Sequence record: OP114734.1
Origin: Escherichia phage vB_ESM-pEJ01
Reading direction: 5' to 3' (one strand)
Length of the DNA stretch: 64,000 nucleotides
The translations under genes and the position numbers were made by a program. Positions within the stretch are counted from its first letter, which is position 1. Each line of letters opens with the position of its first letter. Shown piece by piece: positions 1-64,000 of the stretch. The notes under the pieces are model-generated. The model saw only the letters and a program-made list of their open reading frames with translations. It had not been told where the DNA came from and made no database searches.

Positions 1-467
1 TGCACCATTTTAGGCATAGAGTTTTGCACAAATGCCGTAAAGCCATAAGCGCGACCATTGTAATAGTTTACGATTGTAAAGGTGTCAGTGTAGCTATAAG
101 CAGATTTCGCACCTAAACCAAAAGATCCGATATAATCATTAGTCTGGTCTTTGGTTGATTCAAAGTAAACCGTAAACAGTTGTTCTAATTCTTTCTTAGA
201 CGGAATACCAGTACCATAATCACGCACAGAAAAATACGGTTCGATTGCAGTCGGTAAATGAATATCAAACGGACGATCTAAGGTTCCTGCTTCTTTGTGA
301 GTGTCGGTAGCATTACATGAATACTCACGGACGCAAGCACGCTCACAATATTGATAAGTGTTCTTAGAAAGCACCATAAAAGCCTTGCTACTTGCTTTCA
401 GAGAAAAATCAACCGCACCGCTCAAGTCACTGCCAAATACTTCCTCATTATCGATATGCATTTTCAT
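1..467 (-). CDS. rIIA: rIIA protein, N-terminal fragment (gene continues past window start)
   Basis: Minus-strand translation from ATG at 465-467 (MKMHIDNEEVF...) matches remembered T4 rIIA N-terminus incl. GHKL-ATPase-like motifs VRDYGTGIP and GSFGLGAKSAYSYTDTF; SD GAGGA upstream. Confidence 0.8.
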   Translation of the reverse strand, partial: MKMHIDNEEVFGSDLSGAVDFSLKASSKAFMVLSKNTYQYCERACVREYSCNATDTHKEAGTLDRPFDIHLPTAIEPYFSVRDYGTGIPSKKELEQLFTVYFESTKDQTNDYIGSFGLGAKSAYSYTDTFTIVNYYNGRAYGFTAFVQNSMPKMV

Positions 468-481
468 AATATAATCCTCAC

Positions 482-739
482 TTAATTAAAATCTTCTTCG
501 TCCATCTCTGCGTAGATTACATCCCACGCCCATAAATCAATAAACGCATTATATGTCACGGTGCAATCGTTGTCAATCACTTCTTTCGCATATTTCTTGA
601 TGTTTTCGTAGGAAACTTGCGGATCAATTTTGTGTTTACGAAGGTGTGCATATTCATACCTCAAACATTTCATAAACAGGTTCATCGATTTCTTTTCTCG
701 ATGACACTTGGCGATCAGAAAATCAAAACTTCGACTCAT
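482..739 (-). CDS. hypothetical protein (85 aa)
   Basis: ORF track; AAGGAG SD 8 nt upstream of ATG at 739; no recognisable motif. Confidence 0.5.
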   Translation of the reverse strand: MSRSFDFLIAKCHREKKSMNLFMKCLRYEYAHLRKHKIDPQVSYENIKKYAKEVIDNDCTVTYNAFIDLWAWDVIYAEMDEEDFN

Positions 740-749
740 TTTCTACTCC

Positions 750-944
750 TTATACATTTTCAATCACCCATTGCAGATGGGCTTCTGCGTCAACCAGTTC
801 AGCGCGGCTTTTCTCTAAGCACTTGCTGTATTCTTTACGTTCCCAATCAGCAATTTCGTTTTTCAGGACTTCTTCATAGTAAGCAATTACGCCTTTCAGG
901 TCTGAAACTTTACGGCTTGCCAGTTCGATGTAATGGTTACGCAT
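750..944 (-). CDS. hypothetical protein (64 aa)
   Basis: ORF track; AAGGAGAATCAAAATG initiation region; no recognisable motif. Confidence 0.5.
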   Translation of the reverse strand: MRNHYIELASRKVSDLKGVIAYYEEVLKNEIADWERKEYSKCLEKSRAELVDAEAHLQWVIENV

Positions 945-1195
945 TTTGATTCTCCTTTGTTACTAGATAACGAATTTGGTCTTGCATTGCGATCAGTTCC
1001 CAGCGTGCTACTTTCATCATGGAAACCGACTCTTTGAACATAATATTAGCCTTTTCCTTATTCCCTGTCAAGTAGATTTCTGCAATTTTCACAAAATTTT
1101 TGAGTTTCTTCATTCTTAAACGGTTTCATATAAGTCAACCTTTTGTTTTCGATGGGGACATTATGATATATCCCCGATCCAATGTCAACAGATTT

Positions 1196-1495
1196 TTAAT
1201 CTTTTTTCAGTGCATCCATTACTCGCTCTGCGATCAGTTCTCGTAAGCACTGATAACCATGATATTTGATGGCAATGTCACGCAGATCATTAACCAGTTC
1301 CCGTACTTCATGGTCTTTCAGATCGTCTCTGTATTTCGATTTAACCGTGTCTTTAGGTGGATTGTGGATAACCTGAAAACCTTGTTCTGCAATCACTGCG
1401 GCTTCGCGCTGGCGTTCATGTTGTACTGTATTTTTGATCAGGTCTGCTTCCATGAACTTTGCCATACTCATCATCATGTTATTCTTTTTGCTCAT
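1196..1495 (-). CDS. hypothetical protein (about 99 aa)
   Basis: ORF track 1196..1531; start moved to internal ATG at 1495 (MSKKNN...) which has GAGGA SD, whereas the 1531 ATG lies inside promoter hairpin. Confidence 0.5.
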   Translation of the reverse strand: MSKKNNMMMSMAKFMEADLIKNTVQHERQREAAVIAEQGFQVIHNPPKDTVKSKYRDDLKDHEVRELVNDLRDIAIKYHGYQCLRELIAERVMDALKKD

Positions 1496-1518
1496 TATTA
1501 AATCCTCATAAAAGAAAA

Positions 1519-1557
1519 GGGAGACTCCCATTATAGAGAATCTCCCTTGTATGTCAA
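1519..1557 (-). promoter_or_regulatory. sigma70-type early promoter cassette (-35 TTGACA, inverted repeat gggaga/tctccc over -10 region)
   Basis: rc of tgtcaa at 1552-1557; inverted repeat 1519-1546; followed by SD and ATG of downstream gene. Confidence 0.4.
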
Positions 1558-2117
1558 CTAAAATTTAAAGATGCAAACTCCCCGTGATGAATTTTTGCAT
1601 ATTCATCATATGCTCTAGCGGCTTCCTCCTGAGTAGCAAACGATCCTATGTATTTTCTGTATCCGTTTATCCTTATTTGTGCTTGCCACGGTCTTTTGCT
1701 AGATCCTTTGCGATGAGTAACACCATTATATATGCTCGTGCACCCGTCCATTTTCTTTTTATTGTACATGTTTTGTTGTTGTGTTGCCTCCCGTAAATTT
1801 GGTGGATTGTTGTTTTCTGGATTCCCGTCTATGTGGTCTATTACCTTAACCTGTGTTCCATATTCAAGAAACCAGACAATTCTATGTACAAGATATGTAG
1901 ATGTTCTCTTTTTAACCTTATTGTAAACATCTATTGCCAAATGACCGTAATTTAACTTTTTTGTTTTTACTTTATCACCGACTCGGTAGAAATATCCCTC
2001 TGGTAGACCATTAAAAGACGGACTATTTGTTTTGTGATATAGAACACCTTCCGTGTGTTCAAATCTGCGTTTTAATTCCTCTTGAATTTCAGTATTCCAA
2101 AATTTCGCACTTTTCAT
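1554..2117 (-). CDS. HNH homing endonuclease with C-terminal AP2 DNA-binding domain
   Basis: HNH motif LVHRIVWFLEYGTQVKVIDHIDGNPENNNPPNLREATQQQN; AP2-like YNGVTHRKGSSKRPWQAQIRINGYRKYIGSFATQEEAARAYDEYA; start codon directly abuts stop of topoisomerase gene. Confidence 0.8.
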   Translation of the reverse strand: MKSAKFWNTEIQEELKRRFEHTEGVLYHKTNSPSFNGLPEGYFYRVGDKVKTKKLNYGHLAIDVYNKVKKRTSTYLVHRIVWFLEYGTQVKVIDHIDGNPENNNPPNLREATQQQNMYNKKKMDGCTSIYNGVTHRKGSSKRPWQAQIRINGYRKYIGSFATQEEAARAYDEYAKIHHGEFASLNFS

Positions 2118-2118
2118 A

Positions 2119-3942
2119 TTATGACGCCATCCATGCCTTCCTCATGTCTGAATCTTCGCTATAGAGCAAATCGAATAGCTCTTTATAGTTTTCCGGTAAC
2201 GTGATGATCTCCATGACAGGATCGTTGATCACGCGATGATAGTCTGATTCTGTGAGCGATGCTAAACCTTTGATATATCGAATGTTGTAACCTTTGATAT
2301 TATCTCGGTCGTTCTCGAAATCTTCTAGGTCATAATACCATCGAACATCATCACCTTTCTTTGGTTCAGCAATGATAATAGGTGTTTTGATAAACCGGAT
2401 TCGTCCATCTTCGAACAATTCAGGCCAACGTGCAAAGAAAGAGATCAGACTAGGTTTAATAGACCCGATCCCGTCGGTATCAGCGTCTGTCATAATCGCA
2501 ATATTTTTGTATTGCATAACTTCCAATGCATCAACACCAAATTGCAAGCCAGTGATCGCCATGATGTTAAAAATTTCGGCGTTATTAACGATCTTTGCCT
2601 CCGGTTGTTCCCACGTTGTAAGAGTTTTGCCTCGCAACGGGAAACCTCCATGTAAATCTTGATCGCGTACAGAGATCAGATAGTTGATCGCGGAATCACC
2701 TTCCGTCAAAAACAGGGTAGTTTCTGCGTCAGTTCCAATAAGGTTAGCTTTAACGTGTTTTGCCACCTTAGCCCGTTTCGCTGCCTTTGCTGCCTTAGTC
2801 GCTGCCGCTTTATCTGCTGCCTCTTTGCGTGCCAAGACTACAGCAATAATAGGCATGATAATGTTTTCTTTCTTCGCAATGACTTTAGCCAGCTTTTTAA
2901 AATCAAGATCAATATGACGCTTGATATCACCAGTCGGGTTAGTCAAGCGTTCTTTTGTCTGTGAATCAAAACGAAGGTTAGGCAATTCACGAACAATAAG
3001 AATACAGGTCAATCCAGATTTAACCGCAGCTTTAGTAACATCAACCTTATATTCTTTCTTGATTCGTTTTACAATCTCTTCACAAAGATCATCTGTCACA
3101 TAATCAACGTGTGTTCCCCCGTTTTTGGTAAACAGACCGTTAGCAAAGGATACTGATTTAAAACCTTCTCCCTCGACCGCCGGAACTAGGGCAAGTGAAA
3201 AGTTTTTATCTTCAATGACAAACGGATCATCATTGTATAGTTTAGCATAATCCTTGAACTTACTAACAATACGTTTACCATTAAACTTAAACGTGATCTT
3301 AGGAAATATTACGCTCAATGATTGCAGACGATCATGAACAATATCTAAAACAGAGTTGTCCATCATATAACCTTCGAAGTGGTCGAAGTCTGGACAAAAT
3401 GTAACCTTCGTTCCCTTCAATTTTGATGGTTTTGATGACCATGTGACATTTTCAGCACCGTTTGTGCATTGAACGGTCATTTCTGTTTCGCCGTCACAGG
3501 TCACACCAGTAAACCAATCGCTAAAGAAATTTGATAACGACGACCCAACACCGTTCATCCCTTGCGTTAATCGATTGGTATCATCAAAGTTAGACCCTGC
3601 TTTTGTTCGTGTCCATGCGGCTACAGGTTGCGGAATCTGCGTACCCTCTGGGGTAGTAACCATATGTTGAGGAATACCGCGACCATTGTCTGTTACCGTA
3701 ACAATATTGTTTTGGATATCGACGCTAATCACATTGGCAAATTCAAAGTTAGTGCGGATCGCCTCGTCTACAGAGTTGTCGATGATCTCATCAATGATTT
3801 TAACCAGTCCAGGAACGTATGAAATTTTTGTCCATTTACCGAACAGGAAACGTTGATGTTCTTCGTAAGTTGTTGATCCTATATACATTCCTGCACGCTT
3901 AAGGACATGTTCACGATCAGATAAAATGCGAAACTCACTCAT
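2119..3942 (-). CDS. 39: DNA topoisomerase II large subunit, uninterrupted (T4 gp39 plus gp60-equivalent in one 607-aa ORF)
   Basis: N-terminus MSEFRILSDREHVLKRAGMYIGS and GHKL ATPase motifs match T4 gp39; C-terminus NIAIMTDADTDGIGSI...RYIKGLASL matches T4 gp60. Confidence 0.9.
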   Translation of the reverse strand: MSEFRILSDREHVLKRAGMYIGSTTYEEHQRFLFGKWTKISYVPGLVKIIDEIIDNSVDEAIRTNFEFANVISVDIQNNIVTVTDNGRGIPQHMVTTPEGTQIPQPVAAWTRTKAGSNFDDTNRLTQGMNGVGSSLSNFFSDWFTGVTCDGETEMTVQCTNGAENVTWSSKPSKLKGTKVTFCPDFDHFEGYMMDNSVLDIVHDRLQSLSVIFPKITFKFNGKRIVSKFKDYAKLYNDDPFVIEDKNFSLALVPAVEGEGFKSVSFANGLFTKNGGTHVDYVTDDLCEEIVKRIKKEYKVDVTKAAVKSGLTCILIVRELPNLRFDSQTKERLTNPTGDIKRHIDLDFKKLAKVIAKKENIIMPIIAVVLARKEAADKAAATKAAKAAKRAKVAKHVKANLIGTDAETTLFLTEGDSAINYLISVRDQDLHGGFPLRGKTLTTWEQPEAKIVNNAEIFNIMAITGLQFGVDALEVMQYKNIAIMTDADTDGIGSIKPSLISFFARWPELFEDGRIRFIKTPIIIAEPKKGDDVRWYYDLEDFENDRDNIKGYNIRYIKGLASLTESDYHRVINDPVMEIITLPENYKELFDLLYSEDSDMRKAWMAS

Positions 3943-4041
3943 TATTAAACCTCTTCATAACATAACCATAACTTACTGCAACCGCCACAAAGACGGCTGC
4001 AACAATCATATTAAAAATTGAGTGATTGTCAAGTATATGAC

Positions 4042-4215
4042 TCATGACACGCGCACATTTTTATCATAGTACCCGCCATTAATCCCGCGCGGGGCAGTTA
4101 ATCCCTGTTTGCATTCTTTACCACATTCAGGGCATTCTGCCTTTTCACGCTCGGAAATTTTGCGGATTTTCTGAAATTGACCGTGTTCTTCACAAGAATA
4201 ATCATATAATGGCAT
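4042..4215 (-). CDS. small zinc-ribbon protein (FmdB-like CxxC...CxxC)
   Basis: MPLYDYSCEEHGQFQKIRKISEREKAECPECGK; start moved to ATG at 4215 with AAAGGGGA SD (track ORF 4042..4296). Confidence 0.5.
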   Translation of the reverse strand: MPLYDYSCEEHGQFQKIRKISEREKAECPECGKECKQGLTAPRGINGGYYDKNVRVS

Positions 4216-4216
4216 A

Positions 4217-4885
4217 TTATCCCCTTTGTTTCTTAACTGAATTTGGATCTGGATTTTCTGGTAGGTCTTCCAGACCCATAGCATAACGTTGTGCATAGAT
4301 TAGCATAAGAATATCGCGAGCGCAATCATGAATTGCATCATGTGCGATAAAACCATCTAGCGTACCCATTGGTAACGGGCATTCACACATACCACGATGC
4401 ATCAATGTACGCTCAATGGCGGTGCGAACATCTCGGATGTTCCAGAATCGCACAGGTTCAAGATTGAACGTCTCACGGGTATTGTGTGCACGGCGGATCA
4501 TATCAACCAGTAACGGAATATCAAACGCATTACCGCGTGACCACATTACGGATTTAACCGGATCTACTCCTACAGATTCACAGAATGCGTTAAAACGCGC
4601 TAAACCTTCTTTAGTTGATACTTCCGTACCATTTGTGATTAATTGCTTTCTCATGCCTTCTGAGGCGGTATTCTTCCACCATTCAACCACACCATGATCA
4701 AACACCCTTACACCTTTCTGGGAAGGAATATCAAATTTTACCAGAAAGGAATTGTCAACCAGTTCTTTAAATGTAGGTGGGTTGTGCGGATCTTCTTTAA
4801 ATCCGATTGCCGCCATATTGATCACCGCCCCATCAGGCGGATAACCTAAACTTTCAAAGTCAATCATTAAATCCACTGGAAGCAT
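4217..4885 (-). CDS. dexA: DexA-like 3'-5' exonuclease
   Basis: 222-aa ORF in the T4 dexA position between gene 39 and dda; sequence resembles remembered DexA but was not aligned. Confidence 0.65.
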   Translation of the reverse strand: MLPVDLMIDFESLGYPPDGAVINMAAIGFKEDPHNPPTFKELVDNSFLVKFDIPSQKGVRVFDHGVVEWWKNTASEGMRKQLITNGTEVSTKEGLARFNAFCESVGVDPVKSVMWSRGNAFDIPLLVDMIRRAHNTRETFNLEPVRFWNIRDVRTAIERTLMHRGMCECPLPMGTLDGFIAHDAIHDCARDILMLIYAQRYAMGLEDLPENPDPNSVKKQRG

Positions 4886-4886
4886 T

Positions 4887-5192
4887 TTAAATATCCTCCG
4901 CTATATGCCGGAACAACTCCAGATCGTTTTTATCTAGAATGAAACCGCTACAATCAATAATCCCTTTACCGTAATTATCAGTTAACAGTCGGTCCGTTGC
5001 CATGTATGCGCGTACTTTGTTGTTAAAATTAATTACATGTTGTGCATAATCACAATGAATCTTTTGACGGTTCCACGCGACAATTGATTGTAGATGTATT
5101 ACATTAGCCACATTATTAATAACAACCATATCAAAACCCTCGCTTAGTGGAATGTTCTGGCATTTTATTGATACATTCAGCTTGGTAGTCAC
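4887..5192 (-). CDS. hypothetical protein
   Basis: ORF track (GTG start at 5192); alternative ATG at 5129 with GAGGG SD would give about 80 aa. Confidence 0.45.
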   Translation of the reverse strand: MTTKLNVSIKCQNIPLSEGFDMVVINNVANVIHLQSIVAWNRQKIHCDYAQHVINFNNKVRAYMATDRLLTDNYGKGIIDCSGFILDKNDLELFRHIAEDI

Positions 5193-5196
5193 GAGA
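5126..5196 (-). repeat. direct repeat copy 1 (about 70 bp, roughly 80 percent identical to 5302-5372)
   Basis: accatatcaaaaccctcgcttagtggaatgttctggcattttattgatacattcagc... repeated with substitutions at 5302-5372. Confidence 0.6.
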
Positions 5197-5301
5197 TTTT
5201 TTTGACGAATTAAGAGCTACAGCCAAAAATCCTGTAACTGTTCGTTTGTCATTTTTGGCTTACACCGCGTATCTAAACCCTTCGTTCTTCTAGCTTCATT
5301 A

Positions 5302-5372
5302 GCCATATCAAAAACCTCTCTTAGTGAAATGCTCGATCATTTTATTGATACATGCAGCCTCACTATCGCCGG
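5302..5372 (-). repeat. direct repeat copy 2 (partial duplicate of gene start region at 5126-5196)
   Basis: gccatatcaaaaacctctcttagtgaaatgctcgatcattttattgatacatgcagc...; retains SD plus ATG but reading frame closes after 29 codons. Confidence 0.6.
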
Positions 5373-5475
5373 ACACGTTCCAGCCGTATAGACCCCATCT
5401 AAAGCACATGGTAACAGTTCCATTGTGACGGCTTACCGTCACATCATTAAATTCTGGGATACTTCGCATAATCAT
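5308..5475 (-). CDS. small hypothetical protein (55 aa), not in ORF track
   Basis: ATG at 5473-5475 preceded by GAGGAAATTATT SD; MIMRSIPEFNDVTVSRHNGTVTMCFRWGLYGWNVSGDSEAACINKMIEHFTKRGF. Confidence 0.3.
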   Translation of the reverse strand: MIMRSIPEFNDVTVSRHNGTVTMCFRWGLYGWNVSGDSEAACINKMIEHFTKRGF

Positions 5476-5485
5476 AATAATTTCC

Positions 5486-6877
5486 TCAAATATAGTCTAC
5501 TCGATACCTCGCACGGGTAACACCCACATATAATAACTGCATTGCCAATTCAAAGTCAACATTGTCTGTACACATGCAAGGAGTATACAGGAACACGCGG
5601 TCTACGCTGATCCCTTGTGACTTATGAATGGTGCAAGCTGGTAATGCTTTTACATTCAAGAACATACGCTTCATCGTCCAGAATGAATCCCAATCTGGTT
5701 TAAATTTTGGATTCTCTTTCTTCATTTCGCGATATTGTCCGGCGACCGTATTCAGATAGATAGAGAAAATGTTCTTCTGACGTTGTTCTGTCAGAATGTT
5801 GATTTCTACTAAATCTGGTTTATCTGTAGTGATTCCGACTGCATCTAAACCTACTTTCTGATTTAGGATTTCTTTGTCTTCGTCATCATCGACGCTTTCC
5901 ACTTTCAGAGTATATCCTAAAACTGGTTGCGGATCTACCCCCGTGCAACGTAATGTAAATTCACGCGGGATGACCTCTTTAACTCGGATCATCTCACCAT
6001 TGTTAAAAATAACATTGGGAATCTTCTTCCCGCGTTCATCTCGCAGATATTCGATCAATGGTTCCTGAGTAACCAGAATTTCATCTACAATCACTGGTTC
6101 ATCGGTGTTATAAACGCGCTTACGTACAATTTCATTGAGTTTTTCGACGCTCTTGTTAGTGTAGGCCAGAATACGGTTTTCTAGAAGGTCTTCCGGCGTT
6201 TTAACGGTTTCGAAATAATGCTTCATAAACTCCGGCAGAGTTGAGCTATGGAATACACCCTCGTTGCCGCACTGCTTTTCGAATACCCATTTACCATTAC
6301 GGACAGCGGTCGCCACATCAATTATTGGCGCATTAGATCGTTTAATCTCTGTAAGTTCTACATTCTGAAACCTTTCATCGGTGAAGAAAGGAGAGATCGA
6401 CGTTGCACCGCTCGGATCAACTGGTCGTAACTGGTACAGATCACCCACGGCAATAATAACAATTCGACCGTTGATACTCTTCATGAGAATATCAAATAGT
6501 TTCTTATCGACCATACTCGCTTCATCAACAATGATGATCTGAACATCATCTAGCTTAGGAGTATCTTTTTGCTCAAATACTTGAGTATCTTCATAGTTGG
6601 TCGGGTTTAGTCGCAGTAGTGCATGTAAAGTAAATGCTTGACGACCTACCGCTTTACTCAAAACTTTTTTAGCCTGGTGGGTAGGCGTTGCCAAAACCAC
6701 ACCAGTTACACCACGACGGACCATTTCCTGAACAATGAATTTCATCATTGCGGTTTTACCAGTACCCGCCGCACCACGGACAGTTGTATGCTTCTTTTGT
6801 TCAATGCGTTTCATTAGAACATCAAAAGCATGTTTTTGCCCGTCTGTTAACATATCGAAAGTTAATACTCTGCTCAT
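5486..6877 (-). CDS. dda: Dda DNA helicase (SF1)
   Basis: Walker A GAAGTGKT; FTEIKRSNAPIIDVATAVRNGKW and C-terminal LLYVGVTRARYRV match remembered T4 Dda; GAGGA SD. Confidence 0.92.
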   Translation of the reverse strand: MSRVLTFDMLTDGQKHAFDVLMKRIEQKKHTTVRGAAGTGKTAMMKFIVQEMVRRGVTGVVLATPTHQAKKVLSKAVGRQAFTLHALLRLNPTNYEDTQVFEQKDTPKLDDVQIIIVDEASMVDKKLFDILMKSINGRIVIIAVGDLYQLRPVDPSGATSISPFFTDERFQNVELTEIKRSNAPIIDVATAVRNGKWVFEKQCGNEGVFHSSTLPEFMKHYFETVKTPEDLLENRILAYTNKSVEKLNEIVRKRVYNTDEPVIVDEILVTQEPLIEYLRDERGKKIPNVIFNNGEMIRVKEVIPREFTLRCTGVDPQPVLGYTLKVESVDDDEDKEILNQKVGLDAVGITTDKPDLVEINILTEQRQKNIFSIYLNTVAGQYREMKKENPKFKPDWDSFWTMKRMFLNVKALPACTIHKSQGISVDRVFLYTPCMCTDNVDFELAMQLLYVGVTRARYRVDYI

Positions 6878-7191
6878 TATCCTAAAATCCTCACCTTGCG
6901 AACACAGATAGTATTGAGTTCTCGCCGTACCCGTTCTTTTTCATATTCAGGAATTTTATATTCGATACCATCCCGAACAATTTCAGAAGACCGGATTATG
7001 CCAAATTTTCGTTTAGGTACAACCTTGTATTTCGGTTCACCCGCCAATAGACTCTCACAATAATCTATCTGATCACACATTGACGCTAACGCAGCATCAT
7101 GTGTTTCGCAAGTTAGGACGCGACCTTTCGCGTCCACTGAGTATTGAAAGAATCCGTCTTTATCACGATAACATACAGCAAATACATGCAT
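6877..7191 (-). CDS. hypothetical protein (104 aa)
   Basis: ORF track; start overlaps stop of next gene; no recognisable motif. Confidence 0.5.
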   Translation of the reverse strand: MHVFAVCYRDKDGFFQYSVDAKGRVLTCETHDAALASMCDQIDYCESLLAGEPKYKVVPKRKFGIIRSSEIVRDGIEYKIPEYEKERVRRELNTICVRKVRILG

Positions 7192-7946
7192 TATAAACCT
7201 ACCTTCGCTTTCATCAATTCAATCCACGACGCATCAATCGGAAGCCCGTATTTCACGCGTTCTTTTTGTGCTGGCGTTAAGTTCTCATACTTAGAAAGAG
7301 ATTCAATCAAAACGCTGGTATATTTTAGCACGACTTCGGTATTGTTTGCAATAGCCTTAAGTTTTTCTTCTTTCTTGTTGATTTCGCTAAGGGCTTGCTT
7401 GAGATCTGCAATTTTCTGATAACGTTCTTCCATACGGAAGAGAGTATTTTTAATCGCTCGCTCGGCTGCCTCTGCTTTCTCCGGTTCGTTGTGCTTTTTG
7501 TGGCGCTCGATTGCTAACTTCTTTTCTTCGATTGCCATTTCCTGATTTTTGATGCGATTCTCGTTAAGTTCGATCCACTCGATGTACTTCGCACGTAGGG
7601 CAATTTCATCATCAGAAAGTTTACCGTTAGTTCCTAGTTCCTGGATCTCTTTAAGAGATTCGATAGTGTGATTGCCACGGAAAGAATTGTATTTCAGTTT
7701 AACCGGAATTACACTGCCATCAACATATCCTAGATTGCAATCAATGCGCTCTAAGGAGAGTCCATCATCACCTTCACCGAACGCTTCACCGGAATAGGCG
7801 CAATGAGTCTGACGGTAAATGTTGCGCACAGTGACTAAGCTCATAGAGAAGTCTTTGTTGCGACGTGAAGCGCCAGCCATGATAGAGTTCAGACGGAAAA
7901 CAACCAGCGCCAATTCTTCGTTAGATTTAAAAGCAAACAGTTTCAT
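7191..7946 (-). CDS. hypothetical protein with Lys/Glu-rich coiled-coil C-terminal half
   Basis: ORF track 251 aa; AGGAG SD; N-terminal segment HCAYSGEAF...ERIDCNLGYVDGSVIPV weakly HNH-like (uncertain). Confidence 0.5.
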   Translation of the reverse strand: MKLFAFKSNEELALVVFRLNSIMAGASRRNKDFSMSLVTVRNIYRQTHCAYSGEAFGEGDDGLSLERIDCNLGYVDGSVIPVKLKYNSFRGNHTIESLKEIQELGTNGKLSDDEIALRAKYIEWIELNENRIKNQEMAIEEKKLAIERHKKHNEPEKAEAAERAIKNTLFRMEERYQKIADLKQALSEINKKEEKLKAIANNTEVVLKYTSVLIESLSKYENLTPAQKERVKYGLPIDASWIELMKAKVGL

Positions 7947-7975
7947 AATTGATTCTCCTTAGTTGGCATGTGTGT

Positions 7976-8004
7976 ATTATTGTCTATCTGGTTTGTGCTG
8001 TCAA
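7976..8004 (-). promoter_or_regulatory. sigma70-type early promoter (-35 TTGACA at rc 7999-8004)
   Basis: rc of tgtcaa 7999-8004; A/T-rich -10 candidate 17-18 nt downstream; 25 nt before AGGAG SD of gene starting 7946. Confidence 0.35.
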
Positions 8005-8007
8005 CAC

Positions 8008-8511
8008 TTAAATTAAAGAAAATTTGTAAATCTCTATCAGATCGCCATTACACGCGTAAACTTCCTCGATCTCATCAAGGATCATGGTCGTCCCTGTCTT
8101 GTATATGCACTCGCGCTCATCTGCCAACATAGCATACAAAGACAGTCGAGTAGTCGGATTGTCATACTCTTTAGACACCACTCGGTCAATAGCATGTTCG
8201 TAATAATTCATGCAAGGCTTGGTAGGTTTTATTGCAATAATCTTTCCTGTTGCATAAACATCGGTTGCAAAGTCCTCTGCTGTTGATTGCAGTGGCGTAA
8301 AGCTCATAGGACGCTCTACAACGAAAGAATCGCCTACAATTAAGGTATCCAGCTTACGGCCTTCTCTTTTGCTCACACCGCGATACAAGGCTTCATGATG
8401 CACTAACCGCTCAGTCTTTTCAATCAATCCATTAAGGATCGACATATCGATATTTTCTTTAGAGTTCATCACCTCATCAATGATGTTAAGTTCTTCTGGT
8501 GTAAATTGCAT
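8008..8511 (-). CDS. putative mono-ADP-ribosyltransferase (ModA/ModB-like)
   Basis: 167 aa with candidate R-S-E triad: LYRGVS, LQSTAEDF, ADERECIY; syntenic with T4 modA/modB region; start codon uncertain. Confidence 0.4.
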   Translation of the reverse strand: MQFTPEELNIIDEVMNSKENIDMSILNGLIEKTERLVHHEALYRGVSKREGRKLDTLIVGDSFVVERPMSFTPLQSTAEDFATDVYATGKIIAIKPTKPCMNYYEHAIDRVVSKEYDNPTTRLSLYAMLADERECIYKTGTTMILDEIEEVYACNGDLIEIYKFSLI

Positions 8512-8520
8512 AATAAAAAA

Positions 8521-8544
8521 GCCTCCAATCTTTCGACGGGAGGC
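8521..8544 (-). terminator. rho-independent terminator hairpin (gcctcc/gggaggc) followed by U-run on minus transcript
   Basis: rc gives gcctcccgtcgaaagattggaggc then UUUUUUAUUA (8511-8520); lies just 5' of the 8511 start codon. Confidence 0.45.
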
Positions 8545-8574
8545 ATAATAAAACCATGATAGAGTAGTGTCAAC
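8545..8574 (-). promoter_or_regulatory. sigma70-type promoter (-35 TTGACA rc 8569-8574; -10 TATTAT rc 8545-8550)
   Basis: Predicted start falls inside terminator hairpin 8521-8544. Confidence 0.35.
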
Positions 8575-8580
8575 TAATTT

Positions 8581-9105
8581 TTAGTAGCCTCGTTCTTGAC
8601 GGGCGAAGTTTTCAGCATTTTTCAGATAGTACAGAATAAAGAGTTCTTGAGCGTCAATACCCAGCGGGATCATCTTTGACAGAATGAAGTGGATCGCGTC
8701 CACAAATTCAAATTTCACTTCAAGCTGATCTTCCGGTGACAGTTCAGAGAATTTACGCGCTCGCGCTTCTCCGTGGTTCTTTTTCCACATTTTCCAGATT
8801 GCACTTGCATCTTTACCATTGGACATTCCACCCAGCGATGTGTAAAGCTCTCGTGTTTCGTCTGCGATAGCGTCATCCATCCGCTGCATCCAATCCAGCA
8901 TTTCACCGCAAGTCTCTAGCTTAGTTGGATTTGGGACCCAATCAAATTTTTCGGATAATGCAACCTGCAAACCAGTTTGCATTTCGAGCATCACCTGAAA
9001 CGGATCTTTACCTTCTGCAATAGCGTGATGATATGCGGCGATAGCCGCGTTAATATCTTTTTCGTTAACCAGACCAGCACAAGAATTAAATTCTGACATA
9101 TTCAC
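8581..9105 (-). CDS. 56: dCTP pyrophosphatase (dCTPase-dUTPase) gp56
   Basis: DETRELYTSLGGMS, LSPEDQLEVKFE, LYYLKNAENFARQERGY match remembered T4 gp56. Confidence 0.9.
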   Translation of the reverse strand: MNMSEFNSCAGLVNEKDINAAIAAYHHAIAEGKDPFQVMLEMQTGLQVALSEKFDWVPNPTKLETCGEMLDWMQRMDDAIADETRELYTSLGGMSNGKDASAIWKMWKKNHGEARARKFSELSPEDQLEVKFEFVDAIHFILSKMIPLGIDAQELFILYYLKNAENFARQERGY

Positions 9106-9113
9106 CTCATTAA

Positions 9114-10142
9114 TTAAAATTTACAATATTTCATAAACCGCATTTTAGCCATCAGACCTTGTACGGTGTTCTCTTTGATATATTCCATGATCTGGTCGCG
9201 TGTAGCGCCCTCGTCCTGAATCATGGCGTTGACGTCTTTAGAATGCCACGGGCAACGATCCCACAATACAATCTTTTCCCCTGCATTGATAAACTTTTCC
9301 AGTCGGTGCATTGTATCGGCAGACCGTGGTTCCGCATCAAGTACAAACACTCGCTGATCAGGGAAAGGAATTTCATCTAATCCCAAAGTACCGCCAGTAA
9401 TTGCACACCCGTTATCAATAAACAATGAATCGATCGGACCTTCTAAGAAATACACTGGCCTACTCGGATCGGCGCGTTCAAGACCATAGACCTTACTCGC
9501 TAACTCATGAGTTTTAATCGTCATATATTTGGTCTTTCCGTAATCCTTTCTCAATGCTCGCCCCTGAATGGATTCTATCTTGTTCTCGCGGTTAAAGATA
9601 GGAATCACTAAACGCGGTTCAGGTTGTGGATTCTTGAAAGTATCAGCCTTAATGTGATTTGCTACCTTTTGCCATTCTCTCGTGAAATACAGAAGATCCC
9701 ATTTATCGTGGGGAATGCAACGATCACTGACATACTTTATTATAGGATGATTAGCCGGAAGAGTATCTAACCTCTCGCAGAAAGGCAATGTTTGCACTTT
9801 CTTAATCTCCGGCTTTTCTACCTTTTTCAGTGGCTTGAACGTGGTGTTCTTGTGGTCGCCTTGTTCCTTCCGTCGTTCCATAAGCCATTCCCTGAATAGG
9901 TCCGGCTTATATTGTTTAAGAAATTCACCTAACGGCTGATTATAGTTACAGTTGAAGCAACCACAACGCAAACTATCTTTATAGGTATAGATACGGAATC
10001 GCGCTTGAGTATGATTTTTCTTTGAGTCACCGCAGATCGGACAACTACACACCAGCGTAAATGAGCTAGTATGCAACCGTTTAAAATTTCGTTCGCCGTA
10101 TATGGCTTTTTCCGCTATTTCATAATCTGCGTAGTAAATCAT
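9114..10142 (-). CDS. 61: DNA primase gp61
   Basis: 342 aa (same length as T4 gp61); N-terminal zinc-binding cysteines CSCPICGD...CGCFNC; position next to gene 56. Confidence 0.85.
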   Translation of the reverse strand: MIYYADYEIAEKAIYGERNFKRLHTSSFTLVCSCPICGDSKKNHTQARFRIYTYKDSLRCGCFNCNYNQPLGEFLKQYKPDLFREWLMERRKEQGDHKNTTFKPLKKVEKPEIKKVQTLPFCERLDTLPANHPIIKYVSDRCIPHDKWDLLYFTREWQKVANHIKADTFKNPQPEPRLVIPIFNRENKIESIQGRALRKDYGKTKYMTIKTHELASKVYGLERADPSRPVYFLEGPIDSLFIDNGCAITGGTLGLDEIPFPDQRVFVLDAEPRSADTMHRLEKFINAGEKIVLWDRCPWHSKDVNAMIQDEGATRDQIMEYIKENTVQGLMAKMRFMKYCKF

Positions 10143-10151
10143 AATAACCTC

Positions 10152-10355
10152 TTATAGCTCAAATTTCATGAAAGTTCCCACACTTTCATTTTCATTCTCT
10201 CCGTTTTCATCTAAGCCAAATTTGTAGACACTACCATCTGGCGATGTGTAAGAGAATACACGAAAACGGCCTACCGGATCAAGTTCTGTAAATTCATATT
10301 CTTTTCCGGCTTCAAAAAGTGAATATGTGCTTTTAAGACATTTCATCGTGATCAT
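10152..10355 (-). CDS. hypothetical protein (67 aa)
   Basis: ORF track; co-oriented; no motif. Confidence 0.45.
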   Translation of the reverse strand: MITMKCLKSTYSLFEAGKEYEFTELDPVGRFRVFSYTSPDGSVYKFGLDENGENENESVGTFMKFEL

Positions 10356-10618
10356 TTAAGCGCCACCGACAACAGAATGAGAACTACACCAACATACATT
10401 GTGATCTCGGATAACTTTTCTGTTTTTGTTTTGTGTCCAGATAATCCGAAAACAACAACACCGACAATAGCGGACAGCAAGCCAACGATAAACATGATGA
10501 TACTAAGCACCGTCTTTCTCCTTTTTGCGTTTTTCTTTACCCGATATACTAGGTCCACGATTGGTAATAGATCCGCTCGTTTCACCTGCTGCGATCTTCT
10601 CAGGATTGCCGCCAGCAT
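10352..10618 (-). CDS. small membrane protein
   Basis: Two hydrophobic segments (SIIMFIVGLLSAIVGVVVFGL; MYVGVVLILLSVAL); start codon uncertain. Confidence 0.45.
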   Translation of the reverse strand: MLAAILRRSQQVKRADLLPIVDLVYRVKKNAKRRKTVLSIIMFIVGLLSAIVGVVVFGLSGHKTKTEKLSEITMYVGVVLILLSVALK

Positions 10619-10675
10619 CGCCAGCGGTCATATCTTCTTTGAGTTTATTTTCTTCAACAAACTGTTTAAAGCCAA

Positions 10676-11050
10676 TCATAGAATAATCTCTTTCAGTAAG
10701 TCAACAATCTGGTCTTTCGTCAGTTTATCCTGATTCTCTACAATCTTGATAACACAAGCGTTAACATCTTTTCGAGTAACGCGGGAGATCGTTTTAATAC
10801 GATGAAACGGTTCGTAGAAATATACTGCTTCATTATAGAGCGCAGCAATTTTTCGACGCATTTGATCTTTATCAGCCAGAAAAACAATTGCAGTTTTCGG
10901 ATCTACACCAGCCACATCATAAAGTTCGGCGACTCCCCAGCGTCCTTCCGGTTCAACCATCCCAGCGTGTTTACCGTTAATAAAGATAAGAACGTCTCCG
11001 TTATTTGCGGTTTTAAATGCTACATCTTCCGGTGTAATCATATTTTTCAT
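10676..11050 (-). CDS. hypothetical protein (124 aa)
   Basis: ORF track; AGGAG-like SD (aaggagactatattATG). Confidence 0.5.
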   Translation of the reverse strand: MKNMITPEDVAFKTANNGDVLIFINGKHAGMVEPEGRWGVAELYDVAGVDPKTAIVFLADKDQMRRKIAALYNEAVYFYEPFHRIKTISRVTRKDVNACVIKIVENQDKLTKDQIVDLLKEIIL

Positions 11051-11080
11051 AATATAGTCTCCTTAGAGTTTCATTATAGG

Positions 11081-11716
11081 TCAAGCGAACGTAGAAAGCA
11101 AATGTTTTGTTTCTTTCAGTTGTCTTTCAAGATCTTTGCGTTTCTCTTTAAGTTGCATTTTAGCATTATTTCGCTCTCTTGAAACCTCTCTATCAATGCT
11201 CTTAGTCCAATTATCAATATCAGAATAAGTTGGCATACCCAATTCTAAGCCTAATGCGGTTGGATACAGGGTAACAGTCCATAAACCGCTAATCTTCTTA
11301 AATAGGTCGGGGTGTAGTGTACTATCTACATCTTCCGGTGTCAACTCTTTTTCTTCTTTCAGTGGTGGGATCTCGTCATATGGTTCCAGTGCATTTACTT
11401 TAATATCAGATACCTCATCAAAGAATCCGCGTACATCCGCAGGAAATACACAAGCAATTTCCCAACCGTGGTCACGCAGAGAAGTAATATTTTTCACTCC
11501 CCCACCATGTGTGATGATTGATGTGACATTGCCATCAAGGTCCACCGAATTTACGAGAAATGGCTTATCGTCTGTCAGATCATTATAAAACTGTGCTTCG
11601 GCTGTAGTCATCTCCAGAAACAGATCTCGGATCGGACGACCATCAGGTGCGTTACCTTCCTTGAGAGTATAAAAACGACTTACGATCCATTTTGGCGGTA
11701 AAGCATTAGCGATCAT
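11081..11716 (-). CDS. hypothetical protein (211 aa), basic coiled-coil C-terminus
   Basis: ORF track; no confident motif. Confidence 0.5.
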   Translation of the reverse strand: MIANALPPKWIVSRFYTLKEGNAPDGRPIRDLFLEMTTAEAQFYNDLTDDKPFLVNSVDLDGNVTSIITHGGGVKNITSLRDHGWEIACVFPADVRGFFDEVSDIKVNALEPYDEIPPLKEEKELTPEDVDSTLHPDLFKKISGLWTVTLYPTALGLELGMPTYSDIDNWTKSIDREVSRERNNAKMQLKEKRKDLERQLKETKHLLSTFA

Positions 11717-11766
11717 GTTATATCTCCTATCAAATCATTCACCAGCGCCCCGCAGGGCGCATTTTA

Positions 11767-13179
11767 TTAGAAAGTCATGTTATTTGCTAGCTCGTCGAGT
11801 TTTTCTCGTTTCTCGGCTTGCTGTGCGCTTTGTGGTTTAACTTGTGCATTCTCCTGATCTGCGATCTGGTTTGGTACTTCATACCAACGCTGATTGCCTT
11901 TTTTCACACCAACGTTAAACCGTGAATAATAGTTCTTATCACCGTAACGAGACTTGATCTGCTTCATGAGTTGGACGCCCATTTTAGCCAGGTCTTCGGT
12001 TTCGATAACACCCAACATAAAGTCGGCAGTAGCCGGAAGACCTGCCGATTCAGCGGTATCACTCATGTTAAGGTCGGAAGCATCCCAACCCGCGCGGGTA
12101 GTCTGTGCCGCAGTCCAACCAACAACATCCCACTTAACAAAAAATCCTCGCAGTTCTTCCGCAATCGCCTTAACTAGTGTGTAACTATTTTCAGAGTATA
12201 CACGCAAGCGAGACGATGCGCAAATCCCAAGATAGTCAACAATCACAACATCAGGTTTAAACTGTTTCTTGAGTCGCAATTCATTCATTAACGCCTCAAA
12301 GTGATTGGAGTTCGCGCCACCAGTCGGATACTGCTTGATCATCAATTTTCCAACCGGACGATCTCCGATCTTCTTATTCTTAACACGCTTCATACGTGCG
12401 GAATATTCCGCAAAAGAAACATTACCATTATCCAATTCATCTAATGTAATGTCAAGCAAGTTTGCGTCAATACGTTTGGCTACGACATGCTCTGCCATCT
12501 CCATTGAGATATACAATACATCATAACCACATTCCATATAATCCGCAGCAAGAGAACACAGTCCAAGCGATTTGCCAACGTTTACACCAGCAAGCAACAC
12601 GTTTAGCGTTTTTCTTTCCGCCCCTCCTTTCGTGATTTTATTCAACATCGGCAGCTTAAATGGGATCTTATTCGCCTTAGTCTGATATAACAGGAATCGT
12701 TTTTCAAAGTCATTAAACCAGTCATGACCTACATCAGAATCAAACGTAATGGATAGTGCTTCCTGCATAATTTCAGGAATAGCGCCCTCACTAGGCAATT
12801 TCTTATTCTGTTTCTCTTTTGGTAGTTGTGCGTTCGCCTGAATCTCTAGCGCCCGTGACATTGCATTGTACATAGCACGGTCACGAATAAATTTTTCGGT
12901 TTCCTTCATTAACCAATCAAGGTCTTCCGGTGTATTCTCCAGCGAATCGAGAAGAGTTTTAGCCCCTTCATATGTTGTCTGATTGCCTCTCTCCTTGTCT
13001 AAAGCAATCTGTAATGCAGTTGGCGTAGGAATATTGGAATATTCGTCTACGTGCTTTTTAATCAGCTTATAAATCAGTTTTTCTTCGTCTTCGGTGAAGT
13101 AGTCCGCTTTAAGGTGAGGCCATACATTCGTAAAGAATGCGCCATTGTAAATCAACTGTGAAAAGATAGTTTTAATCAT
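11767..13179 (-). CDS. 41: replicative DNA helicase gp41 (DnaB-like)
   Basis: Near-colinear with remembered T4 gp41: LNVLLAGVNVGKSLGLCSLAADY, YISMEMAE, IKSRYGDKN. Confidence 0.93.
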   Translation of the reverse strand: MIKTIFSQLIYNGAFFTNVWPHLKADYFTEDEEKLIYKLIKKHVDEYSNIPTPTALQIALDKERGNQTTYEGAKTLLDSLENTPEDLDWLMKETEKFIRDRAMYNAMSRALEIQANAQLPKEKQNKKLPSEGAIPEIMQEALSITFDSDVGHDWFNDFEKRFLLYQTKANKIPFKLPMLNKITKGGAERKTLNVLLAGVNVGKSLGLCSLAADYMECGYDVLYISMEMAEHVVAKRIDANLLDITLDELDNGNVSFAEYSARMKRVKNKKIGDRPVGKLMIKQYPTGGANSNHFEALMNELRLKKQFKPDVVIVDYLGICASSRLRVYSENSYTLVKAIAEELRGFFVKWDVVGWTAAQTTRAGWDASDLNMSDTAESAGLPATADFMLGVIETEDLAKMGVQLMKQIKSRYGDKNYYSRFNVGVKKGNQRWYEVPNQIADQENAQVKPQSAQQAEKREKLDELANNMTF

Positions 13180-13493
13180 ACGTAGCCCCCAACTACACGC
13201 ATAACAAAGGTCTTGAGTTTATACCAGAAAGTTTCTTTTTTCAACTTTTCTTCTGCTTCTTTGATCTGCGCGGTTAACGCCTTAATGACGTGTGGATATA
13301 CCACATCACGATCTGACGGCGTGGAGTAGTCGACCACAATACCTTTAGTGTCTGGATCGTATTCAACATTATGAATATAGACAATATGATGTTCTCCCTC
13401 TTCATCAACAATTATCAGTTCCTGAATAACTGTCTTCATTGCTTCTTGAATCAAGCTGTGTGCTTCTTCTAAACTTGTTGGTTTCTTATCCAT
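13176..13493 (-). CDS. small acidic protein at the T4 gene-40 position
   Basis: 105-aa ORF between gene 41 and uvsX as in T4; sequence identity not verified. Confidence 0.5.
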   Translation of the reverse strand: MDKKPTSLEEAHSLIQEAMKTVIQELIIVDEEGEHHIVYIHNVEYDPDTKGIVVDYSTPSDRDVVYPHVIKALTAQIKEAEEKLKKETFWYKLKTFVMRVVGGYV

Positions 13494-13534
13494 AATATAA
13501 TCCTCTCAGTCAAAATATCATTTTACTACTTTAA

Positions 13535-14311
13535 TTATTCTATGTCAACAAATTTCCAATTTGGAAAGTCTGGACTCATACAACGACGCCGAACGGTTCC
13601 GCGCTCGTTTCCTAGTACCTTAGATACTTCCGATACAGATTTATAAATCACACCATCAACAAATACAGCCTTTCGGTCTTTCCTGTTTTGGTTTTTGCTC
13701 TTTTCTCTTCTGGCTTCTACGTTATCCGAATCATTCCATTGTCTCTTTGCTGTCTCTCTGGAAGATATTGCCTTTTGTTCTTTAACAATATCTTTAACGA
13801 GTTGTTCTTGTCCTGTTATCTTCGCCCACACATTAACAGACTGGATAGCATTAGCCTCACTCATTCCCCAGCGTTTGCCGGATATATTCTTACGACGCAC
13901 GCGTAGAAATTCGTTAAAGACTTCTTCGCATTGGTGCATATAATCACGAAATCCATATTTCTTAGCCCATGCCTCTTTAATTGCATCAGACATATTTTCG
14001 GCAATACGTCTACGCATCCATGCATACTCCTTATTATTGCGACCGTGACTGGTCATGCACATCATACGCGAAGCCATAATAAGACCCACATGTTTAGGAT
14101 ACATTTTAGCTAAAAGTAGATGTGCTGTAAAGTGTTCCTCTGGAGTCAATGGAACGAGATTTTCGTGGTCATCGGTTCCACCCATACAACGTGGTTTAAC
14201 GTGATGGATCTCTACATATCCGGTCGGCTTCTCGCGGGTTCTTGCTCGTTCAATCAATTTTTTGTAATGTGCTTTGTAGTTCATGTGATCCTCCATATGA
14301 AAAAGGGGCAT
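13535..14311 (-). CDS. HNH homing endonuclease
   Basis: HNH motif GYVEIHHVKPRCMGGTDDHENLVPLTPEEH; basic C-terminal putative DNA-binding region; inserted between gene-40-position ORF and uvsX. Confidence 0.75.
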   Translation of the reverse strand: MPLFHMEDHMNYKAHYKKLIERARTREKPTGYVEIHHVKPRCMGGTDDHENLVPLTPEEHFTAHLLLAKMYPKHVGLIMASRMMCMTSHGRNNKEYAWMRRRIAENMSDAIKEAWAKKYGFRDYMHQCEEVFNEFLRVRRKNISGKRWGMSEANAIQSVNVWAKITGQEQLVKDIVKEQKAISSRETAKRQWNDSDNVEARREKSKNQNRKDRKAVFVDGVIYKSVSEVSKVLGNERGTVRRRCMSPDFPNWKFVDIE

Positions 14312-14335
14312 AACGCCCCTTAACTGTCACTGATA

Positions 14336-15406
14336 TTATGCTAACATATCTTCGATTTCTTTGTCAACTGCTTCGTCGCTGATAATCTGGCCTAACTGAT
14401 AATGATCGTTGATTGCTTTCTGGAAGTGCTCATTGGTCAGTAGAGGTTTCCAGAACTCCACACTGTCAGTGTCTTTTGCACGCACCTTGCGGTCTTCAAC
14501 TTCCATTTCTCCGGTCTCCTCGTTAAGAATAGCGCGAGAATACCAGCCATTTGATGGTTTAACTACCCAACCCAACTCCACCGCAAGATCCAGCAATCCA
14601 GAATAAGGATCGATGCCACCACTAAACGTTACGCTAATCGGGAACTTTGATCCCTCTCTAACCGTTCGTGATTTCTCGGCTTTCAGAATAAAGTCATAAC
14701 CCGTAACCTCGGTTCCTTCTTTCTGCTGGCGACGCCCAATGATGAAAATTTCATTGGAAGAGTAAACGCCACCAGTACCGCCACCCATGATATCTTTCGG
14801 GTAAAGATCCATTGAGCTATAAACGTGGTTAATCGCAATGCACGGAATATCATTCATGGTCAGATACGGCGTAATCATACGGAACAAGCCTTTAAGTGCT
14901 TTAGCTCTCGTCATATCCTGTGCCGATTTCTCATTAATCGCGTCTTCAACTTCTTTTTTACTTGCCAAGTTACCGATTGAGTCAATAAAGATGATCACTT
15001 TATCTTCACGGGTAATTTGCTCAAGCTGGTTCATGATCTCAAATTTAAGTTCTTCGATGTTCTTGATTGGAACGTGCACCACTCGATCAGGATCTACACC
15101 CATAGATGACAGATACGCGGAAGTAATGCCAAATTCTGAATCAAAGAACAAACAAGCCGCATCTGGATTCTGTTTCATGTATGCACTAACACAAGTTAAT
15201 CCCATGTTTGATTTAAAGTGCTTAGACGGACCAGCAAAGAAAATCAGACCAGATTGAAAGCCTTTTTTAAGATCACCAGAAAACGCAATATTCAGCATCG
15301 GGATCTTAGTGCGAGTATTTGTTTTTTCGTTAAAGAAGCTGGATTTAGACAGTACCGCAGTAGTTTTCAGGGTAGAGTTCTTTTTCAGTTTTTCCAGTAC
15401 AGACAT
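14336..15406 (-). CDS. uvsX: UvsX recombinase (RecA-like)
   Basis: KIPMLNIAFSG, GPSKHFKSN (Walker A), FIDSIGNLASKKE match remembered T4 UvsX. Confidence 0.93.
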   Translation of the reverse strand: MSVLEKLKKNSTLKTTAVLSKSSFFNEKTNTRTKIPMLNIAFSGDLKKGFQSGLIFFAGPSKHFKSNMGLTCVSAYMKQNPDAACLFFDSEFGITSAYLSSMGVDPDRVVHVPIKNIEELKFEIMNQLEQITREDKVIIFIDSIGNLASKKEVEDAINEKSAQDMTRAKALKGLFRMITPYLTMNDIPCIAINHVYSSMDLYPKDIMGGGTGGVYSSNEIFIIGRRQQKEGTEVTGYDFILKAEKSRTVREGSKFPISVTFSGGIDPYSGLLDLAVELGWVVKPSNGWYSRAILNEETGEMEVEDRKVRAKDTDSVEFWKPLLTNEHFQKAINDHYQLGQIISDEAVDKEIEDMLA

Positions 15407-15417
15407 TATTAATACCT

Positions 15418-15645
15418 CTATTCAGTTAATCCGTAATACTTTAATTGCTTCATTGTTATTCGATCTTTGTAGTGCTCTTGAATTAACTTTTTCATCACAT
15501 CAACATCGATCGTCACAAATACTTCGTTGCTGTGATTTCCGTGAACTTTCTTGAAATGCTCTATGCCTTCCTCACGTTCACGTTTAATCTTTTCAATGTC
15601 TCTCATAATATATTTCTCACATTGGCGGGTATCGTAACCCAACAC
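15418..15645 (-). CDS. hypothetical protein (75 aa)
   Basis: Only ORF between uvsX and gene 43. Confidence 0.5.
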   Translation of the reverse strand: MLGYDTRQCEKYIMRDIEKIKREREEGIEHFKKVHGNHSNEVFVTIDVDVMKKLIQEHYKDRITMKQLKYYGLTE

Positions 15646-15667
15646 CCGCCATTATACACACTTTATC

Positions 15668-18346
15668 TTAAATGTCAAACAGGTCCGTAAGCGATGCCAC
15701 CTTTTCATATTGCAGCTTTGCAGCCGTGGTAATGTTCTCCAGTGGTTTGACGAAAGTCTTATTAAACAACAAAGGCCAGTCCAACCACTTCAACACCTCT
15801 GATTCAATTTCTGGAGGAATACGAGTACCAGACAACCAACCAAAACAGATTTCTCCAAACGGATTTCGATCTTTAAGCGGTACAATCATAACCTTCTCGC
15901 CTTCACGAATCGGATCTAGTCCGAATTTTCGAGCATTACGATTATAACACAATACACTCTTAACCGCATACGGACAACCCTTAATCGGATACCCGTTTGA
16001 ATCGCTGTATTTCTGTAGGTTGTTTGCAGATGATACCGCAGCAACATCAAGATAGTCAAGTTTTCTAAATTCTTGCTCAAAAATACCGTAGTATTCCTGC
16101 AATGACTCTTCACCTTCCTGCAACATACGGCGAATACATTCTTTCAGTGATTTCTGACATGCTTTAGGGGTGGAGCTACGTTGCGTTTCCAAGCCCATGA
16201 TTTTTAGCTTAGGTTCAGCAAAGCGCGTTCCTTCCATATCCCAAACATTAAGAGCATAACGCTTTTTGCCAGTCCAGAATCCACCGATACCCGCAGATTT
16301 CAACGGAGGACCAGCAATTGCCTCACGGTCCATAAACATCAAGTGCTCATAGTTGTTCATGTACTCGCATAACTCGCGATATCCCTTGTCGATAATAGGT
16401 TCCATTCGATGTTTACCGAAATTATCAAGGAAGTCAACAAGTTTTTCGGTATCGTCGAAACGATCTTCCCCGCCAACCTTATCAACAACATTGTTAACCA
16501 GCACATAAACGGAGTCAGTATCACAATAACGAACATATGCAAAATCGGTTGTTCCGCAAAGCTCGTTTAAGTATTCGTTAATCTTACGCTCAATCCACTG
16601 AATTGCAAGCTGACCGAACAGTGTGATCGCACTAGCGTTACGGAGATCATAAAAACGGAATTTAGGATTCCCCAACGCACCATAAAGTGAGTTGATCAAA
16701 ACTTTTCGAGAAAGCTGGTTTGTATTGCACAAGATCGACTCGTCTTTACATTCTTCCAGCAATTTCTCTAAGGTATCTTTGCTTAATTCAGAAAGCATCG
16801 ATTTAAACGCTTCATCGAAGTCGTGACGCACTTCAACGCTATAGCTAATGGTTCCCCCATAAACATGATTTTCATCGTGTAGAATCGCTTTACATAGTTC
16901 AGCATTGCGATCACATGCCAACATCATGTTTTTGTACTGCTTACGCTGATCGAATACCTTTTTAATCTCAATCGGTACGATACCATGAATATCTTTTCTA
17001 TACATCCATCCGTTAGGCGAGCAAGAATACTCATCACTCGGACGTGGTGCAGTTTTATTGATATACTCGTGCATCGGTGCAGCATCAAAAGATCCAGCGA
17101 TTGTTTCAGGAGAAATATTAACCTGTCGAATAATAGATGGGTACAGACTTGTTAAGTCAAAGCTCATCATCCAACGGTAAGCATTTGGCACAGGTTCTTT
17201 TACAAATGCGCCTGGATACGTCTGCTTAGGCTGTATCTTATTTTCCGGTACTACTTTACCCTCAGCTTTCAGAGATCCGAAGATAATAGCATCCCATACT
17301 TTCATCGGGTTATAAACATGGTTAAATTTAATCTTTGCATAGAAACATAGACTATACACAAGATCGATAAATCCACGCTTTTTATCAATCGCCAGCACAC
17401 GATCAACGTCGCCGATGTTATAATCGATGTAAAGTTGATGGTTGTCATCACGCAATTTCTTTAACGGACCATCATAATCAACCTTACCGATTCCTGTCTC
17501 ATATTCAGCAACATAATCTAACGCATATGTTGGTTGAGTCGTAAAGCTAAATTTCTTGTACAGGTCAATATAATCAAGGCTTTCGATCCCCATGATCGTA
17601 AATGCTTCACGCTCGTTGCCAAAATCATCCTGTGAGATTCTGGATTTAATCTTACCGCACGGGCTTAGACGGTTAGCGGTTCTACTTCCGAACTTATTAC
17701 TGATACGTTTAATGATATATGGAATATCGAATGTTTCTGTGTTCCAGCCAGTGAAACCAACGGGTCGGTTTTCCTCAAAGAATCGGATGTATTCTAACAG
17801 CAATTCATCTTCTGTGTCATAGACGTTATAAACAACGCGCTCTACAATATCAGGTCGAAGAATAGACTTGCTTGCTTCCCAGATTTCACCGTTTTTTCCT
17901 TTCAAATCAAATACAAAGAAACGATCATGTACGGAATCATAATGCGTAATTGCATCGATAGGATATTTCGCTTCTTCTGGTTTAGGAAATTCTGGGGCAG
18001 TGACCTCAATATCAACCCATGCTACACGGATTTTATTTCGGTCATATCGAATCTCGCCTTTATACGTATCAGACAGATAGGAGATGATAAAATCATCCAT
18101 CCCTAGTGCCTCCTGCCCCATTTCTCCCATCTTTTTACGCCATTTGTTGGCCTCGTTCATAGATGGGAATTTTTTAGCAATGCAAGGCTTGCCATAGATA
18201 TCTTTATAATTCGTAACCATACCAGGCGCGGCATGATGAAATAATGTTGGCGTATATTCAACGTAACGCTCTTGTTCTTGTCCAGCATCATCAATATAAC
18301 GCTCGTAGATCTTATCACCTACTCGCTCACATGACAGAAAATACAT
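15668..18346 (-). CDS. 43: DNA polymerase gp43 (family B)
   Basis: Colinear with remembered T4 gp43 (YGKPC, SFDLTSLYPSIIRQVNISPET, YCDTDS); start set to ATG at 18344-18346 with AAGGAG SD (track starts at upstream GTG 18376). Confidence 0.95.
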   Translation of the reverse strand: MYFLSCERVGDKIYERYIDDAGQEQERYVEYTPTLFHHAAPGMVTNYKDIYGKPCIAKKFPSMNEANKWRKKMGEMGQEALGMDDFIISYLSDTYKGEIRYDRNKIRVAWVDIEVTAPEFPKPEEAKYPIDAITHYDSVHDRFFVFDLKGKNGEIWEASKSILRPDIVERVVYNVYDTEDELLLEYIRFFEENRPVGFTGWNTETFDIPYIIKRISNKFGSRTANRLSPCGKIKSRISQDDFGNEREAFTIMGIESLDYIDLYKKFSFTTQPTYALDYVAEYETGIGKVDYDGPLKKLRDDNHQLYIDYNIGDVDRVLAIDKKRGFIDLVYSLCFYAKIKFNHVYNPMKVWDAIIFGSLKAEGKVVPENKIQPKQTYPGAFVKEPVPNAYRWMMSFDLTSLYPSIIRQVNISPETIAGSFDAAPMHEYINKTAPRPSDEYSCSPNGWMYRKDIHGIVPIEIKKVFDQRKQYKNMMLACDRNAELCKAILHDENHVYGGTISYSVEVRHDFDEAFKSMLSELSKDTLEKLLEECKDESILCNTNQLSRKVLINSLYGALGNPKFRFYDLRNASAITLFGQLAIQWIERKINEYLNELCGTTDFAYVRYCDTDSVYVLVNNVVDKVGGEDRFDDTEKLVDFLDNFGKHRMEPIIDKGYRELCEYMNNYEHLMFMDREAIAGPPLKSAGIGGFWTGKKRYALNVWDMEGTRFAEPKLKIMGLETQRSSTPKACQKSLKECIRRMLQEGEESLQEYYGIFEQEFRKLDYLDVAAVSSANNLQKYSDSNGYPIKGCPYAVKSVLCYNRNARKFGLDPIREGEKVMIVPLKDRNPFGEICFGWLSGTRIPPEIESEVLKWLDWPLLFNKTFVKPLENITTAAKLQYEKVASLTDLFDI

Positions 18347-18428
18347 AATATAAACTCCTTCATTTACGAAAGACACTCATTATAGGGGAATCGACCTAGT
18401 TTGTCAATACCCCTATCCCATCAGTATC

Positions 18429-18791
18429 TTAGCGTCCGATCTGATATTTCTCGATCAGCGTCCACTCTTCTTTCTGTTTGAAAGACAGTACACGGAAATT
18501 ATTAACTTCGGTAGTTTCAAAATCACTATCAATCAGGGTACACAGATTCCACTGCGCCAGAAGTTTTGCAATGTTATTACGGCGTAATTCATCTTCCCAC
18601 GTCATTTTAACACTACGACCATCTAATTTCAACAACTCCTTGAAATGAACGATGTAATAGCGCCCCTTCTTCTGGAGAATATGACAAGACTGATACAGTG
18701 TCTTGTCTCGATTGTTGGCAATGCCGCAGCGGGTTAAAGTCTCCTTAATTTTAAGGAAGTTTTCAGGACTAATCAAATTAATTTCAATCAT
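18429..18791 (-). CDS. regA: RegA translational repressor
   Basis: MIEINL...KETLTRCGIANNRDKTLYQSCHILQKKGRYYIVHFKE matches remembered T4 RegA. Confidence 0.9.
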   Translation of the reverse strand: MIEINLISPENFLKIKETLTRCGIANNRDKTLYQSCHILQKKGRYYIVHFKELLKLDGRSVKMTWEDELRRNNIAKLLAQWNLCTLIDSDFETTEVNNFRVLSFKQKEEWTLIEKYQIGR

Positions 18792-18792
18792 T

Positions 18793-19371
18793 TTACCACC
18801 TTTCTATAATCTTTTTAAGTCGTTTCCTTTCTGTCTGATTCTTAGTAACACCCGCCAAAAGTTCATCGGTCGCATACGGTTTAATGTGCTTCAATAACTT
18901 GTCCATATATCCCTTTTCATTAGCCAAATCGAGATAAAACCGGGCGTCATCCATATTTACACAATATGCTTTCGCCACTGCCATTAAAACCAATTTTTGG
19001 TCCAATTCTTCTGTTAGTTTAGCCCATTTACCGTATCGTTTCCCCTTAGAAATACTCTGTAAGAGATAATCAAAATGCATTTGATCTGGGAGGCCATGAC
19101 CGATTAAATTCATCACATACGCGCTATATAGGCAATCTGCGTGCTGGGAAAGAGCGGTGTTAATCCATCTCTGGTTATATGCAGAATTGTTTCCCACATT
19201 AACGCGCTGTTTATCTAAGGTGATATGATCCATCAGAGCAAATAATGCATTGTCGGTTTTCTCGGTGAATGTATCCGCTAATTCAGACACCTTTTCCCAA
19301 TCACGAGAACGCCATGCAATTTCATGCTCGTTTAATTGTGTATCATCTTCACCGAAAAATTGACCTAACAT
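18793..19371 (-). CDS. 62: clamp-loader subunit gp62
   Basis: QLNEHEIAW...RYGKWAKL match remembered T4 gp62; start overlaps gene 44 stop (TAATG). Confidence 0.85.
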   Translation of the reverse strand: MLGQFFGEDDTQLNEHEIAWRSRDWEKVSELADTFTEKTDNALFALMDHITLDKQRVNVGNNSAYNQRWINTALSQHADCLYSAYVMNLIGHGLPDQMHFDYLLQSISKGKRYGKWAKLTEELDQKLVLMAVAKAYCVNMDDARFYLDLANEKGYMDKLLKHIKPYATDELLAGVTKNQTERKRLKKIIERW

Positions 19372-20345
19372 TATACGAACTCCAATTCAACCATTAATTG
19401 CATTAACAAAAAGACAATGTGAATCTCTTTATCAGCCGCGTGCGCAAACATCTGATTATTTTCACCGATAATCTCGGTCAGACGAATAATAGAAGCTGGC
19501 TTAACTTGAGTATACAACTCATTATAAAGTTTCTTGACAAATTGAGCGTATGTATTGGTATAGCGTGGTGCGAGTTTACGCACATTAGCAAACTGTTTAG
19601 TTTTAAGTGCTTCCACCACATCGGTTACTTCGGTATTGCTACTTTCGATAACCATGCTCAATACGCCAGCATCAATTTTACCATGTTTAGCGTAGCGGTC
19701 CAAAAGTTTCATTACGCGTCGGAAGTCTGGGAAGTTCTGCTTAACCAATTCCGCTAATACGCGCATTTCTTCTACTGGCACACCTTCTTTATCAAGAATT
19801 GCTTTACACCGGACGATCATTTCTTTCATCATGCGAAGCTGATCATCTTTAGTCGGAGATCCAAACGTGATGGGGTCAAATCGAGATCGTAACGCTGGGA
19901 TAATACCTTCTAGATCGTTTGCTGTGATAATGAATGTCACGTTGTTTGAGTATGCCTCAGAGAAACTACGCAAGTGTCTTTGAGCATCAGCTAGCCCCGC
20001 TCGGTCATACTCATCGATAATAACAACTTTGCCTTTTTCTCGTTTTTCTTCATCGAGTGATACACTCTGCGCAAAGCGTGTAATCTCATCGCGGATAAAA
20101 TCAATCTTACAATCTGCGCCGTTAACAAACAGATAATCAACACCCACATCTTCGCAAAGCGCCTTAGCAACGGTTGTTTTACCAGTACCCGGCGATGGGC
20201 TATGCAGTATCATAGAAGGGATTCGGCCTTGCTTAACAATCTGCGCGAAGATCTTTTTATCTGCTTCCGGCAGAATACATTCAGAAATTGATTTCGGACG
20301 GTATTTCTGTTCCCACTGAAACTCATTTTCATTAACACTCAGCAT
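19371..20345 (-). CDS. 44: clamp-loader ATPase gp44 (AAA+)
   Basis: LHSPSPGTGKTTVAKAL, IIDEYDR, NFPDFRR match remembered T4 gp44; start set to ATG at 20345 (MLSVNE...), track begins at upstream GTG. Confidence 0.93.
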   Translation of the reverse strand: MLSVNENEFQWEQKYRPKSISECILPEADKKIFAQIVKQGRIPSMILHSPSPGTGKTTVAKALCEDVGVDYLFVNGADCKIDFIRDEITRFAQSVSLDEEKREKGKVVIIDEYDRAGLADAQRHLRSFSEAYSNNVTFIITANDLEGIIPALRSRFDPITFGSPTKDDQLRMMKEMIVRCKAILDKEGVPVEEMRVLAELVKQNFPDFRRVMKLLDRYAKHGKIDAGVLSMVIESSNTEVTDVVEALKTKQFANVRKLAPRYTNTYAQFVKKLYNELYTQVKPASIIRLTEIIGENNQMFAHAADKEIHIVFLLMQLMVELEFV

Positions 20346-20410
20346 ATAATCACCTCTCACAAATTACATCATTAAAACGGGGAGTATTTACACTCCCCAC
20401 AAACATTATA

Positions 20411-21097
20411 TTAGTCGGTGTAGCTGGAGTCAAGGTCACACGCGATCATATAAGATACGGTTTCACTTGCCAGCCATACAGCCTTACGGCGAGTGAAGCT
20501 CAGTTTGTAATCGCCGAAGTCAGTAGCAACCAGTTTCATGTTATCTTTACGAATAAAGAAATGGAAGTCTGCGGTTCCGGTATATTCGCCCATATCAAGA
20601 CAAAACATCTCATTCGGATTATTTTTGTCAATCTCTTCCCAGCCTTTGATCATCAGACGACCATCAATCGGAAGAAATTCAAGGCGATCCACTTTAAGCT
20701 GATTGCTCATTTTCATAAGCTGTTTCAGATCGTCGTTGCTCAGTTCGTAATCTACATCGCTTGCAGGTGGAGTAACTCGGCCTTTCGGTGATACGATAGC
20801 AGCAGCACTAGCACCAGGATAATTAATTTTCAGACGATCATTAGACACACGAATGTTTCCGGTGCGGTCATCAACCGTAATATCTGCTTCATCGCCTACC
20901 AGATTCAGAATACCCAGGAAAGAGTTAAGATCATAGATCCCAATTTCGTGTTCCAGTTCTTGATTCAGAGTCGCTTCACCATATACAACGTTTGTCATGT
21001 TTTTGGTGATCAGGACGTTTCCTTTTTTCAGGATGATACCTGGGTTAATAGCGGAAAAGTTTTTCAGGGTAGCAATGGTTTCTTTAGTCAGTTTCAT
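20411..21097 (-). CDS. 45: sliding clamp gp45
   Basis: MKLTKETIATLKNF...IYDLNSFLGIL resembles T4 gp45 N-terminus; rest divergent; start at ATG 21097 with AAGGTGA SD. Confidence 0.8.
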   Translation of the reverse strand: MKLTKETIATLKNFSAINPGIILKKGNVLITKNMTNVVYGEATLNQELEHEIGIYDLNSFLGILNLVGDEADITVDDRTGNIRVSNDRLKINYPGASAAAIVSPKGRVTPPASDVDYELSNDDLKQLMKMSNQLKVDRLEFLPIDGRLMIKGWEEIDKNNPNEMFCLDMGEYTGTADFHFFIRKDNMKLVATDFGDYKLSFTRRKAVWLASETVSYMIACDLDSSYTD

Positions 21098-21127
21098 CAA
21101 ATCACCTTTATCATGTTAATCAATTAA

Positions 21128-21526
21128 TTACGGGTTTACTGCGTGTTCGTTACGAATCTTGAGCATTTTGTTTTGAAAGTTTTCCGCAGCTTGCTCATCA
21201 ATAGCATGAGTATACTTAAATCCAATGTATGCTGTCAAGTATTGTTGCAGAGCATAGACAGTAACAGGATTCTTTGCGGTCTTCTTGCCTTCGAGATATA
21301 TCAGATCACCACGAACATCAAACGCAAGTTTACGACGAATCACATTATCAACAAACTCATCAACAACAAAATGCCAAATGTTGCTATCGGTTCCAATATC
21401 AAAATTAATCACAAATCCTTGTTTGACATAATCAAACGGTATCGGGAATAGTTTATAGTCAAGTTCGATAAACATTAATTGTTCTTTTAGGCTCATACGT
21501 TTCATTCTATCACTTCCCATCAGCAA
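21128..21526 (-). CDS. hypothetical protein at the T4 rpbA position
   Basis: 132-aa ORF immediately downstream of gene 45 as rpbA in T4; identity not verified. Confidence 0.5.
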   Translation of the reverse strand: MLMGSDRMKRMSLKEQLMFIELDYKLFPIPFDYVKQGFVINFDIGTDSNIWHFVVDEFVDNVIRRKLAFDVRGDLIYLEGKKTAKNPVTVYALQQYLTAYIGFKYTHAIDEQAAENFQNKMLKIRNEHAVNP

Positions 21527-21902
21527 TTGCGATCAGACGAGTTACTACTACGCTAGCGGCTTCAATCAGCAGTTCATCAGTGTCAATCTGATAACCTTTT
21601 TCGAGAATATCTTTACCTCGAATAGTTTTAGCGCCTTTAGCAATTGAATCATCGTAATACTTGCGCATTGCAGCGATCCATTCTTTTTGCACCATATCAT
21701 CAATATGCGCGTACAGTTCAAAGCGTGCTTGCTGCGGGATAACCTTCATTTTAGCTTTCTCGCTTTCTGGCATTTGTAGTACCCACGCTTTACGGATCTT
21801 GTTCATTGCTCGGTCAAATTCGAGGCTGGTTTTCTTGTTCTGAATGTCTGCTACAGTAATTTTAGCCAGGTTTGCGGAAGTAGTCATAATATTAATCTCC
21901 AA
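21510..21902 (-). CDS. hypothetical protein (130 aa)
   Basis: ORF track. Confidence 0.5.
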   Translation of the reverse strand: MEINIMTTSANLAKITVADIQNKKTSLEFDRAMNKIRKAWVLQMPESEKAKMKVIPQQARFELYAHIDDMVQKEWIAAMRKYYDDSIAKGAKTIRGKDILEKGYQIDTDELLIEAASVVVTRLIAIADGK

Positions 21903-21917
21903 AATAAAATCAGTATA

Positions 21918-22148
21918 TCACGTTCTAAAGTTTGTTGCAACCCCAGCATCAGGGTAATCAAGTTTATCAAAGTTGGGGACCAGCATAAACTCATGATGAC
22001 GACAAGACAACATTTTTGTTATGTCTGCATCGCTGTATATGCTGTTTTTCATATCCCCCATACTAACTACATATTCTTCACCGGAATATAGATTGATTAA
22101 GGTATACAATTCTAACTCCGGCTGCGTTACTCTGTCAAATGTTAACAT
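21918..22148 (-). CDS. hypothetical protein (76 aa)
   Basis: ORF track. Confidence 0.45.
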   Translation of the reverse strand: MLTFDRVTQPELELYTLINLYSGEEYVVSMGDMKNSIYSDADITKMLSCRHHEFMLVPNFDKLDYPDAGVATNFRT

Positions 22149-23817
22149 TCATTTCAGTGAATCGCCCACGTTTAACCATCTTGAGATGACGGCTAAAATC
22201 ATCAGGGTTATGGTCACGATGGCTGATAATATACACGTTATCATCTAACTTGTCAATGATGGAATCAAGTGCTTTTACGCCTTGAACGTCCGTAGCCCCA
22301 TCATAAATTTCGTCGAGTACCAACAAAGAAATATTAGTACCAGATACTTTACCAGCAACATCACGCCATGTAAAGAGCATCGCAAGGTCAATACGTGCCT
22401 TTTCGCCTTGACTGAACGATGTATACGAAAACGATTCACGCCCCCGTGATTTGATTGTTTCGTTAAACTCTTCATCTAGCGTAAAGATATAATCCGCTTC
22501 CATGATATCAAGATAATACGCAATCCGATCATTGAAATATGGAATATATTTCTTGACGATAGACGCCTTAACACCGGAATCCTTCAACATTTCTGTTACA
22601 AATCCACGGTGATATTTTTCAAGAACTAGCTTTGATTTTTCATTAGTAATCTCTACCAGTTCGTGTTCCAGTTTAGCAAGTTCTTCGGAATTGTCAACCC
22701 TTTCTTTTTGTAATTCCTGAATTGCTTTCTGGATCTGTTTAGCCCGACCTACAGATGCCGTTAAATTCGCTCTCTGTGACTCTATAGCGCGTTTAATTTC
22801 CAAGACCTTAGTTTGTGCTGTCTGGAAAGAATTGGCTTTCTCTGCGTATTCTACGCGTTTCTCGTCAATCAGAGACAGTTTATGTTCCGCTTGTGCTTTT
22901 TGTTCGCGTACAGCCTGATCATTACCCTGAATGATCGGTTGTGTGCACGTAGGACAGATCCCGCCTTTCTCATGCATATGAATAACACGGTCAAAGTTCT
23001 GGATCTGCGCACCAATCTGTGCGATAGCCGTATTAATTTTAGCCAATGCCGCGCTAGGATCTTCCGGCATAACAACAGCCAATAGCTCATCGGTCAAGCG
23101 CGTTTCTTCGGCTTTAAACGCTTTAGCTGATTCTACTTCTTTCTCGTACATATTCTGCAAACGCTGTAGATTCTCGGCACTCGCCTTGCTAGCGTCTTCT
23201 ATGTACTTTTTATGAGTGTTGATTTGTTGCTGAACGTGATTAGCTTTCATTTCCTGCATTTGGATATTCTGGGTAATCTCGCGCACATACGCTTTATTCA
23301 GTTTATCCATTTCGCCTAGCGTAGCAATATCAAGCAAATCCTCAACCAGTTTACGGCGACCCGCTGCCGGAAGACTCATAAACGGAACATAACCAGCAGT
23401 ACCTAAAACAACGATCTGTTTAAAGCTGGCTAGGTTCATGCCTATGATACCTTCAAAATATTCCTGAAAGTCTTTGGTGCTTGCGCTCTCGTCGATCTTT
23501 TGACCGTCGCGATGCACTTCGAATACTTCCGGTTTTTGACCACGTTTGATATAAAACTCTTTCCCGTCCAGTTCAAACCAGACTTCGACTAACAGTTTCT
23601 TTTTGTTGACGCTGTTAATCAATTGGCCTTTCTTGATACTACGAAACGGTTTACCGAACAACACAAAGCAAAGCGCCTCGATCATTGTTGATTTACCAGC
23701 ACCGTTAACACCAGTGATTAGTGTCTTTTTGAATCCGTCTAGCTGAATCTCAACAGGTTCAGCACCCACGCTCATTATATTTTGATAGCGCAAGGTTTTA
23801 AAATTTAACTTTGCCAT
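22135..23817 (-). CDS. 46: recombination endonuclease subunit gp46 (Rad50/SbcC-like ATPase)
   Basis: KTLITGVNGAGKSTMIEAL, GGICPTC zinc hook, C-terminal LLVLDEIYDG match remembered T4 gp46; start at ATG 23817 with GGAG SD (track starts at TTG 23832). Confidence 0.92.
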   Translation of the reverse strand: MAKLNFKTLRYQNIMSVGAEPVEIQLDGFKKTLITGVNGAGKSTMIEALCFVLFGKPFRSIKKGQLINSVNKKKLLVEVWFELDGKEFYIKRGQKPEVFEVHRDGQKIDESASTKDFQEYFEGIIGMNLASFKQIVVLGTAGYVPFMSLPAAGRRKLVEDLLDIATLGEMDKLNKAYVREITQNIQMQEMKANHVQQQINTHKKYIEDASKASAENLQRLQNMYEKEVESAKAFKAEETRLTDELLAVVMPEDPSAALAKINTAIAQIGAQIQNFDRVIHMHEKGGICPTCTQPIIQGNDQAVREQKAQAEHKLSLIDEKRVEYAEKANSFQTAQTKVLEIKRAIESQRANLTASVGRAKQIQKAIQELQKERVDNSEELAKLEHELVEITNEKSKLVLEKYHRGFVTEMLKDSGVKASIVKKYIPYFNDRIAYYLDIMEADYIFTLDEEFNETIKSRGRESFSYTSFSQGEKARIDLAMLFTWRDVAGKVSGTNISLLVLDEIYDGATDVQGVKALDSIIDKLDDNVYIISHRDHNPDDFSRHLKMVKRGRFTEMNVNI

Positions 23818-24061
23818 TAATCCACTCCGCAATCACACATTCCATAATATTAAATGCTAACACATCTTCATCAATATTGTAAACACTTGCCGCCTTCACT
23901 TTAACTAATGTGTCTCTGCGATCTGGCAACATGATCACATAATCCAGTGTCGCAGGATCATATGTCATAAAGGGATCAACATAAATCCCTTTATTCAATG
24001 CCAGATATTCGCGAAGACCTTCTATAACCCTGTGTCTAAGGTAGGTCATCGATAGAATCAT
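23798..24061 (-). CDS. hypothetical protein (87 aa)
   Basis: ORF track. Confidence 0.45.
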   Translation of the reverse strand: MILSMTYLRHRVIEGLREYLALNKGIYVDPFMTYDPATLDYVIMLPDRRDTLVKVKAASVYNIDEDVLAFNIMECVIAEWINGKVKF

Positions 24062-24654
24062 TTTAGTTTATGTTCCTCTAAAAATTCTTCAATTTCACCT
24101 TGCAGGTCTTCCGCTTGTTGTTCCAGAATATCGCGAAATTCACCTACAGTCAAGCGATAATCACACTTCACCAGTCGATGTGGGAGAATATACCCTTTAT
24201 ACATCGTCTCTGACGCTTCCAGGAATACCCCACTATGCATGACAGAGATCCAACCTGTTAGCGTCAATGGAGTATTCGGAAAATAATACTTGCTGGATTG
24301 TTTCCACTGGACGAAAGCACCATATACAATCGGATTATATTCACCAACCACACTCTTAATAATGGATTCTACTTTGTCTTTTACAAAGTCGCCAATGCCC
24401 ATAGTCACCATCAACTCTTGTGGGTGAATCACTTTAAGGTAACGACGGTAGCCGTCATCATACCACAGCTTAACCACTGGATGGCCCCACATTTTAGCAA
24501 TACGCGCTTTCAGATAACCATAGATCGGATTCTTGTAATATGATTGTTTTATTGTGTATGCGTGCACCAATTCAATAAAATATTCCATTGCTATCGAATC
24601 AGGATCAGCCGCGACCATAGTCGTATTCATAATATGTTCCTCGTTCAATTTCAT
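24058..24654 (-). CDS. hypothetical protein (198 aa or shorter)
   Basis: ORF track; overlaps upstream ORF by 50 nt so true start may be an internal ATG (24630 or 24618). Confidence 0.5.
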   Translation of the reverse strand: MKLNEEHIMNTTMVAADPDSIAMEYFIELVHAYTIKQSYYKNPIYGYLKARIAKMWGHPVVKLWYDDGYRRYLKVIHPQELMVTMGIGDFVKDKVESIIKSVVGEYNPIVYGAFVQWKQSSKYYFPNTPLTLTGWISVMHSGVFLEASETMYKGYILPHRLVKCDYRLTVGEFRDILEQQAEDLQGEIEEFLEEHKLK

Positions 24655-24925
24655 ATTGTTTCAGGTCTTCTAAAAGTTCATCCACTGCTTGTTTCAGCAC
24701 ATGACGCAGCGTAAAGTAATAGCTTTCATCAAATTCTATTTCCGCGCGAGGAATAGAGCGAAACTTACACTTAACAGTAGTATCGGTGAGTCGCTTTTCG
24801 ACCATCATCCGAACTTCTTCATGCTCTTTGGAATACCATACATCAACGGAGATTCCCTTACGGCGAGCGAACATAGGCAACGCTGCATTAAATTCCATTA
24901 CTTTTTGTGTAAGTGTTTTCATCAT
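24605..24925 (-). CDS. hypothetical protein (106 aa)
   Basis: ORF track. Confidence 0.45.
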   Translation of the reverse strand: MMKTLTQKVMEFNAALPMFARRKGISVDVWYSKEHEEVRMMVEKRLTDTTVKCKFRSIPRAEIEFDESYYFTLRHVLKQAVDELLEDLKQYEIERGTYYEYDYGRG

Positions 24926-25182
24926 ACAGACCCCATAGATCCACGCGCAATAACATTCTGGGTAATATCAGCAACCTTACGGGATACGATGTTTGTTAGC
25001 CCCTCTTTGGTGATATTTTCACGATCAAATGGGATTTCGTCATGAGTCCACAAACCATAGTTAGACCGAAATGATAGCATATACTGACCATCTCGCACAA
25101 CCTCAAATACATGGATCTTAGTGAATTTCGATAAACCTTCGTTGATTTCTTTCAGTGCATTAGTAATCATAACAACCTCCAA
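24922..25182 (-). CDS. hypothetical protein (86 aa)
   Basis: ORF track. Confidence 0.45.
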   Translation of the reverse strand: MEVVMITNALKEINEGLSKFTKIHVFEVVRDGQYMLSFRSNYGLWTHDEIPFDRENITKEGLTNIVSRKVADITQNVIARGSMGSV

Positions 25183-25224
25183 TCAATTTTTAGAGAGTAT
25201 AACGGGGATTTCTCCCCGCGTCAA

Positions 25225-26250
25225 CTAACTTTTTGCGTTATTTACTTCGGCTAAAAGTTCATCAGAAATACGCTTGACCGCCGCAAGTTCTTCCGGTTCT
25301 AGGTTTTGTTCTTCCAGATATTCATAGACCATCTGAATAGTGCTTTTAACTTCAATAACACCTGTTTCCTGTGATGCGCTACTCTCCAGTTTATGGACCA
25401 CCTTTAGCTTGTGTACAACGGCCTCTAACGCGCTTTCTAACTTAGTTAACCCATTATCAGCGACCGTTGCGATAAGACGCACACTAAGCCCTTTAAAGCG
25501 TTCGACATCGATTTTATCGTCTGACGGGTAAGTGATACGCACATGATAAGTTTTGTCATTCTGAATAAACTCTTTTTTGTGTGTATCGGTATCGAATACC
25601 CAAAAACCACGCGGATCGTTTTCGTCACCCGCCGTTAGTGTGTATGGTGTACCAATATACGTTACGTTACCGCCATCACTGATAGTATGAAAGTGACCCG
25701 AAAACACTTCACGGTATTTCTTGAGGAAGTCCGCGCTATAACCTTCGGATTTTAGCCCTTTATAGAAATAGTAACCGGACAATTCCCAATGGCCTACACA
25801 ATATTCGCTGAATGAGTTTTGAATAAACTCTAAAATCTCTGATTTATTGTCATCACAAAACCACGGGAACAGATCAAATGATACACCATCAAAGGTAACT
25901 GTTTCCGGTTTATCGATAACCTTAATGCAATCATACTGGCTTAACACTTCACGCGGTGCGTTAGGCTGGATCTTGTTTCGTTTAAACATATCATGATTCC
26001 CGACCGTGGTATAACAAGTAATATCAGCCTCTTCCAGTAACGGGATGACCTTAGTACGGTTAAATTTCATGGTTTCATGGGTAATTGCTTTTCGGCAATC
26101 AAACCAATCCCCTGTTTGAATCCATGTCTTAATATTATGCTCTTTGGAGTATTCAACCGCTTTCTTGATGGTATCAAGAATATACTCATGCACCCACGGA
26201 TCATCGCCACCGATACCAGTATGCAGATCACCTAAAAGCAAAATTTTCAT
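25225..26250 (-). CDS. 47: recombination endonuclease subunit gp47 (Mre11/SbcD-like)
   Basis: MKILLLGDLHTG, GNHDM, GHFH phosphoesterase motifs; GAGGAAG SD. Confidence 0.92.
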   Translation of the reverse strand: MKILLLGDLHTGIGGDDPWVHEYILDTIKKAVEYSKEHNIKTWIQTGDWFDCRKAITHETMKFNRTKVIPLLEEADITCYTTVGNHDMFKRNKIQPNAPREVLSQYDCIKVIDKPETVTFDGVSFDLFPWFCDDNKSEILEFIQNSFSEYCVGHWELSGYYFYKGLKSEGYSADFLKKYREVFSGHFHTISDGGNVTYIGTPYTLTAGDENDPRGFWVFDTDTHKKEFIQNDKTYHVRITYPSDDKIDVERFKGLSVRLIATVADNGLTKLESALEAVVHKLKVVHKLESSASQETGVIEVKSTIQMVYEYLEEQNLEPEELAAVKRISDELLAEVNNAKS

Positions 26251-26302
26251 AGTCTCTTCCTCTCTTCGTTTTCGATGCTCTCACTATATCACAGAAAAAT
26301 AA

Positions 26303-26318
26303 AAAGGGAAACCCCTTT
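26303..26318 (-). terminator. putative rho-independent terminator (aaaggg/cccttt hairpin plus U-run)
   Basis: Hairpin followed on minus transcript by UUAUUUUUC; just 3' of ORF 26341..26628. Confidence 0.35.
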
Positions 26319-26340
26319 CAGAGTCTCCCTTATAAAGCCA

Positions 26341-26628
26341 TTACAGCATACTTAATACCGTTTGCCGTGTACTAATCCACATAGCAGAAAGCAGTTCTGG
26401 CGTGTGTGGCTGTTTGTAGATATCACGTAATTTTCCGATAGCGTAGATATACGCATCACGATTATCATCGATGATAGCTTGTTCAGCCCACCGCTTAAGG
26501 CGTGCAATCTCTCGCGAGTTCTTACGCAAGATCTTTTCCGCTTTCTTAGCGGCTTTAGCCTCTAGTTCTGCTTGTACTTTGTCTACTTCATTCACTGCAA
26601 TCTGGTCATGCTGTTCATCGTAAGTCAT
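26341..26628 (-). CDS. hypothetical protein (95 aa)
   Basis: ORF track. Confidence 0.5.
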   Translation of the reverse strand: MTYDEQHDQIAVNEVDKVQAELEAKAAKKAEKILRKNSREIARLKRWAEQAIIDDNRDAYIYAIGKLRDIYKQPHTPELLSAMWISTRQTVLSML

Positions 26629-26629
26629 G

Positions 26630-26863
26630 TTATTTTCCTTCTGGGATATAGTCGATGATTAAAGAAAATTCATCTTCTGATACATTATAGCTATGTGAGA
26701 TTGTACCCGTAAAGACCTCAAGATCCGGTGATTTGATATTGCACGGATCGATAATCACCGGAACGCCGCAATCTCTCAAAAATAATTTGGCGAAATACGG
26801 CACGAGGTCAGTTTCAAACTCTGCTTCTTCCAGCAAACGGGAAATGTTAATTTTCAATCTCAT
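26630..26863 (-). CDS. hypothetical protein (77 aa)
   Basis: ORF track. Confidence 0.45.
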
Positions 26864-27380
26864 AAAATTGGTCCAGGCTAGGCAATTCCTCGGTCAATAC
26901 ATCTTCAACCTTTGGCGCTTTCGGTTTATTGACCGATTCCTCGTAGTTGTTGATTTTATCGTAAATGTCCTGTATGAATGCCTCATCAGCAATCTGGCAC
27001 ATATCAGCGTCGCGTTCGTCATATACATGATGCACAAAATATTTGTATTTTGCGGCTGTCGCTGTTCTCTCTTTTTTAATGCGCTGTACAAAAGCATTAA
27101 AGCACGCTTGCGTGATGTAAGCATGAGGATTTTTATACTTTGTCTCGTCAAAATTAATCAAACCCTTGACCGCCGCTTCGATTCCGTCGTCGATCATTTC
27201 TTCGCGCCATGTTTGACTATAACCAGAAAAGTTAAAACGACGTGATAGATTTTTAGAGATTTGCATAATTGCTAGGCCGATTTGATCGCTCATTGGAACT
27301 TGCCGACCTTCTGCTGCAATTTGTTGTTTCCAACGGCAAATTTCTTCGTAAAGCTCTTTATTGTTTACATAATCAGACAC
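26847..27380 (-). CDS. 55: late-transcription sigma factor gp55
   Basis: [50 protein letters not shown] match remembered T4 gp55. Confidence 0.9.
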
Positions 27381-27420
27381 TTCGCACCCTCGCTATTATT
27401 TAGGAAATAACCCTTTCGGG

Positions 27421-28890
27421 CTATTCCCCATTGCCATTATACTTTCTTTGCTTAGTTATCCACACTCTAACCATCTCTACTGATTCACCGTCAGACGGAT
27501 CAAGAGTTTTTCCTTTTTTCTTCATGCGGTACTTAAATCCGTTAAATCTTGCATTCTCTTGCTCGTTAAAGTCGAACATCTTTTTAAATGATTTTCGCCC
27601 TTTACGCTCACCACATTCTAGCGGAATCATTCGGTCTGTTATTACATTGGCATTAGGTAGAAACGTTTTTAGATAATCCACCAACGCCCAATCAGGAACA
27701 TATAGATTAACATTCTCCTTGCTCTCGTTGTCTCTCAGGTTACAACGCAAACATAATTGAAATGCTGGTTCCAGATAATCAGACACATGACGCGCTTTCA
27801 AAAACTCATTTGTCGGGAGATCACAACTATTAGCAAGACCTTTTAAAATATCAATCTCCCATCGTTGAGGGTTAAAGCTGAACATCACAGCAACATTTTT
27901 ATGATGAATGTAAGAGTTAAGACCATAAGATCCGTAAGGTATCCGCTCACCAATACCATTTGTACACGCTTCACGGTCCCGATTCACGGTATAAATGAAG
28001 TCATCACCACATTCATTTTTAACCATATCAACAAGACGTTCAAAGGTATTGTTTGTTTCTGACTGGTGACGCGACCATCGTTCGGAGTCCGTCATGAGGA
28101 TGATATTAACTCTATCTGTATTTTTATACTCTTTGAAATATAGTCGGGATTCTAGCGCACTCGGAACAAAATCGCAATTTTCATAGTATCGTAGATACTT
28201 CCCGCTATATGTATCAAAGAGATTTGCACATGCTATCGTAACCTTTTTAAAGTCTCCCCACGTACCGTGTTTGTTATCGTTCAAGAAAACAATTTTCGAC
28301 CCGTTCTTCCGGTGTCCTTCGTTATGTTTTACCATAACGTTGATTTTCTTCTCTAATAACGCCTCATAAAGCCCTCTAAGAGAAGAATCGATCATATCAG
28401 TACCATCCTTTGCACTTTCTATCTTTTCTTTGATAGCGGCCTTCTCAGAGTCTTTTAGAACTAAGTTCTGTAGGCATTCCGATTCGTCGGCGATTGGTTC
28501 GCAATGCTTCGTGATAAGTTCAAGATTAGACTTAAACGGATACTCATTAAATTCAACCAGTTGAGGAACTTCATCAATGTAAAGAGCATATTCACCAAAC
28601 ATTTTTGAACGTTCCATATTAGATAACGCTGTATGTGTAATGAATATCACATCAGCACCATCTTTAACTGATTGCATTATCGACGCTTGCACTGTCTTAA
28701 GGCTTCTTAGTCTTGTGCTATCAATCAAGACAGCACGACCGCCCATTCTTTTAAACTTATTGTAAGATTGTTCACTTAAAACACGAGATGGCGAAGCAAT
28801 AACCGCTTTTTCTTTTGTCTCTAGGACGTGGGAAAGTATAGCATCAGTTTTCCCCGCCGCTGGCAATGCGATTAATGTTTCAATCTTCAT
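27421..28890 (-). CDS. P-loop NTPase of unknown function (489 aa)
   Basis: Walker A LPAAGKT near N-terminus; candidate Walker B ALYIDEV about 95 aa later; large unassigned C-terminal region; sits where T4 carries alpha-gt. Confidence 0.6.
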   Translation of the reverse strand: MKIETLIALPAAGKTDAILSHVLETKEKAVIASPSRVLSEQSYNKFKRMGGRAVLIDSTRLRSLKTVQASIMQSVKDGADVIFITHTALSNMERSKMFGEYALYIDEVPQLVEFNEYPFKSNLELITKHCEPIADESECLQNLVLKDSEKAAIKEKIESAKDGTDMIDSSLRGLYEALLEKKINVMVKHNEGHRKNGSKIVFLNDNKHGTWGDFKKVTIACANLFDTYSGKYLRYYENCDFVPSALESRLYFKEYKNTDRVNIILMTDSERWSRHQSETNNTFERLVDMVKNECGDDFIYTVNRDREACTNGIGERIPYGSYGLNSYIHHKNVAVMFSFNPQRWEIDILKGLANSCDLPTNEFLKARHVSDYLEPAFQLCLRCNLRDNESKENVNLYVPDWALVDYLKTFLPNANVITDRMIPLECGERKGRKSFKKMFDFNEQENARFNGFKYRMKKKGKTLDPSDGESVEMVRVWITKQRKYNGNGE

Positions 28891-29177
28891 TAGAAACCCT
28901 TACGTCGTGCTTTCTGGCATTTCTTGATCATTTTATCAGAAATTTCGCGCTTAGGTGCAATCTCTTTCACACCGAAAGCACTAATGCCAAATTCAGAGAG
29001 AATATATTCAACTAACAATTCACGCACACGCGCTTTACCGATATTCACGCCGTTATTTTTCAGATATGTCTGACCTTCGACTTGCATCAGATCTAAATCT
29101 GCGTCGGTAATATTGATTTCTTCCATGCGCCCAAATCGAGAATAAACCATGTGTGCGATTGCATTGTGTACTAACAT
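28890..29177 (-). CDS. hypothetical protein (about 95 aa)
   Basis: Track ORF 28890..29195 begins at TTG; ATG at 29177 has GAGGA SD. Confidence 0.5.
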   Translation of the reverse strand: MLVHNAIAHMVYSRFGRMEEINITDADLDLMQVEGQTYLKNNGVNIGKARVRELLVEYILSEFGISAFGVKEIAPKREISDKMIKKCQKARRKGF

Positions 29178-29198
29178 AATATATTCCTCACTCAAGAA

Positions 29199-29357
29199 TT
29201 ACTTAATGATACTTACTTTACCAGATCCGTGACAATGAGCGCAACACCCATCACCACGCAATCCTGTTCCGTTACAGTGTTTACACTTCTTCAACGGTAA
29301 AGCCATTATAGCAAATAAAGCAATAATGAATACCGAAACTAAATTCTCAATAATCAT
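29199..29357 (-). CDS. small membrane-anchored protein with DnaJ-type zinc finger (52 aa), not in ORF track
   Basis: MIIENLVSVFIIALFAIMALPLKKCKHCNGTGLRGDGCCAHCHGSGKVSIIK: one hydrophobic helix then two CxxCxGxG repeats; GAGGG SD. Confidence 0.4.
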   Translation of the reverse strand: MIIENLVSVFIIALFAIMALPLKKCKHCNGTGLRGDGCCAHCHGSGKVSIIK

Positions 29358-29616
29358 AAATCGCCCTCAGTTCTTTATAGCCTCCAATGTGCTCGTTGTC
29401 AATGAATATCTGGGGGTATACAAACCGGAGGCTCTTTGAGTTTAGCCTCCCCGCCAGTTCTTCAATCATATCACGGTCGGGAATAATGTCAACCCCGACC
29501 TGCTTGAATACTGGTTTAAGTGTATACGGAATACCCAGATCATCCAGTAGCTTCATTGCACTAATACAACCATAACAATGATAAGCCTCTTTCGGTATAC
29601 CGTATATCTCGATCAT
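29347..29616 (-). CDS. glutaredoxin/NrdH-like redoxin
   Basis: CxxC active site YHCYGC near N-terminus, 89 aa. Confidence 0.7.
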   Translation of the reverse strand: MIEIYGIPKEAYHCYGCISAMKLLDDLGIPYTLKPVFKQVGVDIIPDRDMIEELAGRLNSKSLRFVYPQIFIDNEHIGGYKELRAIYDY

Positions 29617-30089
29617 TTCTCAGCCTTTAATCTTTCTAGTTCTTCTTCCAGTTCCTTGATCCGTTGGTCGCGTTCAAAGTCACGCTGTAACTTAGTGGCG
29701 AATACTCGTTTAAACTGATTGTAATCATCGATTTTAAACACTTCTTCTTCGCCATAGCGACGCACAGAAACTTCGTAGTTATTGAAGAATTGTTGCATCA
29801 TTGCTTCGGATGATAGTTCTGCTGATACTACTTTAAAATATTGATCTTCTGTAGGCGAAAACCAATTACAAGCATAAAGATAAACCTTTTCATTGTCTGG
29901 ACACTGGTAAGCCTTACCATCGATTTCAATCACAGAAACATATTCAGGTATACTAGATGAATCAATAGCTAAGACTTTAAACGCACGGTCCCCGATAAAC
30001 TCGGAGATCACACGATTCGCATCACTGGTTGCAAATGCTTTACGCGCTTGTTCGTTTTTCCACTGATAGGTCATACCAACAACAAACAT
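29613..30089 (-). CDS. modular paralog family member (one N-terminal beta-domain plus conserved C-terminal helical module)
   Basis: VGMTYQWKNEQARKAF...FKVLAID...IEIDGKAY...WF; start set to ATG 30089 (GAGGA SD); paralogous to neighbours. Confidence 0.55.
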   Translation of the reverse strand: MFVVGMTYQWKNEQARKAFATSDANRVISEFIGDRAFKVLAIDSSSIPEYVSVIEIDGKAYQCPDNEKVYLYACNWFSPTEDQYFKVVSAELSSEAMMQQFFNNYEVSVRRYGEEEVFKIDDYNQFKRVFATKLQRDFERDQRIKELEEELERLKAEK

Positions 30090-30090
30090 A

Positions 30091-30915
30091 TTACCATCCT
30101 CGCTCTTTACCAATCAAAAATTCAACTTCACGACGTTTAATGTCTTCTTGAAGGTCTTTAATCTTCTGGCGATCTTGCATGATTTCATCCATCTTGTCAA
30201 GTGCCGCAATGAAATCATCGAAACGTTCAAAGGTTTTACCTTCATTTGCTTCGCCAAATTTAACCATTGTCAGGCCGTAACGACTACTAAACAGACGTTT
30301 CAACTGTCCAACGATTTTAGAATCAGTGGTTATAACTTCCAATTCTTCTACTTCACGAAAGAATTTTCTATCAGAATCAATAAACCAGCTAGTTCCTTTA
30401 TGGTCTCTATCTTCGGTTGCGCTCATTAGAGTATGGTCTTTACCATCAATTTCAATTACATCAATTTGCCCACATGGACTAACATTTTTAACAGTAAAAG
30501 GTCTATAATTTATTGCTCGTGCAATAACATAATTAAGGTTAGATACGTTTTCAGCATAATGGCAGAAGTCGGTCATAGCATTCGCATCTTTCCAAGTATA
30601 AGTTTTACCAACTTCCCATTTCTGGGGAACTTCTTCAACTTCACGAAAGAATTTTCTATCGAATGGACTAAAGAAATATGTTGCCGTCCAAATGTCTTTT
30701 CCTGTAGCAGTTTTCGCCGTATGATAAACACCGTCTAGCTCTATTGCATAAATCCAACCGTTACCATCGATCTCGATGATGGTAAATGGCTTGTCACCAA
30801 TAGCTGCACTAATATCGCTGTTAAGTGGAGAAAGAACACCTTCTCCGTTAGTAATAAACTCAGTTTTAGCGTTTTCGTCTTTCCAGGTGTAAGTTTTACC
30901 AATTTCCCATTTCAT
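30091..30915 (-). CDS. modular paralog family member with two tandem N-terminal domains
   Basis: MKWEIGKTYTWKDENAKTEF... and QKWEVGKTYTWKDANAMTDF..., both ending DRKFFREVEE; DNA repeat cttcacgaaagaattttctatc at 30351 and 30639. Confidence 0.6.
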   Translation of the reverse strand: MKWEIGKTYTWKDENAKTEFITNGEGVLSPLNSDISAAIGDKPFTIIEIDGNGWIYAIELDGVYHTAKTATGKDIWTATYFFSPFDRKFFREVEEVPQKWEVGKTYTWKDANAMTDFCHYAENVSNLNYVIARAINYRPFTVKNVSPCGQIDVIEIDGKDHTLMSATEDRDHKGTSWFIDSDRKFFREVEELEVITTDSKIVGQLKRLFSSRYGLTMVKFGEANEGKTFERFDDFIAALDKMDEIMQDRQKIKDLQEDIKRREVEFLIGKERGW

Positions 30916-30927
30916 AATATATTCCCC

Positions 30928-31395
30928 TTAACCGATTTTATCAAGTTCGTTTAATGCTTTCTCTGCTTCCTGTATAGCTTGCACCCTTTCCGGCATTTTG
31001 TCAAGAAAATCTTTCAACTCTTCAAAACTGGAGATATGACGCAAGGCGTTAGCACCGATAGCCGCATGTGATTTGCATTCAAAGCGGATTTTATAATTAT
31101 CCATCGCCAACTTGAGAAGATCAATTAATTTAGATTCTTCTGGAATAATAATAATTTCTTCAAATCTGCTACGGTCATGATCCAGAAACCAACAAGATAG
31201 ACCTACATCGGTTGAACTCATATAAGTTCCATCATGAAGATAAACAGATCGCACGTATCCTTTTTTCGCATCAACCGACGCAACTTTAAACGGTAATCGC
31301 AGATATTTCAAATAATCAACATCATACCATTTAAAAAATTGGTTTGCATCTTTTACATCTTTCCACGCATAGGTCTTACCAACTTCCCATTTCAT
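30928..31395 (-). CDS. modular paralog family member
   Basis: MKWEVGKTYAWKD...FKVASVD; start set to ATG 31395. Confidence 0.55.
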   Translation of the reverse strand: MKWEVGKTYAWKDVKDANQFFKWYDVDYLKYLRLPFKVASVDAKKGYVRSVYLHDGTYMSSTDVGLSCWFLDHDRSRFEEIIIIPEESKLIDLLKLAMDNYKIRFECKSHAAIGANALRHISSFEELKDFLDKMPERVQAIQEAEKALNELDKIG

Positions 31396-31399
31396 AATA

Positions 31400-31927
31400 T
31401 CATCTCTCATTTTTGATACGTGATTCTAATTGGATCATACGGTCGCGCGTTTGTTTGTATTCTCGGATAGCACCGATCCGGCTAGGCATACCATCCAGTA
31501 CGCTCTTAATACCTTCTAGGGTAGTAATTTTGGCAATGCTATTATGTAACCCCATCTTATCGATCAACTGAATGTCGTAGGCTTCCATAAGCAGACCCAG
31601 ACGTTCTAAAGTTAGGTCTTCTTCTTTTTCTTTCGATTCTGGAATCTTAGGTTCAATAGTAACTTCGGTAAAGAAACGACGCTCACCAGCCCAAAACCAC
31701 ACACCATAACAATTGATAGAAGATTCTTTTAACGTCATCGGCTCGGTATCTTCACCGATAATGGTAATTTCACTAACATCACCATCAGCATCAAGTGCTT
31801 CTACCTTAAACGAACGACCGTTCAACAGGTCAATAATCATACTGTTAATGGATGACGAAAATTTAGTCAGTTCAGCTTTTGATATTTCACACTTAATGTT
31901 GTAGATCTTACCTACTTCCCATTCCAT
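31400..31927 (-). CDS. modular paralog family member
   Basis: MEWEVGKIYNIK...FKVEALD...RRFFTEV; start set to ATG 31927 (GAGGTGA SD). Confidence 0.55.
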   Translation of the reverse strand: MEWEVGKIYNIKCEISKAELTKFSSSINSMIIDLLNGRSFKVEALDADGDVSEITIIGEDTEPMTLKESSINCYGVWFWAGERRFFTEVTIEPKIPESKEKEEDLTLERLGLLMEAYDIQLIDKMGLHNSIAKITTLEGIKSVLDGMPSRIGAIREYKQTRDRMIQLESRIKNER

Positions 31928-31937
31928 AATAATCACC

Positions 31938-32447
31938 TCAAATAATTTTCACTGGAATACTATTAACAATCTTGTATTGTACTTGATTGTCAGACCCCCG
32001 CCACGGCTTCTTCGTTGGCATATCTTTAATATAACGCCCATCGATGAACATGTCAACTGATTCTACAATTTTTCTTTGCTCATCATTCAATTGGTCAAGG
32101 GTATAACCAGACCATAGCCAAATATCTTTATTTGGCATCCATGATTTTACTTCATCGATGATCCGCTGTACACCCTTTAAATTGCGTTTATACAGTGGAT
32201 CGCCACCTAAGAATGTTAGCCCCTGAATAAAATCAGGTCTAAGCAGGTCCAGAATCAATCCCATTGTATCATCGGTGAATGGTTCCCCGTTCTTAGGATT
32301 GAGTAGGCTAGCATTAAAGCAACCATCACATGCGTGTGAACATCCGGTAACGTAAAGGGAGACTCTCACTCCCTCACCGTTAACCATATCACAATCTTTA
32401 ATATCGGCATAGCGTAGTTTGCCGTATGTATCAGAACTCATATTCAA
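31938..32447 (-). CDS. nrdG: anaerobic ribonucleotide reductase activating protein NrdG (radical SAM)
   Basis: CSHACDGC radical-SAM cysteine cluster; about 160 aa. Confidence 0.88.
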   Translation of the reverse strand: MNMSSDTYGKLRYADIKDCDMVNGEGVRVSLYVTGCSHACDGCFNASLLNPKNGEPFTDDTMGLILDLLRPDFIQGLTFLGGDPLYKRNLKGVQRIIDEVKSWMPNKDIWLWSGYTLDQLNDEQRKIVESVDMFIDGRYIKDMPTKKPWRGSDNQVQYKIVNSIPVKII

Positions 32448-32658
32448 TTACCCCGAACTCGTTTACAATCTGCGCTTTATAGTAACCACCGCGAGATGCT
32501 AATAGATAAGCTGGGCTTAGGTATTCGTATTCACGGATTTCTACTTGTGCGTTTTCAGTTTCCCAAATCAGTAAAGTCCACATATTTGATTCTCCTGTAA
32601 AGTTGTATCTCGTCTTGATGAATATAGTATAGGGGATCTCGCGATCCCCGTCAAGCAT
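32431..32658 (-). CDS. hypothetical protein (75 aa)
   Basis: ORF track. Confidence 0.4.
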   Translation of the reverse strand: MLDGDREIPYTIFIKTRYNFTGESNMWTLLIWETENAQVEIREYEYLSPAYLLASRGGYYKAQIVNEFGVIEYEF

Positions 32659-33207
32659 TTATTTTAAATTTTTTCGAATGTATTCAGACCATTCCTTCCC
32701 TGTCATTTCGGACCCGTTCTGGAAACTGAAATATTCATACGGCATCGAGTCAAGATAAAACAGGATCATACATCGCGCCATATAATACCAATCACGATTA
32801 AAGTAAACTACGTTATCACCAGTACCATCAACCCCTTTATCATAACCATCGCGGGTACGGGCGACCCATTGAATAGTATCATTTTTCTCGCGGATCGTAA
32901 CAGGTTCCCAATATCCAGCACATCCAGCATGACCACACGAACAAGTCAGGAAATATTGACCTTTTGCTTTGTTGTCATCCCATTCACGATGGATTGGTTC
33001 GATCTCGTGAAACAGTGCTAAGCAATCATGATTATGCAACACTGGCTTACCATCAATCAATGCATGGAATGTATACAAACGACCAGTAGACAAATAGCTA
33101 TCCTCACGCTCAACCAGTTCAATAGCAATCTTTTTAGCTCGTTCTTTGTGTCGTTGTGCTTTACGCTTACGGTTTAATGATTTCATATTCACCTCACACA
33201 TTATCAA
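32659..33207 (-). CDS. hypothetical protein (182 aa), Cys/His-rich
   Basis: ORF track; LTCSCGHAGCAGYW. Confidence 0.5.
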   Translation of the reverse strand: MIMCEVNMKSLNRKRKAQRHKERAKKIAIELVEREDSYLSTGRLYTFHALIDGKPVLHNHDCLALFHEIEPIHREWDDNKAKGQYFLTCSCGHAGCAGYWEPVTIREKNDTIQWVARTRDGYDKGVDGTGDNVVYFNRDWYYMARCMILFYLDSMPYEYFSFQNGSEMTGKEWSEYIRKNLK

Positions 33208-33614
33208 AGGTCGCGATATAGTACATTATGAAAATGAGAACTTGCATTACCAATATTGTAGATAATAAATTCTTCATCCGGCGCTTGCGCTACAAATTGA
33301 GTATGAGCAACCGCCACAACCTTAAAAATACGATCCGTGATCTTGTGTTTAATTTCGGCTCCTACTTCCATAGGAACATATTCATGTGTTTCTGTTTCAG
33401 TCGCAAAACAGCCATCTTCTTCATAAGCACGAACAAATCGATCGCAATCAGTACGCTTAACAAATTCAAGAGTATACAATTCTCGTGAATTGTCGGTATA
33501 GACTAATACAGAATTATTCTGATAGCGAATCACATACAGGTTATTATCATCGTCAATTACGCAAAAGCTACGGATTTGTGTTCCTTCGCCTTTACTCCAG
33601 CAGATATTAACCAC
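33204..33614 (-). CDS. hypothetical protein (136 aa)
   Basis: ORF track; overlaps 33557..33751 ORF, start uncertain. Confidence 0.45.
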   Translation of the reverse strand: MVNICWSKGEGTQIRSFCVIDDDNNLYVIRYQNNSVLVYTDNSRELYTLEFVKRTDCDRFVRAYEEDGCFATETETHEYVPMEVGAEIKHKITDRIFKVVAVAHTQFVAQAPDEEFIIYNIGNASSHFHNVLYRDL

Positions 33615-33751
33615 AGTTCCTCTAATAAAAAACTTTCCTTTAAATTAAAACTAGCCAATGTGCTAGCGTGCATTTTAACAACAACACCATCGCCAATTTC
33701 CAGTTTACGAAGTTTAACTTCTTTGCTCAGTACACAAAACATCATCATCAT
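33557..33751 (-). CDS. small hypothetical protein (64 aa)
   Basis: ATG run at 33740-33751 with GAGAGGA SD directly downstream of promoter 33781-33808; overlaps next ORF (possible frameshift or alternative start). Confidence 0.35.
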   Translation of the reverse strand: MMMMFCVLSKEVKLRKLEIGDGVVVKMHASTLASFNLKESFLLEELWLISAGVKAKEHKSVAFA

Positions 33752-33780
33752 GTTGTCCTCTCGTTGTTTTCGATGTGAGC

Positions 33781-33808
33781 ATTATACATTAGCTAATCAT
33801 GTTGTCAA
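33781..33808 (-). promoter_or_regulatory. sigma70-type early promoter (-35 TTGACA rc 33803-33808; -10 TATAAT rc 33781-33786; 16-nt spacer)
   Basis: Perfect consensus hexamers on minus strand. Confidence 0.5.
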
Positions 33809-33824
33809 CACCCCAAAACGAAAA

Positions 33825-33846
33825 AGCCGACCCTTTCGGATCGGCT
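33825..33846 (-). terminator. rho-independent terminator 3' of nrdD
   Basis: rc hairpin agccgatccgaaagggtcggct followed by UUUUCGUUUU. Confidence 0.5.
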
Positions 33847-33851
33847 GAAAT

Positions 33852-35714
33852 TTACATGTGCTTAACGCGGTTTACCATCTCGGAGTGTTTCCCGTGGTTA
33901 AATGGACGCAGATCAACAGATCCAAGATATCCACTAACGCGACGGATAACATTCATCTTTTCCAGATTGTCATTGCCGCAATCAGGACAAACAAAACCAG
34001 ACTCGGTTGCTCTCATTTCCTTAGTAGATCCGCATACATGACATACATCAGAAGGAGTATTAACACCGAAGTAGTGCAATTTATCCATTGCATAGTCTAC
34101 TACAGTTTCAAGACCTTTCAGGTTGTTTTTCATGTCTGGGAACTCAACATAAGAGATCATGCCACCGGACGCCAGCCAGTGATAATCTTTCTCAAAGTCG
34201 ATTTTCTCAAATGGAGTGACTTTCCGGTCTACGTCAAGGTGGAATGAGTTGGTGTACCAGTCTTTATCGGTAGCACCCTTAACAATACCAAATTTCTCTC
34301 TGTCCAGTCGATTAAATCGATAGCAAAGACTCTCGGCTGGCGTACCGTAAAGACTAAACCCAAGTCCGGTTTCGTCCTTCCATTTTTCAGTATAATGACG
34401 CAAGATCTTAAGAATATGTTTACCGTATCGCTGCGCATCTTCCGAATCAAACGGATGAACACCAAACAGGACGCTCAATACCTCATGTAAACCAATATAT
34501 CCAAGAGAGATACTAGCGCGACCATCTTTCAACACTTCCAAAATTTCATCGTTTTGATGAATACGGAAAAATGCACCTTCGGTATACAGTACAGGAGCAA
34601 CATTGGCTTTAGCCCCTTTTAAAGCGTCTACGCGACTCATAAGCGCATCAAAACAAATAGGCAGACGATTCGCTAGCTCTTGTTCGAATAGCTCAATTCT
34701 GCGCATTACAGACTCTTTACCAGCACGACGCGCGGCAATAAGGGCAATACGCGGAAGATTCAGAGTCACAACACCTAAGTTATTACGTCCGTCTAATACT
34801 TCTTCGCCTTTCTCATTATGCCACACACCCAGGAAGCTACGACAACCCATCGGGCTAACCGGAACACTAGATCCAGTGATGCTACGGTTATTCTTCGCAG
34901 AGATATAATCAGGGTAAAGACGCTTACTCGAACATTCCAATGCAAGTTGCTTAATGTCGTAGTTCGGATCTTCCGGTTTAAGGTTTAATCCTTCTTCTAA
35001 GAACATCACCAGCTTAGGAAACACCGGAGTTATACCGTCTTTACCTAAACCTTTAGTTCGAACTTTCAGGATCGCTTTCTGAATCAGTTTTTCTTCCCAG
35101 CTAGTACCCATACCAAAGGTTAAAGTCACAAAAGGCGTTTGACCGTTGGTGGAGAACAAAGTGTTGATTTCATATTCCAACGCTTGATACCCGTCTAAAG
35201 TTTCTTTTTCTGTCTTCTCTTGTGCATAGAGAGTATCAGCTTTGATTCCGTAGGTTTCGGCATCAGCAAGGTGTTTATGATATGTTTTCTCAACGTATGG
35301 CGCTAAAACCTGATCGATGTTTGCGATTGTGGTCCCGCCATATTGATGACTTGCCACCTGTGCGATAATTTGAGCGGTTACAGCACAAGCAACGCCGATT
35401 GATTTCGGACTTTCGATTTGTGCGCTACCCAATTTAAAACCATTCTCTAACATGTCTTTGAGATTAACAAGACAGCAGTTAGTAAACGGCATAGCGGGTG
35501 CATAATCCATATCATGATAATGAATGTCACCGTCTACATGCGCTTTATAGATGTGCTCAGGTAACACGGTTTTAGCAATCTGTTTAGACACAGCACCAGC
35601 AATCAGATCTCGACGTGTCGGGAATGTTCGCGCGTCTTTGTTCGCGTTCTCTTTGCTTACTTCGTTTTCTTTACCCGTTGCGATCTCTGTAATGTCTTTG
35701 ATTAGTTTTTCCAT
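33852..35714 (-). CDS. nrdD: anaerobic ribonucleoside-triphosphate reductase NrdD (glycyl radical enzyme), uninterrupted
   Basis: 620 aa; C-terminal glycyl-radical motif RRVSGYLGS and Zn-ribbon CHVCG...CPDCG. Confidence 0.93.
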   Translation of the reverse strand: MEKLIKDITEIATGKENEVSKENANKDARTFPTRRDLIAGAVSKQIAKTVLPEHIYKAHVDGDIHYHDMDYAPAMPFTNCCLVNLKDMLENGFKLGSAQIESPKSIGVACAVTAQIIAQVASHQYGGTTIANIDQVLAPYVEKTYHKHLADAETYGIKADTLYAQEKTEKETLDGYQALEYEINTLFSTNGQTPFVTLTFGMGTSWEEKLIQKAILKVRTKGLGKDGITPVFPKLVMFLEEGLNLKPEDPNYDIKQLALECSSKRLYPDYISAKNNRSITGSSVPVSPMGCRSFLGVWHNEKGEEVLDGRNNLGVVTLNLPRIALIAARRAGKESVMRRIELFEQELANRLPICFDALMSRVDALKGAKANVAPVLYTEGAFFRIHQNDEILEVLKDGRASISLGYIGLHEVLSVLFGVHPFDSEDAQRYGKHILKILRHYTEKWKDETGLGFSLYGTPAESLCYRFNRLDREKFGIVKGATDKDWYTNSFHLDVDRKVTPFEKIDFEKDYHWLASGGMISYVEFPDMKNNLKGLETVVDYAMDKLHYFGVNTPSDVCHVCGSTKEMRATESGFVCPDCGNDNLEKMNVIRRVSGYLGSVDLRPFNHGKHSEMVNRVKHM

Positions 35715-35758
35715 TGTATCACCTATGAAAAAGCGGGATTTCTCCCGCTCGTTGATAG

Positions 35759-36253
35759 TTATTTTACCAGTTCTGCTAATTCTTTTTCTTTAGCTTCTAG
35801 TTCAGCTTTAAGCTGTTTAATCTCTTGTCGCTTCTTATTAGCGGCTTCTTGCTTACTATTTCGGATAACCTGATCTAGATACAACTCCCAATCCTGAATA
35901 TTTTTGATAATGTAACCGTCAACATTAATTGGTCGGAGATTCAGTACAGCTTCCAGTTTAGTTGCAAAAACTTTAATTGCTGGTGTGAAGTATTCATACT
36001 CGTTATCTTCAAACCAATAACCTAGACTTGCATTCTCAATACGAAGATGAAGTTTAAGATCAAGGTCTTTATCTTCGGTGTAAAGATCTTTCACCTGACC
36101 CAGCGAACTAACAACAACTTTAAAACGAATTTTATCTACACCACCAAACACATCAGTAAGTATACCAGCAATTGAGCTATTAGCGCAAGATTGGTCGCTG
36201 AATGCGTCAAGGTTTTCTTTAGTTACAGTATACCAAACATCTTGTACCCACAT
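35759..36253 (-). CDS. hypothetical protein (164 aa), coiled-coil C-terminus
   Basis: ORF track. Confidence 0.5.
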   Translation of the reverse strand: MWVQDVWYTVTKENLDAFSDQSCANSSIAGILTDVFGGVDKIRFKVVVSSLGQVKDLYTEDKDLDLKLHLRIENASLGYWFEDNEYEYFTPAIKVFATKLEAVLNLRPINVDGYIIKNIQDWELYLDQVIRNSKQEAANKKRQEIKQLKAELEAKEKELAELVK

Positions 36254-36307
36254 AATATAATCCTCTCATTGTTAAGTGGGAGTATTATAGCATACTCCCT
36301 TCGCATG

Positions 36308-37486
36308 TCAAGCACTAACTTTTTTCTTTACTGCTTTCACCTTCTGGCGAATTGCTCGAATCTCTTCGATCTCTTTTTCAGTCTCTTTAACAATTTCTTT
36401 GCGATTCTGAATATCTGTATCTAGATTATCATCAAGTTTAGGCAGCATGTCAATCAAGAACTTTTTAAAGTCTTTCAGGTTTCGGATAACAGCACCTTCA
36501 CCCATTACCGCCACGCCTACACCATCCGGCAGATCACCAAACAGCTTAACCAGTTCAGACAGATGATCATGATCTTCTAGTGCTTCTTCCGGTTCAGATG
36601 GCAGTTCAACAAAGTTATAACGTTCATCATTGCTGATCAAGTGATACCAGCAAAGCCCGAAAGATTTCGGTGTATATTCTACACCATCAATTTCAACCGC
36701 GTCAACACTTCCATAATCATCTACTTTAGTTACCTTAAATCCTTGTCCCAGCTTTTGAACAATTTCAACAACATGACTTGATACAGTTTCAGCGGTAAAC
36801 CAATATGGCAAATTATGCTGATTTGGTTTGTAGCGTTCACCTACTTTAAATCTCTGACCATCCGCTTGCATAGAATGAAATTGTTGTTTCGTGATTTCCG
36901 CGAAGTATTCAAATTCGCTACCGTCAAACAAGCAATTCCATTGATCACAAAAACGATCTGCCTTAACAGTTTCACCTTTCGCGGTGATCATGGTAGCTGA
37001 TCCGTGCAATTCTTCTTCAACTAAAAAGCCATATTCGACAAAATCAACAAGTTTCATAGCTTCTTTGTGATCTGGATCATGCTCTCCCCAGAATCGCTTA
37101 AATTCTTGCAAACCTTCTGGGGTAAACGAATAACATTTACCTTTTTCAAAGTAAGTCGGCATTGCATCCTCTTTCTTGTTCATCGCTTCGTATGCCTCTT
37201 TTGAGATACGTTTAAAGAATTTACGCTCATCGTGCATAATCATAGTAGCCCAATAATAAACGATATCCTCAGCGGAATAAACTACATCTCCAGCTTCAAT
37301 AGTAATAACATGACCGTGGTCATCTTTTTCTAATACTTTAAAGCCCTTTTCTACGATTTCAGCAACCCGAATATGACCACGGCGCGAAGCATCGGTCAGA
37401 ATAATTGAATAGCGAGAAAAGTCTAGAAACTCATCTTTACCGCCTTCACGGAATGCATAGTAATGACCTTCAAAGAATTTAGCCAT
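36308..37486 (-). CDS. modular paralog family member with three tandem N-terminal domains
   Basis: Three repeats (...GFKVLEKDDHGHVITIE...; ...GFLVEEELHG...; ...GFKVTKVDDYGSVDAVEIDG...) plus C-terminal LSELVKLFGDLP helical module; GAGGATTATATTATG start. Confidence 0.6.
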   Translation of the reverse strand: MAKFFEGHYYAFREGGKDEFLDFSRYSIILTDASRRGHIRVAEIVEKGFKVLEKDDHGHVITIEAGDVVYSAEDIVYYWATMIMHDERKFFKRISKEAYEAMNKKEDAMPTYFEKGKCYSFTPEGLQEFKRFWGEHDPDHKEAMKLVDFVEYGFLVEEELHGSATMITAKGETVKADRFCDQWNCLFDGSEFEYFAEITKQQFHSMQADGQRFKVGERYKPNQHNLPYWFTAETVSSHVVEIVQKLGQGFKVTKVDDYGSVDAVEIDGVEYTPKSFGLCWYHLISNDERYNFVELPSEPEEALEDHDHLSELVKLFGDLPDGVGVAVMGEGAVIRNLKDFKKFLIDMLPKLDDNLDTDIQNRKEIVKETEKEIEEIRAIRQKVKAVKKKVSA

Positions 37487-37542
37487 AATATAATCCTCTC
37501 GTTGTTTAGACGGGAGTATCTTACTACTCCCGTTTCATCATG

Positions 37543-38109
37543 TCAAGCGTTAAATGACTTTTGGATCTCTTTCAGTTCAGCTACTTTATCGGCGCTGAAT
37601 TTAGCGTAGGTATCATGTCGAATAATTTCACTTTCAAGAAAGGTTTCCAGCCGAGATCTATTTTCAATAAGGAACTCTTTCAGGTCTTCTGCGTTCTTGA
37701 TAAAGATTTTATTGTCGGTAATGTCATCTTCAATCGCAAAGGAGATAGAGCGAACTTTACCAAACAAGTTAATCAAATCTTCCAGTGATTCTTCTTTCTT
37801 AACTGGTTTCATTTCTTCAAACTGCTTTTTAGTGATGCGTTTAAAGTATTTGCGCTCGCTTGCGTCAATCATGATTGACGCGCCCTCATAATCATGAGTT
37901 TCTACCAAATATACTTTACCCATAACATTAACCGTAAGAACTTTAAAGCCCTTGTGAAGCACACCATACAGGAACGTGTTATGTTGTGGATAGCGTTTAA
38001 CAAATTCCTCTGCGGACTCAGCATTACGGAAAGTGTAATAACGACCTCGTTCAAAAACAGCATCATTTGAAGACTTAGCCGGATACAATTTATACGTTTT
38101 CTGTACCAT
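37543..38109 (-). CDS. modular paralog family member
   Basis: MVQKTYKLY...GFKVLTVNVMGKVYLVE...RKYFKRI; C-terminal LEDLINLFGKV module; start at ATG 38109. Confidence 0.55.
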   Translation of the reverse strand: MVQKTYKLYPAKSSNDAVFERGRYYTFRNAESAEEFVKRYPQHNTFLYGVLHKGFKVLTVNVMGKVYLVETHDYEGASIMIDASERKYFKRITKKQFEEMKPVKKEESLEDLINLFGKVRSISFAIEDDITDNKIFIKNAEDLKEFLIENRSRLETFLESEIIRHDTYAKFSADKVAELKEIQKSFNA

Positions 38110-38123
38110 AATATAATCCTCTA

Positions 38124-38396
38124 TCATTTCACTAATTGAACAGCACGGAACAGAATGCGCTCACACGGAAGCAGCATAAATTCCCAACGCGGATCAAAGT
38201 CTTTAGCGGTGTATGTTTTCCCATCAACCGAGATTTCACTTACATAACCAACAGGTGACACTTTAAGAACAGTAAACCCATTCTTGATGACTTCGTAGGT
38301 ATCTTTCACCCCTTCGTATTCATCATCTAAGAAGTCTTTATGTGCTTGCTCAGATTTAAAAACATAGGCAACACCGGATTTAAACATCTTACGCAT
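38124..38396 (-). CDS. modular paralog family member (single N-domain, no C-terminal module)
   Basis: MRKMFKSGVAYVFKSEQAHKDF...GFTVLKVSPVGYVSEISVDGKTY; start at ATG 38396 with AGGAGAATC SD. Confidence 0.5.
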   Translation of the reverse strand: MRKMFKSGVAYVFKSEQAHKDFLDDEYEGVKDTYEVIKNGFTVLKVSPVGYVSEISVDGKTYTAKDFDPRWEFMLLPCERILFRAVQLVK

Positions 38397-38427
38397 TGTT
38401 GATTCTCCTTCTTGATTAGATGGGAGT

Positions 38428-38456
38428 ATTTTACTACTCCCATTTCTTATTGTCAA
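38428..38456 (-). promoter_or_regulatory. sigma70-type early promoter (-35 TTGACA rc 38451-38456; -10 TAAAAT; inverted repeat gggagta/tactccc)
   Basis: 17-nt spacer; IR 38422-38441 overlaps -10. Confidence 0.45.
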
Positions 38457-38459
38457 CTA

Positions 38460-38933
38460 CTATCTTAATCTTTGTATAAATTGTTTCTTATACTTCTTCG
38501 TGATCTCTTCTCTTGTATCAGCGTCACAATAATCGAAACCTTCTGCGTCCATAATAGCAACCATCTCCGCGCGTGTCAAGCGTGAAAATCGTTTTACTTT
38601 ATCAACAGCATATTGAGGATGTAAATGATTGTTGGTGTAGTCTCCTTTGATGTAATTAACATAGTTTGTAGCCCAAACAACGAAATCAGCACCTAAAGCA
38701 CCAACACCAAACCGTTTAAAGTCTCCGGTCAACGATCCTTCTAGGCGGTTGCAACACGAATGAAGCAATCCCCTTACGCGGCCTTGCCCTTTCCCATCTA
38801 GATCGTGGTCGTGGTCAAGATGGTTTTTGCTCATATCCTCAAAAAGTGGCAATTGACAAAGGGGGCAAATGCCCCCCTGTTTTTCGAATAGTTCTTGTTT
38901 GTACTCTTTAGCACTCTTAGCAGTCAGTAACAT
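38460..38933 (-). CDS. 49: endonuclease VII (Holliday junction resolvase) gp49
   Basis: GGICPLCQ...NHLDHDHDLDG...VRGLLHSCCN...NHLHPQY match remembered T4 EndoVII; start at ATG 38933 (GGAGGG SD). Confidence 0.88.
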   Translation of the reverse strand: MLLTAKSAKEYKQELFEKQGGICPLCQLPLFEDMSKNHLDHDHDLDGKGQGRVRGLLHSCCNRLEGSLTGDFKRFGVGALGADFVVWATNYVNYIKGDYTNNHLHPQYAVDKVKRFSRLTRAEMVAIMDAEGFDYCDADTREEITKKYKKQFIQRLR

Positions 38934-38957
38934 AAATTCACCCTCCAAAGAAGGTAT

Positions 38958-39239
38958 TTAACCATTAATCTTGTTTTTGACTACAAAGGATCTGAACTCA
39001 TCAAAACCACCTATATAATCACCATTATAGAAAATCTGCGGCATGGTGGCAATAACTTCTACCCCTGCGCGATCCTGAATGTCGGCAATGATAGAATCAA
39101 TCTTTACCGGACGACCGTTTTCGTCTACACCATCATTAACCGGAATGTAGATGTAAGGGATCTTACGCGATTCACAAAGGCGCTTTGCATTCTGGCAATA
39201 CTTACAGTTGTAACCTTCAAAACCAAAAATTTCTACCAT
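38958..39239 (-). CDS. nrdC: NrdC-like glutaredoxin/thioredoxin
   Basis: CKYCQNAKRL CxxC site and C-terminal TMPQIFYNGDYIGGFDEF resemble T4 NrdC; start at ATG 39239. Confidence 0.8.
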   Translation of the reverse strand: MVEIFGFEGYNCKYCQNAKRLCESRKIPYIYIPVNDGVDENGRPVKIDSIIADIQDRAGVEVIATMPQIFYNGDYIGGFDEFRSFVVKNKING

Positions 39240-39240
39240 G

Positions 39241-39996
39241 TTATACCTCATTCAGTTCTATATCAAGTTCATTTTCAATAATATAGGCATTAACTGCCCG
39301 TGCCGCATCATCTTCTGTGTCAAATCTTCCTATATACACACCGCGAACTTTAGCACCGTAATTACCTTGTTTTGGTACTTTGTAAACGTATCTATGACGG
39401 GAACTTGCTGCTTTTTGGAGCTTCTTGCCATATTCAGACTTTGCATATTCTATATCATCAATCTCGTTTATACAAGACCTATCACCAAAATGTTTCAACG
39501 CTGCAAGATTATATGCATAAGCCGCACCGATCTCGGAGGGAAAATATCCTAAATGTATAGACTTCCCATCCAACATTATTGCACCAGTCCAATAACCTTT
39601 ATTCTTATTAAACGACACACCTTTATACTTCGAATATGTTTTGCATTTGGTCTTGCTCATATTCATATTATTTTGTTTGCTTGTCGTCTCTCTAAGGTTT
39701 TCAATGCGGCTATTATAACGATCTCGGTCTTTATGATCTATATACTTAGGACAATGACCATGAAACATATGATAGATAACACGGTGCATACGTTCGTATC
39801 GCTCGCCAGTCCATACAATACGATACCCATCGGGGGTATCACTTCCAGCTAATCCGTTTATAACACCTTTTCGGTGCGGGTGAATCTTCCACCTAAGAAA
39901 ACCATCATCATAATAAAACCGTGAATGATATAAATCATACAAACGTTTATCTTCTGGAGTCTTGTGTATAACCTCATATTTTAACATTGGTGACAT
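39241..39996 (-). CDS. HNH homing endonuclease with two AP2-type DNA-binding domains
   Basis: HNH HRVIYHMFHGHCPKYIDHKDRDRYNSRIENLRETTSKQN; AP2-like YKGVSFNKNKGYWTGAIM...AAYAYN and YGAKVRGVYIGRFDTEDDAARAVN. Confidence 0.8.
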   Translation of the reverse strand: MSPMLKYEVIHKTPEDKRLYDLYHSRFYYDDGFLRWKIHPHRKGVINGLAGSDTPDGYRIVWTGERYERMHRVIYHMFHGHCPKYIDHKDRDRYNSRIENLRETTSKQNNMNMSKTKCKTYSKYKGVSFNKNKGYWTGAIMLDGKSIHLGYFPSEIGAAYAYNLAALKHFGDRSCINEIDDIEYAKSEYGKKLQKAASSRHRYVYKVPKQGNYGAKVRGVYIGRFDTEDDAARAVNAYIIENELDIELNEV

Positions 39997-40789
39997 AAAC
40001 TTCCTTAGTATCGGATTTTTTACCCCCGCTACGGTCTAAACAATATGTTTTATCCAGTTCAACAACAGAAATATCATTACGTTCGATAAAATCAAGCAAA
40101 TGGTTGTTAACTTTCCCTTTGTGGTGAGTAACATTGCTTAATCCAAACTTAGTACCGCTAGACATTAATGATTCTATCCACATGTAGAATTTAATCTCTT
40201 CTTCTTCACTCCAGAACTTATTATATTCTGCCGACGTGATCCAATATGGCGGATCAAGGAAAACGAAATCACCTGGCAAGATCTCGATCTCATCATAACG
40301 ACCAGACGTAAAACTGATTCGACCGTCTTTGTTTTCTTCCTTAAAATTCAGGACACGCTCTACCGCGTTTTCGTTAAAAGTCCGTCGGCCAAAATTAGCA
40401 TTAAATTCGCCCTTCCGGTTGTGGCGGTTAATGTTGCTAAAACTATGCTGAATCAACACAAACAGCGATAACGGATCTGGATTCTCGTTATACTTCTTAC
40501 GGAATGTCATGTAAGCGTCTTTATCTTCGCGAGACAAACCATTTTCGGCAATAATACGCTTGATCGTAGAAACCGGATCAGGACACTCGTCAATCGCTTT
40601 GTACGCGTCAATTAAGCGGTGATCATAGTCATTAGCCAGCACATCCCCTTCGACGTACAGAGACACGCTCAAGCCGCCACAGAAGGCATCAACAAAGCGG
40701 TTATAGTGCTTAGGGAAATACTTACTAACACTTGGCAATAACTTTTCCTTATTCCCAGTATAGGGAATTAAACCTAATGCTTTCTTCAT
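39974..40789 (-). CDS. dam: DNA adenine methyltransferase (Dam)
   Basis: FVDAFCGGLSVSL (SAM binding) and FVFLDPPYWIT (DPPY catalytic motif); resembles remembered T4 Dam. Confidence 0.88.
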   Translation of the reverse strand: MKKALGLIPYTGNKEKLLPSVSKYFPKHYNRFVDAFCGGLSVSLYVEGDVLANDYDHRLIDAYKAIDECPDPVSTIKRIIAENGLSREDKDAYMTFRKKYNENPDPLSLFVLIQHSFSNINRHNRKGEFNANFGRRTFNENAVERVLNFKEENKDGRISFTSGRYDEIEILPGDFVFLDPPYWITSAEYNKFWSEEEEIKFYMWIESLMSSGTKFGLSNVTHHKGKVNNHLLDFIERNDISVVELDKTYCLDRSGGKKSDTKEVYVTNVKI

Positions 40790-41220
40790 TATCCCTTCCT
40801 CAAATAAGTTCGCTCAATCTCTACCAGTTCGAAAAATTCTTGCCAATCACACGGAAAATTGCAGTTTCCGAAATGATCCTCTTTGTAAAGTTCTTTACCG
40901 GATGGCAGCTTAATATCTGTTACGCTGTAGTATCCACAACAATCGCAATCACCCTCTGTATATTCTGTTTTAGTCGGAATATCCATCATTGCCAGATACA
41001 AAGGTACATCGTCTTGCTCAAAGTTCATGTAACCTTCATGGTCGAATGAAACAAAGTTATCATCACCACCGAAAGGGATATAATGGTCATAATCTGTTAC
41101 AGGTTGACCGTGTAATTCCCATTCTACAATTTTAACATTACCGCTAAACTTGATACCCATAATGTCAACAAGAAAATGAGTATCGTCAATGTAAATCTTA
41201 CTAGGAGTTGGATAAACCAT
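40789..41220 (-). CDS. hypothetical protein (143 aa)
   Basis: ORF track. Confidence 0.5.
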   Translation of the reverse strand: MVYPTPSKIYIDDTHFLVDIMGIKFSGNVKIVEWELHGQPVTDYDHYIPFGGDDNFVSFDHEGYMNFEQDDVPLYLAMMDIPTKTEYTEGDCDCCGYYSVTDIKLPSGKELYKEDHFGNCNFPCDWQEFFELVEIERTYLRKG

Positions 41221-41230
41221 TATATAATCC

Positions 41231-41527
41231 TCATATCTCAGAGAATAGAATCTCTGTTAATCGCACTGACTGCTCTCTGAATGTTAGCGTATACTCGAAA
41301 GGAAAGTCAACACCTAATTTCAAAAGAGAATAGCCTACCGCCTCTTTATGCTTATCAGTTAGGGCGATCCTAACCAATTCCCGTTGAATCTCTTTAGGCG
41401 GTGAATGGATAGTAACACGGGTATCATGTAATGTCCAGTCACCATTTCGAATTAAGATTAACGGTTTATCGTCATTGAAGATCACCGACCCCTTTCCGGT
41501 CGGTGAGTGTTTTATACTAATCATCAA
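41231..41527 (-). CDS. hypothetical protein (98 aa)
   Basis: ORF track. Confidence 0.45.
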   Translation of the reverse strand: MMISIKHSPTGKGSVIFNDDKPLILIRNGDWTLHDTRVTIHSPPKEIQRELVRIALTDKHKEAVGYSLLKLGVDFPFEYTLTFREQSVRLTEILFSEI

Positions 41528-41738
41528 ATTCTAAGAAATATTCTGGAACGATATACCCGTTAAAGTCATTGCACTTATAAAAATGTGGTGCATTTAATGC
41601 TGGATGAGCATTAGTAAAGAGTTTACCCTCTAGAAACAGAATGTAATTAATAGGTCTAATACCTACAGAATCAGGGTCTAAACCTTTTTCTTTCAGTTCA
41701 GCCAGCGTTAAAACTCGTCCAGATCGTAACTTAGCCAT
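41517..41738 (-). CDS. hypothetical protein (73 aa)
   Basis: ORF track. Confidence 0.45.
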   Translation of the reverse strand: MAKLRSGRVLTLAELKEKGLDPDSVGIRPINYILFLEGKLFTNAHPALNAPHFYKCNDFNGYIVPEYFLEFDD

Positions 41739-42024
41739 GATTTACCCCTAATTCATCAAGATTATGTCGCAGCATTTCAGAGTATTTTTCTACTTCCTTG
41801 ATCTTAGTGTGGATCTCCACGATCTCATCTTCACTATCAGATAGTTTAATGGCAATCGCGAGCGTGCTTTTACCAGCTTTCATAGTCTCTTTCCGTTCAA
41901 CCAATAGATCCGCGTGTTTCAATAGCAATTCCTCACGTCGAACATAAGCGACGGTCAAAGCCTCATCAGCGATTTCTAAAGCATTTTCAGCGACACCAAC
42001 AACCATTTTACGAGTAGACAGCAT
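41731..42024 (-). CDS. hypothetical protein (97 aa)
   Basis: ORF track. Confidence 0.45.
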   Translation of the reverse strand: MLSTRKMVVGVAENALEIADEALTVAYVRREELLLKHADLLVERKETMKAGKSTLAIAIKLSDSEDEIVEIHTKIKEVEKYSEMLRHNLDELGVNHG

Positions 42025-42038
42025 AAATTCACCTCACA

Positions 42039-42383
42039 TTATTTCACGTTAACGCCGTTATCAATCCAGCCGACGCTATTTGGTTTAACAGTTTTACCAT
42101 AGGATGCATACTTAATCAAGCATGGTTTAACATTGTTATCAAATCTTCCTAAGCGTACTCCCAAATCAGGAATATCCATGTATGCGGCTTTATATCCCCA
42201 TGTACCGTATTCAGAATCAATCTCAACCGGACGGCCTTTAAAAGCATACACTACACCGTGACGGTCAACGATAACATAGCGATAGCCAGCCGGAAGATAC
42301 ACAGTTTCGCCGTAAACTTTAACTGGAGTAGCAGAAGAGATAAACATAATATAATCCTCACATCGTTCATTTGATGCGGTCAT
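42039..42383 (-). CDS. hypothetical protein (114 aa or shorter)
   Basis: ORF track. Confidence 0.45.
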   Translation of the reverse strand: MTASNERCEDYIMFISSATPVKVYGETVYLPAGYRYVIVDRHGVVYAFKGRPVEIDSEYGTWGYKAAYMDIPDLGVRLGRFDNNVKPCLIKYASYGKTVKPNSVGWIDNGVNVK

Positions 42384-42417
42384 TATATGATAACCGCATT
42401 TTCATGTCAACAGTTTT

Positions 42418-42840
42418 TTAAAAATCTTCTTCCGGTTTATATCGACCGTCATCGACTGGTTTTGGACTGAATCCTTTATGCGTGCGCGGCTTCGCTTCCG
42501 GTTTACCAGCAATCATCAAACCAAAACATTTCATTCCCTTATAACACATAACAATATCAACCACGGTCCACGTTATAGGCCATACGATTGCAGCAATACA
42601 AAATGCTCCTGTATCGACCTCTTTGGTGTCCTTGTCGAATCTGGCGTACAAGCAGAATACTAGATACGAGATCATTGCACCAGTAGTCCAGATATAAAGC
42701 ACATTAACAATATCTTGTGTTGTCACATTATCCTCCTTACATGTCTTGCAGTGCATAAAAGCATTTTTCTTCATAGTCATAGAAAATGTCAAAGTATGCT
42801 TTTTCCACATACTCGCCATTAATCCAAGCGGCAGTAACAA
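42418..42840 (-). CDS. membrane protein (140 aa)
   Basis: Hydrophobic segments (YIWTTGAMISYLVFCLY; FCIAAIVWPITWTVVDIVM); start uncertain. Confidence 0.45.
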   Translation of the reverse strand: MLLPLGLMASMWKKHTLTFSMTMKKNAFMHCKTCKEDNVTTQDIVNVLYIWTTGAMISYLVFCLYARFDKDTKEVDTGAFCIAAIVWPITWTVVDIVMCYKGMKCFGLMIAGKPEAKPRTHKGFSPKPVDDGRYKPEEDF

Positions 42841-43015
42841 TCAGAGTGGTCCAGGTAGATCCGCTCTCAACGGTAAAGGTTTTAATACCCAGCTTCGCTG
42901 CCAAGTCGAACGCAAACCGGACGCAACCACGACAGGAAGTGATGTTGGAAGTTTTGATTTTAAAGCCACCGCGAGTTTTAGAAATTTCTACTTTAGCGAA
43001 AGACAGGTTGCTCAT
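42737..43015 (-). CDS. hypothetical protein (92 aa)
   Basis: ORF track; AGGAGAATCAAAATG initiation region. Confidence 0.5.
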   Translation of the reverse strand: MSNLSFAKVEISKTRGGFKIKTSNITSCRGCVRFAFDLAAKLGIKTFTVESGSTWTTLIVTAAWINGEYVEKAYFDIFYDYEEKCFYALQDM

Positions 43016-43094
43016 TTTGATTCTCCTTAAGAAAGTGTGTTTCGTTTTGATGTGTGTAGTATAGGGGATACGTGATCCCCTGTCAACAATTTTT

Positions 43095-43424
43095 TTATGA
43101 TTTTAGTGAATTAACCACTACATCAAAATGATGTACAGAGCACACCTTACGAAACACATATTCATCATGTTTCGGAATCGCCCCCAACCGCTTTATTTCG
43201 CTCGCTGACACGATAAACCGTTTATCAGGTGCATTTACCTTATATGCTTCAACAACGCACGGAAAACGCGTTTTAGAGAGTTCGGGATAGTTTTCTGACT
43301 CCATCAGGACAATGAATACCCTATTACATTGATTGTAGAATCCGGTTTTTGATTTCATCAAGTTTTCTTCTCTGTGAAATTCGTGCAATCTTCCTTTCAT
43401 GATTTCGTTGGTTCCTGTCTTCAT
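43095..43424 (-). CDS. hypothetical protein (start uncertain)
   Basis: ORF track; overlaps next ORF by about 100 nt so an internal start is likely. Confidence 0.35.
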   Translation of the reverse strand: MKTGTNEIMKGRLHEFHREENLMKSKTGFYNQCNRVFIVLMESENYPELSKTRFPCVVEAYKVNAPDKRFIVSASEIKRLGAIPKHDEYVFRKVCSVHHFDVVVNSLKS

Positions 43425-43665
43425 AGTCTACCCACTCAACAAGATCTTTACCTAACTCGAAAGCCCATTCTCGGTCCTGCTTTACGTTTTGTAGGTATGG
43501 ACTTTCCGACACTCGACGAAGTGATCCTGTCGTAACAAGAATGATCCCAGGAATGTTCGGATGTTCCTTTCCATATACAATGGGACGCGAGTCACTATCA
43601 ATACCCTGTAAGAAGGTGTATCCTGAATCACTTAGGATCATATACATTTTCATTTCATCCATCAC
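43324..43665 (-). CDS. hypothetical protein (113 aa)
   Basis: ORF track. Confidence 0.45.
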   Translation of the reverse strand: MMDEMKMYMILSDSGYTFLQGIDSDSRPIVYGKEHPNIPGIILVTTGSLRRVSESPYLQNVKQDREWAFELGKDLVEWVDYEDRNQRNHERKIARISQRRKLDEIKNRILQSM

Positions 43666-43922
43666 AGTTTCCTCAACCAGTTATTAAAGCGAGTAAACCA
43701 TGATGCTTTTCGTGCTTCTTTTACTTTATATGCACGCAAACCACTGAAACACCATTCATAATCATCACTGAAACATGATTCAACAGGAACACCCGCATTT
43801 CGTAGTTCTCTGGTCTTTATCATAAAAAATCCTTGACATAAGGGGCGACCTTCAACAATGATAGGAAGTTTAACTTTTTCCATGAAAGTATACCCAGCAC
43901 GGTCAATAATTTCAATCTTCAT
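43662..43922 (-). CDS. hypothetical protein (86 aa)
   Basis: ORF track. Confidence 0.45.
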   Translation of the reverse strand: MKIEIIDRAGYTFMEKVKLPIIVEGRPLCQGFFMIKTRELRNAGVPVESCFSDDYEWCFSGLRAYKVKEARKASWFTRFNNWLRKL

Positions 43923-44166
43923 TTACATTATCTCCATAGATCTTTCCAGCAATATCAATTTCACCAGCGCGAACATCTAGGATAAGATGCGGTAGGTGTA
44001 TGCAGTTTTCCCACCCCACTCGCTTCATTTCTGAAACAGTGACGTAAGCCCATCCGTTCGCTGTAATAAAGTCTACTTCAACCTTGAGAGGAAAGCAAGA
44101 CTTTTCTATGTCTTCAAATCCGATAATGTGTTTTGTCGTTGAATATGGAATATATCCGGTGATCAT
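43912..44166 (-). CDS. hypothetical protein (84 aa)
   Basis: ORF track. Confidence 0.45.
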   Translation of the reverse strand: MITGYIPYSTTKHIIGFEDIEKSCFPLKVEVDFITANGWAYVTVSEMKRVGWENCIHLPHLILDVRAGEIDIAGKIYGDNVNED

Positions 44167-44624
44167 TTTGTGATCTCCTTATACTCAACACACCATAAGC
44201 AGGTAGCCCATGATAAACGCTCATAACGCTGGCAGAAATCGGACCATAGATATTGTGCACCGTTCGGCATAGTTGAAATATGCGTTTTCTCTCCAACTTT
44301 CACGAAAGAAGTATTCGATTTTGTGATCTCGACCGGAGTATATCCGAAAGCGGGTTCCAACTCAACATCTGAACTAAATGCCAATTTAACAGAATTTGTT
44401 TTTCTGACCGCTGTCCGGTTTCCTTCTGGGTACAGCACAGCAGGTTTAGCGCCTAAGCGGATAAACTCAGTATTTTTAATGAACAGAATATCATGATAAC
44501 CGTCATATTCCGACACTTCCATAGTAACAGGAAAATCGATATGTGCTAAACCTGGTAGATCTCGCATATCATGAAATGTAGCCATAATCTTTTTCATTCT
44601 ATATTCCTCACTCTTCTGTTTCAT
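44163..44624 (-). CDS. hypothetical protein (153 aa)
   Basis: ORF track. Confidence 0.5.
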   Translation of the reverse strand: MKQKSEEYRMKKIMATFHDMRDLPGLAHIDFPVTMEVSEYDGYHDILFIKNTEFIRLGAKPAVLYPEGNRTAVRKTNSVKLAFSSDVELEPAFGYTPVEITKSNTSFVKVGEKTHISTMPNGAQYLWSDFCQRYERLSWATCLWCVEYKEITK

Positions 44625-44844
44625 TTCTTTTATATGGTACTATAACAGGATTAATACAGCAAGCACCAATTACGTTATGAGCACCACAATTTAAACATTT
44701 ATAGTCATGGAACTTATTAAGGAATCGACCAAACTCATAGCCGACTAACGCCGCATGTACTTGAGTCTCGATCTCATCCATATCAGCCAATGTTTTAACC
44801 TTCATAATATAATCCTCAAATTGTAGTTTTGCGAAGATGGTCAT
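44608..44844 (-). CDS. hypothetical protein (78 aa), Cys-containing
   Basis: ORF track; CLNCGAHNVIGACC. Confidence 0.45.
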   Translation of the reverse strand: MTIFAKLQFEDYIMKVKTLADMDEIETQVHAALVGYEFGRFLNKFHDYKCLNCGAHNVIGACCINPVIVPYKRNETEE

Positions 44845-45106
44845 TACATGCTTTTAATGCATCGGTCGCGGTGTCATAGCGAGTATTATCATAGCACCAA
44901 TAACCATCTGTCAACTGATAAATTAATCCATCCTTTTTAGCTTCGATGAAAGACAATTCTTTGAAAGTTTCTACTTTCTTTGCTGATACTCCACGGTCAC
45001 GGCGCTTATAGAGTTTAGCCAAAATGCGTTCAGCTTGTTCCTCTTTATCGCCAGACAGATCCCAGATGATGTTTCTGATATGCTTGATTAATTGTTCAGT
45101 GGTCAT
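44816..45106 (-). CDS. hypothetical protein (96 aa)
   Basis: ORF track. Confidence 0.45.
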   Translation of the reverse strand: MTTEQLIKHIRNIIWDLSGDKEEQAERILAKLYKRRDRGVSAKKVETFKELSFIEAKKDGLIYQLTDGYWCYDNTRYDTATDALKACNDHLRKTTI

Positions 45107-45135
45107 ATTTGATTATCCTTAGTTGGTATGCGTGC

Positions 45136-45163
45136 ATTATAGCATTGTGATTATCTTTGTCAA
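45136..45163 (-). promoter_or_regulatory. sigma70-type early promoter (-35 TTGACA rc 45158-45163; -10 TATAAT rc 45136-45141)
   Basis: Consensus hexamers, 16-nt spacer, followed by SD and ATG at 45106. Confidence 0.5.
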
Positions 45164-45180
45164 CACCCAAAAACAAAAAA

Positions 45181-45200
45181 GGCTACCCCGAAGGATAGCC
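45181..45200 (-). terminator. rho-independent terminator 3' of glycine-rich gene
   Basis: Hairpin ggctaccccgaaggatagcc followed on minus transcript by UUUUUUGUUUUU. Confidence 0.45.
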
Positions 45201-45207
45201 CATAAAA

Positions 45208-45984
45208 TTACACGCGAGCACCGTAGATCGTGCCTACTTTATCCCAGCGTGGAGCATTACCAGTAACAGCCTTACCAGCAGCACCGCCGTTATATTCTGT
45301 ACCGTTACCTTGAGTATTACATCTTCCTCCAGCAGCACCGACATTACCACCCGAACCGCCTGTATATGCACTAAGAGACCCCTCACCAACAGATCCTTTA
45401 CCAGGAGCGGAAATAGTACCAGCAGTTGCACCGGAACTCATATGAGAGGAAGACCCACCAGCACCGAATGGGCGACCACCGCCGCCGCCAAATACTAGTC
45501 GACCCCTGTTACCGCCGCCACCGCCGCCACCGCCGCCAGCGATAGCACCGTTATTTGTAATTCGTAGACGTGTACCGATAGCGTTATTGATTGCGTTTCC
45601 ACCAGCAGCGCCAGCAGCGTTACTACCACCATTACCCCCACGTCCGTAGACAGTCACATCGGAGTTGATGATCAGTGTTACATACTCGTTTGTTAACGAG
45701 CTAGGGAAGTCAAGACAAGGAACGCCAGTAGATTGGGAAACAATATTACCTGTGATAGTAATTACTACAGGAGTAGATCCTTGTGCTTTCATCCAGTTAA
45801 TAAGAGTGTCTTTATTGTAAGAGTTACTAGCACCAATGCTATAATGAATCTCTTTAGAGCGTCCGACCATTGCCGACATATACGCCGGACGACCTAAGCG
45901 TACAGCTTGCATTGCGGCGCTCATCCACCGTTGACCAGTCTCGGACACAGCAGATGATCCTACCCATCCAGAAGATATTGCCAT
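45208..45984 (-). CDS. glycine-rich protein (258 aa) with poly-Gly tracts
   Basis: C-terminal half about 45 percent Gly incl. GGGGGGGGG and GGGGG runs (ccg/cca triplet repeat 45511-45537); ordered N-terminal domain. Confidence 0.55.
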   Translation of the reverse strand: MAISSGWVGSSAVSETGQRWMSAAMQAVRLGRPAYMSAMVGRSKEIHYSIGASNSYNKDTLINWMKAQGSTPVVITITGNIVSQSTGVPCLDFPSSLTNEYVTLIINSDVTVYGRGGNGGSNAAGAAGGNAINNAIGTRLRITNNGAIAGGGGGGGGGNRGRLVFGGGGGRPFGAGGSSSHMSSGATAGTISAPGKGSVGEGSLSAYTGGSGGNVGAAGGRCNTQGNGTEYNGGAAGKAVTGNAPRWDKVGTIYGARV

Positions 45985-46038
45985 AAAATTTCCTCACAAG
46001 AAAAGCCCCATTTAAGGGGCATTGATTGATAATATTAC

Positions 46039-46260
46039 TTAGATGATCTCTGCTTCACCATTCAGGAAGAAAGACCATGTTTTGTTAGGATAGCGAAGCG
46101 CCCATGATTCAGCGGTTTTAACACCAGCTTCGAACAATTGACGGCTGGTTACTTTCGCCATACCATCTTCAATGTCAACGTTTTCAATAATCATCGGGTA
46201 CTTAGCGCCACGCATGAAACCGAAGCCAGCGGAAGATTTGATAATTTTAACAGTTGCCAT
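46039..46260 (-). CDS. hypothetical protein (about 73 aa)
   Basis: Track ORF 46039..46332; ATG at 46260 (MATVKIIK...) has AGGAGAATCAAAATG initiation region and promoter upstream. Confidence 0.5.
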   Translation of the reverse strand: MATVKIIKSSAGFGFMRGAKYPMIIENVDIEDGMAKVTSRQLFEAGVKTAESWALRYPNKTWSFFLNGEAEII

Positions 46261-46300
46261 TTTGATTCTCCTAGAAAGTGTATCTCGTTTCGATGGGTAT

Positions 46301-46329
46301 ATTATGCAATAACACCGGATCGCTGTCAA
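46301..46329 (-). promoter_or_regulatory. sigma70-type early promoter (-35 TTGACA rc 46324-46329; -10 CATAAT; 17-nt spacer)
   Basis: Part of recurring promoter-leader cassette. Confidence 0.45.
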
Positions 46330-46349
46330 CACTTTCTAAGAAAAAATTT

Positions 46350-46634
46350 TTAAACTAATCGAATATAGCCCAGAATTTCAGCACCTTTAGCCAAACCTAA
46401 AACTTCCCATTCAAGGTCGCCGTATTCGTAATTTGCAACCATCAACTGACCATTTTTCATGCAGCATTCATGAGAGAAAATTTGCCCCGCATAAACCACG
46501 ATAGTAATAAACTTTCCTGATTCTGGAGGTATGGAAGACAAAGCGACCATATGACCATTCAGCTTAGTCACCAGTGATGGAACAATAAAATTCGGGCTTA
46601 CCTGAATACCTTTAAATTCGTTTGTGTCTTTCAT
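46350..46634 (-). CDS. hypothetical protein (94 aa)
   Basis: ORF track. Confidence 0.45.
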   Translation of the reverse strand: MKDTNEFKGIQVSPNFIVPSLVTKLNGHMVALSSIPPESGKFITIVVYAGQIFSHECCMKNGQLMVANYEYGDLEWEVLGLAKGAEILGYIRLV

Positions 46635-46981
46635 GCCAGACCTCGCAAAACACTAATAGCATAATCATGCTGGTTATTCATAATATCAATTGCATTGTGA
46701 TAACGAGCTAAACCATCAAGGATAAATTCTTGTTTATCCTGTTTCAGTTTGGTATCACGCGCAGCCATAAGAGCATCAAGAACAGGTCCAAAGTGATTAT
46801 CTAATTCATCTTCGGTTGCAATGTTTCCTATTGCCTCGTCGATCCGTGATTCTAATGCTTGCTTTTCGTTGATCACTTGCTGGGTATATTCCAACACATC
46901 AAGAATATCGCGGGTAACGTCGCCATGATAAGGTATTCCCGCATGAAGATGATCAATTAATCGCTGAATATCAATGTTCAT
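46631..46981 (-). CDS. hypothetical protein (116 aa)
   Basis: ORF track. Confidence 0.45.
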   Translation of the reverse strand: MNIDIQRLIDHLHAGIPYHGDVTRDILDVLEYTQQVINEKQALESRIDEAIGNIATEDELDNHFGPVLDALMAARDTKLKQDKQEFILDGLARYHNAIDIMNNQHDYAISVLRGLA

Positions 46982-47316
46982 TTGTAACCCTCCTCTGAAA
47001 GCACATCCCAGATCGTTGAGTCAAGGTGCATTAAATTCCACATAATAGAGTCATAACTACCGAAGCCAGAAGTAAAAATTACATCACACTGGCGATAGGT
47101 CTTATGAAAATCGGTGGCTGTCTCTGCATCAATCGGCATATCGTCACCTGAAAGCACCAGACATTTAAGAATCATAACTCTGTTAGCCGTTGGCGCTTGC
47201 TTAGTCTTTTCAGCATATTTTTCGATGATCTGTTTTGCCTTTTCTTCTTTGATACGTCCAGACCAAATCCGGTTTCGGTATTGATTCATAATAATTTCAA
47301 TCACATCATTTTGCAT
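46978..47316 (-). CDS. hypothetical protein (112 aa)
   Basis: ORF track. Confidence 0.45.
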   Translation of the reverse strand: MQNDVIEIIMNQYRNRIWSGRIKEEKAKQIIEKYAEKTKQAPTANRVMILKCLVLSGDDMPIDAETATDFHKTYRQCDVIFTSGFGSYDSIMWNLMHLDSTIWDVLSEEGYK

Positions 47317-47515
47317 TCTTCACGGTCTCCATAATTGTTTTGTAAGCCAGCTTAAGATGATCACCGAAAAACTTTGCAGTGTTACCCTTCGGATCGCGGA
47401 GCATGGTTTCTACGATCTCATCGGCAGTAACAATTTCTCCTTTCTTTGCTGCATGTTCTACCATATACTTCAAAGTTTCTTCGGAGGCAAGTGCTGCGGC
47501 CACTGGATTAATCAT
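47306..47515 (-). CDS. hypothetical protein (69 aa)
   Basis: ORF track; AGGAGAATCAAAATG initiation region. Confidence 0.5.
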   Translation of the reverse strand: MINPVAAALASEETLKYMVEHAAKKGEIVTADEIVETMLRDPKGNTAKFFGDHLKLAYKTIMETVKNAK

Positions 47516-47542
47516 TTTGATTCTCCTTTGTTGTCGATGTGT

Positions 47543-47571
47543 GCATTATGCTATACCCTATTCCGGTTGTC
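47543..47571 (-). promoter_or_regulatory. sigma70-type early promoter (-35 TTGACA rc 47566-47571; -10 CATAAT)
   Basis: 17-nt spacer; recurring cassette. Confidence 0.45.
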
Positions 47572-47588
47572 AACACCTAAAAACGAAA

Positions 47589-47608
47589 AAGCCACCCTTT
47601 CGGATGGC
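47589..47608 (-). terminator. rho-independent terminator
   Basis: rc hairpin agccatccgaaagggtggct followed by UUUUCGUUUU. Confidence 0.5.
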
Positions 47609-47842
47609 TTTTGATTATATTTTATTCACGTCCATTTGTATAGTAGTGTTTGAATCGACCTTTGCTAAACTAGTTAAACATAGTAACCAATTCACCATCC
47701 CTTTCCAATGATAACCCTTCCTCGTCTTAGACGGGTCTTCCGATTCGGCAGTAATTGAACACGCGAAAGTATGAGGAAGCCAAATAGTTGTGTTAATGCT
47801 AGTATTCTTTTACTTCTGGTATGCATCCCACGGTGACTAACA

Positions 47843-48241
47843 TTAAGACAGTCGAGTGAGTTTATAAATTGTTTTAAAACATAGAGCTTTGATATCGTCT
47901 AAAACGCTCTGTAACGAGCTATCAACATCATTATAAATCTCACTAGCCATTTGCGTTAACTCTTGCAAATAGGCAATTTCGCTAATCTCCTTGCGGACGA
48001 CCAACGTTGGCTGATAACGACCAGTGATCCCAATATTGGTTTCAGTGAAATCATCAACCAATTCTTGCATTTCAAGATAGAACTCTTCTAGAGCCTTATG
48101 TTTTGCATAAGATCCAGGACCAGTTACCCCAAAATGCGCAGAATGCATATAAGTAACACTCATCAGACATTCACCGATAAAGCGGTCAACTTTATTATCT
48201 TTTCCCTCTTCGGACGTCTTTCGAAAATCACTGAATTTCAT
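47843..48241 (-). CDS. possible ferritin/Dps-like four-helix-bundle protein (about 132 aa)
   Basis: MSVTYMHSAHFGVTGPGSYAKHKALEEFYLEMQELVDDFTE loosely resembles Dps HWNVxG...HE motif; start at ATG 48241 (track ORF begins 48340). Confidence 0.35.
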   Translation of the reverse strand: MKFSDFRKTSEEGKDNKVDRFIGECLMSVTYMHSAHFGVTGPGSYAKHKALEEFYLEMQELVDDFTETNIGITGRYQPTLVVRKEISEIAYLQELTQMASEIYNDVDSSLQSVLDDIKALCFKTIYKLTRLS

Positions 48242-48530
48242 GTTCTCGATTCTCCATATTATGCAACATAACAAACTGTTGTGCGGCATATTCCCCCATA
48301 ATAAAACACTGCTTAGAATCCATACATTTACTACGAGCATACATCTTCATAATATGGGCATGAAATTTCTGGCTGGTTTCAATGGAAGGAGATATTTTGT
48401 TTACATATACTATCATTGCACCGTCGAAATAATCAGTAAAGTCACCAGTTGGATCATATTGATCAGCACTGACACTTCCGACCGCAGTCAAGCATATTGC
48501 CGCTGTTAGAGTTTTACGAATAAATGACAT
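48228..48530 (-). CDS. secreted/periplasmic protein with signal peptide
   Basis: N-terminal MSFIRKTLTAAICLTAVGSVSA signal-peptide-like; TATAAATA late-promoter-like motif (rc about 48568-48577) 40 nt upstream. Confidence 0.5.
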   Translation of the reverse strand: MSFIRKTLTAAICLTAVGSVSADQYDPTGDFTDYFDGAMIVYVNKISPSIETSQKFHAHIMKMYARSKCMDSKQCFIMGEYAAQQFVMLHNMENREHEIQ

Positions 48531-48598
48531 AAGTCATTCCCCCAGATTAAAAATATTCAGTTATATTTATAATCTGGGGCTTTATTTATGATTAACTC

Positions 48599-49195
48599 TT
48601 ATTTGGTAGTACCGTCAATAAAATGTTTACGGCACACAGAGACATATTTATCCTCTGCACCAACTTCTATTTGAGCACCATCGCGAATAACATTACCCTC
48701 TTTATCTACACGAAGGACCATTGTTGCTTTCTTGCCACAATGACAAATACCCTTCATTTCGACCAGTTTATCAGCAAATGCCATTAATGCCGCAGATCCT
48801 TCAAATAGATTGCCCTGAAAGTCGGTGCGAAGGCCATAGCACAGTACAGGGATATTTGCATCATCGACAAGCGCACACAAGCCTAAAACATGCTCTTTAG
48901 TCATAAATTGGGCTTCATCTACAAATACAGCATCAGGACGCCATCGATCCGGTCTACGCTTACCTAACGATTCACGATAAACCAAATCGAAAAGATCATC
49001 CGATTCAGTGAAGGTGATCGCTGGAGCACTTAGGCCAATTCGGGAAACAACTTCACTTTCTGAATCTCGATTATCAATCGCTGGCTTAAGAATTAATACT
49101 CGCATATCACGTTCGGTATAGTTATAAGCACTTTGTAACAGAGAAGTTGATTTGCCAGCGTTCATAGATGCATAGTAGAAATATAGTTGCGCCAT
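48599..49195 (-). CDS. tk: thymidine kinase
   Basis: Walker A YASMNAGKS, VDEAQF, C-terminal zinc ribbon CHCGKKAT...VCRKH. Confidence 0.9.
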   Translation of the reverse strand: MAQLYFYYASMNAGKSTSLLQSAYNYTERDMRVLILKPAIDNRDSESEVVSRIGLSAPAITFTESDDLFDLVYRESLGKRRPDRWRPDAVFVDEAQFMTKEHVLGLCALVDDANIPVLCYGLRTDFQGNLFEGSAALMAFADKLVEMKGICHCGKKATMVLRVDKEGNVIRDGAQIEVGAEDKYVSVCRKHFIDGTTK

Positions 49196-49488
49196 TAATT
49201 AATCTCCAAAAATCCAGCAAGACCTAAACCGATATAAGTCCAGATACAAAGGAAAAAGAAGCAAACACCCATAGCAAAGATAAATCCGCGTAGTGTCTTT
49301 GGATAACCTACCCAATATTCCCGACCATCTTCTAACCGGATCAGCTTATTTCCTTGAGAGTCCATATCAATTACAACATGTTTATTTCTGGATTGTAACA
49401 GATATTGCTTGACAATCTCAATACCCGCCACAATAACAATAACGAAATTGAAAGTCCACATAACAAGATTAATGATAGTCTCAAGCAT
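49195..49488 (-). CDS. small membrane protein (97 aa)
   Basis: Two hydrophobic helices. Confidence 0.45.
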   Translation of the reverse strand: MLETIINLVMWTFNFVIVIVAGIEIVKQYLLQSRNKHVVIDMDSQGNKLIRLEDGREYWVGYPKTLRGFIFAMGVCFFFLCIWTYIGLGLAGFLEIN

Positions 49489-49723
49489 TTTCTATCACCT
49501 CCACCCAATCAGGTGTTTCCTGAAAGACTCCTTCGCCTTCATGATGGTCGCAACCTTTATTGCTACAATACATCCACCAATCCCACATTCCCCACGGTAA
49601 ACGCTGCATATCGTCGTTACAGCAAGTGAAGATGATAGGCCAACCACATCTAACACATCGGCAGTTTTCTTTCATGTGAGCGGTATTAGGCTTCTTCATA
49701 GATGACTCCAATATAATCGACAT
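49481..49723 (-). CDS. Cys-rich small protein (80 aa)
   Basis: CRCVRCGWPIIFTCCN...CSNKGCDHH. Confidence 0.45.
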   Translation of the reverse strand: MSIILESSMKKPNTAHMKENCRCVRCGWPIIFTCCNDDMQRLPWGMWDWWMYCSNKGCDHHEGEGVFQETPDWVEVIENA

Positions 49724-49926
49724 TTACATTTAGGGCAATGCGGTTCTTTAATATAATACCCGTCTGTCTTTGGAACACTAACAGGAGCGGTTTTTATATT
49801 GTATTCGGTGAAACAACGAAAACAAGTTACGTTTTCTACAGACTGACGTTTCACCCAATAACCGGAATAGAGGTCATTTTTATTTGTCATATTCCACCAC
49901 CACAATGTTAATGTCTGGAGTAGCAA
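49696..49926 (-). CDS. zinc-ribbon small protein (76 aa)
   Basis: CFRCF...CPKCKC. Confidence 0.45.
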   Translation of the reverse strand: MLLQTLTLWWWNMTNKNDLYSGYWVKRQSVENVTCFRCFTEYNIKTAPVSVPKTDGYYIKEPHCPKCKCRLYWSHL

Positions 49927-50335
49927 TATTAATGATTTCTTCTACACATTCCAACTCAAGGCCACCGATACCGCAACCGATTTTAGGGATATAGAAAGGC
50001 TGTATAGCACCTTCAAAAACATCATTGAGAGTCTCAAATCCTTTCAGGATAGCACCATATTCAGCATTTGGACCCGGTCGGAATTGGGTATAGAGATTCA
50101 CCCCGCACCAGTTATAACCATTAACTTGATGCGTCCAGACACTAAACCCACCCAACTTTTCTACCTTACCGCGAGAAGTTTGCTTGTCAATCTCTAACGC
50201 TTGCGGGAACTCTTTCGCGATATCCGCAGCAATACCAGCGCCCATAGTATGAAAACAATTACAACCATGAATTAAATGACCGTTTCCTTGTTTAAACAGG
50301 GCGATGAGATCGCCCTTTACAGTATCAATAATCAT
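49880..50335 (-). CDS. Macro domain protein (ADP-ribose binding / ADP-ribosyl hydrolase-like)
   Basis: IHGCNCFHTMGAGIAADIAKEF and IPKIGCGIGGLELECV match the two conserved glycine-rich macrodomain motifs; 151 aa. Confidence 0.6.
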   Translation of the reverse strand: MIIDTVKGDLIALFKQGNGHLIHGCNCFHTMGAGIAADIAKEFPQALEIDKQTSRGKVEKLGGFSVWTHQVNGYNWCGVNLYTQFRPGPNAEYGAILKGFETLNDVFEGAIQPFYIPKIGCGIGGLELECVEEIINIATPDINIVVVEYDK

Positions 50336-50350
50336 AATATAAACCTCTCA

Positions 50351-50710
50351 TTAGTCACGGGAAGACAACCCAGCCATAAAACGGCTTAACAGTGTGTCGC
50401 GATAAGCAAAGCATAATTGCTTATCAGGGGCAGTATCACACAGGTTACGTTTTGTTTTAGCAAAGCTGGCAATACTCAGATCCCACGCTCGATTTTTTCG
50501 TTTTTCGTCTCGACCTTGTTTGTATGCTTCATCAAGTTCGAGCGCGATAAAATCACTACACATGTTATCATCATCACAGAAAGTTTTAATGATCTTTTTG
50601 TTGATCTCAAATCCTTTGTATTCGAACTTTGGATAAGGGCGCTCATTACTAGCAAGCGAACCAGCAGAGAACATCATAACAATCATAGCAATTATTGTCA
50701 ACTTTTTCAT
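50351..50710 (-). CDS. secreted protein with signal peptide (119 aa)
   Basis: MKKLTIIAMIVMMFSAGSLASN signal-peptide-like; 4 Cys. Confidence 0.5.
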   Translation of the reverse strand: MKKLTIIAMIVMMFSAGSLASNERPYPKFEYKGFEINKKIIKTFCDDDNMCSDFIALELDEAYKQGRDEKRKNRAWDLSIASFAKTKRNLCDTAPDKQLCFAYRDTLLSRFMAGLSSRD

Positions 50711-50717
50711 ATATTCC

Positions 50718-51308
50718 TCAATAGCGTTTAGTCTTAAGAATGCCTTTACTCTTTAGATGGTTAGCCTTTTTTAGTACGTCATCAGCATAACCTAATCCGG
50801 CTTTATAGTTCCATCCAGCATTGTAAGAAGCTAGCGCGAGTCGGATATTACCGTTTCGAACATCCAGCCAGTATGCTAACTCATCCATCGCGTAGAATGC
50901 AGAAACCTCGCGATTCATGATAAAGTTGATAGTCTGGCGATCACTCATTTTAACACCGAGCTTTGCATTTTTCGCTTTCACCGTTTTAAGGTAATTTTGA
51001 AACAATCCATAAGCATGATGATTTTTCTTTGGTGCTAAGTTTGCACCCGCGCTTGATTCTTGCCATGCGATACCCGCCAGGATGTGGCCTAAACCCTTTC
51101 CGTTATAGCGAATATTCGGATGGTCCTTTTTCAACTTACCGCTTTTCTCGAATTGCTCGCCGTATTGATAGGCGAAATGTAAATTATCTAGTTGGTGTGC
51201 TGTAAAGTTGTCTATCGGCGCTTTTTTGATCGGTGCGCTAGTCGATGCGTGTGTAGCACCAACGGCTAGTGACAGACTCAATACTATCGCTTTTAGAACT
51301 TTTAACAT
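50718..51308 (-). CDS. secreted lytic transglycosylase (SLT domain) with signal peptide
   Basis: Signal peptide MLKVLKAIVLSLSLAVGATHA; SLT catalytic region GIAWQESSAG...YGLFQ. Confidence 0.5.
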   Translation of the reverse strand: MLKVLKAIVLSLSLAVGATHASTSAPIKKAPIDNFTAHQLDNLHFAYQYGEQFEKSGKLKKDHPNIRYNGKGLGHILAGIAWQESSAGANLAPKKNHHAYGLFQNYLKTVKAKNAKLGVKMSDRQTINFIMNREVSAFYAMDELAYWLDVRNGNIRLALASYNAGWNYKAGLGYADDVLKKANHLKSKGILKTKRY

Positions 51309-51393
51309 TAATTTCTCCTGTTTGGCTTAACTTTCTGATTCCATAATATAGCCCTATCACCAGAAAGTCAAGCATTAATTTAACCAATTTCCA

Positions 51394-51816
51394 TTATTGG
51401 TCTACCTTCAAAACAACCGCCGACATTTTACCCGCCAGTCGTTTTGGATTCTCTATAATCATTCGGCAGCATAGACCGTGATATGGCTTACCCTCTTCGA
51501 TTAGATCTACTGTCATCCCGATCCACATGTTACCATCAGTAATTTCTAATCGATTAGGTCGGTCTTCCATTTTCAGGAAGTCGAAGATCTCCGGCAAACG
51601 AGTTTCTATCTTATTGAATAGTTCCATTGTCTTATGTTCATCGATATGACGATCGGTTAGACGGTCGATCATATGCGGACTAAAGCGAATGAAAATATAC
51701 TCACCGTAACCATCATTCAAGCACTTTTCTTTGATCTGCGCATTGGTTTTGCGCATTTCGGTTTCGAAGAATCTACGCAGCTTACTACGGCGAACATGTA
51801 CGTTAATTGTTTCCAT
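51394..51816 (-). CDS. regB: RegB endoribonuclease
   Basis: INVHVRRSKLRRFFE...NRLEITDGNMWIGMTV...CRMII resembles remembered T4 RegB; start at ATG 51816 (AAGGA SD). Confidence 0.8.
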   Translation of the reverse strand: METINVHVRRSKLRRFFETEMRKTNAQIKEKCLNDGYGEYIFIRFSPHMIDRLTDRHIDEHKTMELFNKIETRLPEIFDFLKMEDRPNRLEITDGNMWIGMTVDLIEEGKPYHGLCCRMIIENPKRLAGKMSAVVLKVDQ

Positions 51817-51820
51817 TTTA

Positions 51821-52156
51821 TTATCCTTTCTTAAACAAATTGCGAAGCCAGTATACAAACGGGATTTCTTTAAACTTGAATTTCTCTATAGTTAATTCTT
51901 TAGTAGCAAGATGAATACCATAAGCATCATGTGTCACGATATGCCATTTTCTATAGTCCAAATGTGAACAACCGTCTGGATCTAGGTTAATAAGAGTTTC
52001 TCGCTCACTAGGATTATTTTTCCACAATTTTGTAATAGGATCGCACATAATTCGACCTAGCGTACCATGAATAATCTCACAACGGTAAAGTTTTCCAGCA
52101 GTGAGATAGGCGCACCCGTCATAGTCGGTATAAACAAACACTTCTTTAACACTCAT
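51821..52156 (-). CDS. small paralog family protein (member 1 of 3)
   Basis: DPDGCSHLDYRKWHIV motif shared with next two ORFs; start at ATG 52156 (AAGGAG SD, promoter upstream). Confidence 0.5.
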   Translation of the reverse strand: MSVKEVFVYTDYDGCAYLTAGKLYRCEIIHGTLGRIMCDPITKLWKNNPSERETLINLDPDGCSHLDYRKWHIVTHDAYGIHLATKELTIEKFKFKEIPFVYWLRNLFKKG

Positions 52157-52184
52157 TTTAATACTCCTTTGTTTCGATGGGGGT

Positions 52185-52213
52185 ATATTACTACCCCCGT
52201 TTTGTTGTGTCAA
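52185..52213 (-). promoter_or_regulatory. sigma70-type early promoter (-35 TTGACA rc 52208-52213; -10 TAATAT; IR gggggta/taccccc)
   Basis: 17-nt spacer; IR 52180-52199. Confidence 0.45.
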
Positions 52214-52474
52214 CTACTTTTTCAAGATTTTTTTAATTGCGTTCCAAAGACCTTTATTCTCAGGTTGTTTTGGTTCTTCGATTAGTGTCCATGTTCGACC
52301 GTCTAAGTGTGCACAATTTTTAAGACAAATAAAAATCTGGTGTCCCTTATCATCACGGATATAACCACTATTCGCAAATCTTTCATGTGGTGTATATTCA
52401 TACAGTGTATTTGGTGTAATATACTTGCGGTTACTATAAGGTGTCATCACATACATCATGGTACTAACTCCCAT
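52214..52474 (-). CDS. small paralog family protein (member 2 of 3)
   Basis: YEYTPHERFANSGYIRDDKGHQIFICLKNCAHLDGRTWTL; start uncertain. Confidence 0.45.
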   Translation of the reverse strand: MGVSTMMYVMTPYSNRKYITPNTLYEYTPHERFANSGYIRDDKGHQIFICLKNCAHLDGRTWTLIEEPKQPENKGLWNAIKKILKK

Positions 52475-52650
52475 TTATCACCGCGAAGATGAGAACATCC
52501 ACCATCAAGAAGTATCGTAATACGATAACCTATATCATCTTTGATGTAACCGATTGTCGGTGGATTTTCGTCGTCTCGTGTCGGGGTAAAATCATACATC
52601 TTTCCGGGCGTAATATCTTGTCCTTTATTGCTATTGGTATAAACTTTCAT
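52456..52650 (-). CDS. small paralog family protein (member 3 of 3)
   Basis: YDFTPTRDDENPPTIGYIKDDIGYRITILLDGGCSHLRGDKWEL. Confidence 0.45.
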   Translation of the reverse strand: MKVYTNSNKGQDITPGKMYDFTPTRDDENPPTIGYIKDDIGYRITILLDGGCSHLRGDKWELVP

Positions 52651-52671
52651 TTTCTTAATCTCCTATATTAA

Positions 52672-53370
52672 CTAACCACGGGTATAGTGTTCCAGAACAA
52701 CTGTCAGATGAATATATTCTAATAGATCTTTCCAAAAGTCAACATCTGGTTCTTCCGGCATACCGTTTTTCTTTGCCTCTTCACGCGCGAGTTTAACACG
52801 TTCGTAGAGATCTTTCAATTCTTCCCGCACATTATCAAAGGTTCTTTCTCCTAACTTACACGCTAAAATAGAAGAACGTCGCGCGAGCGGGAATTGTAGA
52901 TCACCTGTCTGATAGATTTCAAGTAGCTGATAACCAACACGCAGAGCATGAGAAAGATCTTTCCAGTTACTGAAATACTTTTCAGATTTGGCTACCTGTT
53001 TCTTGAGATAACCAGACAAACCCCACATCCCAACATGATAGAATTTATCGCGATGTGTTCGGATGTATTCCCATTCTCTGGAGGATTCAATCAACATGTT
53101 ACTAGGCGCGTGCACCATGTCAATAGCGCCGATATCACCTTTACATGCCAGATTGATAAACCGTTTTAGACTAAACATATTAACGTCAATATCGTCTTTG
53201 GTGTTCTTGATACCTTGACCGCTAGTGCTTTGGTCATAGTGTTCTTTCATCGATCCTAAGATAATTTCTTTCGCAGTCGGAACAAAGATACCACGATAAT
53301 CTTTATCTGAATTTTCAGTATCAAGGCCGTATAAGTGAGATCCGAAGACCATTTTAACCATTGTATGCAT
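52672..53370 (-). CDS. minimal nucleotidyltransferase (Pol-beta superfamily fold)
   Basis: hG[GS]-x(n)-DhD signature FGSHLYGLDTENSDKDY near N-terminus; 232 aa with helical C-terminal half. Confidence 0.5.
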   Translation of the reverse strand: MHTMVKMVFGSHLYGLDTENSDKDYRGIFVPTAKEIILGSMKEHYDQSTSGQGIKNTKDDIDVNMFSLKRFINLACKGDIGAIDMVHAPSNMLIESSREWEYIRTHRDKFYHVGMWGLSGYLKKQVAKSEKYFSNWKDLSHALRVGYQLLEIYQTGDLQFPLARRSSILACKLGERTFDNVREELKDLYERVKLAREEAKKNGMPEEPDVDFWKDLLEYIHLTVVLEHYTRG

Positions 53371-53388
53371 AATTAAACCCTCAGTTGA

Positions 53389-53982
53389 TTAAACGTATTC
53401 AGCAACAACATTATGTTTAAAATTACCGCTCCTTTTTGGATTTGGATTTTTCAATCGACTATGTATTAAATTTTTGTTGTATCCGGTTGCTTTAGACGCT
53501 TCGCCAATACTTTGATAAACAACACCATTAACACGAATCGGACGAGACTTATTAAACAGTTTATTCAATCCGGCATCATATGCATGGTTTTGGTTTTCTT
53601 GCCTCGTTGCGATCTCAAGATTCCAAACACAATTACAAGATTTTACCCCACTTTTATGATTAATTTCAAGACCTTCACAATCACCTATAAAGTGTTCAGC
53701 AACTAGTCTATGAATATAGCGATATTTCTTACTTTCCCCATCATGCAAGCATACATTATAATAACCATCACCAGCGCGTTTAGGTCGGAGTAGTTTACCT
53801 TTAACACGTTTTATAGTAGGGAACTCACCAAATTGATTTCTCTGGATAAACGGAATCTCGCGGTCTAATGAACGGATTCGACCATAGTTAGACACTTGAT
53901 AAAAACTTTCATATCCTTTAATTGGCTTCCATATCTCAGGGATTTCTACACCATCAATAACAACAAGTTTAAATTCTTCCAT
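53389..53982 (-). CDS. HNH homing endonuclease (NUMOD4-like N-terminus plus HNH)
   Basis: IKGYESFYQVSNYGRIRS (NUMOD4-like); YIHRLVAEHFIG...INHKSGVKSCNCVWNLEIATRQENQNH (HNH). Confidence 0.75.
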   Translation of the reverse strand: MEEFKLVVIDGVEIPEIWKPIKGYESFYQVSNYGRIRSLDREIPFIQRNQFGEFPTIKRVKGKLLRPKRAGDGYYNVCLHDGESKKYRYIHRLVAEHFIGDCEGLEINHKSGVKSCNCVWNLEIATRQENQNHAYDAGLNKLFNKSRPIRVNGVVYQSIGEASKATGYNKNLIHSRLKNPNPKRSGNFKHNVVAEYV

Positions 53983-54001
53983 ATTTCACCTCATAAAAAT
54001 A

Positions 54002-54025
54002 AAGCCAACCCTTTCGGATTGGCTT
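54002..54025 (-). terminator. rho-independent terminator 3' of GrcA-like gene
   Basis: rc hairpin aagccaatccgaaagggttggctt followed by UAUUUUUAU. Confidence 0.45.
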
Positions 54026-54030
54026 GTTGA

Positions 54031-54444
54031 TTACATAGATTCCGTAAAGGTACGGGTGATAATATCAAGTTGTTGTTCGCGTGTCAAGGCGTTGAAGCGG
54101 GTAGCATAACCACTGATTCGAATTGTAAGCTGCGGGTACTTCTCAGGATGTTCAACCGCATCAAGAAGAGTCTCCCGACGCAGTACATTCGCGTTGAGAT
54201 GATGACCCGCGTTACTATTTACCCCGTTATCAATTGCTAAAGGACGGAAGCTAGTTGTGTGCAGTTCCAGCGAATCGACGTCTTCTGCGGTGATCACATG
54301 ATCTTCTGCGAAAGTTTTACTAACAATTACTTTAGCGCCGATCAGTGCTTTCGGTTCGGATACCAGAATCATAGGCGCGAAATGTCCACCGATAATAGTA
54401 CCTTTATGCTCACCTTTCATGATTTGAATTGCTTTAAATTCCAT
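54031..54444 (-). CDS. GrcA/YfiD-like autonomous glycyl radical cofactor protein
   Basis: C-terminal [58 protein letters not shown] closely matches remembered E. coli GrcA incl. glycyl-radical RxSGY motif. Confidence 0.7.
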
Positions 54445-54579
54445 AATTCACCTCTTATAGATCAGGACGTTCGTCATTAATTTTACCAACCAAAACCCCA
54501 TAGAGTTTATCAGGTTGGACTTTACGATTCTTATTGATTGTAGCACGGAATCGACGAGCCACGCTATCTTTATTTTTCA

Positions 54580-55071
54580 TTAGTTGATACCTAAGCCAAT
54601 GAAAATAGGTTGGTCTTCTACATTACCCATCCCAACACTAAGTCGATTCAATTCTAAAAACTGCAATACGCTGTCAGTAAATCCGCGCATGGTAGTATCT
54701 AGGATAAAAATTGTTTTGTCAAGACTACGACCTCGCCATGTGATCGGATTCAGGAAAGTTCGGATAGACGTACAATCTACATTTGAAATATTTACATTTT
54801 CACCGCGACCGCGATCTCGGATCGTTTTGGCATGTTCTCGCGTCGTTGAAACGATAAAGACACTATAGCCCTTTCGCGTATAATGGTCATATAACTTGAT
54901 TGTAGCGTCTGTATGCCCTGTCTGACGGCCTAAATTGATTGAGACAATGGAATCTAGGTCATCAGCAAAATTGCGTCGCTTACGGCGTTCTATGATGCCA
55001 TTTACGGCAGAAATACACGCAGCATAAATCAAATCTTTACTTTCTAATTCTAAATCAATGTCAATATTCAT
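54580..55071 (-). CDS. hypothetical protein (163 aa)
   Basis: ORF track. Confidence 0.5.
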   Translation of the reverse strand: MNIDIDLELESKDLIYAACISAVNGIIERRKRRNFADDLDSIVSINLGRQTGHTDATIKLYDHYTRKGYSVFIVSTTREHAKTIRDRGRGENVNISNVDCTSIRTFLNPITWRGRSLDKTIFILDTTMRGFTDSVLQFLELNRLSVGMGNVEDQPIFIGLGIN

Positions 55072-55133
55072 GGTAAAGTCTCCAGTGAACGGGGAGAGAT
55101 CCTTAGATTGTCTCCCCGTTGATGGTTAATATT

Positions 55134-55708
55134 TTATTTTGGATCTGGGAAATTCAATAGAGCATATTCTCCATAAAATTTCCTAGCTGCATTATCATAA
55201 GCGATTGCAGCTTCGATTTCTGTGTCATATTGTCCAAGAACATGTCTTTGTAGGTTGACCATTATACTAGCTCTCCATTTCTTACGCAAATCCTTCCTGT
55301 TACACTTACTAACACCCTTATACACACTAGAAAACTTTTAGACTTCTTCTTTCTATTATGTTGATTTTGCGCGTCGGTTGCCTCCATAAGATTTGGAGGA
55401 TTGTTATTAGCAGGATTACCGTCAATATGATCAATTAATCTAACTTGCGTCCCATGTTCTAGAAACCAAACAACCCTATGCACGAATAGATGAACTCTAG
55501 GAAGACCGTCATCTCTACTATGCCAAAATCTAAGATGACCATCTTTATTTGTTCTGACTTTAACTAAATCGCCGTGTTTATATCTACTCCCTAATGGTCG
55601 TCCTTTGATAGCTTTACTATCGACTCTATAATATAAGATACCCTCTATATGAGCATATCTAAGTTTTATCTCGTTTTGTAGGGATTCATCCCAATATTTA
55701 AAAGCCAT
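55134..55708 (-). pseudogene. HNH-AP2 homing endonuclease split by a frameshift at an A-run (or sequencing error)
   Basis: 55262..55708 carries HNH (LFVHRVVWFLEHGTQVRLIDHIDGNPANNNPPNL); AP2 domain (YKGVSKCNRKD...AAIAYDNAARKFYGEYA) continues in -1 frame as ORF 55134..55325; shift near aaaag at about 55318-55326. Confidence 0.55.
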
Positions 55709-55753
55709 TTTATAATCCTCACAAAGCCAGCGATTAAGCTGGCTTTATTTTAG

Positions 55754-56143
55754 TTATACCGGGTCTGGATATACCTTTTTATCGAGTTCCATATGCGGTC
55801 CGTCTTTAAAAGTAACCCAATCAACACCGCAGATAACAGGAACACCCAATTCTCGACCAGCTTGTTTAAATGCATCAGCGATCATGCGGTAATATTTCAT
55901 GTTCCATGTATCCTTATCTTTCGGATACGCTACAACGTCAACCGCGAAACCGTGAAGATGACGAGATTTCATAGTCTTAGATTTACCTTCCGCAACATAT
56001 TTCTTTTGCGTTTCTAGACTACGCACACCTTCCGTAATACCAAAATCGACCGGAGTCAGTTCTAATGCACGATGAACGACTTTTACCAGGTCTGGATGTA
56101 CACCAACAAGCCGATCTTTGCTTCTTTGAGATAATTTAAACAT
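55754..56143 (-). CDS. peptidase M15-like cell-wall hydrolase (candidate endolysin)
   Basis: Zn-binding signature SRHLHGFAVDV and later GPHMELD; 129 aa, no signal peptide. Confidence 0.5.
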   Translation of the reverse strand: MFKLSQRSKDRLVGVHPDLVKVVHRALELTPVDFGITEGVRSLETQKKYVAEGKSKTMKSRHLHGFAVDVVAYPKDKDTWNMKYYRMIADAFKQAGRELGVPVICGVDWVTFKDGPHMELDKKVYPDPV

Positions 56144-56171
56144 TATTCACCCCCTTTGTGAGTGATAATAT

Positions 56172-56363
56172 TTAGATTCCTGTGATCCTGCATAGAGTTC
56201 TTGTATTAGCACCAATCAGGATCGCATTAACAGCAACCATTCCCCAATCAACCCACGGATCATTATAAATGCTAAATCCGTTTGCAAGACCAAATACAAG
56301 CATTCCGGTACACATACTCAGAGCAATAATCAACATCACGGTAAAACCAAATGCAAATCTCAT
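56172..56363 (-). CDS. small membrane protein (63 aa)
   Basis: Two hydrophobic helices. Confidence 0.45.
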   Translation of the reverse strand: MRFAFGFTVMLIIALSMCTGMLVFGLANGFSIYNDPWVDWGMVAVNAILIGANTRTLCRITGI

Positions 56364-56364
56364 A

Positions 56365-56631
56365 TTATTTTCCTTTTCTCTGTTTACGTTTATAAAAGTA
56401 ATACATTACCTCATCTCGTCCGGTGACCCAACATGCTAGGGCGGTAAACAGGTTTACAATTCCCAACACACCTACGGATGCGGCGCTATCAACAGACATA
56501 GGAACAGTAAAGGCCATAGCTAACATAGCAACGCCACAAATGACATTAAGCACCATTATAATAAGACCGAAGAAAACCATTGTCAATCCTCCCAAATAAG
56601 AAAACCAACAATCACGCCAGTGATAAGACAT
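56365..56631 (-). CDS. small membrane protein (88 aa)
   Basis: Hydrophobic helices; basic C-terminus. Confidence 0.45.
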   Translation of the reverse strand: MSYHWRDCWFSYLGGLTMVFFGLIIMVLNVICGVAMLAMAFTVPMSVDSAASVGVLGIVNLFTALACWVTGRDEVMYYFYKRKQRKGK

Positions 56632-56774
56632 GATGCGCCGCTAATAAGACAACCCGCGCCAAGTGATTCCCACCAGATCAGAGAAGCGACAATAACACAG
56701 AATCCCCATACTACCGCAATCACAACATAGGCAAGGGTCGCCCAAAACATATATTTGTTCATAATAAATCCCAT
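56583..56774 (-). CDS. small membrane protein (63 aa)
   Basis: Two hydrophobic helices. Confidence 0.45.
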   Translation of the reverse strand: MGFIMNKYMFWATLAYVVIAVVWGFCVIVASLIWWESLGAGCLISGASCLITGVIVGFLIWED

Positions 56775-56947
56775 TCACCAAACAAATAAGAAAAAAGCCA
56801 TATCAACAGAAACGAGGCAATTGATCCGGCAAGCAAAATGATATTAGAGAATCCGCCGTCTATCCAGGCGACAAAACAGAATACGCCAGTATAGAAGCAT
56901 AAACCCAGTACAAAGCATACTATAAGCAACCATAGACAAAACGCCAT
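56759..56947 (-). CDS. small membrane protein (62 aa)
   Basis: Two hydrophobic helices. Confidence 0.45.
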   Translation of the reverse strand: MAFCLWLLIVCFVLGLCFYTGVFCFVAWIDGGFSNIILLAGSIASFLLIWLFSYLFGEWDLL

Positions 56948-57171
56948 AGAAAGCCCTCCAGTGAGCTAATTTAGTGCGGGTAGTACATTACCCTACCCGT
57001 ATTGTTAATCATCGCAGAGCTTCTTCTAGCGCGATCCAAAACCATCCACAAACAACGCCCATACAGACAGCTACAAGAAGATTCATTCTCTCTTTAGGGA
57101 TCATTGCAATCATAACAACAACCATACAGAAAGCCACATTACCATTGAAGTTAACATTTGTTCAACCATTA

Positions 57172-57510
57172 TCACACCTTTAAAGTCATAGACGCATAAA
57201 CATTAATGCCAGGCCAGTTAGGATCGCAATTATACTCAACATCCCACAAATAAAGCGGTTTAGATGTATCAGCCAAGTTTTTAAAATCTTCTACCCACAT
57301 TTCAAGGCTATATGATGGATAAACTAGGCTATCATATCCGCCGTAACGTTGGCCTACTGGTCGGTCAGTAAAAACTACCTCAAGATCCGGTAATTCTTTT
57401 TCAAGGATAACCGCCAGCGCATAAATCAGACGGTCTTCCTTGTTACGCTGCCGAAGGACCGTTGTCAGTTGGTTTTTCTGGTTCACTAGCAAGCACCTCC
57501 ACATTTTCAC
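57172..57510 (-). CDS. hypothetical protein (possibly 3' part of a frameshifted gene)
   Basis: Overlaps upstream ORF by 68 nt; no ATG after the overlap until residue 71. Confidence 0.35.
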   Translation of the reverse strand: MKMWRCLLVNQKNQLTTVLRQRNKEDRLIYALAVILEKELPDLEVVFTDRPVGQRYGGYDSLVYPSYSLEMWVEDFKNLADTSKPLYLWDVEYNCDPNWPGINVYASMTLKV

Positions 57511-57763
57511 AGAATGAAATTTTCACAGACACAATTTTACCATAAGTGAAGAATGAATATACATTATCGAGATATTCAACGTCACCTACAATCACATCAA
57601 ACTGCGGATCAGCAACCGCCGCAACATATTCTACCAGTTCATCAAGAGAATGCAACTTAATTTCATCAATTCGGCTGTATTTGGTTGCATCTTTAATTTT
57701 AAAACCACGTTCTTTCAGTTTGTCAATCAGAATTTCACGCGGAGTTTCAAACAGTTTGCTCAT
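57443..57763 (-). CDS. hypothetical protein (106 aa)
   Basis: GAGGATTATATTATG initiation region. Confidence 0.5.
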   Translation of the reverse strand: MSKLFETPREILIDKLKERGFKIKDATKYSRIDEIKLHSLDELVEYVAAVADPQFDVIVGDVEYLDNVYSFFTYGKIVSVKISFCENVEVLASEPEKPTDNGPSAA

Positions 57764-57784
57764 AATATAATCCTCACATTAAAT

Positions 57785-57985
57785 CTAAAATTTGTTAACG
57801 ACGAATTGCATAATTAGACTAATCACAAACATTGCAAACCAAGTATAAATGCAACAGATAAAAGCTACATACAATTCAATCTGGTCAGAGAATACACCGG
57901 GTAAAAGCATTAGCAAAATAACAACAGTAAAGACGCTAGCGATACCCGCAACAAAACCAATATCATTTTTACTAATCGTCATCAA
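57785..57985 (-). CDS. small membrane protein (66 aa)
   Basis: Two hydrophobic helices. Confidence 0.45.
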   Translation of the reverse strand: MMTISKNDIGFVAGIASVFTVVILLMLLPGVFSDQIELYVAFICCIYTWFAMFVISLIMQFVVNKF

Positions 57986-58191
57986 GTCACCGTTTTGTAA
58001 AGAAACACAATAAAATCCAAGACAAGAAAGACAGTGTAAATGATCATCGTCAAGACAGTAAACACTGTCAAATTTTCATCGTTAGTTAATTCATAGTCGC
58101 CCATCCATACAATCACAAGATATAGCATTGAAAGAATGGAAGCACCTACGAAGTTAAAAAACATATTCTTGAGCGTCATATTAACAACCAT
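57982..58191 (-). CDS. small membrane protein (69 aa)
   Basis: Two hydrophobic helices. Confidence 0.45.
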   Translation of the reverse strand: MVVNMTLKNMFFNFVGASILSMLYLVIVWMGDYELTNDENLTVFTVLTMIIYTVFLVLDFIVFLYKTVT

Positions 58192-58363
58192 CGCGGCTTA
58201 AGTCAACAGCAATTGCATACAGCATAATGAATATGCTAGCAGATCCGAGAATCAATACACCCTCACATTTTGAAACTCGCTCATCAAAATGTAACATTAT
58301 CCATCCGAGGATGTTAAAGGCGCAGACCGCGCCTATGTTCGCTAACCAATTAATCTTTTTCAT
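58181..58363 (-). CDS. small membrane protein (60 aa)
   Basis: Hydrophobic helices. Confidence 0.45.
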   Translation of the reverse strand: MKKINWLANIGAVCAFNILGWIMLHFDERVSKCEGVLILGSASIFIMLYAIAVDLSRDGC

Positions 58364-58371
58364 AATATACC

Positions 58372-58698
58372 TTAGAAAGAAACAGTTTTCAAGAAATCCA
58401 GATTTTCAGTACCGAAAAAGGAAAAGTAGTGTTTTCCTTTTTCGGTTTTAGAGAAAGCGATTGTCTTCTCTACATGGTGACGGAAGCCAGACAGACGATC
58501 ACCCAGGTCAAGGCGGCAAGCGTAAGTAGTGCCGTTTTCGAAAGTAACCTCGATTTGAGTTTTGTCATATTCGCTTTCATAGGCTTTTGCTGCCGCGTCC
58601 TGTGCTTTACGCTCGAAGTCTTCGAAGTGGAATACTTCGTTTGCGTTAGCGAATACAGAAGATTCAGAGAAGATAACTTTAACAGATACTGGTTTCAT
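58372..58698 (-). CDS. hypothetical protein (108 aa)
   Basis: Promoter-leader cassette upstream; AGGAGTATCAAAATG. Confidence 0.5.
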   Translation of the reverse strand: MKPVSVKVIFSESSVFANANEVFHFEDFERKAQDAAAKAYESEYDKTQIEVTFENGTTYACRLDLGDRLSGFRHHVEKTIAFSKTEKGKHYFSFFGTENLDFLKTVSF

Positions 58699-58740
58699 TT
58701 TGATACTCCTTAGTAGTTCGTGTTTCGTTTCGATGGGTGT

Positions 58741-58769
58741 ATTATGCTATACACCCTCTCGCGTGTCAA
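58741..58769 (-). promoter_or_regulatory. sigma70-type early promoter (-35 TTGACA rc 58764-58769; -10 CATAAT; IR gggtgtat/atacaccc)
   Basis: 17-nt spacer; recurring cassette. Confidence 0.5.
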
Positions 58770-58777
58770 CAACTTTT

Positions 58778-58966
58778 TTAGTCTTTTTTCATAATTTCTA
58801 GAGCAGTTTCTACAGCACCTTTCCAACCTTCCCACATAATGGACATAGTAAGGAAGTTAAAGCACCCGCAGGAATCAACCTTTTTAGAGATAAACCATTC
58901 TACAAACGCTTCGCTCATACCATGCTCTTTAGCGGATTCGCGTAATTGTTCAATTTGGTCTTCCAT
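58778..58966 (-). CDS. hypothetical protein (62 aa)
   Basis: ORF track. Confidence 0.45.
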   Translation of the reverse strand: MEDQIEQLRESAKEHGMSEAFVEWFISKKVDSCGCFNFLTMSIMWEGWKGAVETALEIMKKD

Positions 58967-58975
58967 AGTATCACC

Positions 58976-59176
58976 TCAACACTTAACATTATTCAAACGA
59001 TTTTGAAAGTACATATAGCAAGCATAATTTTGTTTTGGCTGTACCGTATCAGATAAGCACGCTTTTACAGCCTCGCGGTCCGATGGATCTACGCCCTCAG
59101 CGTTAAGCAATGCTAAGATCTGATAATAGCGTACTCTCAGTTGCGTTAATGGTTTCTCTCCCATAAAACCCTCCAA
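58976..59176 (-). CDS. hypothetical protein (66 aa)
   Basis: ORF track. Confidence 0.45.
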   Translation of the reverse strand: MEGFMGEKPLTQLRVRYYQILALLNAEGVDPSDREAVKACLSDTVQPKQNYACYMYFQNRLNNVKC

Positions 59177-59404
59177 TTAAAGTTGTTCTGCAATGTATGC
59201 GGTGCATTTACGGAGTTTAGCCATAGCACTACCTTTCATGTCGCTTGCGCCTACAATGTTCATGATCTCTAAGCGATCAGCCGGATTCAGTCTAGTAGCC
59301 CAGATCTGGTTAGCCAGTTCCATTTTACCCATCTGCGGTTCCATCTCAAACATTTCACGCTCAAAGTCGATAATTTCTTTTGCTGCGTCTTTAAAGTTAA
59401 TCAT
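59177..59404 (-). CDS. hypothetical protein (75 aa)
   Basis: ORF track; SD GGGAGGACCAAAATG. Confidence 0.45.
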   Translation of the reverse strand: MINFKDAAKEIIDFEREMFEMEPQMGKMELANQIWATRLNPADRLEIMNIVGASDMKGSAMAKLRKCTAYIAEQL

Positions 59405-59470
59405 TTTGGTCCTCCCGTTTCGTTGATGGTTGTATTGTAGGGGAGTTATCCTCCCCTGTCAACAATTTTA

Positions 59471-59656
59471 TCAGAAATATGCAATATAGTTTGCCAGTCC
59501 TACAGAGTCATCATTCGGCATTGCTTTTACCGCCAGTTCAAACCCTTCTTCAACTTTCTGTTTAGCGGATTCTTCGTTATAACCCCAGATGACCAGAATA
59601 GCTACTACGTTTTCTTTGCTTACTGCTTTCAGTGCTTTAGTGATGCGACGTGCCAT
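59471..59656 (-). CDS. hypothetical protein (61 aa)
   Basis: Promoter-leader cassette upstream. Confidence 0.45.
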   Translation of the reverse strand: MARRITKALKAVSKENVVAILVIWGYNEESAKQKVEEGFELAVKAMPNDDSVGLANYIAYF

Positions 59657-59702
59657 AATTTGATTCTCCGTTTAAGAAAGTGTGTTTCGTTTCGATGGGT
59701 GT

Positions 59703-59731
59703 ATTATGCTATAGGCGTGATCTGGTGTCAA
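59703..59731 (-). promoter_or_regulatory. sigma70-type early promoter (-35 TTGACA rc 59726-59731; -10 CATAAT)
   Basis: 17-nt spacer; recurring cassette. Confidence 0.5.
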
Positions 59732-59763
59732 CAACTTTTTTAAAAAATTTTAGGCAATAAAAA

Positions 59764-59785
59764 AGCCACTCCGAAGAGTGGCTTA
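59764..59785 (-). terminator. rho-independent terminator
   Basis: Hairpin agccactc-cgaa-gagtggct followed on minus transcript by UUUUUUAUU. Confidence 0.5.
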
Positions 59786-59786
59786 T

Positions 59787-59932
59787 AGGGAAGGTAGCGA
59801 ATCTTCCTTGTCTCCAACCTGCTAGCGGCCTAGCAAGTGAATGCTTTAGCGTACCGGATCACCCCATACGCTGTAATAAATGCGGCTAGGTGACGTCCAA
59901 ATCATTCTAACCGCGCTGTCTTTAGTTCACTA
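59787..59932 (-). ncRNA. candidate structured non-coding RNA / long 3' UTR (about 145 nt between stop codon and terminator)
   Basis: Several short hairpins (ggaag/cttcc, gctag/ctagc, gcgta/tacgc, gcggctag/ctaaccgc); no ORF; no tRNA cloverleaf found. Confidence 0.25.
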
Positions 59933-60151
59933 TTATTTATATCGCTTTCTCTCGCGACGTTTTTGATCTTCTTCCTTGATAGAGTTAAACGCATCAAAAA
60001 GACACATGACACTGATAATGAACATAACCGTATTTTCTACGATATCCCACGGCTTCGCATCAGTACAGATCCCCCAAACGGTAAGAAATGCAAATAGTGC
60101 AGAAGAGATCACAAGCATGATACTTGCTAAGATATAAAAAGTCATTTTCAT
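59933..60151 (-). CDS. small membrane protein (72 aa)
   Basis: Hydrophobic helices; basic C-terminus. Confidence 0.45.
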   Translation of the reverse strand: MKMTFYILASIMLVISSALFAFLTVWGICTDAKPWDIVENTVMFIISVMCLFDAFNSIKEEDQKRRERKRYK

Positions 60152-60342
60152 GGTTTTACCTCAATTCTTCGATATTCATCACACATCCACGCAGTAAGCA
60201 AGAATCCCAGCACATAAGCAACAAAATACGTTAATGCTTCTTCTGGTTTCGTGCTATGTATCATCAGTAAACCAGCGAGAACGGTCTTAACAATTACATT
60301 TAAAATAACTAGCCACGCAAATAATTTCATCGTTTGCCCCAT
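60148..60342 (-). CDS. small membrane protein (64 aa)
   Basis: Hydrophobic helices. Confidence 0.45.
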   Translation of the reverse strand: MGQTMKLFAWLVILNVIVKTVLAGLLMIHSTKPEEALTYFVAYVLGFLLTAWMCDEYRRIEVKP

Positions 60343-60566
60343 TTCGGTCGAGTCTTTTCAAACTTATACATTCCGTAACAATCTCGAATCATCCACGTAA
60401 CAAGAGCACCAGTCAACACAGACAATACACAGAAGAAGTAAAACGGTCCGGTTGCATTATCAACATGAGCAAGCCATGTAAAGAAAACACATGCAAGGAA
60501 CGTGAAGAACATCATAAAGCACAAGAAAGCAAAATATTTTATACTACTCATAGCGCCACCATACAA
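60327..60566 (-). CDS. small membrane protein (79 aa)
   Basis: Hydrophobic helices. Confidence 0.45.
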   Translation of the reverse strand: MYGGAMSSIKYFAFLCFMMFFTFLACVFFTWLAHVDNATGPFYFFCVLSVLTGALVTWMIRDCYGMYKFEKTRPKWGKR

Positions 60567-60654
60567 CAGATCATAAGAAACCCCAACGCAATAAGAATTG
60601 CGTCAAATTTAGTGAACTCAGGTCCACCTATCAACATCATTCGTTCTATTTCGT

Positions 60655-60897
60655 TCATAGCGTACAAAGCCATTTAAAAGCACCACATAAAGCGAGCAGA
60701 ATACTAGGTATAAACGAGATCATAACAAGTTTGCAAAAATCATCTAAGGTAACGCCGGAATAGCTACCTACTGTAACAACACCGATCATCAGACACAGAA
60801 AGAAAACAAATGCAACCAGAAACAAAGTATTGCTAAACAGTTTAGTGATCATTAGACACCCCACGACGATCAATTTCAAAAACTTTTTTACCATCAA
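60655..60897 (-). CDS. small membrane protein (start uncertain)
   Basis: Hydrophobic helices; overlaps upstream ORF by 56 nt. Confidence 0.4.
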   Translation of the reverse strand: MMVKKFLKLIVVGCLMITKLFSNTLFLVAFVFFLCLMIGVVTVGSYSGVTLDDFCKLVMISFIPSILLALCGAFKWLCTL

Positions 60898-61045
60898 CGA
60901 AGCATGTCACAACTGCCTCGTTGACTTCCGCAAATTGTTGTGTTACCCACTTAAGGTCAGAGCGAAACAATGTTCTATTAATAACAAATGTTTTACCGCT
61001 CTTATCCTTACCCATAAATTTTGCTTTAACCATATCCAATTCCAT
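60842..61045 (-). CDS. possible Dmd-like antitoxin (67 aa)
   Basis: MELDMVKAKFMG...QQFAEVNEAVVTCFVDGKKVFEIDRRG resembles my recollection of T4 Dmd (not verifiable here); not in the T4 dmd position. Confidence 0.35.
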   Translation of the reverse strand: MELDMVKAKFMGKDKSGKTFVINRTLFRSDLKWVTQQFAEVNEAVVTCFVDGKKVFEIDRRGVSNDH

Positions 61046-61054
61046 ATTATCACC

Positions 61055-61213
61055 TTATTTGCTAATCGCTAAACCCAATCCGAAGAGAGCACCCGATGCT
61101 ACAGTATACCCGAAAGTTTCAAATGCAGTAAAGATATCTAAGCCACCAGCTAACAGAGTTGCAGTAAACAGAGTACCAGCTACGAACATAAAAGTTTTAC
61201 CGATGAATTTCAT
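61055..61213 (-). CDS. small membrane protein (52 aa), not in ORF track
   Basis: MKFIGKTFMFVAGTLFTATLLAGGLDIFTAFETFGYTVASGALFGLGLAISK; AGGAGAATCAAAATG initiation region and promoter directly upstream. Confidence 0.5.
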   Translation of the reverse strand: MKFIGKTFMFVAGTLFTATLLAGGLDIFTAFETFGYTVASGALFGLGLAISK

Positions 61214-61244
61214 TTTGATTCTCCTTTCGTTTGTTTGTGGGGGT

Positions 61245-61273
61245 ATCTTACTACCCCCGTTTCATGTTGTCAA
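61245..61273 (-). promoter_or_regulatory. sigma70-type early promoter (-35 TTGACA rc 61268-61273; -10 TAAGAT; IR gggggta/taccccc)
   Basis: 17-nt spacer; IR 61240-61259. Confidence 0.45.
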
Positions 61274-61279
61274 CTATTT

Positions 61280-61654
61280 TTAAGAATATTTTACTTCGTC
61301 TACAATGTCTTTCATGACATTGATTTCCATTCCGGTCAGAACACGTTGGAACATGTGCTGCACATACGCTTTCAGGTATTCATTTGATGGCTTACTATCG
61401 AAAGTCTTTTTAGTGTAGTAGTCATCACCGAAAGCTACTGTAATTACATTTTCGTCGTCGCTCCAAGCGATATAAGCAAATTTGCCGTTATCCCAGAAGC
61501 GAGCACTAATTGCTACTTTTGTTGAATCGAATCCTACTTCGCTGTGAGATTCAAGAACTACTTGTGTGCCAGTTTCTTTATGAATGTAGTAGCGGGATAC
61601 TAAGTCAAAGTTACGGGTGTAGTGACATTCGAATTTATCTTTAAACATCATCAT
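61280..61654 (-). CDS. hypothetical protein (124 aa)
   Basis: Promoter-leader cassette upstream. Confidence 0.5.
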   Translation of the reverse strand: MMMFKDKFECHYTRNFDLVSRYYIHKETGTQVVLESHSEVGFDSTKVAISARFWDNGKFAYIAWSDDENVITVAFGDDYYTKKTFDSKPSNEYLKAYVQHMFQRVLTGMEINVMKDIVDEVKYS

Positions 61655-61692
61655 TTTTGATTCTCCTAAGTGTGTTTCGTTTCGATGTGTGC

Positions 61693-61721
61693 ATTATGCT
61701 ATAGTCGTTTATGGTTGTCAA
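61693..61721 (-). promoter_or_regulatory. sigma70-type early promoter (-35 TTGACA rc 61716-61721; -10 CATAAT)
   Basis: 17-nt spacer; recurring cassette. Confidence 0.5.
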
Positions 61722-61738
61722 CACATAAAAACAAAAAA

Positions 61739-61757
61739 CCCCGAAAAATTTTCGGGG
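61739..61757 (-). terminator. rho-independent terminator 3' of the 2H phosphoesterase gene
   Basis: Hairpin ccccgaaaa/ttttcgggg followed on minus transcript by UUUUUUGUUUUU. Confidence 0.5.
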
Positions 61758-61764
61758 TATAAAA

Positions 61765-62235
61765 TTACAGTTTGGACGTCCACTCCAGGTCTAGATCTTC
61801 GACATACTCATGAGATCGGACAATCTCTAAATCGAACTCTAGGTCAGTGCCAAATTTACGCGCACCAACATCATAAGAAAGCGTGATATGCGGTACATAT
61901 TCAGGATAATCCCACGTCGCGCCTAAAGCAGTGCCTATATCGTGTCTGAATTGCATGTAGTCGCTTTCAAATGCCAACACAAGCGCATTAGTACCGGATT
62001 GAGTTTCAAACACTTTAAGATGGCATAGAGAGCCTAAGAACTTTTCACCCTCTTCTGGTATAAACGGAACATAGACACGAGAATATAAGATAGTGCTATG
62101 CAGTTTATCACGAGGAACGGCATTAGGCAGATCGTAGAACTCCTGCAATTTTTCAATGCGGTCTAGTGTATCCTCAGTGAATTTAACCGCCGCATATGTA
62201 CCTTTAACGGATTCTCTAAACGGGGTCATAATCAA
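61765..62235 (-). CDS. 2H phosphoesterase, Acb1-like (T4 57B position; candidate anti-CBASS cyclic-nucleotide phosphodiesterase)
   Basis: Two H-x-T/S motifs (HSTILYS and HITLSYD) about 90 aa apart; about 155 aa; adjacent to 57A-like gene. Confidence 0.55.
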   Translation of the reverse strand: MIMTPFRESVKGTYAAVKFTEDTLDRIEKLQEFYDLPNAVPRDKLHSTILYSRVYVPFIPEEGEKFLGSLCHLKVFETQSGTNALVLAFESDYMQFRHDIGTALGATWDYPEYVPHITLSYDVGARKFGTDLEFDLEIVRSHEYVEDLDLEWTSKL

Positions 62236-62558
62236 GCCTCCGTGATCAGTTCTACTTCCTCTTCTGCGTCTTCCTCTTCTGCGTCTTCCTCTTCTGCGTC
62301 TTCCTCTTCTGCGTCTTCCTCTTCTGCGTCTTCCGCTGCTTCGTCTTTAGGGAGAAGTGCTTTCACTTCTTCGACAATAGCATCAAGGGAAACAGTGCCG
62401 TTTTCGTCTGGCTGAATACCAAGAATGCGTACCAGTTCCATCAATACACGCTCACGATCTTTCAGTTGGCCTTCTAAGAATGCGGCCTTTTCTTGAGTGT
62501 CAAACAGACGTACTTTCAGGACATTAATCATTTGTTCATGCTGATTGGACATATTCAC
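62232..62558 (-). CDS. 57A: gp57A-like tail-fibre assembly chaperone with acidic repeat tail
   Basis: N-terminal coiled-coil; position upstream of gene 1 as in T4; C-terminal (DAEEE)n encoded by 15-nt tandem repeat. Confidence 0.55.
   Translation of the reverse strand: MNMSNQHEQMINVLKVRLFDTQEKAAFLEGQLKDRERVLMELVRILGIQPDENGTVSLDAIVEEVKALLPKDEAAEDAEEEDAEEEDAEEEDAEEEDAEEEVELITEA
62261..62335 (-). repeat. 15-nt tandem repeat cttctgcgtcttcct x about 5 (codes EDAEE repeats)
   Basis: Direct tandem copies at 62261, 62276, 62291, 62306, 62321. Confidence 0.85.
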
Positions 62559-62584
62559 ATCTCCTACTTGTTGATAACTTTTTA

Positions 62585-63241
62585 TTAAATGTTCGCGAGA
62601 ATCGCGCTTTCAAATTCTTCTAATGTACCATTATTTATGATGATGGTTTCACCGTCAATAGGCAAAATTCCTTTTTCGGTGGAGTGAGTCGATACAATAC
62701 CAGTATCACGCTGAATATGCAACACCTTAGCACCCATAGCACGCATGAGAGCAATTTCAATAGGCTGACGCACATCAACCACTACAAAATACCCTTCTTC
62801 ATTTTTGCGCTTCATAAACTCATCCACAAAGAGATTACACCAATAAAGCGGATTGATCAAGTTAACCATTATATCAGTACCGAGAGTGGTTAACATGAGA
62901 CGAATAGACCAGACGTTATTATGTTTTTCGCCGATCTCATTAACGACCTTGTAAATCTCAGCCAGACGATCACAAGTAAAGGAACTACCGCCATACTTCG
63001 AATCTAGCATAAGCAGACACTGAATAAACCACTTATGCGCGGTATAGGTATCAATACCTAGATCGGCTTCTCTGTCACGCCCTAACCCGTCAAAGTCAAG
63101 ATAAGTCAGACCTAAGTCTGGTTGACATTCGCATAAGATTTCTTTGATCGGTGCTGCCAGTTGATAACTATGTCCATCAATGATTAACGCGGCAGTGTCT
63201 TTTCCTACTCGCTTTTTACCACAAAGTGCAATCAATTTCAT
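62585..63241 (-). CDS. 1: deoxynucleoside monophosphate kinase gp1
   Basis: MKLIALCGKKRVGKDT P-loop; YQLAAPIK, TTLGTDIMVN, VVVDVRQ resemble remembered T4 gp1. Confidence 0.88.
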   Translation of the reverse strand: MKLIALCGKKRVGKDTAALIIDGHSYQLAAPIKEILCECQPDLGLTYLDFDGLGRDREADLGIDTYTAHKWFIQCLLMLDSKYGGSSFTCDRLAEIYKVVNEIGEKHNNVWSIRLMLTTLGTDIMVNLINPLYWCNLFVDEFMKRKNEEGYFVVVDVRQPIEIALMRAMGAKVLHIQRDTGIVSTHSTEKGILPIDGETIIINNGTLEEFESAILANI

Positions 63242-63256
63242 TATATAAGCCTCTTA

Positions 63257-63847
63257 TTACTTTCTAAAAGCAGGGTGCATAGCTTTAATACCTTCCACCC
63301 GCTGACGATCCGCCGCCTGAATTGCTGGGCGAGGAACGATCAGTTGACCATCACGTTCAATGCTCATTGTTTTAAAGGGAAGAATTGCAGTACACACCAG
63401 AGATTCATGCATATCATCGGTGTATGTTAACTCAAGTTCCCCCAATTGTGAACACCAACAACCATAAAAGTTAAAAGTGCACACAATGTTACGTCGTTCG
63501 TTGTCCATCATGTGAACTTGAACGGCTTCCGGCATTGAATCCTTCCACGCAGTGGAGTTACCGTTATTGTAGTCTACTATAGAAAGCATCCATGTGTAAA
63601 GGTTTAGATAGCTTTCCAAATGCTCATCGACAATAAACCGGACTACCAACGGGTCAAACTCCACATGACTAGACGGATAATCAGCGACCGCCAAACCATA
63701 TTGACCAGCAACTTGCTTAGTCGGTGGAATGGTTATAGCAGGAAGTGTAACACCTTGAGCATTTAAAGTAAAGCCTTTTGTTAGTTGTCCATCTGGAATA
63801 TTGATCTGCCAGTTGCTAGGGTTAGCATAGTTAAAGAGATTAGACAT
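63257..63847 (-). CDS. 3: probable tail completion/sheath stabiliser protein (T4 gp3 position)
   Basis: 196-aa ORF immediately upstream of gene 1 as gene 3 in T4; sequence not verified. Confidence 0.5.
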   Translation of the reverse strand: MSNLFNYANPSNWQINIPDGQLTKGFTLNAQGVTLPAITIPPTKQVAGQYGLAVADYPSSHVEFDPLVVRFIVDEHLESYLNLYTWMLSIVDYNNGNSTAWKDSMPEAVQVHMMDNERRNIVCTFNFYGCWCSQLGELELTYTDDMHESLVCTAILPFKTMSIERDGQLIVPRPAIQAADRQRVEGIKAMHPAFRK

Positions 63848-64000
63848 TACTGATTCCTCAAATGAAAATATTTATTAACAATTGTCGCTTTGCGACGTGC
63901 CTACGGCACTGACTACTTTTTAACCGAAACAAATTTTTATTATTCTAAAGATCTTTCTTCGTTTTGGTTATGTTTTAACCAATAACTATATTTTTATACA

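Follow-up and report, generated by a model that had tools for sequence, protein, structure and literature searches.

The closest described relatives of the proteins considered here belong to the GoF/Frd.2/MotB.1 family with an 'LSm-like fold', which includes GoF (ComC-alpha) of bacteriophage T4 (Kim et al. 2025, PMC12152347). Wild-type T4 GoF has no known function, is non-essential and runs as both a monomer and a dimer, and it is only the GoF(D25Y) mutant, not the wild-type protein, that stabilises the gene 41 mRNA (Kim et al., PMC12152347). Tandem domains, duplication, paralogs and phage RB49 are not mentioned by Kim et al. (PMC12152347). A second described system concerns the rearrangement of whole genes, which in phages RB49 and phi1 are moved by PeSL, i.e., intergenic cassettes composed of a promoter and a terminator (Arbiol et al. 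2010, PMC2839356); the array described below, nrdG, nrdH and paralogs are not mentioned in that report.

The proteins analysed here resemble T4 GoF in having a homologous N-terminal domain of ~90 aa, with the same predicted five-stranded barrel and FeoA/IdeR-like structural neighbours, and in the flexible linker that joins it to a C domain of variable type; they are likewise acidic and encoded by T4-like phages in genome regions that hold non-essential genes. They differ in that GoF contains one N domain, whereas the 274-aa protein contains two in tandem, and the C domains are unrelated. Moreover, T4 has only gene 55.8 between nrdG and nrdH, in contrast to a four-gene array in Krischvirus. Similarly to PeSL shuffling, the locus lies in a hyperplastic region of the same phage group, and modules would be swapped, deleted or inserted at short conserved joints; however, the putative joints of the array lie within genes, as head and tail motifs of the coding sequence, and what they exchange would be a protein domain. 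A further parallel is offered by gp38 of T-even phages, a receptor-binding adhesin of the virion whose role is known. It is reportedly mosaic, with conserved glycine-rich motifs flanking hypervariable segments. In both cases phages exchange hypervariable segments that lie between short conserved motifs, but the array proteins, unlike gp38, are non-structural.

The array between nrdG and nrdH

The window, i.e., the whole stretch of 64,000 nucleotides (64 kb) of record OP114734.1 that was analysed, is from the genome of a Krischvirus (RB49-like), family Straboviridae. A region of 2.5 kb around the two-domain gene matched 58 phage records, all of them RB49-like T-even phages of the genus Krischvirus; at least 80% of this region was covered in 54 of the 58, with 92–97% nucleotide identity among the matches listed. 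The RB49 annotation of the region gives four consecutive hypothetical genes, RB49p048 to RB49p051, located between nrdH (glutaredoxin) and nrdG. In the window, the four paralogs are arranged head-to-tail, inserted between nrdG and nrdH with spacers of 1–12 nt, and they encode, from the annotated starts, proteins of 158, 274, 154 and 175 aa. In each of them, an N domain of ~90–95 aa is connected through a short linker to a C domain of ~70–80 aa, which is helical. Pfam has no family for any of the four, while all of them match phrog_5347 (E from 1e-59 to 1e-92), and in PHROGs they are tied to families labelled 'goF mRNA metabolism modulator'. The genes and a candidate promoter are as follows:

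29613–30089, minus strand: paralog g158, RB49p048 homologue, with a GoF-like N domain and a coiled-coil C domain (phrog_5347, E 1.4e-60)
30091–30915, minus strand: gene of the two-domain GoF-like protein of 274 aa (g274), RB49p049 homologue (phrog_5347, E 1.1e-92, two matched stretches)
30928–31395, minus strand: paralog g160, 154 aa, RB49p050 homologue (phrog_5347, E 5.7e-60)
31400–31927, minus strand: paralog g178, 175 aa, RB49p051 homologue (phrog_5347, E 4.6e-59)
32028–32056, minus strand: candidate early promoter, sigma-70-like TTGACA-17-TATATT with an 11/12 match, ~100 nt upstream of the array

A Shine-Dalgarno-like AAGGGG lies 8–9 nt 5′ of the ATG of the 274-aa gene. Sigma-70-like promoter matches at 32056–32028 and 33808–33781 suggest that the array may be expressed early. 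No terminator-plus-promoter pair was found between the paralogs, from 29613 to 31936; modules of the array are not flanked by a promoter and a stem-loop as in PeSL, and their breakpoints fall at the coding head and tail motifs. The only nearby PeSL-like element is a cassette at 33781–33846 (minus strand), directly after the nrdD stop codon, in which a 9-bp GC-rich stem-loop with a T-run is followed by a perfect TTGACA-16-TATAAT; it corresponds to the promoter-early stem-loop elements known from RB49 and phi1.

The g160 homologue is split by a frameshift in phage FL15 (2008–2488 of locus L005), and so is the g158 homologue in ELT4 (3048–3544 of L011) and in a Logan contig (3467–3938 of L014), sequencing error being possible in each case. 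These frameshifted paralogs suggest that individual array members may be dispensable. Between the array and gene 55, positions 27421–28890 (minus strand) encode a conserved hypothetical protein of 489 aa, a homologue of RB49p044; on a Logan contig, the homologue of this protein has only a weak precomputed Pfam match to DEAD helicases.

The repeated GoF-type domain of the 274-aa protein

The first-pass annotation had described two repeats of ~96 aa in the 274-aa protein and had read them as an internal tandem duplication. Both repeats were recovered here: residues 1–97 and 98–193, referred to as N1 and N2, share 48 identities over 96 positions, and their Smith-Waterman score was 213, as compared to 28 ± 4.6 (maximum 55) in 500 shuffles. 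The domains and the short repeats at their ends are located as follows:

30625–30915, minus strand: N1, the first GoF-NTD-like SH3/LSm-like barrel, aa 1–97 (domain HMM E 4.6e-43)
30337–30624, minus strand: N2, the second domain copy, aa 98–193, of allele type N2A (domain HMM E 4.7e-46)
30091–30336, minus strand: constant C domain, aa 194–274, predicted as a helix, a beta-hairpin and a 40-residue helix
30631–30660, no strand assigned: tail repeat at the end of N1, coding for DRKFFREVEE
30343–30372, no strand assigned: tail repeat at the end of N2, which holds the single-domain junction of phages E26 and ELT4
30877–30912, minus strand: head repeat at the start of N1 (KWEIGKTYTWKD), with the AV108 junction in its shared TGGAAAGA
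30586–30621, minus strand: head repeat at the start of N2 (KWEVGKTYTWKD)

The 22-mer CTTCACGAAAGAATTTTCTATC, claimed earlier to occur twice, is indeed present without mismatch at 30351 and 30639, 288 nt apart (0 expected in shuffles), and it sits inside the 30-nt tail repeats, which are identical at 29 of 30 positions. A further claim, that the motif of the N terminus recurs at the start of four adjacent genes, holds for three of them (starts at 30915, 31395 and 31927) but not for the fourth (start at 30089), where it is degenerate, MFVVGMTYQWKN. This head motif, KWE(V/I)GKTY, also occurs once inside the 274-aa gene, at the start of N2.

Over the 288-nt unit, N1 and N2 are 56.6% identical in DNA (codon alignment) and 50% identical in protein, and this divergence is unevenly distributed. 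The interior of the units shows 33–50% identity per 30-nt window, whereas the ends are alike: in the codon alignment 25 of the first 30 nt and 29 of the 30 nt at positions 256–285 are identical. Of the identical residues, those in the tail share their codon at 9 of 10 positions, against 10 of 27 for those in the interior (Fisher p = 0.008). Since the interior has diverged while the ends and the tail codons are conserved, the duplication would be old, with both ends kept or made alike at the nucleotide level. The divergence between the copies is too high for Tandem Repeats Finder to report the 288-nt period. N1 and N2 are mutually closest, with only 30–38% amino acid identity to the N domains of the other three genes, and an internal tandem duplication of the N-terminal domain in one array paralog is the best reading of these data, as the first-pass annotation had proposed.

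That annotation had also raised the concern that the array might be an assembly artefact, the repeat having been collapsed or expanded in OP114734.1. The mere presence of a repeat is all that speaks for this explanation. The two-domain architecture occurs in 55 of 58 independently sequenced Krischvirus records and is shared by the early reference genomes RB49, Phi1 and JSE; another 52 GenBank records, which many laboratories produced on many platforms, contain the same 825-nt gene. In addition, the copies are only 57% identical in DNA with no more than 30 nt of near-identity, and purifying selection acts on the reading frame, which is uninterrupted. As a near-identity of 30 nt is too short to confuse an assembler, it excludes the concern together with the independent records, and we regard the probability of an artefact as negligible. 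Thus, the duplication is real, and the fast-evolving phage gene family in which it occurs is of a known kind.

In order to identify the repeated domain, profiles of the paralogs were compared with described families. Using hhalign, the paralog profile matched residues 3–92 of T4 GoF with a probability of 96% (E 4.9e-9), only the N domain being covered. The g274 protein matches phrog_622 at 4.5e-19, the family in which T4 GoF is found (4.6e-38), and GoF in turn also matches phrog_5347 at 6.5e-7. At the level of sequence profiles, the repeated unit is shown to be a GoF-type domain homologous to the N-terminal domain of T4 GoF. The same type of comparison against T4 MotB.1 was not significant (probability 6%), and a PDB sequence search with the N+C profile and the C profile returned nothing significant (best E 0.19 and 0.025, respectively). 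In the hhalign alignment, G84 of GoF, the second suppressor site (G84R), is aligned with the lysine of the DRKFF tail motif, so that G84R moves GoF towards the residue type of the array proteins.

The AlphaFold2 model of the 274-aa protein (pLDDT 80.8) predicts two five-stranded barrels with helices inserted after strand 1. The predicted strands are at residues 8–11, 44–49, 55–60, 63–66 and 90–93 in N1, and at 105–108, 140–145, 151–156, 159–161 and 186–189 in N2. A linker at 192–198, between N2 and the C domain, is predicted to be disordered (pLDDT < 50), and the arrangement of domains relative to each other is of low confidence (pTM 0.48). As in the GoF family, the modelled N-terminal part is a bent five-stranded antiparallel beta-sheet of ~80–90 aa with FeoA/IdeR-type SH3-like neighbours. 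However, sequence identity to the C-terminal SH3-like domains of FeoA and IdeR is only 5–13%, and common ancestry or a metal-related function is unsupported. Membership in the canonical Sm/LSm/Hfq group, which would involve an N-terminal helix, ring formation and Hfq/Sm proteins as the closest structural neighbours, was considered and rejected. The C domain, modelled alone (pLDDT 85), resembles only generic coiled coils; it is likely to be an oligomerisation module. The N domains are acidic, with a pI of 4.6–5.1 (4.6 for GoF); our guess is that this acidity favours recognition of a protein over direct binding of RNA.

Architectures and alleles among related phages

Since cross-matches between N1 and N2 inflate the lengths of tblastn matches and make them an unreliable guide to allele type, the N1, N2A and N2B bodies were searched one at a time, N2B being a second N2 type first seen in metagenomic proteins. 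The N1 body matched 57 GenBank records, N2A 53 and N2B 3. The 58 records comprise 52 with N1-N2A-C, three with N1-N2B-C (UPWr_E1, JK32 and FL04), two with N1-C (E26 and ELT4) and one with N2A-C (AV108), hence the domain copy number is polymorphic in nature. In UPWr_E1, JK32 and locus L008, N2A is replaced by an unrelated-looking N2B (44–47% nucleotide identity). When proteins from genomes and metagenomes were clustered together, the 70 clusters included ~38 of N1-N2A-C, 18 of N1-N2B-C, 11 of N1-C, some of them with a divergent N1, one of N2A-C and one chimera. A scan of IMG/VR returned only two loci.

The single-domain genes could be resolved at their junctions. The E26 gene has 537 nt, exactly 288 nt less than the 825-nt gene, and its junction lies within a 24-nt stretch that is identical in both tail repeats, with N1-type CCATTC upstream and N2-type GTA GAA GAA TTG downstream. 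In the 534-nt gene of AV108, N1-type synonymous sites (ATT, TAC, ACC) are followed by N2 sequence from the shared TGGAAAGA of the head motif.

The chimera, P0069, has 154 aa and combines the head of the g178 N domain, the tail of N2B and the C domain of g274 (3001–3465 of locus L014, Logan contig SRR11185258_147272). On this contig, the array between nrdG and nrdH is reduced to two genes. P0069 could be a product of inter-paralog recombination or of short-read misassembly, and it should be treated with caution because the contig is a short-read Logan assembly.

The exchange of N domains is not limited to the two-domain gene. When the nrdG-to-nrdH interval of 11 related phages was aligned to the window, nrdG and nrdH were 95–100% identical in nucleotides, and the tails and C domains of all four paralogs 86–100%, whereas the bodies of the N domains formed discrete allele classes at 44–80% identity, which assort independently between genomes. 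Two to three such classes are found in each of the other paralogs: three in g158, two in g160 (57% nucleotide identity, with a constant C domain) and classes of 56–80% identity in g178 (C domain 93–98%). N1, N2A and N2B form one protein group at 36–53% amino acid identity, as compared to at most 33% for the N domains of other paralogs. Selective constraint differs between the domains as well. Pairwise Nei-Gojobori estimates gave a dN/dS of 0.01–0.02 for the C domain, at a dS of up to 0.36, versus ~0.5 for N1, at a dS of ~0.4, in the comparison with phage 011D4.

We put the probability at roughly three in four that the gene encodes two copies of a GoF-type barrel and a constant C domain derived from an old internal duplication and reshaped by recombination at the head and tail motifs. 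The duplication of a ~288-nt domain-coding unit within one paralog lineage would have doubled the N domain. Recombination through homology, possibly of short length, would later have reshaped the locus at two joints whose nucleotide sequence is conserved, namely the head motif KWEVGKTYTWKD and the tail motif (D/E)RKFFREVE. The N bodies that distinguish N2A from N2B, and those that define the allele classes of all the paralogs, would have been swapped with these joints as their ends; the joints would also be the sites where a copy is removed, at the tail in E26 and ELT4 and at the head in AV108, and where neighbouring paralogs fuse, as in P0069. Judged by junction sequences alone, however, each copy-number change may have run in either direction, and the codon conservation at the joints could reflect recent gene conversion instead of upkeep of the joints for recombination. 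The process as such is of a familiar kind, i.e., domain duplication and cassette exchange in a hyperplastic region of the phage genome, here on a recently described family.

A fusion of genes could also lead to a doubled N domain, if a deletion between two adjacent sister paralogs, N-C and N-C, took out the first C domain together with the spacer and left N-N-C. Such an event is favoured by the layout of the array, in which head-to-tail N-C genes are only 1–12 nt apart, and P0069, from an array that is down to two genes, would be an example of an inter-paralog recombinant. However, no existing paralog is as close to N1 or N2 as these two are to each other, a separate pair of N1-C and N2-C genes was seen at the locus in none of the genomes examined, and the N1-N2 junction (EEVPQ-KWEV) bears no trace of a C domain, a stop codon or a ribosome-binding site. 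We thus consider the fusion unlikely.

Even less probable, in our opinion, is that the single-domain alleles are ancestral, E26, ELT4 and AV108 being relics, and that N1-C and N2A-C genes of co-infecting phages produced the two-domain form by unequal recombination. Both single-domain types exist, the N1-C type is diverse in metagenomes (11 of 70 clusters), and the E26 junction is just what an ancestral N1-C allele would show, so that it fits that origin as well as it does a deletion. Given the frequency of N1-C clusters and the divergent N1 in some of them, certain single-domain lineages may be old and not recent deletions. On the other hand, two domains are present in 55 of 58 isolates, including lineages with a divergent N1 (011D4) and with N2B; the order in AV108, N1-type sites and then N2-type sequence, is the signature of an N1/N2 crossover within a two-domain gene; and N2A-C is nearly identical (98%) to the corresponding part of the two-domain genes.

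Possible role of the family and other GoF-domain genes in the window

The contrast between a constrained C domain and fast-evolving, exchangeable N domains points to the N domains as the seat of specificity, and it suggests that the GoF-like family takes part in the host-phage arms race. Members of the family may be non-essential early host-takeover factors, which we consider plausible at somewhat less than even odds. The fast-evolving acidic N domains would then bind a target that varies, be it a protein of the host or RNA, and the strongly conserved C domain would provide oligomerisation or contact with a constant partner. A protein with two N domains would be bivalent, carrying two different specificities on one scaffold.

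More speculatively, and in our view this is rather doubtful, the head (KWEVGKTYTWKD) and tail (RKFFREVE) motifs might, beyond their structural part, be kept as nucleotide-level joints because they allow T-even phages the combining, multiplying and discarding of SH3-like target-recognition cassettes on constant C scaffolds. If so, the locus would be an intragenic counterpart of PeSL shuffling and a population-level repertoire of host-takeover or counter-defence factors, of which the two-domain gene would be one frozen product.

The GoF family was recognised only in 2025. The locus supplies a natural set of variants from otherwise near-identical phages, with one constant C domain joined to N1, N2A, N1+N2A or N1+N2B. 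Such isogenic-like variants could be compared directly with regard to host range, evasion of defence and effects on RNA.

Multi-domain relatives exist elsewhere, as proteins with two or three matched stretches recurred in the search of representative proteins. Examples of multi-domain GoF-like proteins are phrog_8944 (376 positions), phrog_13003, phrog_20291 and the 392-aa protein listed below, which are similar to the 274-aa protein in having two to three tandem barrels and a helical C domain and in being found in Straboviridae. They differ in that their duplications are independent and far more diverged, with domains only 15–25% identical to N1 and N2. A second cluster of GoF-domain genes is present just upstream of nrdD, at 35759–38456 (minus strand), and one more gene lies at a distance:

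35759–36253, minus strand: GoF-domain gene, 164 aa (phrog_15067)
36308–37486, minus strand: GoF-domain gene, 392 aa, with three tandem N domains (phrog_8944 'goF', E 6.6e-214)
37543–38127, minus strand: GoF-domain gene of the second cluster, 194 aa
38124–38456, minus strand: GoF-domain gene of the second cluster, N domain only
11081–11716, minus strand: gene with a 211-aa product whose N domain is GoF-like (domain HMM E 1.4e-6; phrog_16187)

With the array, the second cluster and the last of these genes, at least nine genes of the window carry the domain; with respect to annotation, they form one domain superfamily which as yet has no Pfam coverage. The gene at 11081–11716 is located directly downstream of an ORF at 11767–13179 (minus strand) that resembles the gene 41 replicative helicase, a curious position because the only known GoF phenotype concerns the gene 41 mRNA. 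An ORF of 251 aa at 39241–39996 (minus strand) adjoins an endonuclease VII-like ORF at 38460–38948 and, as read from its sequence only, may be homing-endonuclease-like.

Follow-up and report, generated by a model that had tools for sequence, protein, structure and literature searches.

What is a protein with long runs of glycine, encoded in part by a perfect tandem repeat, doing among the early genes of a T4-type coliphage, and does the repeat make it variable? The question arises from the window, that is, the whole 64,000-nucleotide stretch of DNA from Escherichia phage vB_ESM-pEJ01 (OP114734.1) analysed here, in which a sequence-only reading had singled out a glycine-rich ORF of 258 codons. 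The ORF is present as described, with its ATG start (Table 1), and so are the two tracts, GGGGGGGGG (residues 150–158) and GGGGG (residues 166–170). The glycine content of the C-terminal half, put at about 45%, was overstated: we count 31.8% for residues 130–258 and 33.8% for residues 114–258, the figure for all 258 residues being 22.5%. The GC content of the gene is 50%, as against 40% for the whole window, but it is only 43% once the Gly codons are removed, and it therefore says nothing about where the gene came from; a foreign origin was considered on this ground and set aside as uninformative.

Over 5.5 kb around the gene the window is 96–97% identical to JSE, RB49, Phi1, KFS-EC and some 50 further records of Krischvirus, and the phage, judged by this identity, is a Krischvirus, an RB49/JSE-like T4-type coliphage. 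RNA scans of the 64 kb found neither Rfam families nor tRNAs. The features on which our argument draws are collected in Table 1.

Table 1. Features of the g38 locus and its surroundings, with coordinates in the window
Feature	Coordinates	Strand	Basis and remarks
Perfect sigma-70 early promoter, TTGACA-16-TATAAT with TG	45136..45163	(-)	12/12 matches; serves ORF078c
g38 module, promoter-less, ~875 nt (stem-loop, RBS, g38, terminator)	45164..46038	(-)	Ends accurate to ~2 nt; present or absent among Krischvirus
Intrinsic terminator, GGGCTATCC-TTCG-GGGTAGCC then TTTTTTGTTTT	45180..45201	(-)	Directly after the g38 stop; terminator in the GEC-3S and TB34 records
g38, almost certainly the gp38 long-tail-fibre adhesin, 258 aa, ATG start	45208..45984	(-)	Stop codon 45208-45210; ORF list, Pfam, PHROG, 6F45_D, RB49/JSE/Phi1 annotation
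Receptor-binding region (beta-helix and polyglycine sandwich), aa 45-258	45211..45852	(-)	PF05268, AlphaFold2 model, Foldseek, conservation profile
G5 tract, aa 166-170, in the conserved GGGGGRPFG motif	45475..45489	(-)	Translation
G9 tract, aa 150-158, (GGC GGC GGT)x3	45511..45537	(-)	Counterpart of helix 3 in S16 gp38 (central polyglycine-II helix)
N-terminal attachment domain, aa 1-40	45865..45984	(-)	PF21721; predicted to dock onto the gp37 trimer tip; W7, W20 and Y35 at conserved aromatic positions
GC stem-loop, GCCCC-TTAAAT-GGGGC then TTTTCTT	46005..46020	(-)	Terminator-like; between ORF080c and the g38 RBS (GAGGAA)
ORF080c homologue, 73 aa, unknown function	46039..46260	(-)	Directly upstream of g38, same transcription unit; PHROG 7345
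Sigma-70-type early promoter, TTGACA-17-CATAAT	46301..46329	(-)	11/12 matches; before ORF080c; nearest promoter-like site upstream of g38
Nearest exact T4-type late-promoter motif upstream of g38, TATAAATA	48564..48571	(-)	~2.6 kb away, between tk and rI

The product was assigned from sequence profiles and from a predicted structure. Two Pfam models, GP38 (PF05268; 244.8 bits against a cut-off of 25, E = 1.2e-72, aa 45–258) and Gp38_N (PF21721; 65.6 bits against a cut-off of 25, E = 3.9e-18, aa 1–40), together cover its full length and exceed their curated cut-offs. PHROG 2056, described as 'tail fiber protein; host specificity', is hit with E = 1e-98, and phmmer retrieves gp38 of phage S16 (PDB 6F45_D, 4.8e-52, residues 1–256 of the product) and the receptor-binding domain of PP01 gp38 (9V85, 1.9e-34). 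An AlphaFold2 model built from 44 homologues (residues 2–258, Met1 being absent; mean pLDDT 93.7, pTM 0.85) has the three domains of the gp38 fold: a helical attachment domain, a beta-helix and a polyglycine-II sandwich. Searching the PDB with this model by Foldseek gave 6F45_D (E = 2.6e-22, TM 0.83/0.86) and 9V85_C (TM 0.76/0.88), and nothing beyond these two gp38 structures below E = 1. We are all but certain that the ORF is gene 38 of a Krischvirus and that its product is the adhesin which, as a monomer, forms the cap at the distal end of every long tail fibre. T2-type gp38 adhesins had been named as possible relatives by the sequence-only reading, which turns out to be the exact identity of the protein, and the discovery of a known family, which that reading had itself listed as telling against its proposal, is what the searches produced. 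Its other suggestion, a link to microcins and colicins, fared differently. That the protein might be bacteriocin-like or resemble a colicin translocation domain, or be some other early effector unrelated to the tail fibre, has only its glycine richness and its early-gene neighbourhood to recommend it; Pfam offers no family except gp38 at E ≤ 1, the other PDB sequence matches are low-complexity noise (E ≥ 0.01) and the structures that resemble the model are gp38 structures alone. We reject this reading, to which we attach a negligible probability.

Conservation across the homologues follows the same domain plan. In the attachment domain, W7 and W20 are each found in 101 of 110 homologues and both are present in the window protein, and position 35, which is Tyr here, is Trp in 58, Tyr in 30 and another residue in 22; the role given to the tryptophans comes from the description of the S16 structure (PMC6851490). 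Along the receptor-binding region the alignment profile alternates between conserved glycine motifs (GRGGNGG, GGGGGRPFG and GGxGGNVG) and variable segments (181–210 and 221–230). Evidence contradicting the assignment to the gp38 family was not seen.

A gp38 adhesin needs to be considered together with the fibre protein that carries it. The gp37 partner was examined in RB49, g37 lying outside the window. RB49 gp37 has a Peptidase_S74 intramolecular chaperone domain (residues 871–930), and its C-terminal 299 aa match 6F45_A, the S16 gp37 fragment that was crystallized with gp38 (3.9e-5), a structure that was missed when full-length RB49 gp37 was compared with solved structures. By these domain matches, the RB49 partner is of the right type, ending in a self-cleaving intramolecular chaperone and presenting a tip to gp38. 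This bears on a second reading of g38, namely that the product is a fibre assembly chaperone of the T4 gp38 type, absent from the virion. The product name in the RB49, JSE and GEC-3S records, 'distal long tail fiber assembly catalyst', speaks for it, and an early-type transcription unit would suit such a protein. The name is, however, a legacy label, and the RB49 record, which calls the gene '38', adds 'similar to T2 and RB69 gp38 adhesin'; in sequence and predicted fold the product matches gp38 of S16 and of PP01, both of them virion adhesins, T4 gp38 is very different in sequence from S16 gp38 (PMC6851490), and RB49 gp37 brings a chaperone domain of its own. Host-range mutations in RB49, moreover, map to gp38: spontaneous mutants carry only E230K in this protein, with or without Y231S, and have an extended host range (PMC9569957). 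The chaperone reading is thus highly improbable, and we retain the adhesin.

Both E230 and Y231 are retained in the window protein, and among Krischvirus isolates variants of gp38 correlate with the use of either Tsx or OmpA (PMC12032242). By homology to the solved S16 gp37–gp38 complex, one gp38 molecule would attach to the exposed tip of the gp37 trimer through its N-terminal three-helix domain, with W7, W20 and Y35 as the aromatic contacts. A short beta-helix would then bear two long excursions; their glycine-rich motifs are expected to adopt the polyglycine-II conformation and to stack in three layers as a 'polyglycine sandwich', leaving the hypervariable loops between the motifs to make up the surface that contacts the receptor. 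OmpA and certain O antigens are what this surface recognizes in RB49-like phages. The G9 run would be the central helix of the sandwich, its length set by the fold, and the DNA triplet repeat would merely be the way in which this isolate encodes nine glycines. For annotation, the assignment settles that the ORF determines the host range of the phage, a fact of use in predicting receptors and in engineering for phage therapy, and it warns against taking the glycine runs for disordered sequence or for a hypervariable repeat.

The last point deserves closer scrutiny, as the repeat had been taken for a slippage-prone element that could expand or contract. On the plus strand it reads as ACCGCCGCC repeated 3.1 times with 100% matches (Tandem Repeats Finder). 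In S16 gp38, ten glycine-rich motifs form the polyglycine-II helices of a three-layer sandwich, and the hypervariable loops between motifs constitute the receptor-binding face (PMC6851490; PMC12032242). Helix 3 of S16 (151-GGGGGGGG-158) lies at the centre, its hydrogen-bond network saturated (PMC6851490), and it is with this G8 tract that the G9 tract of the window protein aligns in the comparison with 6F45_D. We surveyed tract length in 110 aligned homologue clusters, each of at least 225 aa. The tract stands in the same register in about 107 of the 110, with nine Gly in most clusters and eight or seven in others; it is no chance feature. In-frame deletions within it were found in three singleton clusters, P0012 (five Gly lost), P0027 and P0030 (three Gly, or one 9-nt unit, lost in each). 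The deletion variants that we inspected are clean codon losses, and P0012 and P0027 come from the same locus on otherwise normal Krischvirus contigs (61 kb and 162 kb). The shorter run, in the GGGGGRPFG motif, has five Gly in 80 and four in 17 among the 120 homologues listed.

We also compared the codons of the G9 tract in eight genes from different lineages. The perfect 9-nt repeat is common to the window and TB34, whereas in RB49 (GGC GGT GGT GGC GGT GGT GGT GGC GGT), GEC-3S, phiS and a Tequatrovirus the nine glycines are specified by other mixtures of GGC, GGT, GGA and GGG. Nine Gly codons are kept in all inspected full genomes, but the DNA repeat itself is not conserved. The same peptide written in different codons indicates that selection acts on the peptide and that the DNA repeat is incidental; tract length that is conserved while codons drift synonymously marks a structurally constrained element and not a variable repeat, the length being fixed by the fold because G9 is the central helix of the sandwich.

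One could still regard the triplet repeat as a contingency locus, at which slippage often changes the length of the poly-Gly run and so diversifies or switches the adhesin. The perfect tandem repeat of the window and the clean in-frame deletions in the three singletons are what would be cited in its favour. Those singletons, however, come from metagenome-style assemblies and may reflect faulty assembly or genomes that are defective. Gain or loss of a triplet leaves the reading frame as it was, the S16 gp38 structure has the tract as a buried helix with a structural role (PMC6851490), and in T6 the tested deletion of a glycine-rich motif (GRM3) gave no viable phage (PMC3157838). Together with the constancy of length and register across the clusters and of the nine codons across the full genomes, these points make a contingency locus very unlikely; the pairing of repeat-number polymorphism with a conserved DNA repeat, by which simple-sequence contingency loci are recognized, was not found. 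Programmed expansion and contraction of the tract is rejected on the survey of 110 clusters and the codons of the eight genes, the rare deletions notwithstanding. What survives of the original proposal is modest. That the tract can change in length finds weak support in the three singleton deletions, and slippage is a plausible source of such rare, probably defective, variants; the notion of a slippage-prone repeat as a source of variability is largely contradicted by the kept glycines, by the synonymous drift and by the polyglycine-II helix of S16. We thus return to the G9 tract as a structural element of the adhesin.

There remains the position of the gene. All window ORFs of at least 150 aa lie on the minus strand, with the exception of one overlapping ORF (26733..27245), and g38 does sit among early genes and far from the tail-fibre genes, as had been observed, its neighbours being, by 96–97% identity to RB49 and JSE, dam, nrdC and 49 and then rI and tk. 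In RB49, g38 is found at 45.4–46.1 kb on the minus strand, between dam/nrdC/49 and rI/tk and on their strand, and genes 34–37 occupy 145–154.7 kb, with g37 at 151,717–154,656 on the plus strand, followed by a small ORF and then by the holin gene t. On the circular map g38 is about 55 kb from g37 and on the early-gene strand, and the g37–g38 synteny that is typical of the late fibre operon is absent from RB49. The early-gene position had been taken as an argument against gp38. Displacement of g38 from g37 was, however, published in 2011 as a peculiarity of RB49-like phages (Trojet et al., PMC3157838), and a 2025 study reports that the position of gp38 differs among Krischvirus isolates (PMC12032242). 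In some of the Krischvirus genomes that we examined, g38 does follow g37. The poly-Gly gene, then, is one already known, from a known family, at a position that is unusual but has been described before: real, but ordinary.

A minor question is how a virion adhesin is transcribed from such a place. Exact TATAAATA motifs number two in the window. In RB49 the same late-promoter motif stands at -36 of g34 and -41 of g36, with TCTAAATA at -43 of g37. On the minus strand of the window between 45985 and 46674, about 690 nt upstream of g38, no TATAAATA was found with up to one mismatch; TCTAAGTA, at the ORF080c stop, was considered as a late promoter and, with its two mismatches, not counted. The g38 module has no promoter, and no late promoter lies nearby, so that g38 would have to be transcribed by read-through from upstream. 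Candidate sources would be the early promoter before ORF080c, at the equivalent place of which the GEC-3S record has an annotated promoter, and the TATAAATA motif before rI. A terminator-like stem-loop sits between the nearest promoter and g38, and it is annotated as a terminator in GEC-3S. Its stem and T tract and the Shine-Dalgarno sequence before g38 are invariant in four isolates, with one loop base and two bases before the ATG varying. Our literature search found no Krischvirus transcriptome bearing on transcription of g38. The ORF080c homologue itself is a paralogue of the ORF at 43662..43922; we considered it as a dedicated partner of gp38, and it is probably unrelated, because its PHROG is one of unknown function, a paralogue lies nearby and it is kept without g38 in several genomes.

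Those genomes define a polymorphism. Querying Krischvirus records with the locus from ORF078c to ORF081c, we found three states. At least 43 records have the full arrangement of the window, which spans 1819 nt. In at least 10 records (FL15, kvi, G2248, G5211, G37-3, MIZ4, MIZ5, KMB43, Skers and UPWr_E1) the g38 module is missing and the span is about 945 nt. In FL15 the stop codon of ORF080c directly joins the ORF078c promoter (TTGACA), and from this junction it follows that the window carries a promoter-less insertion of about 875 nt. The genomes without the module match the g37–t region of RB49 only from the end of g37 onward, and in FL04 the order is g37–g38–small ORF–t. The third state is that of phiS, which has neither ORF080c nor g38 here, with the junction within the promoter/RBS repeat. 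In phiS, g38 follows g37, and the segment comprising the g37 C-terminus and g38 is about 92% identical at the nucleotide level to Tequatrovirus phages. Clearly, the adhesin module is exchanged between genera and shifts from one of two loci to the other.

The boundaries of the module resemble a known type of element, in which the surrounding hyperplastic region abounds. The promoter-early/stem-loop (PeSL) element was defined in the hyperplastic regions of RB49 and phi1 (PMC2839356; PMC4122927), with reporter assays and inverse PCR applied to its termination and mini-circle recombination (PMC2839356); that paper (Arbiol et al. 2010) makes no mention of g38. After g38, the terminator stem-loop and the promoter of ORF078c (45201..45180 and 45163..45136) form an element of the PeSL type, a near-consensus sigma-70 promoter beside a GC-rich stem-loop in a hyperplastic region, and a second stem-loop (46020..46005) lies at the other end of the module. 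The enclosed gene is present in some records and absent from others, with breakpoints at these elements, as in FL15 and phiS.

Taken together, these observations leave room for a joint reading that we put forward tentatively, and which as a whole has less chance of being right than of being wrong. The displaced-locus adhesin of Krischvirus would be uncoupled from late transcription and made by read-through of an attenuating stem-loop, with transcription starting either at the sigma-70 early promoter or at the late promoter that lies about 2.6 kb upstream; the promoter-less, stem-loop-bounded module of about 875 nt would be lost when a T-even-type g37C–g38 module is acquired at the canonical site; and the rare poly-Gly deletions could be real products of slippage, either tolerated or transient. 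If this is true, host-range swapping in Krischvirus is a two-locus process. What apparently goes beyond the existing literature is modest, namely where exactly the module begins and ends, that no late promoter lies close to it and that the locus exists in three states within Krischvirus; together these turn the timing and control of adhesin expression into a small, testable question.

How does the locus compare with known systems? Closest are RB49, JSE and Phi1, the gp38 proteins of which have 258 aa, 97–98.5% amino acid identity and the same G9 tract, encoded, as in the window, at the displaced locus that ORF078c and ORF080c flank and with the same stem-loops on either side; they differ from the window in a few substitutions and in synonymous codons of G9. 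Gp38 of S16 (6F45 chain D; Dunne et al. 2018) is similar over its full length at about 42% identity, has the same three-domain architecture (PMC6851490) and superimposes well on the model, with G9 aligned to helix 3. S16 differs in having the gene after g37 and in its hypervariable loops, with a different receptor as the consequence; the third Trp of its attachment domain corresponds to a Tyr in the window protein. The Tequatrovirus proteins of the T2/T6/PP01 type belong to the same family and are built as the same mosaic of glycine-rich motifs and hypervariable segments (GRM/HVS), PP01 being represented by the receptor-binding domain found with Foldseek; the adhesins of PaulHMueller and 310Ecol104PP are about 90% identical to the window gp38 over residues 6–258. 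Their genes occupy the canonical late operon g37–g38–t on the late strand, unlike the g38 of the window, which is on the early strand and far from g37. T4 gp38, the fibre assembly chaperone, has nothing in common with the window protein beyond its gene number and, in some records, a legacy product name: it is unrelated in sequence and role, and in T4 the adhesin is the C-terminal domain of gp37 (PMC6851490; PMC4122927). Finally, the PeSL cassettes of RB49 and phi1 (Arbiol et al. 2010, PMC2839356) resemble the g38 module in lying in the same hyperplastic region, in having a GC stem-loop and a perfect sigma-70 promoter after the gene and in being present in some genomes and absent from others. 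The genes in the published cassettes are ORFans to which no function has been assigned, whereas the module in the window carries an essential virion gene and contains no promoter to drive it.

The position of g38, the gene for the long-tail-fibre adhesin gp38, is polymorphic across Krischvirus genomes, as comparison of the window with loci of FL15 (L011), phiS (L007 and L006) and FL04 (L010) shows. The g38 module of about 875 nt occupies the window-type locus in at least 43 records, and in at least 10 listed records ORF080c, the small gene just upstream of g38, is kept and the module is absent from this locus; in one of the latter, FL04, we confirmed that g38 lies 3' of the fibre gene g37. In phiS the window-type locus has neither ORF080c nor g38, and g38 is placed after g37. 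The breakpoint in FL15 is the junction between stop codon and promoter; that in phiS falls within the promoter/RBS repeat. Coordinates are collected in the table.

Coordinates of the features discussed
Feature	Record	Position	Strand
g38 module	window	45164-46038	
ORF080c	window	46039-46260	
Small ORF, paralogue of ORF080c	window	43662-43922	
Neighbour of the small ORF	window	43324-43665	
Late-promoter motif pair, tk/rI interval	window	48564-48590	-
Overlapping ORF	window	26733-27245	
ORF078c early promoter	FL15 (L011)	415-450	-
g37 C-terminus and g38	phiS, PP449093.1 (L006)	3300-4760	
'minus_10_signal' feature	GEC-3S, HE978309.1 (L002)	4017-5012	
Promoter	GEC-3S (L002)	5012-5042	
gp38 gene, deletion variant	Logan ERR689735 contig (L008)	318-1079	
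gp38 gene, deletion variant	ENA ERZ27280761 contig (L009)	2501-3277	

Another small ORF, 2 kb downstream of ORF080c, is its paralogue (a local search gives 31% identity over 58 aa with E 5e-7) and is itself similar to the ORF next to it; the three form a small paralogous family within the hyperplastic region. All ORFs of at least 150 aa in window positions 1-64000 lie on the minus strand save one overlapping ORF; scans of the same 64,000 nt turned up neither tRNA genes nor any Rfam family at the gathering threshold.

In FL15 the early promoter of ORF078c, the gene downstream of g38, carries a GC stem-loop (CGGGGAGAAATCCCCG) as the spacer between its -35 and -10 elements, a very compact promoter/stem-loop element; the spacer stem-loop is seen in genomes without the g38 module. 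An exact TATAAATA and a CATAAATA, separated by 12 nt, lie in the tk/rI interval of the window. These paired motifs suggest late-promoter input to rI. Upstream of g38, they are the closest candidate for a late start. In the GEC-3S record, a 'minus_10_signal' of about 1 kb is annotated across g38, evidently the wrong coordinates for the promoter at 5012-5042.

Two contigs carry clean in-frame deletions in the central poly-Gly tract of gp38, which has 4 Gly instead of 9 in L008 and 4 instead of 7 in L009. Such variants are rare, the surrounding Krischvirus contigs are otherwise normal, and the deletions may be true slippage products or artefacts of assembly.

The g37 C-terminus and g38 of phiS share ~92% nucleotide identity with Tequatrovirus phages SF2-1, CT01, RB3 and RB5, suggesting that the fibre-tip module has been exchanged between genera. 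The gp38 of two Tequatrovirus phages, PaulHMueller (MZ501098.1) and 310Ecol104PP (OR062946.1), is ~90% identical to that of the window (gene at 45208-45984) over residues 6-258, much above expectation for these genera, so the receptor-binding module is common to Krischvirus and Tequatrovirus.

Follow-up and report, generated by a model that had tools for sequence, protein, structure and literature searches.

Krischviruses are T4-like phages of the RB49/JSE/Phi1 type, formerly called 'pseudo-T-even' phages. In T4, the rII deletions provide the classic example of deletion between short repeats. The described element closest to part of the locus analysed here is the promoter-early stem-loop (PeSL), which Arbiol et al. 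2010 (PMC2839356) reported from RB49 and phi1 and which is also covered by Comeau et al. 2014 (PMC4122927). The former report gives five PeSL arrangements, one of which has the stem-loop upstream of the -35 box; promoter and terminator activity are reported there for some copies, and PeSLs are proposed to mediate module shuffling and recombination and to form mini-circles (PMC2839356).

The DNA analysed in this work (the window) comprises 64,000 nucleotides of Escherichia phage vB_ESM-pEJ01 (OP114734.1). It is a Krischvirus genome (RB49-like, T4-type); across the region of interest its identity to RB49, JSE and W115 is 96-100%, and positions 47400-47950 match about 58 Krischvirus records at 96-100% identity. 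In RB49 the order is tk, rI, rI.-1, a gap of 328 nt, ORF084, and ORF083 onward; the minus strand is the coding direction of the genes around the gap. The upstream neighbour in the window (47843..48241, minus strand) is the homologue of rI.-1 (annotated RB49p085), a DUF5856 protein of the 'starvation-inducible regulator' family (PF19174, E 6.9e-21; phrog_858, E 1.3e-43), whose stop codon at 47845..47843 forms the upstream bound of the gap. The downstream neighbour (47306..47515, minus strand) was assigned by its ORF, the RB49 annotation and a PHROG match (phrog_16283) as the homologue of ORF084, and its diversity at third codon positions (pi3 0.051) compared to that at the other two (pi1 and pi2 0.004) confirmed coding on the minus strand. 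The original prediction had singled out the 327 nt between these genes (47516-47842) as an ORF-free segment with hairpins that might encode a small RNA, a replication or recombination site, or a degraded gene. A gap of this size between annotated-type CDSs was confirmed, and it exceeds every other gap in the homologous 6.5-kb stretch of RB49. Sequence comparisons indicate, with a probability of roughly 0.93, that it is made up of two parts, namely a PeSL-type cassette (47516-47621) and a pseudogene remnant (47622-47842).

The part next to ORF084 (47516..47621, minus strand) is, judged by the repeat copies in the window and by the published definition (PMC2839356), a PeSL-type cassette and hence a member of an already-described class. 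Promoter boxes, an adjacent stem-loop, an intergenic position and a repeated motif of about 100 bp were all found. Its elements follow each other in the order AT-rich stretch after the stop codon, stem-loop, T-run, GTGTTGACAAC, 17 nt, -10 element ATAATGCACACATCGA, Shine-Dalgarno sequence (AAGGAG, 47528..47523) and the ATG of the ORF084 homologue at 47515. Both signals claimed for this part held at the sequence level. The intrinsic-terminator-like hairpin (47577..47612, minus strand) has the form AAAAGCCATCC-GAAA-GGGTGGCTTTT followed by TCGTTTTT, that is, a stem of 11 pairs at 47612..47587 with a GAAA loop and then a T-run; it aligns with the other copies and carries a terminator annotation in G37-3 and G2248. 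The sigma-70-type early promoter (47545..47573, minus strand), which carries a promoter annotation in GEC-3S, consists of TTGACA (47573..47568), a 17-nt spacer and CATAAT (47550..47545), an 11/12 match.

Related copies of the cassette are located in the window at 33764-33846 (83% identity), 61682-61741 (85%), 45108-45181, 7949-8022 and 58730-58774, and when aligned they have one composite layout in common. Between three and six places per Krischvirus record match the cassette. Recurrence within the window is restricted to the first ~100 nt of the gap, the remaining ~230 nt being single-copy. Compared with the PeSLs of RB49 and phi1, the element belongs to the same phage group, is likewise intergenic within the hyperplastic early region, and has the same layout of an upstream-gene stop in an AT-rich stretch, a GC-rich stem-loop, a -35/-10 pair, a Shine-Dalgarno sequence and a start codon. 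There is no substantive difference; in the window copy the stem-loop precedes the -35 box, which places it in one of the published subclasses. By analogy with the role given in the literature, it would stop early transcription arriving from upstream and restart it for ORF084 and the genes downstream.

For the remainder of the gap, the degraded gene among the options originally offered was borne out. Six sister records (Brandy, UPWr_E1, SSG23, SFHK24, G2248 and JK32) carry at this exact site, between rI.-1 and the same terminator, an intact CDS of 713-716 codons; its coordinates are 2607-4754 in Brandy (L005), 3608-5752 in G2248 (L006), 3605-5743 in JK32 (L007) and 4001-6148 in locus L008. In a 60%-identical metagenomic relative, too, the intact gene directly follows the DUF5856 (rI.-1) gene. 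The terminator hairpin lies directly 3' of the 715-codon gene in the intact-gene phages, with the stop codon 9-12 nt before it. The minus strand of the window is collinear with three separated parts of this gene: its 5' end, 40 internal nucleotides and its last 39 nucleotides. The N-terminal remnant (47695..47819, minus strand), recognized by three-frame translation and tblastn, corresponds to about codons 2-43 of 715; it translates as (P E V K)..KNTSINTTIWLPHTFACSITAESEDPSKTRKGYHWK, the G2248 counterpart being MPEVKDTSINTTIWLPHTFACSIAAESDDPTKPKKGYVWKK, and the 5' part of the remnant is 84% identical to G2248. By tblastn, 47809..47702 matches residues 5-40 of protein P0007 with 81% identity (E 6e-14), all 15 intact homologues match 47702-47809 (E down to 6e-14), and the stretch is present in 50 Krischvirus records. 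The internal fragment (47653..47692, minus strand; codons ~619-632, VTMFN*FSKGRF) is identical to Brandy at 38 of 40 positions (95%, E 4e-13). The C-terminal remnant (47622..47660, minus strand) comprises the last 12 codons, GRFKHYYTNGRE, plus the ancestral stop codon TAA at 47624..47622, and is 100% identical to both Brandy and G2248.

Collinear similarity at the orthologous position is accompanied by disabling lesions and relaxed evolution, and these alignments make 47622-47842 very probably the pseudogene remnant of a gene of about 2.15 kb. A candidate paralogue of the lost gene at 6278-6886 of the window, suggested by a weak tblastn match, was rejected; the region is the Dda helicase gene and the match is spurious.

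The lesions begin at the former translation start. DNA alignments, together with the start regions of 13 genomes, revealed a degenerate ribosome-binding site and a dead start codon at 47820..47835 (minus strand), the window reading GTGGGATGCATACCAGAAG where the intact gene of G2248 has GGGGGAATACATGCCAGAAG. The Shine-Dalgarno sequence of the lost gene is degraded from GGGGGA to GTGGGA and its ATG is changed to ATA (47822..47820), while an A-to-G change in the window lineage makes an out-of-frame ATG at 47826..47824. An extra A at 47805..47806 (minus strand; AAAAGA[A]TACTAGC, as compared to AAAAGATACTAGC in intact G2248) causes a +1 frameshift. Two deletion junctions follow, both on the minus strand. 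At junction 1, placed by DNA alignment at ~47687..47695 (an approximate position), about 1.7 kb was lost, and the junction lies in a short imperfect TTGTT(A/G)CTA-like repeat (N-terminal ..GTTGTTGCTAC.. versus internal ..ATTGTTACTATG..). At junction 2 (47653..47660), 222 nt (74 codons) were lost between two direct copies of the 8-nt sequence GGTCGATT; in the intact protein these copies specify GRF, once near residue ~630 and again near residue ~704. Deletions in the window allele total about 1.95 kb. A secondary nonsense change, GAG to TAG at 47672..47670, is absent from ECD7, G2494, MIZ4 and JEP8; only part of the isolates carry this later change.

Among the 58 matching records, six have the intact allele, two a Phi1-type allele and 50 the window-type allele. 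Phi1 shares the ATG-to-ATA and +1 lesions with the window. Its single deletion is a different one, of about 1.85 kb between copies of GGAAGACCCG (EDP...EDP), and leaves the final ~68 codons of the lost gene in place (tblastn E 1e-19). Neither stump is derivable from the other because each retains sequence that is absent from the other. The same 5' lesions in Phi1 suggest that point inactivation came first and was followed by two independent microhomology deletions. The ancestor would have carried a ~2.15-kb gene starting about 21 nt after the rI.-1 stop codon and ending at the PeSL terminator hairpin. Loss of the start codon, weakening of the ribosome-binding site and the +1 frameshift would represent the first inactivation step; in the window lineage, losses of ~1.7 kb and of 222 nt, each between short direct repeats, would then have followed, and in the Phi1 lineage the separate single deletion of ~1.85 kb. 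What is left in the window would be about 200 nt of non-coding debris (47622-47822). This order presupposes that window and Phi1 inherited the 5' lesions from a common ancestor; the lesions could also have been passed between alleles by recombination.

Deletion scars between short direct repeats in T4-type phages offer a close parallel: here, too, the endpoints lie at 8-10-nt repeats (GGTCGATT, GGAAGACCCG) and most of a non-essential gene was removed. The present case differs in that decay was multi-step, is visible in natural isolates and took two deletion routes in two lineages. The locus represents a clean natural case in which a gene of a T4-type genome decayed step by step through microhomology deletions.

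The same junctions bear on a further reading, in which the segment would serve as an origin of replication or as a dedicated site of recombination. Such a function would agree with a non-coding stretch in a hyperplastic region and with the adjacent PeSL class, for which recombination and mini-circles are proposed (PMC2839356). However, the deletions used 8-10-nt microhomologies inside the gene and not PeSL-PeSL exchange, no PeSL is present between rI.-1 and the intact gene, and the unique 230 nt occur in the window just once. The search for origin-like repeats revealed no tandem, dispersed, iteron-like or notable inverted repeats in the segment beyond the terminator, so that a replication site found no support. 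An origin or dedicated recombination site is extremely improbable. The recombination option applies solely to the neighbouring PeSL cassette as a member of the published class (PMC2839356), but not to the remnant, whose deletions bypassed PeSLs. Indels in hyperplastic regions thus do not all come about via PeSL-PeSL exchange.

Sequence diversity of the stump was compared with that of the flanking genes. In 13 genomes with the window-type allele, a small sample of closely related sequences, nucleotide diversity of the stump was pi 0.033, and single-base indels were found in it; six flanking genes had diversities of 0.025-0.077 at third positions and 0.001-0.022 at first and second positions. 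These values suggest that the stump most likely drifts neutrally, varying roughly as much as synonymous sites in the neighbouring genes. Most probably the rI.-1 transcript simply includes it as an untranslated 3' tail that runs to the terminator at 47612-47577.

This pattern also bears on the small-RNA option, according to which the ~230 nt would encode a regulatory RNA, either free-standing or derived from the rI.-1 3' UTR, that ends at the 47612-47577 terminator. The segment is indeed closed by a strong intrinsic terminator, is kept in about 50 isolates and contains two weak promoter-like matches on the minus strand (TTAACA-17-CATACT, 47796..47768; TATACA-17-TATAAT, 47642..47614). Yet promoter-like matches are no more frequent than by chance (5 found versus 3.7 +/- 2.1 expected), diversity is at the level of synonymous sites with indels tolerated, the sequence is coding debris whose terminator belonged to the lost gene, and Phi1 has a different stump at the same place. 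Folding of the 230 nt was no better than that of shuffled sequences on either strand (z = +0.30 for the minus and +0.62 for the plus strand), so the suggested folding check gave no structure signal; with the terminator included z was -1.64, and this hairpin dominates the predicted fold of the 259-nt RNA. A search of the whole window against Rfam at gathering thresholds gave zero matches, and a search of the region at E values up to 10 gave chance-level matches only (E at least 0.3, far below gathering scores). A scan for tRNA and tmRNA found none. With neither a promoter of its own nor a supported structure nor conservation above the neutral level detected in the segment, a small RNA is hardly probable. 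Ordinary gene decay, and not a small RNA or an origin, almost certainly accounts for the nature of the remnant as far as its sequence can tell.

The persistence of about 200 nt with unchanged junctions in ~50 isolates of a compact lytic phage could hint at a residual role, such as stabilisation of the rI.-1 mRNA or spacing. The retention is more simply explained if a recent allele was inherited by all these isolates, with diversity at the neutral level. Co-option of the stump as a functional 3' UTR of rI.-1 is a more remote possibility.

A 7-bp stem had been reported within the segment as enclosing a loop of 45 nt. The inverted repeat CTTCCTC/GAGGAAG is present (47717-47723 and 47773-47779, no strand assigned), but its loop measures 49 nt and its occurrence is at chance level by shuffling, the expectation being 0.9 per 230 nt in shuffles; when the window is cut into 230-nt tiles, 52% of them contain at least one such stem. 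Its arms fall in the former codons WLPH and TRKG, and the second arm is missing from the intact genes (G2248 CCGAAAAAAGG, Brandy CGAAAAGG).

Contrary to the original description, the segment is not literally ORF-free: plus-strand ORFs of 85 aa (47357-47614) and 110 aa (47379-47711) enter it. Both are broken by a 1-nt indel at ~47611 in eight of the 12 relatives compared. On the minus strand, a 44-aa ORF is located at 47692-47826. It lacks its ATG in six of 13 genomes (window included) and is intact in six; in the seventh genome, Ec_Makalu_001, its ATG is fused into a longer ORF of 76 aa. In the Makalu_001 homologue (L021) of ~47800-47810, the run with the frameshift is longer by two A residues, and the resulting fusion of frames gives this 76-aa ORF, which is likely to reflect ongoing drift and to be another annotation artefact. 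Comparison with close relatives indicates that none of the overlapping short ORFs is conserved among them.

Synthesis of a short protein from the stump, that is, from the 44-aa ORF or from a 27-aa ORF (MVNWLL...), was considered against this background. In its favour, GoldenSnicker annotates the 44-aa ORF as a hypothetical protein, the ORF is intact in six of 13 genomes with Makalu_001 having the ATG in its 76-aa fusion, and the Phi1 stump is annotated as ORFan 84.1 (PMC2839356). The ATG of the 44-aa ORF, however, stems from the lineage-specific A-to-G change, is out of frame with the ancestral protein and is absent in six of 13 genomes; the ORF has no PHROG match, the change from GGGGGA to GTGGGA has degraded the ancestral Shine-Dalgarno sequence, and pi as a whole is at the neutral level, the stretch being too short for a test of codon periodicity. 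That a short protein is still made is very improbable. ORFan 84.1 is listed as one of seven phi1-unique genes (PMC2839356). It maps inside the Phi1 stump (L004, NC_009821; 1307-1435 of the locus, 47400-47528 of the record), so that it probably represents a piece of the decayed gene and not a gene of its own. Very likely artefacts, among the short ORFs called in several GenBank records, are phi1 ORFan 84.1, the 44-aa ORF and the small ORFs of the plus strand, and in annotation the gap is best labelled as a pseudogene remnant plus PeSL.

The protein encoded by the intact gene belongs to a family of 15 clusters (58-97% identity) among 5.8 billion proteins, the sole name given being 'hypothetical protein'. 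In an AlphaFold (AF2) model (mean pLDDT 75, with low confidence at residues 610-635 and 704-715), the chain of about 715 residues is predicted to fold into about six Ig-like beta-sandwich domains arranged in tandem and to end in a small domain of the alpha/beta type. Foldseek matched the model to multi-Ig chains and to phage Ig-domain proteins, including a Hoc. At the sequence level, Pfam Ig_3 gave a weak match (22.9 bits against a cut-off of 30), residues 513-698 matched PHROG 1149 ('Hoc-like head decoration', E 7e-10), and a PDB sequence search returned one marginal Ig-domain match. Similarity to RB49 Hoc falls in the capsid-binding C-terminal region but is too weak to establish homology (BLASTP E 0.017; hhalign E 0.036, probability 1.4%).

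Like Hoc, the lost protein has tandem Ig-like domains followed by a small C-terminal domain, and its gene is dispensable and variably present. In contrast, it has about six Ig-like domains in 715 residues as opposed to three Ig-like domains plus the C-terminal domain in the 404 residues of RB49 Hoc, its gene lies in the early region after rI.-1 whereas hoc is located beside gene 24 and inh, and a canonical hoc is already present in RB49-type phages. About 10% of the sequenced Krischvirus isolates have the gene intact, whereas the others carry it in a dead form. Loss of a Hoc-like gene would fit the usual dispensability of accessory surface proteins. We tentatively suggest that the lost gene may have encoded a decoration or adhesion protein of the virion that was Hoc-like but much longer, a second one beside the canonical Hoc, and that is polymorphic among Krischviruses, with the window as a datable record of its multi-step discard; this assignment is somewhat doubtful. 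If it is true, phi1 'ORFan 84.1' is not a gene. A small, fast-evolving multi-Ig family kept by only some Krischviruses could be of importance for adherence to the host or to mucus, and for isolates used in phage therapy, which would concern the sister phages and not the window.

Some further observations concern the surroundings of the locus. Divergence of the lost protein (58-97% identity) is much more rapid than that of the remaining genome, and the intact gene, found in a minority of Krischviruses only, always lies directly after rI.-1. A scan of IMG/VR with rI.-1 returned nine loci, eight of which are from other genera and have no relative of the lost gene beside rI.-1. In L008 (6246-7214), the most divergent intact-gene relative, the next gene downstream encodes a DNA methylase (PF00145) and is followed by a Dmd-family gene, not by ORF084. 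The methylase and Dmd genes in place of ORF084 suggest that the rI.-1 side is the fixed border of a variable module region.

No copy of the T4 late promoter TATAAATA was found in the gap; the closest one is at 48564, upstream of rI. The sequence TTTATAAAC at 47866-47858 (minus strand), in the 3' end of rI.-1, agrees with the T4 late-promoter core TATAAATA at six of eight positions. The lost gene formerly started about 35 nt further downstream, and the intact-gene phages have this sequence conserved.

A gene for a glycine-rich, gp38-type tail-fibre adhesin (45208-45984, minus strand; PHROG 2056, E 1e-98) stands alone in the early hyperplastic region of the window, and the PeSL-like copy at 45108-45181 is located just downstream of its stop codon. 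G2248 does not have the gp38-type adhesin gene at this spot, which indicates that the adhesin locus is itself variable.

What the first reader, a model, noticed from the sequence alone, without database searches (positions are those of the whole stretch)
47843..48241. Possible Dps/ferritin-like protein
About 132-aa ORF has a segment (HSAHFGVTGPGSYAKHKALEEFYLEMQELVDDF) resembling the ferroxidase-centre helix pair of Dps proteins. A phage-encoded Dps-like protein could protect DNA or sequester iron during infection. Weak evidence.
Basis: inference. Interest (0 to 1): 0.35.

Follow-up and report, generated by a model that had tools for sequence, protein, structure and literature searches.

The report
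Phage rI.-1 is a mini-Dps
The ORF is a real gene, the counterpart of phage T4's uncharacterised rI.-1. It is predicted to be a shortened Dps-type mini-ferritin that keeps all four iron-oxidising residues and is co-expressed with the lysis-inhibition gene rI, but it belongs to an already catalogued family and its activity is untested.

Summary
Window 47843..48241 (-) encodes a 132-aa protein, and the quoted segment is its residues 33-65. The window is a Krischvirus (RB49/JSE-like T4-type coliphage). The gene is the ortholog of T4 rI.-1, belongs to Pfam DUF5856 and PHROG 858, and occurs in 1,423 phage records.

The Dps reading holds at three levels.
- Sequence: the only PDB hits below E 1e-3 are seven Dps-family chains (best 3e-5).
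- Ligands: H36, H48, D63 and E67 align with the Dps ferroxidase ligands at the canonical spacing (x11, x14, x3). They are four of the five most conserved columns in 150 diverse family representatives.

It is not a canonical Dps. It falls below the curated Pfam (PF00210) and NCBIfam Dps cut-offs, is shorter, has no predicted BC helix and has no lysine-rich tail.

It is translationally coupled to the antiholin gene rI, downstream of a T4-type late promoter.

The most likely function is iron oxidation and sequestration in the infected cell. This is inferred, not shown. Database names already hint at Dps, but no paper in the searched library makes the link.

The parts
47843..48241 (-). CDS of 132 aa plus stop: ortholog of T4 rI.-1 (Pfam DUF5856, PHROG 858), predicted Dps-type mini-ferritin
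48041..48145 (-). Codons 33-67: end of helix A, the A-B loop and helix B, carrying H33, H36, H48, Y55, D63 and E67. This is the putative inter-subunit ferroxidase ligand set H-x11-H-x14-D-x3-E.
   Evidence: Gapless HMMER alignments to Dlp-2, Dlp-1 and S. aureus Dps. Conservation: H36 150/150, H48 149/150, D63 149/150, E67 150/150, Y55 146/150.
48252..48255 (-). Shine-Dalgarno GGAG, 10 nt upstream of the ATG and inside the 3' end of rI
   Evidence: Read directly from the sequence.
48228..48530 (-). rI antiholin (lysis-inhibition regulator), 100 aa with an N-terminal signal-anchor-like segment. Its stop codon lies 14 nt inside the Dps-like gene, which indicates translational coupling.
   Evidence: PHROG 1246 'lysis inhibition' E 3.7e-26. 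Annotated rI in near-identical phages. Overlap read. T4 has a 4-nt overlap at the same junction.
48564..48571 (-). T4-type late promoter box TATAAATA, 34 nt upstream of the rI start, in the 68-bp tk-rI spacer
   Evidence: One of only 2 matches in the 64-kb window. This is the position reported for the T4 rI-operon late promoter (PMC2962797). A consensus match only; function not shown.
47692..47826 (-). 44-aa very basic ORF immediately downstream; probably the last gene of the transcription unit; function unknown
   Evidence: ORF list. Annotated as hypothetical in phage GoldenSnicker. No PHROG hit.
47587..47612 (-). Intrinsic-terminator-like hairpin (11-bp stem, T-rich tail) that would end the rI / rI.-1 transcript
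   Evidence: Terminator scan. A consensus match only.

Best explanation
The gene encodes a cytoplasmic, shortened Dps-type mini-ferritin. It is the Krischvirus ortholog of T4 RI.-1.

Proposed mechanism, by analogy with Dps:
- Subunits pair about a two-fold axis, so that H36 (possibly with H33) and H48 of one chain face D63 and E67 of the other. This forms inter-subunit ferroxidase sites.
- These sites bind Fe(II) and oxidise it with H2O2 or O2 to Fe(III), removing the reactants of Fenton chemistry.
- Y55, at the position of the radical-trapping Tyr of Listeria Dps, would quench stray radicals.

The gene is transcribed with the antiholin rI, from an upstream early promoter by read-through (as reported for T4) and from a late promoter box, and it is translationally coupled to rI. 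Host transcription is shut off after infection, so the host cannot induce its own Dps. The phage therefore supplies iron and peroxide buffering itself while it makes hundreds of genome copies, especially during the hours-long lysis-inhibited state.

Shown here: gene reality, orthology to rI.-1, ferritin-like fold, Dps-specific sequence similarity, the conserved ligand set, and the operon layout. Inferred: oligomeric state, metal binding, catalysis and the physiological role.

The confidence of 0.55 refers to the iron-oxidising function. Remote homology to Dps and the ferritin-like fold I put at about 0.9.
For: - Sequence: all seven PDB hits below E 1e-3 are Dps-family proteins. A profile of 108 diverse family members again finds Dps first (2d5k, 6.7e-5).
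- Ligands: H36, H48, D63 and E67 align gaplessly with the His/His/Asp/Glu of Dlp-2, Dlp-1 and S. aureus Dps. They have the same spacing as E. coli Dps H51/H63/D78/E82, read from the E. coli sequence. They are 150, 149, 149 and 150 of 150 conserved among representatives that are no more than 50% identical to each other. T4 RI.-1 keeps them.
- Y55 is conserved in 146 of 150.
- Operon: TATAAATA lies upstream of rI, there is a 14-nt rI/rI.-1 overlap, a GGAG precedes the start, and a terminator-like hairpin lies downstream.
- Genetics: overexpressing T4 rI.-1 prolongs lysis inhibition (PMC2962797). That fits a protein that keeps the infected cell functional for longer.
- The homolog also occurs in Ackermannviridae next to a DNA primase gene with no rI nearby. 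This argues for a general function not tied to the lysis machinery.
Against: - It fails the curated Dps family thresholds. Pfam PF00210 gives no hit at E <= 10 for this protein and only 2 of 108 family members hit it, at E >= 0.023. NCBIfam Dps scores 15.6 bits against a 114-bit cut-off.
- hhalign against a narrow enterobacterial Dps alignment gave only E 0.0015 and probability 17%. It put H33, not H36, on Dps H51.
- The protein is 15-35 residues shorter than typical Dps. Helices C and D are short and no BC helix is predicted in loop 74-87, so dimer or dodecamer assembly is unproven.
- In 146 of 150 relatives the His-His spacing is x8, not x11.
- The Trp next to the first ligand in Dps is Phe here and mostly Leu in the family.
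- The protein is acidic (pI 5.0) and lacks a conserved basic tail, so DNA binding is unsupported.
- The only experiments on the T4 ortholog point to an interplay with RIII, not to iron.
Confidence: 0.55

Rival explanations
1. Lysis-inhibition accessory factor with no iron chemistry. The ferritin-like bundle is only a scaffold. It binds or stabilises RIII, or the cytoplasmic domain of holin T, and so modulates the timing of lysis-inhibition collapse.
For: The gene is translationally coupled to rI and shares its late promoter. The junction is conserved in T4. In T4, plasmid expression of rI.-1 prolongs lysis inhibition, acts synergistically with rIII, relieves RIII toxicity, and has no effect in an rIII mutant (PMC2962797).
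Against: A pure scaffold would not need H36, H48, D63 and E67 to be 99-100% conserved across about 1,900 cluster representatives. Homologs exist in Ackermannviridae with no adjacent rI and as domains of unrelated large proteins. The genetic effects were small, came from overexpression, and are equally explained by better survival of the infected cell.
Confidence: 0.2
2. Iron reservoir or chaperone rather than protectant. The mini-ferritin captures iron and hands it to phage iron proteins, such as the di-iron NrdB subunit of ribonucleotide reductase, or the iron-binding tail-fibre tips known from T4 gp37 (established knowledge, not tested here).
For: It rests on the same ferroxidase ligand evidence as the main explanation. 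Late-promoter expression coincides with virion assembly. The Ackermannviridae homolog lies in a replication gene block.
Against: No co-occurrence or linkage with nrd or tail-fibre genes was tested or seen. Ackermannviridae use tailspikes. Dps proteins are not known as iron donors to specific clients.
Confidence: 0.15
3. DNA-binding protein or transcriptional regulator, as the PHROG-derived product name 'starvation-inducible transcriptional regulator' implies.
For: PHROG 858 carries that name. A second weak hit is to PHROG 3636 'DNA binding protein' (E 7e-7). E. coli Dps binds DNA.
Against: The name appears to be a corruption of 'starvation-inducible DNA-binding protein', which is JGI's name for Dps. 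No DNA-binding domain was detected. The protein is acidic (pI 5.0). Its N-terminal 20 residues carry 6 K/R against 5 D/E and are the least conserved part of the family.
Confidence: 0.05
4. Chance resemblance: an unrelated helical bundle that happens to carry His, Asp and Glu at similar spacing.
For: Helical bundles give many weak structural matches. Foldseek E-values against the PDB were only about 0.02, and hhalign probability was 17%.
Confidence: 0.03

Closest known systems
Bacterial Dps mini-ferritins (E. coli Dps, Listeria innocua Dps, Bacillus anthracis Dlp-1/Dlp-2, H. pylori HP-NAP; Pfam PF00210)
   Different: Identity to Dps chains in the structural alignments is only 10-24%, and it scores below the PF00210 and NCBIfam Dps thresholds. 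It has 132 aa against 145-170 for Dps. Helices C and D are shorter and no BC helix is predicted. Phe/Leu replaces the Trp next to the first ligand. Most relatives have an A-B loop 3 residues shorter. There is no Lys-rich tail. Dodecamer formation and iron chemistry are untested.
Bacteriophage T4 RI.-1 (NP_049716, also called MobD.6), third gene of the T4 rI operon
   Same: Ortholog: 33% identity over 98% of the length, E 1e-11. Same N-terminus MKFSDF and the same four ligands. Same position directly after rI with overlapping stop and start codons. Same Pfam and PHROG families.
   Different: The window protein has a 3-residue insertion (TGP) in the A-B loop that gives the canonical Dps spacing. 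T4 has Phe at the Y55 position. This phage has no rI.1 gene between tk and rI.
Previously reported phage-encoded Dps-like proteins (Lactobacillus plantarum myophages, PMC6669764; gut 'Gratiaviridae' and other gut phages, PMC8008677)
   Same: Phage-borne ferritin-like proteins proposed to limit iron and peroxide damage during infection.
   Different: Those papers describe their proteins as homologs of cellular Dps. The 2021 paper states that DPS-like enzymes had been seen only in seven Lactobacillus phages, so the DUF5856 / rI.-1 family of T4-type phages was not counted. I did not compare their sequences with this protein.

Membership tests
Pfam DUF5856 (PF19174) | Score above the curated gathering threshold | tested here: met
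   75.5 bits against a 34.6-bit cut-off, E 6.9e-21. All 108 aligned relatives also match.
T4 rI.-1 orthologous group (PHROG 858) | Full-length match to the family profile, and position directly downstream of rI (itself downstream of tk) on the same strand | tested here: met
   PHROG 858 E 1.3e-43 over residues 1-131. JSE 'rI.-1' 96% identity and T4 rI.-1 33%. Gene order tk, rI, rI.-1 in the window and in T4.
Dps mini-ferritins | Ferritin-like four-helix bundle | tested here: met
Dps mini-ferritins | Inter-subunit ferroxidase ligands: two His (end of helix A, start of helix B) plus Asp and Glu one turn apart on helix B, pattern H-x11-H-x14-D-x3-E | tested here: met
   H36, H48, D63 and E67 have that spacing and align gaplessly with three Dps structures. 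E. coli Dps H51/H63/D78/E82 have the same spacing. Conservation is 149-150 of 150. Whether they meet across a dimer interface could not be tested.
Dps mini-ferritins | Recognition by the curated family models (Pfam PF00210 Ferritin-like domain; NCBIfam NF006975 Dps) | tested here: not met
   No PF00210 hit at E <= 10. Only 2 of 108 relatives hit it, with best E 0.023. NF006975 scores 15.6 bits against a 114-bit cut-off.
Dps mini-ferritins | Short BC helix in the long loop between helices B and C, lying on the two-fold axis | tested here: not met
   DSSP on the model shows no helix in residues 74-87, and that loop is only 14 residues long. This is model-level evidence only.
Dps mini-ferritins | Assembly into a hollow dodecamer with 23 symmetry | not testable with these tools
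Dps mini-ferritins | Fe(II) oxidation (preferentially by H2O2) and storage of a ferric mineral core | not testable with these tools
   A biochemical property. No experimental data on any DUF5856 member were found.
Dps mini-ferritins (E. coli type) | Lys-rich flexible N-terminal tail that mediates DNA binding (not universal among Dps) | tested here: inconclusive
   The first 20 residues have 6 K/R and 5 D/E; E. coli Dps has 4 K/R and 1 D/E. Overall pI is 5.0. The N-terminus is the least conserved region of the family.
Classical ferritins / bacterioferritins | Intrasubunit di-iron site built from Glu and ExxH motifs on helices A/B and C/D | tested here: not met
   The only strongly conserved positions in helices C and D are D115, T124 and Y126. 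There is no conserved ExxH.

The most novel reading that the evidence does not exclude
T4-type phages build iron and peroxide management into the lysis-inhibition programme. A dedicated mini-ferritin is translationally coupled to the antiholin RI, so cells committed to a prolonged latent period are protected from Fenton damage. The redox or iron state of the infected cell, sensed or buffered by RI.-1, would then feed into the timing of lysis-inhibition collapse. More broadly, DUF5856 would be a large phage-specific Dps lineage (about 1,900 clusters at 50% identity), sometimes fused into giant proteins. Separately, other phage proteins with a Dps-like fold are annotated as prohead proteases.
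Probability: 0.12. Interest if true: 0.7.

Novelty: new member of a known kind. Interest (0 to 1): 0.4.

Why it matters
rI.-1 has sat next to one of the most famous genes in phage genetics for decades with no assigned biochemical function. Showing it to be a Dps-type mini-ferritin with an intact ferroxidase ligand set turns 'accessory LIN gene of unknown function' into a specific, cheap-to-test hypothesis: iron oxidation, peroxide protection, and ligand-site mutants.

It also means that phage-encoded Dps-like proteins are far more common than the open literature states. They occur in 1,423 of 50,697 deposited phage genomes, including T4 itself.

The widely propagated product name 'starvation-inducible transcriptional regulator' is probably a mis-transfer. 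The protein shows no sign of being a transcription factor.

The practical significance is moderate. The family is already catalogued, and the physiological role is still inferred.

Tried and rejected
- Diverse Dps profile: I tried to build one for a proper profile-profile test. The homolog search with E. coli Dps listed only the best 120 hits, all at least 80% identical. The resulting alignment (A3) was too narrow, and hhalign gave only E 0.0015 and probability 17%. I treat that as uninformative, not negative.
- Cellular genomes: the search for related loci on bacterial genomes with the broad alignment failed because no stretch was conserved enough. The presence of the family in cellular genomes or prophages was therefore not assessed.
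- Fusion partners: Pfam and PHROG scans of the large proteins that embed the domain found no other recognisable domain, apart from one sub-threshold match to DUF3008 (PF11450; 21.6 bits against a 24-bit cut-off) in P0074. The fusion partners gave no functional clue.
- Literature: searches for DUF5856, rI.-1 with ferritin, rI.-1 with Dps, and the PHROG product name found nothing linking this family to Dps. Two candidate papers mentioning 'DPS' referred to unrelated acronyms.
- Longer ORF: I considered the 165-aa ORF starting at 48340 and rejected it. It would overlap rI out of frame for 100 nt, has no conservation, and contradicts the conserved MKFSDF start.
- Classical ferritin or bacterioferritin di-iron site: rejected, because there is no conserved ExxH on helices C and D.

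Full report
**What is there**

The minus strand of window 47843..48241 carries a 132-codon ORF.

The mechanical ORF list extends the frame to an upstream ATG at 48340. The start at 48241 is the real one for three reasons:
- A GGAG lies at 48255-48252, ten bases upstream of the ATG.
- Near-identical deposited phages annotate exactly this 399-nt gene.
- The N-terminus MKFSDF is identical in the T4 ortholog.

**Where the window comes from**

The 2.5 kb around the gene is 99.3% identical to Escherichia phage W115, and at least 90% identical to all 58 phage records that match, which are classified in or related to Krischvirus (the RB49/JSE group of T4-type phages).

The gene order on the minus strand is as follows:
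- thymidine kinase (48599..49195)
- rI antiholin (48228..48530; PHROG 'lysis inhibition' E 3.7e-26)
- the ORF in question
- a 44-aa basic ORF (47692..47826)
- a terminator-like hairpin (47612..47587)

**Identity of the gene**

tblastn finds the protein in 1,423 of 50,697 phage records. Phage JSE labels it rI.-1 (96% identity), and so does T4 (33% identity over 98% of the length, E 1e-11).

In T4 the gene also directly follows rI, with overlapping stop and start codons. The window has a 14-nt overlap at the same junction.

It matches Pfam DUF5856 (75.5 bits against a 34.6-bit cut-off). It also matches PHROG 858 over its full length (E 1.3e-43).

An exhaustive HMMER scan of 1.84 billion cluster representatives finds 1,909 members at E <= 1e-3 and 278 at E <= 1e-10. 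The gene is therefore real, under selection, and a member of a large, already catalogued family with no assigned function.

**Is it Dps-like? Sequence**

phmmer against all PDB chain sequences gives seven hits below E 1e-3, and every one is a Dps-family protein: Dlp-2 (3.2e-5), Dlp-1, S. aureus Dps, B. brevis Dps, MrgA and two HP-NAP sequences. A profile of 108 diverse family members again ranks Dps first (2d5k, 6.7e-5).

**Is it Dps-like? Fold**

AlphaFold2, run on a 20-sequence alignment without templates, gives pLDDT 86.7 and pTM 0.80. The model has four long helices at 17-37, 44-73, 88-103 and 108-131.

**Ligands**

In the gapless HMMER alignments to Dlp-2, Dlp-1 and S. aureus Dps, H36, H48, D63 and E67 fall on the His, His, Asp and Glu of those proteins. 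Their spacing (x11, x14, x3) equals that of H51, H63, D78 and E82 in the E. coli Dps sequence I fetched. Those four are the ferroxidase ligands, according to established structural work on Dps.

I aligned the domains of 150 representatives, each from a different 50%-identity cluster. Conservation at key positions:

| Position | Conserved in |
|---|---|
| H36 | 150/150 |
| H48 | 149/150 |
| D63 | 149/150 |
| E67 | 150/150 |
| Y126 | 150/150 |
| Y55 | 146/150 |
| D115 | 139/150 |
| H33 | 127/150 |

H36, H48, D63 and E67, together with Y126, are the five most conserved residue columns. The chance that four pre-named positions all fall in the top five of 132 columns is about 4e-7 (my calculation).

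Y55 lies seven residues after the second His. As I recall, that is the position of the radical-trapping Tyr50 of Listeria Dps. T4 RI.-1 keeps all four ligands.

One subtlety concerns the His-His spacing. In 146 of 150 relatives only 8 residues separate the two His; the Krischvirus lineage is one of the few with 11. In the short-loop majority it is H33 that lies x11 before H48. One low-confidence hhalign alignment pairs H33 with Dps H51, whereas all the HMMER alignments pair H36 with it. H36 is the invariant one, so I take it as the ligand. H33 may also contribute.

**In what respects it is not a Dps**

- It does not reach the curated thresholds. There is no PF00210 hit even at E <= 10, and only 2 of 108 relatives hit it weakly. 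NCBIfam Dps scores 15.6 bits against a 114-bit cut-off.
- It is shorter than typical Dps (132 aa against 145-170 aa).
- Helices C and D are short, and the 14-residue B-C loop has no predicted BC helix.
- The Trp that follows the first ligand in Dps is Phe here and mostly Leu in the family.
- The protein is acidic (pI 5.0). Its N-terminal 20 residues (6 K/R, 5 D/E) are the least conserved part of the family. I therefore see no support for E. coli-type DNA binding.
- Oligomeric state and iron chemistry could not be tested.

I therefore call it a divergent, phage-specific relative that probably works like a Dps. I do not call it a member of the curated Dps family.

**Expression context**

A T4-type late-promoter box, TATAAATA, lies at 48571-48564 on the minus strand, 34 nt upstream of the rI start. 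It is one of only two matches in the 64-kb window. That is the position reported for the late promoter of the T4 rI operon, which is also read from an upstream early promoter (PMC2962797).

This phage has no rI.1 gene in the 68-bp tk-rI spacer, so the unit here consists of rI, the Dps-like gene and the 44-aa ORF.

The homolog in the Ackermannviridae phage SKML-39 lies next to a DNA primase gene with no rI nearby. A more distant T4-like metagenomic contig shows different neighbours. The protein therefore does not depend on rI.

**What is known experimentally**

The only functional study I found is Golec et al. 2010 (PMC2962797). In that study:
- Plasmid expression of T4 rI.-1 slightly prolonged lysis inhibition.
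- It acted synergistically with rIII and relieved RIII toxicity.
- It had no effect in an rIII mutant.

The authors stated that the function is unknown and did not mention Dps. Abedon's 2019 review repeats that its role is 'as yet undefined'.

No paper in the searchable library contains rI.-1 together with ferritin or Dps, or mentions DUF5856. A 2021 gut-phage survey states that DPS-like enzymes had been seen only in seven Lactobacillus phages.

Automated annotation has, however, already picked up the similarity. PHROG 858 is named 'starvation-inducible transcriptional regulator'. JGI calls one relative 'DNA-binding ferritin-like protein' and calls true Dps 'starvation-inducible DNA-binding protein'. 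The PHROG name is most likely a garbled transfer of that label. Nothing in the protein suggests a transcription factor.

**Most likely mechanism**

My best explanation, at confidence about 0.55 for the function, is a Dps-type mini-ferritin. I put remote homology to Dps and the ferritin-like fold at about 0.9. The reasoning runs as follows:
- The four conserved residues sit on the outer face of helices A and B. In Dps that face forms the two-fold interface, so the ferroxidase sites would be shared between subunits.
- Those sites would oxidise Fe(II) with H2O2 or O2 and so suppress Fenton chemistry.
- T4-type phages shut off host transcription (established knowledge), so the host cannot induce dps. 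A phage copy made early and late, and coupled to rI, would protect replicating phage DNA. This would matter most during the prolonged lysis-inhibited state.
- That would also account for the modest extension of lysis inhibition on overexpression.

Rivals:
- A metal-independent partner of RIII or holin T (0.2).
- An iron reservoir for phage iron proteins (0.15).
- A DNA-binding regulator (0.05).
- Chance resemblance (0.03).

**Verdict**

The family is already catalogued and loosely labelled by homology, and this copy is 99% identical to deposited phages, so the distance from known systems is small.

The value lies in giving the classic T4 gene rI.-1 a concrete, testable biochemical hypothesis, and in showing that Dps-like proteins are common in T4-type and Vi1-type phages. 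Interest: 0.4.

Noticed in passing
window 45208..45984 (-): A 258-aa glycine-rich protein matches the gp38-type tail-fibre adhesin / host-specificity family (PHROG 2056, E 1e-98). It sits inside a block of small early-type genes about 1.9 kb downstream of the rI operon. I did not check where the main tail-fibre module of this phage lies.
   Followed up: no
window 47692..47826 (-) and 47587..47612 (-): A 44-aa, very arginine/lysine-rich ORF with no PHROG match lies between the Dps-like gene and a strong terminator-like hairpin. It is annotated as hypothetical in related phages and would be the last cistron of the rI transcript.
   Followed up: partly
window 48531..48598: This phage has no rI.1 gene between tk and rI. 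The 68-bp spacer holds only the late-promoter box TATAAATA (48564..48571, minus strand). T4 has the 70-aa, toxic rI.1 at this place. Of the two 'accessory' LIN genes, only rI.-1 is present at this locus in both T4 and this Krischvirus.
   Followed up: partly
proteins P0069 (1934 aa, domain at 925-1049), P0115 (1439 aa), P0137, P0123, P0091, P0164; P0046/P0058/P0118 and similar: The DUF5856 domain is embedded in giant metagenomic proteins. It also forms the N-terminus of many 215-316-aa proteins with unrelated C-terminal regions. No other Pfam or PHROG domain is recognisable in the giant proteins that were scanned.
   Followed up: partly
BFVD entries A0A6J7WIS1, A0A6J7XDU5, A0A6J5N5R9: Some uncultured phage proteins that match the model's Dps-like fold are annotated as prohead proteases or are long 'Ferritin/DPS domain' proteins. 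If the ferritin-like domain is fused to the protease, it could be a capsid-targeted cargo reminiscent of encapsulins. This concerns relatives, not the window gene.
   Followed up: no
window 48116..48124 (-), codons 40-42: The Krischvirus lineage carries a 3-residue insertion (TGP) in the A-B loop that is absent from 146 of 150 family representatives. It gives exactly the Dps His-His spacing and the same 'VTGP' string as Bacillus Dlp-2. Whether this is ancestral or convergent is unknown.
   Followed up: partly
window 49880..50335 (-): A 151-aa protein matches PHROG 335 'phosphatase' (E 1e-60). It lies upstream of tk and next to the vs (valyl-tRNA synthetase modifier) homolog.
   Followed up: no
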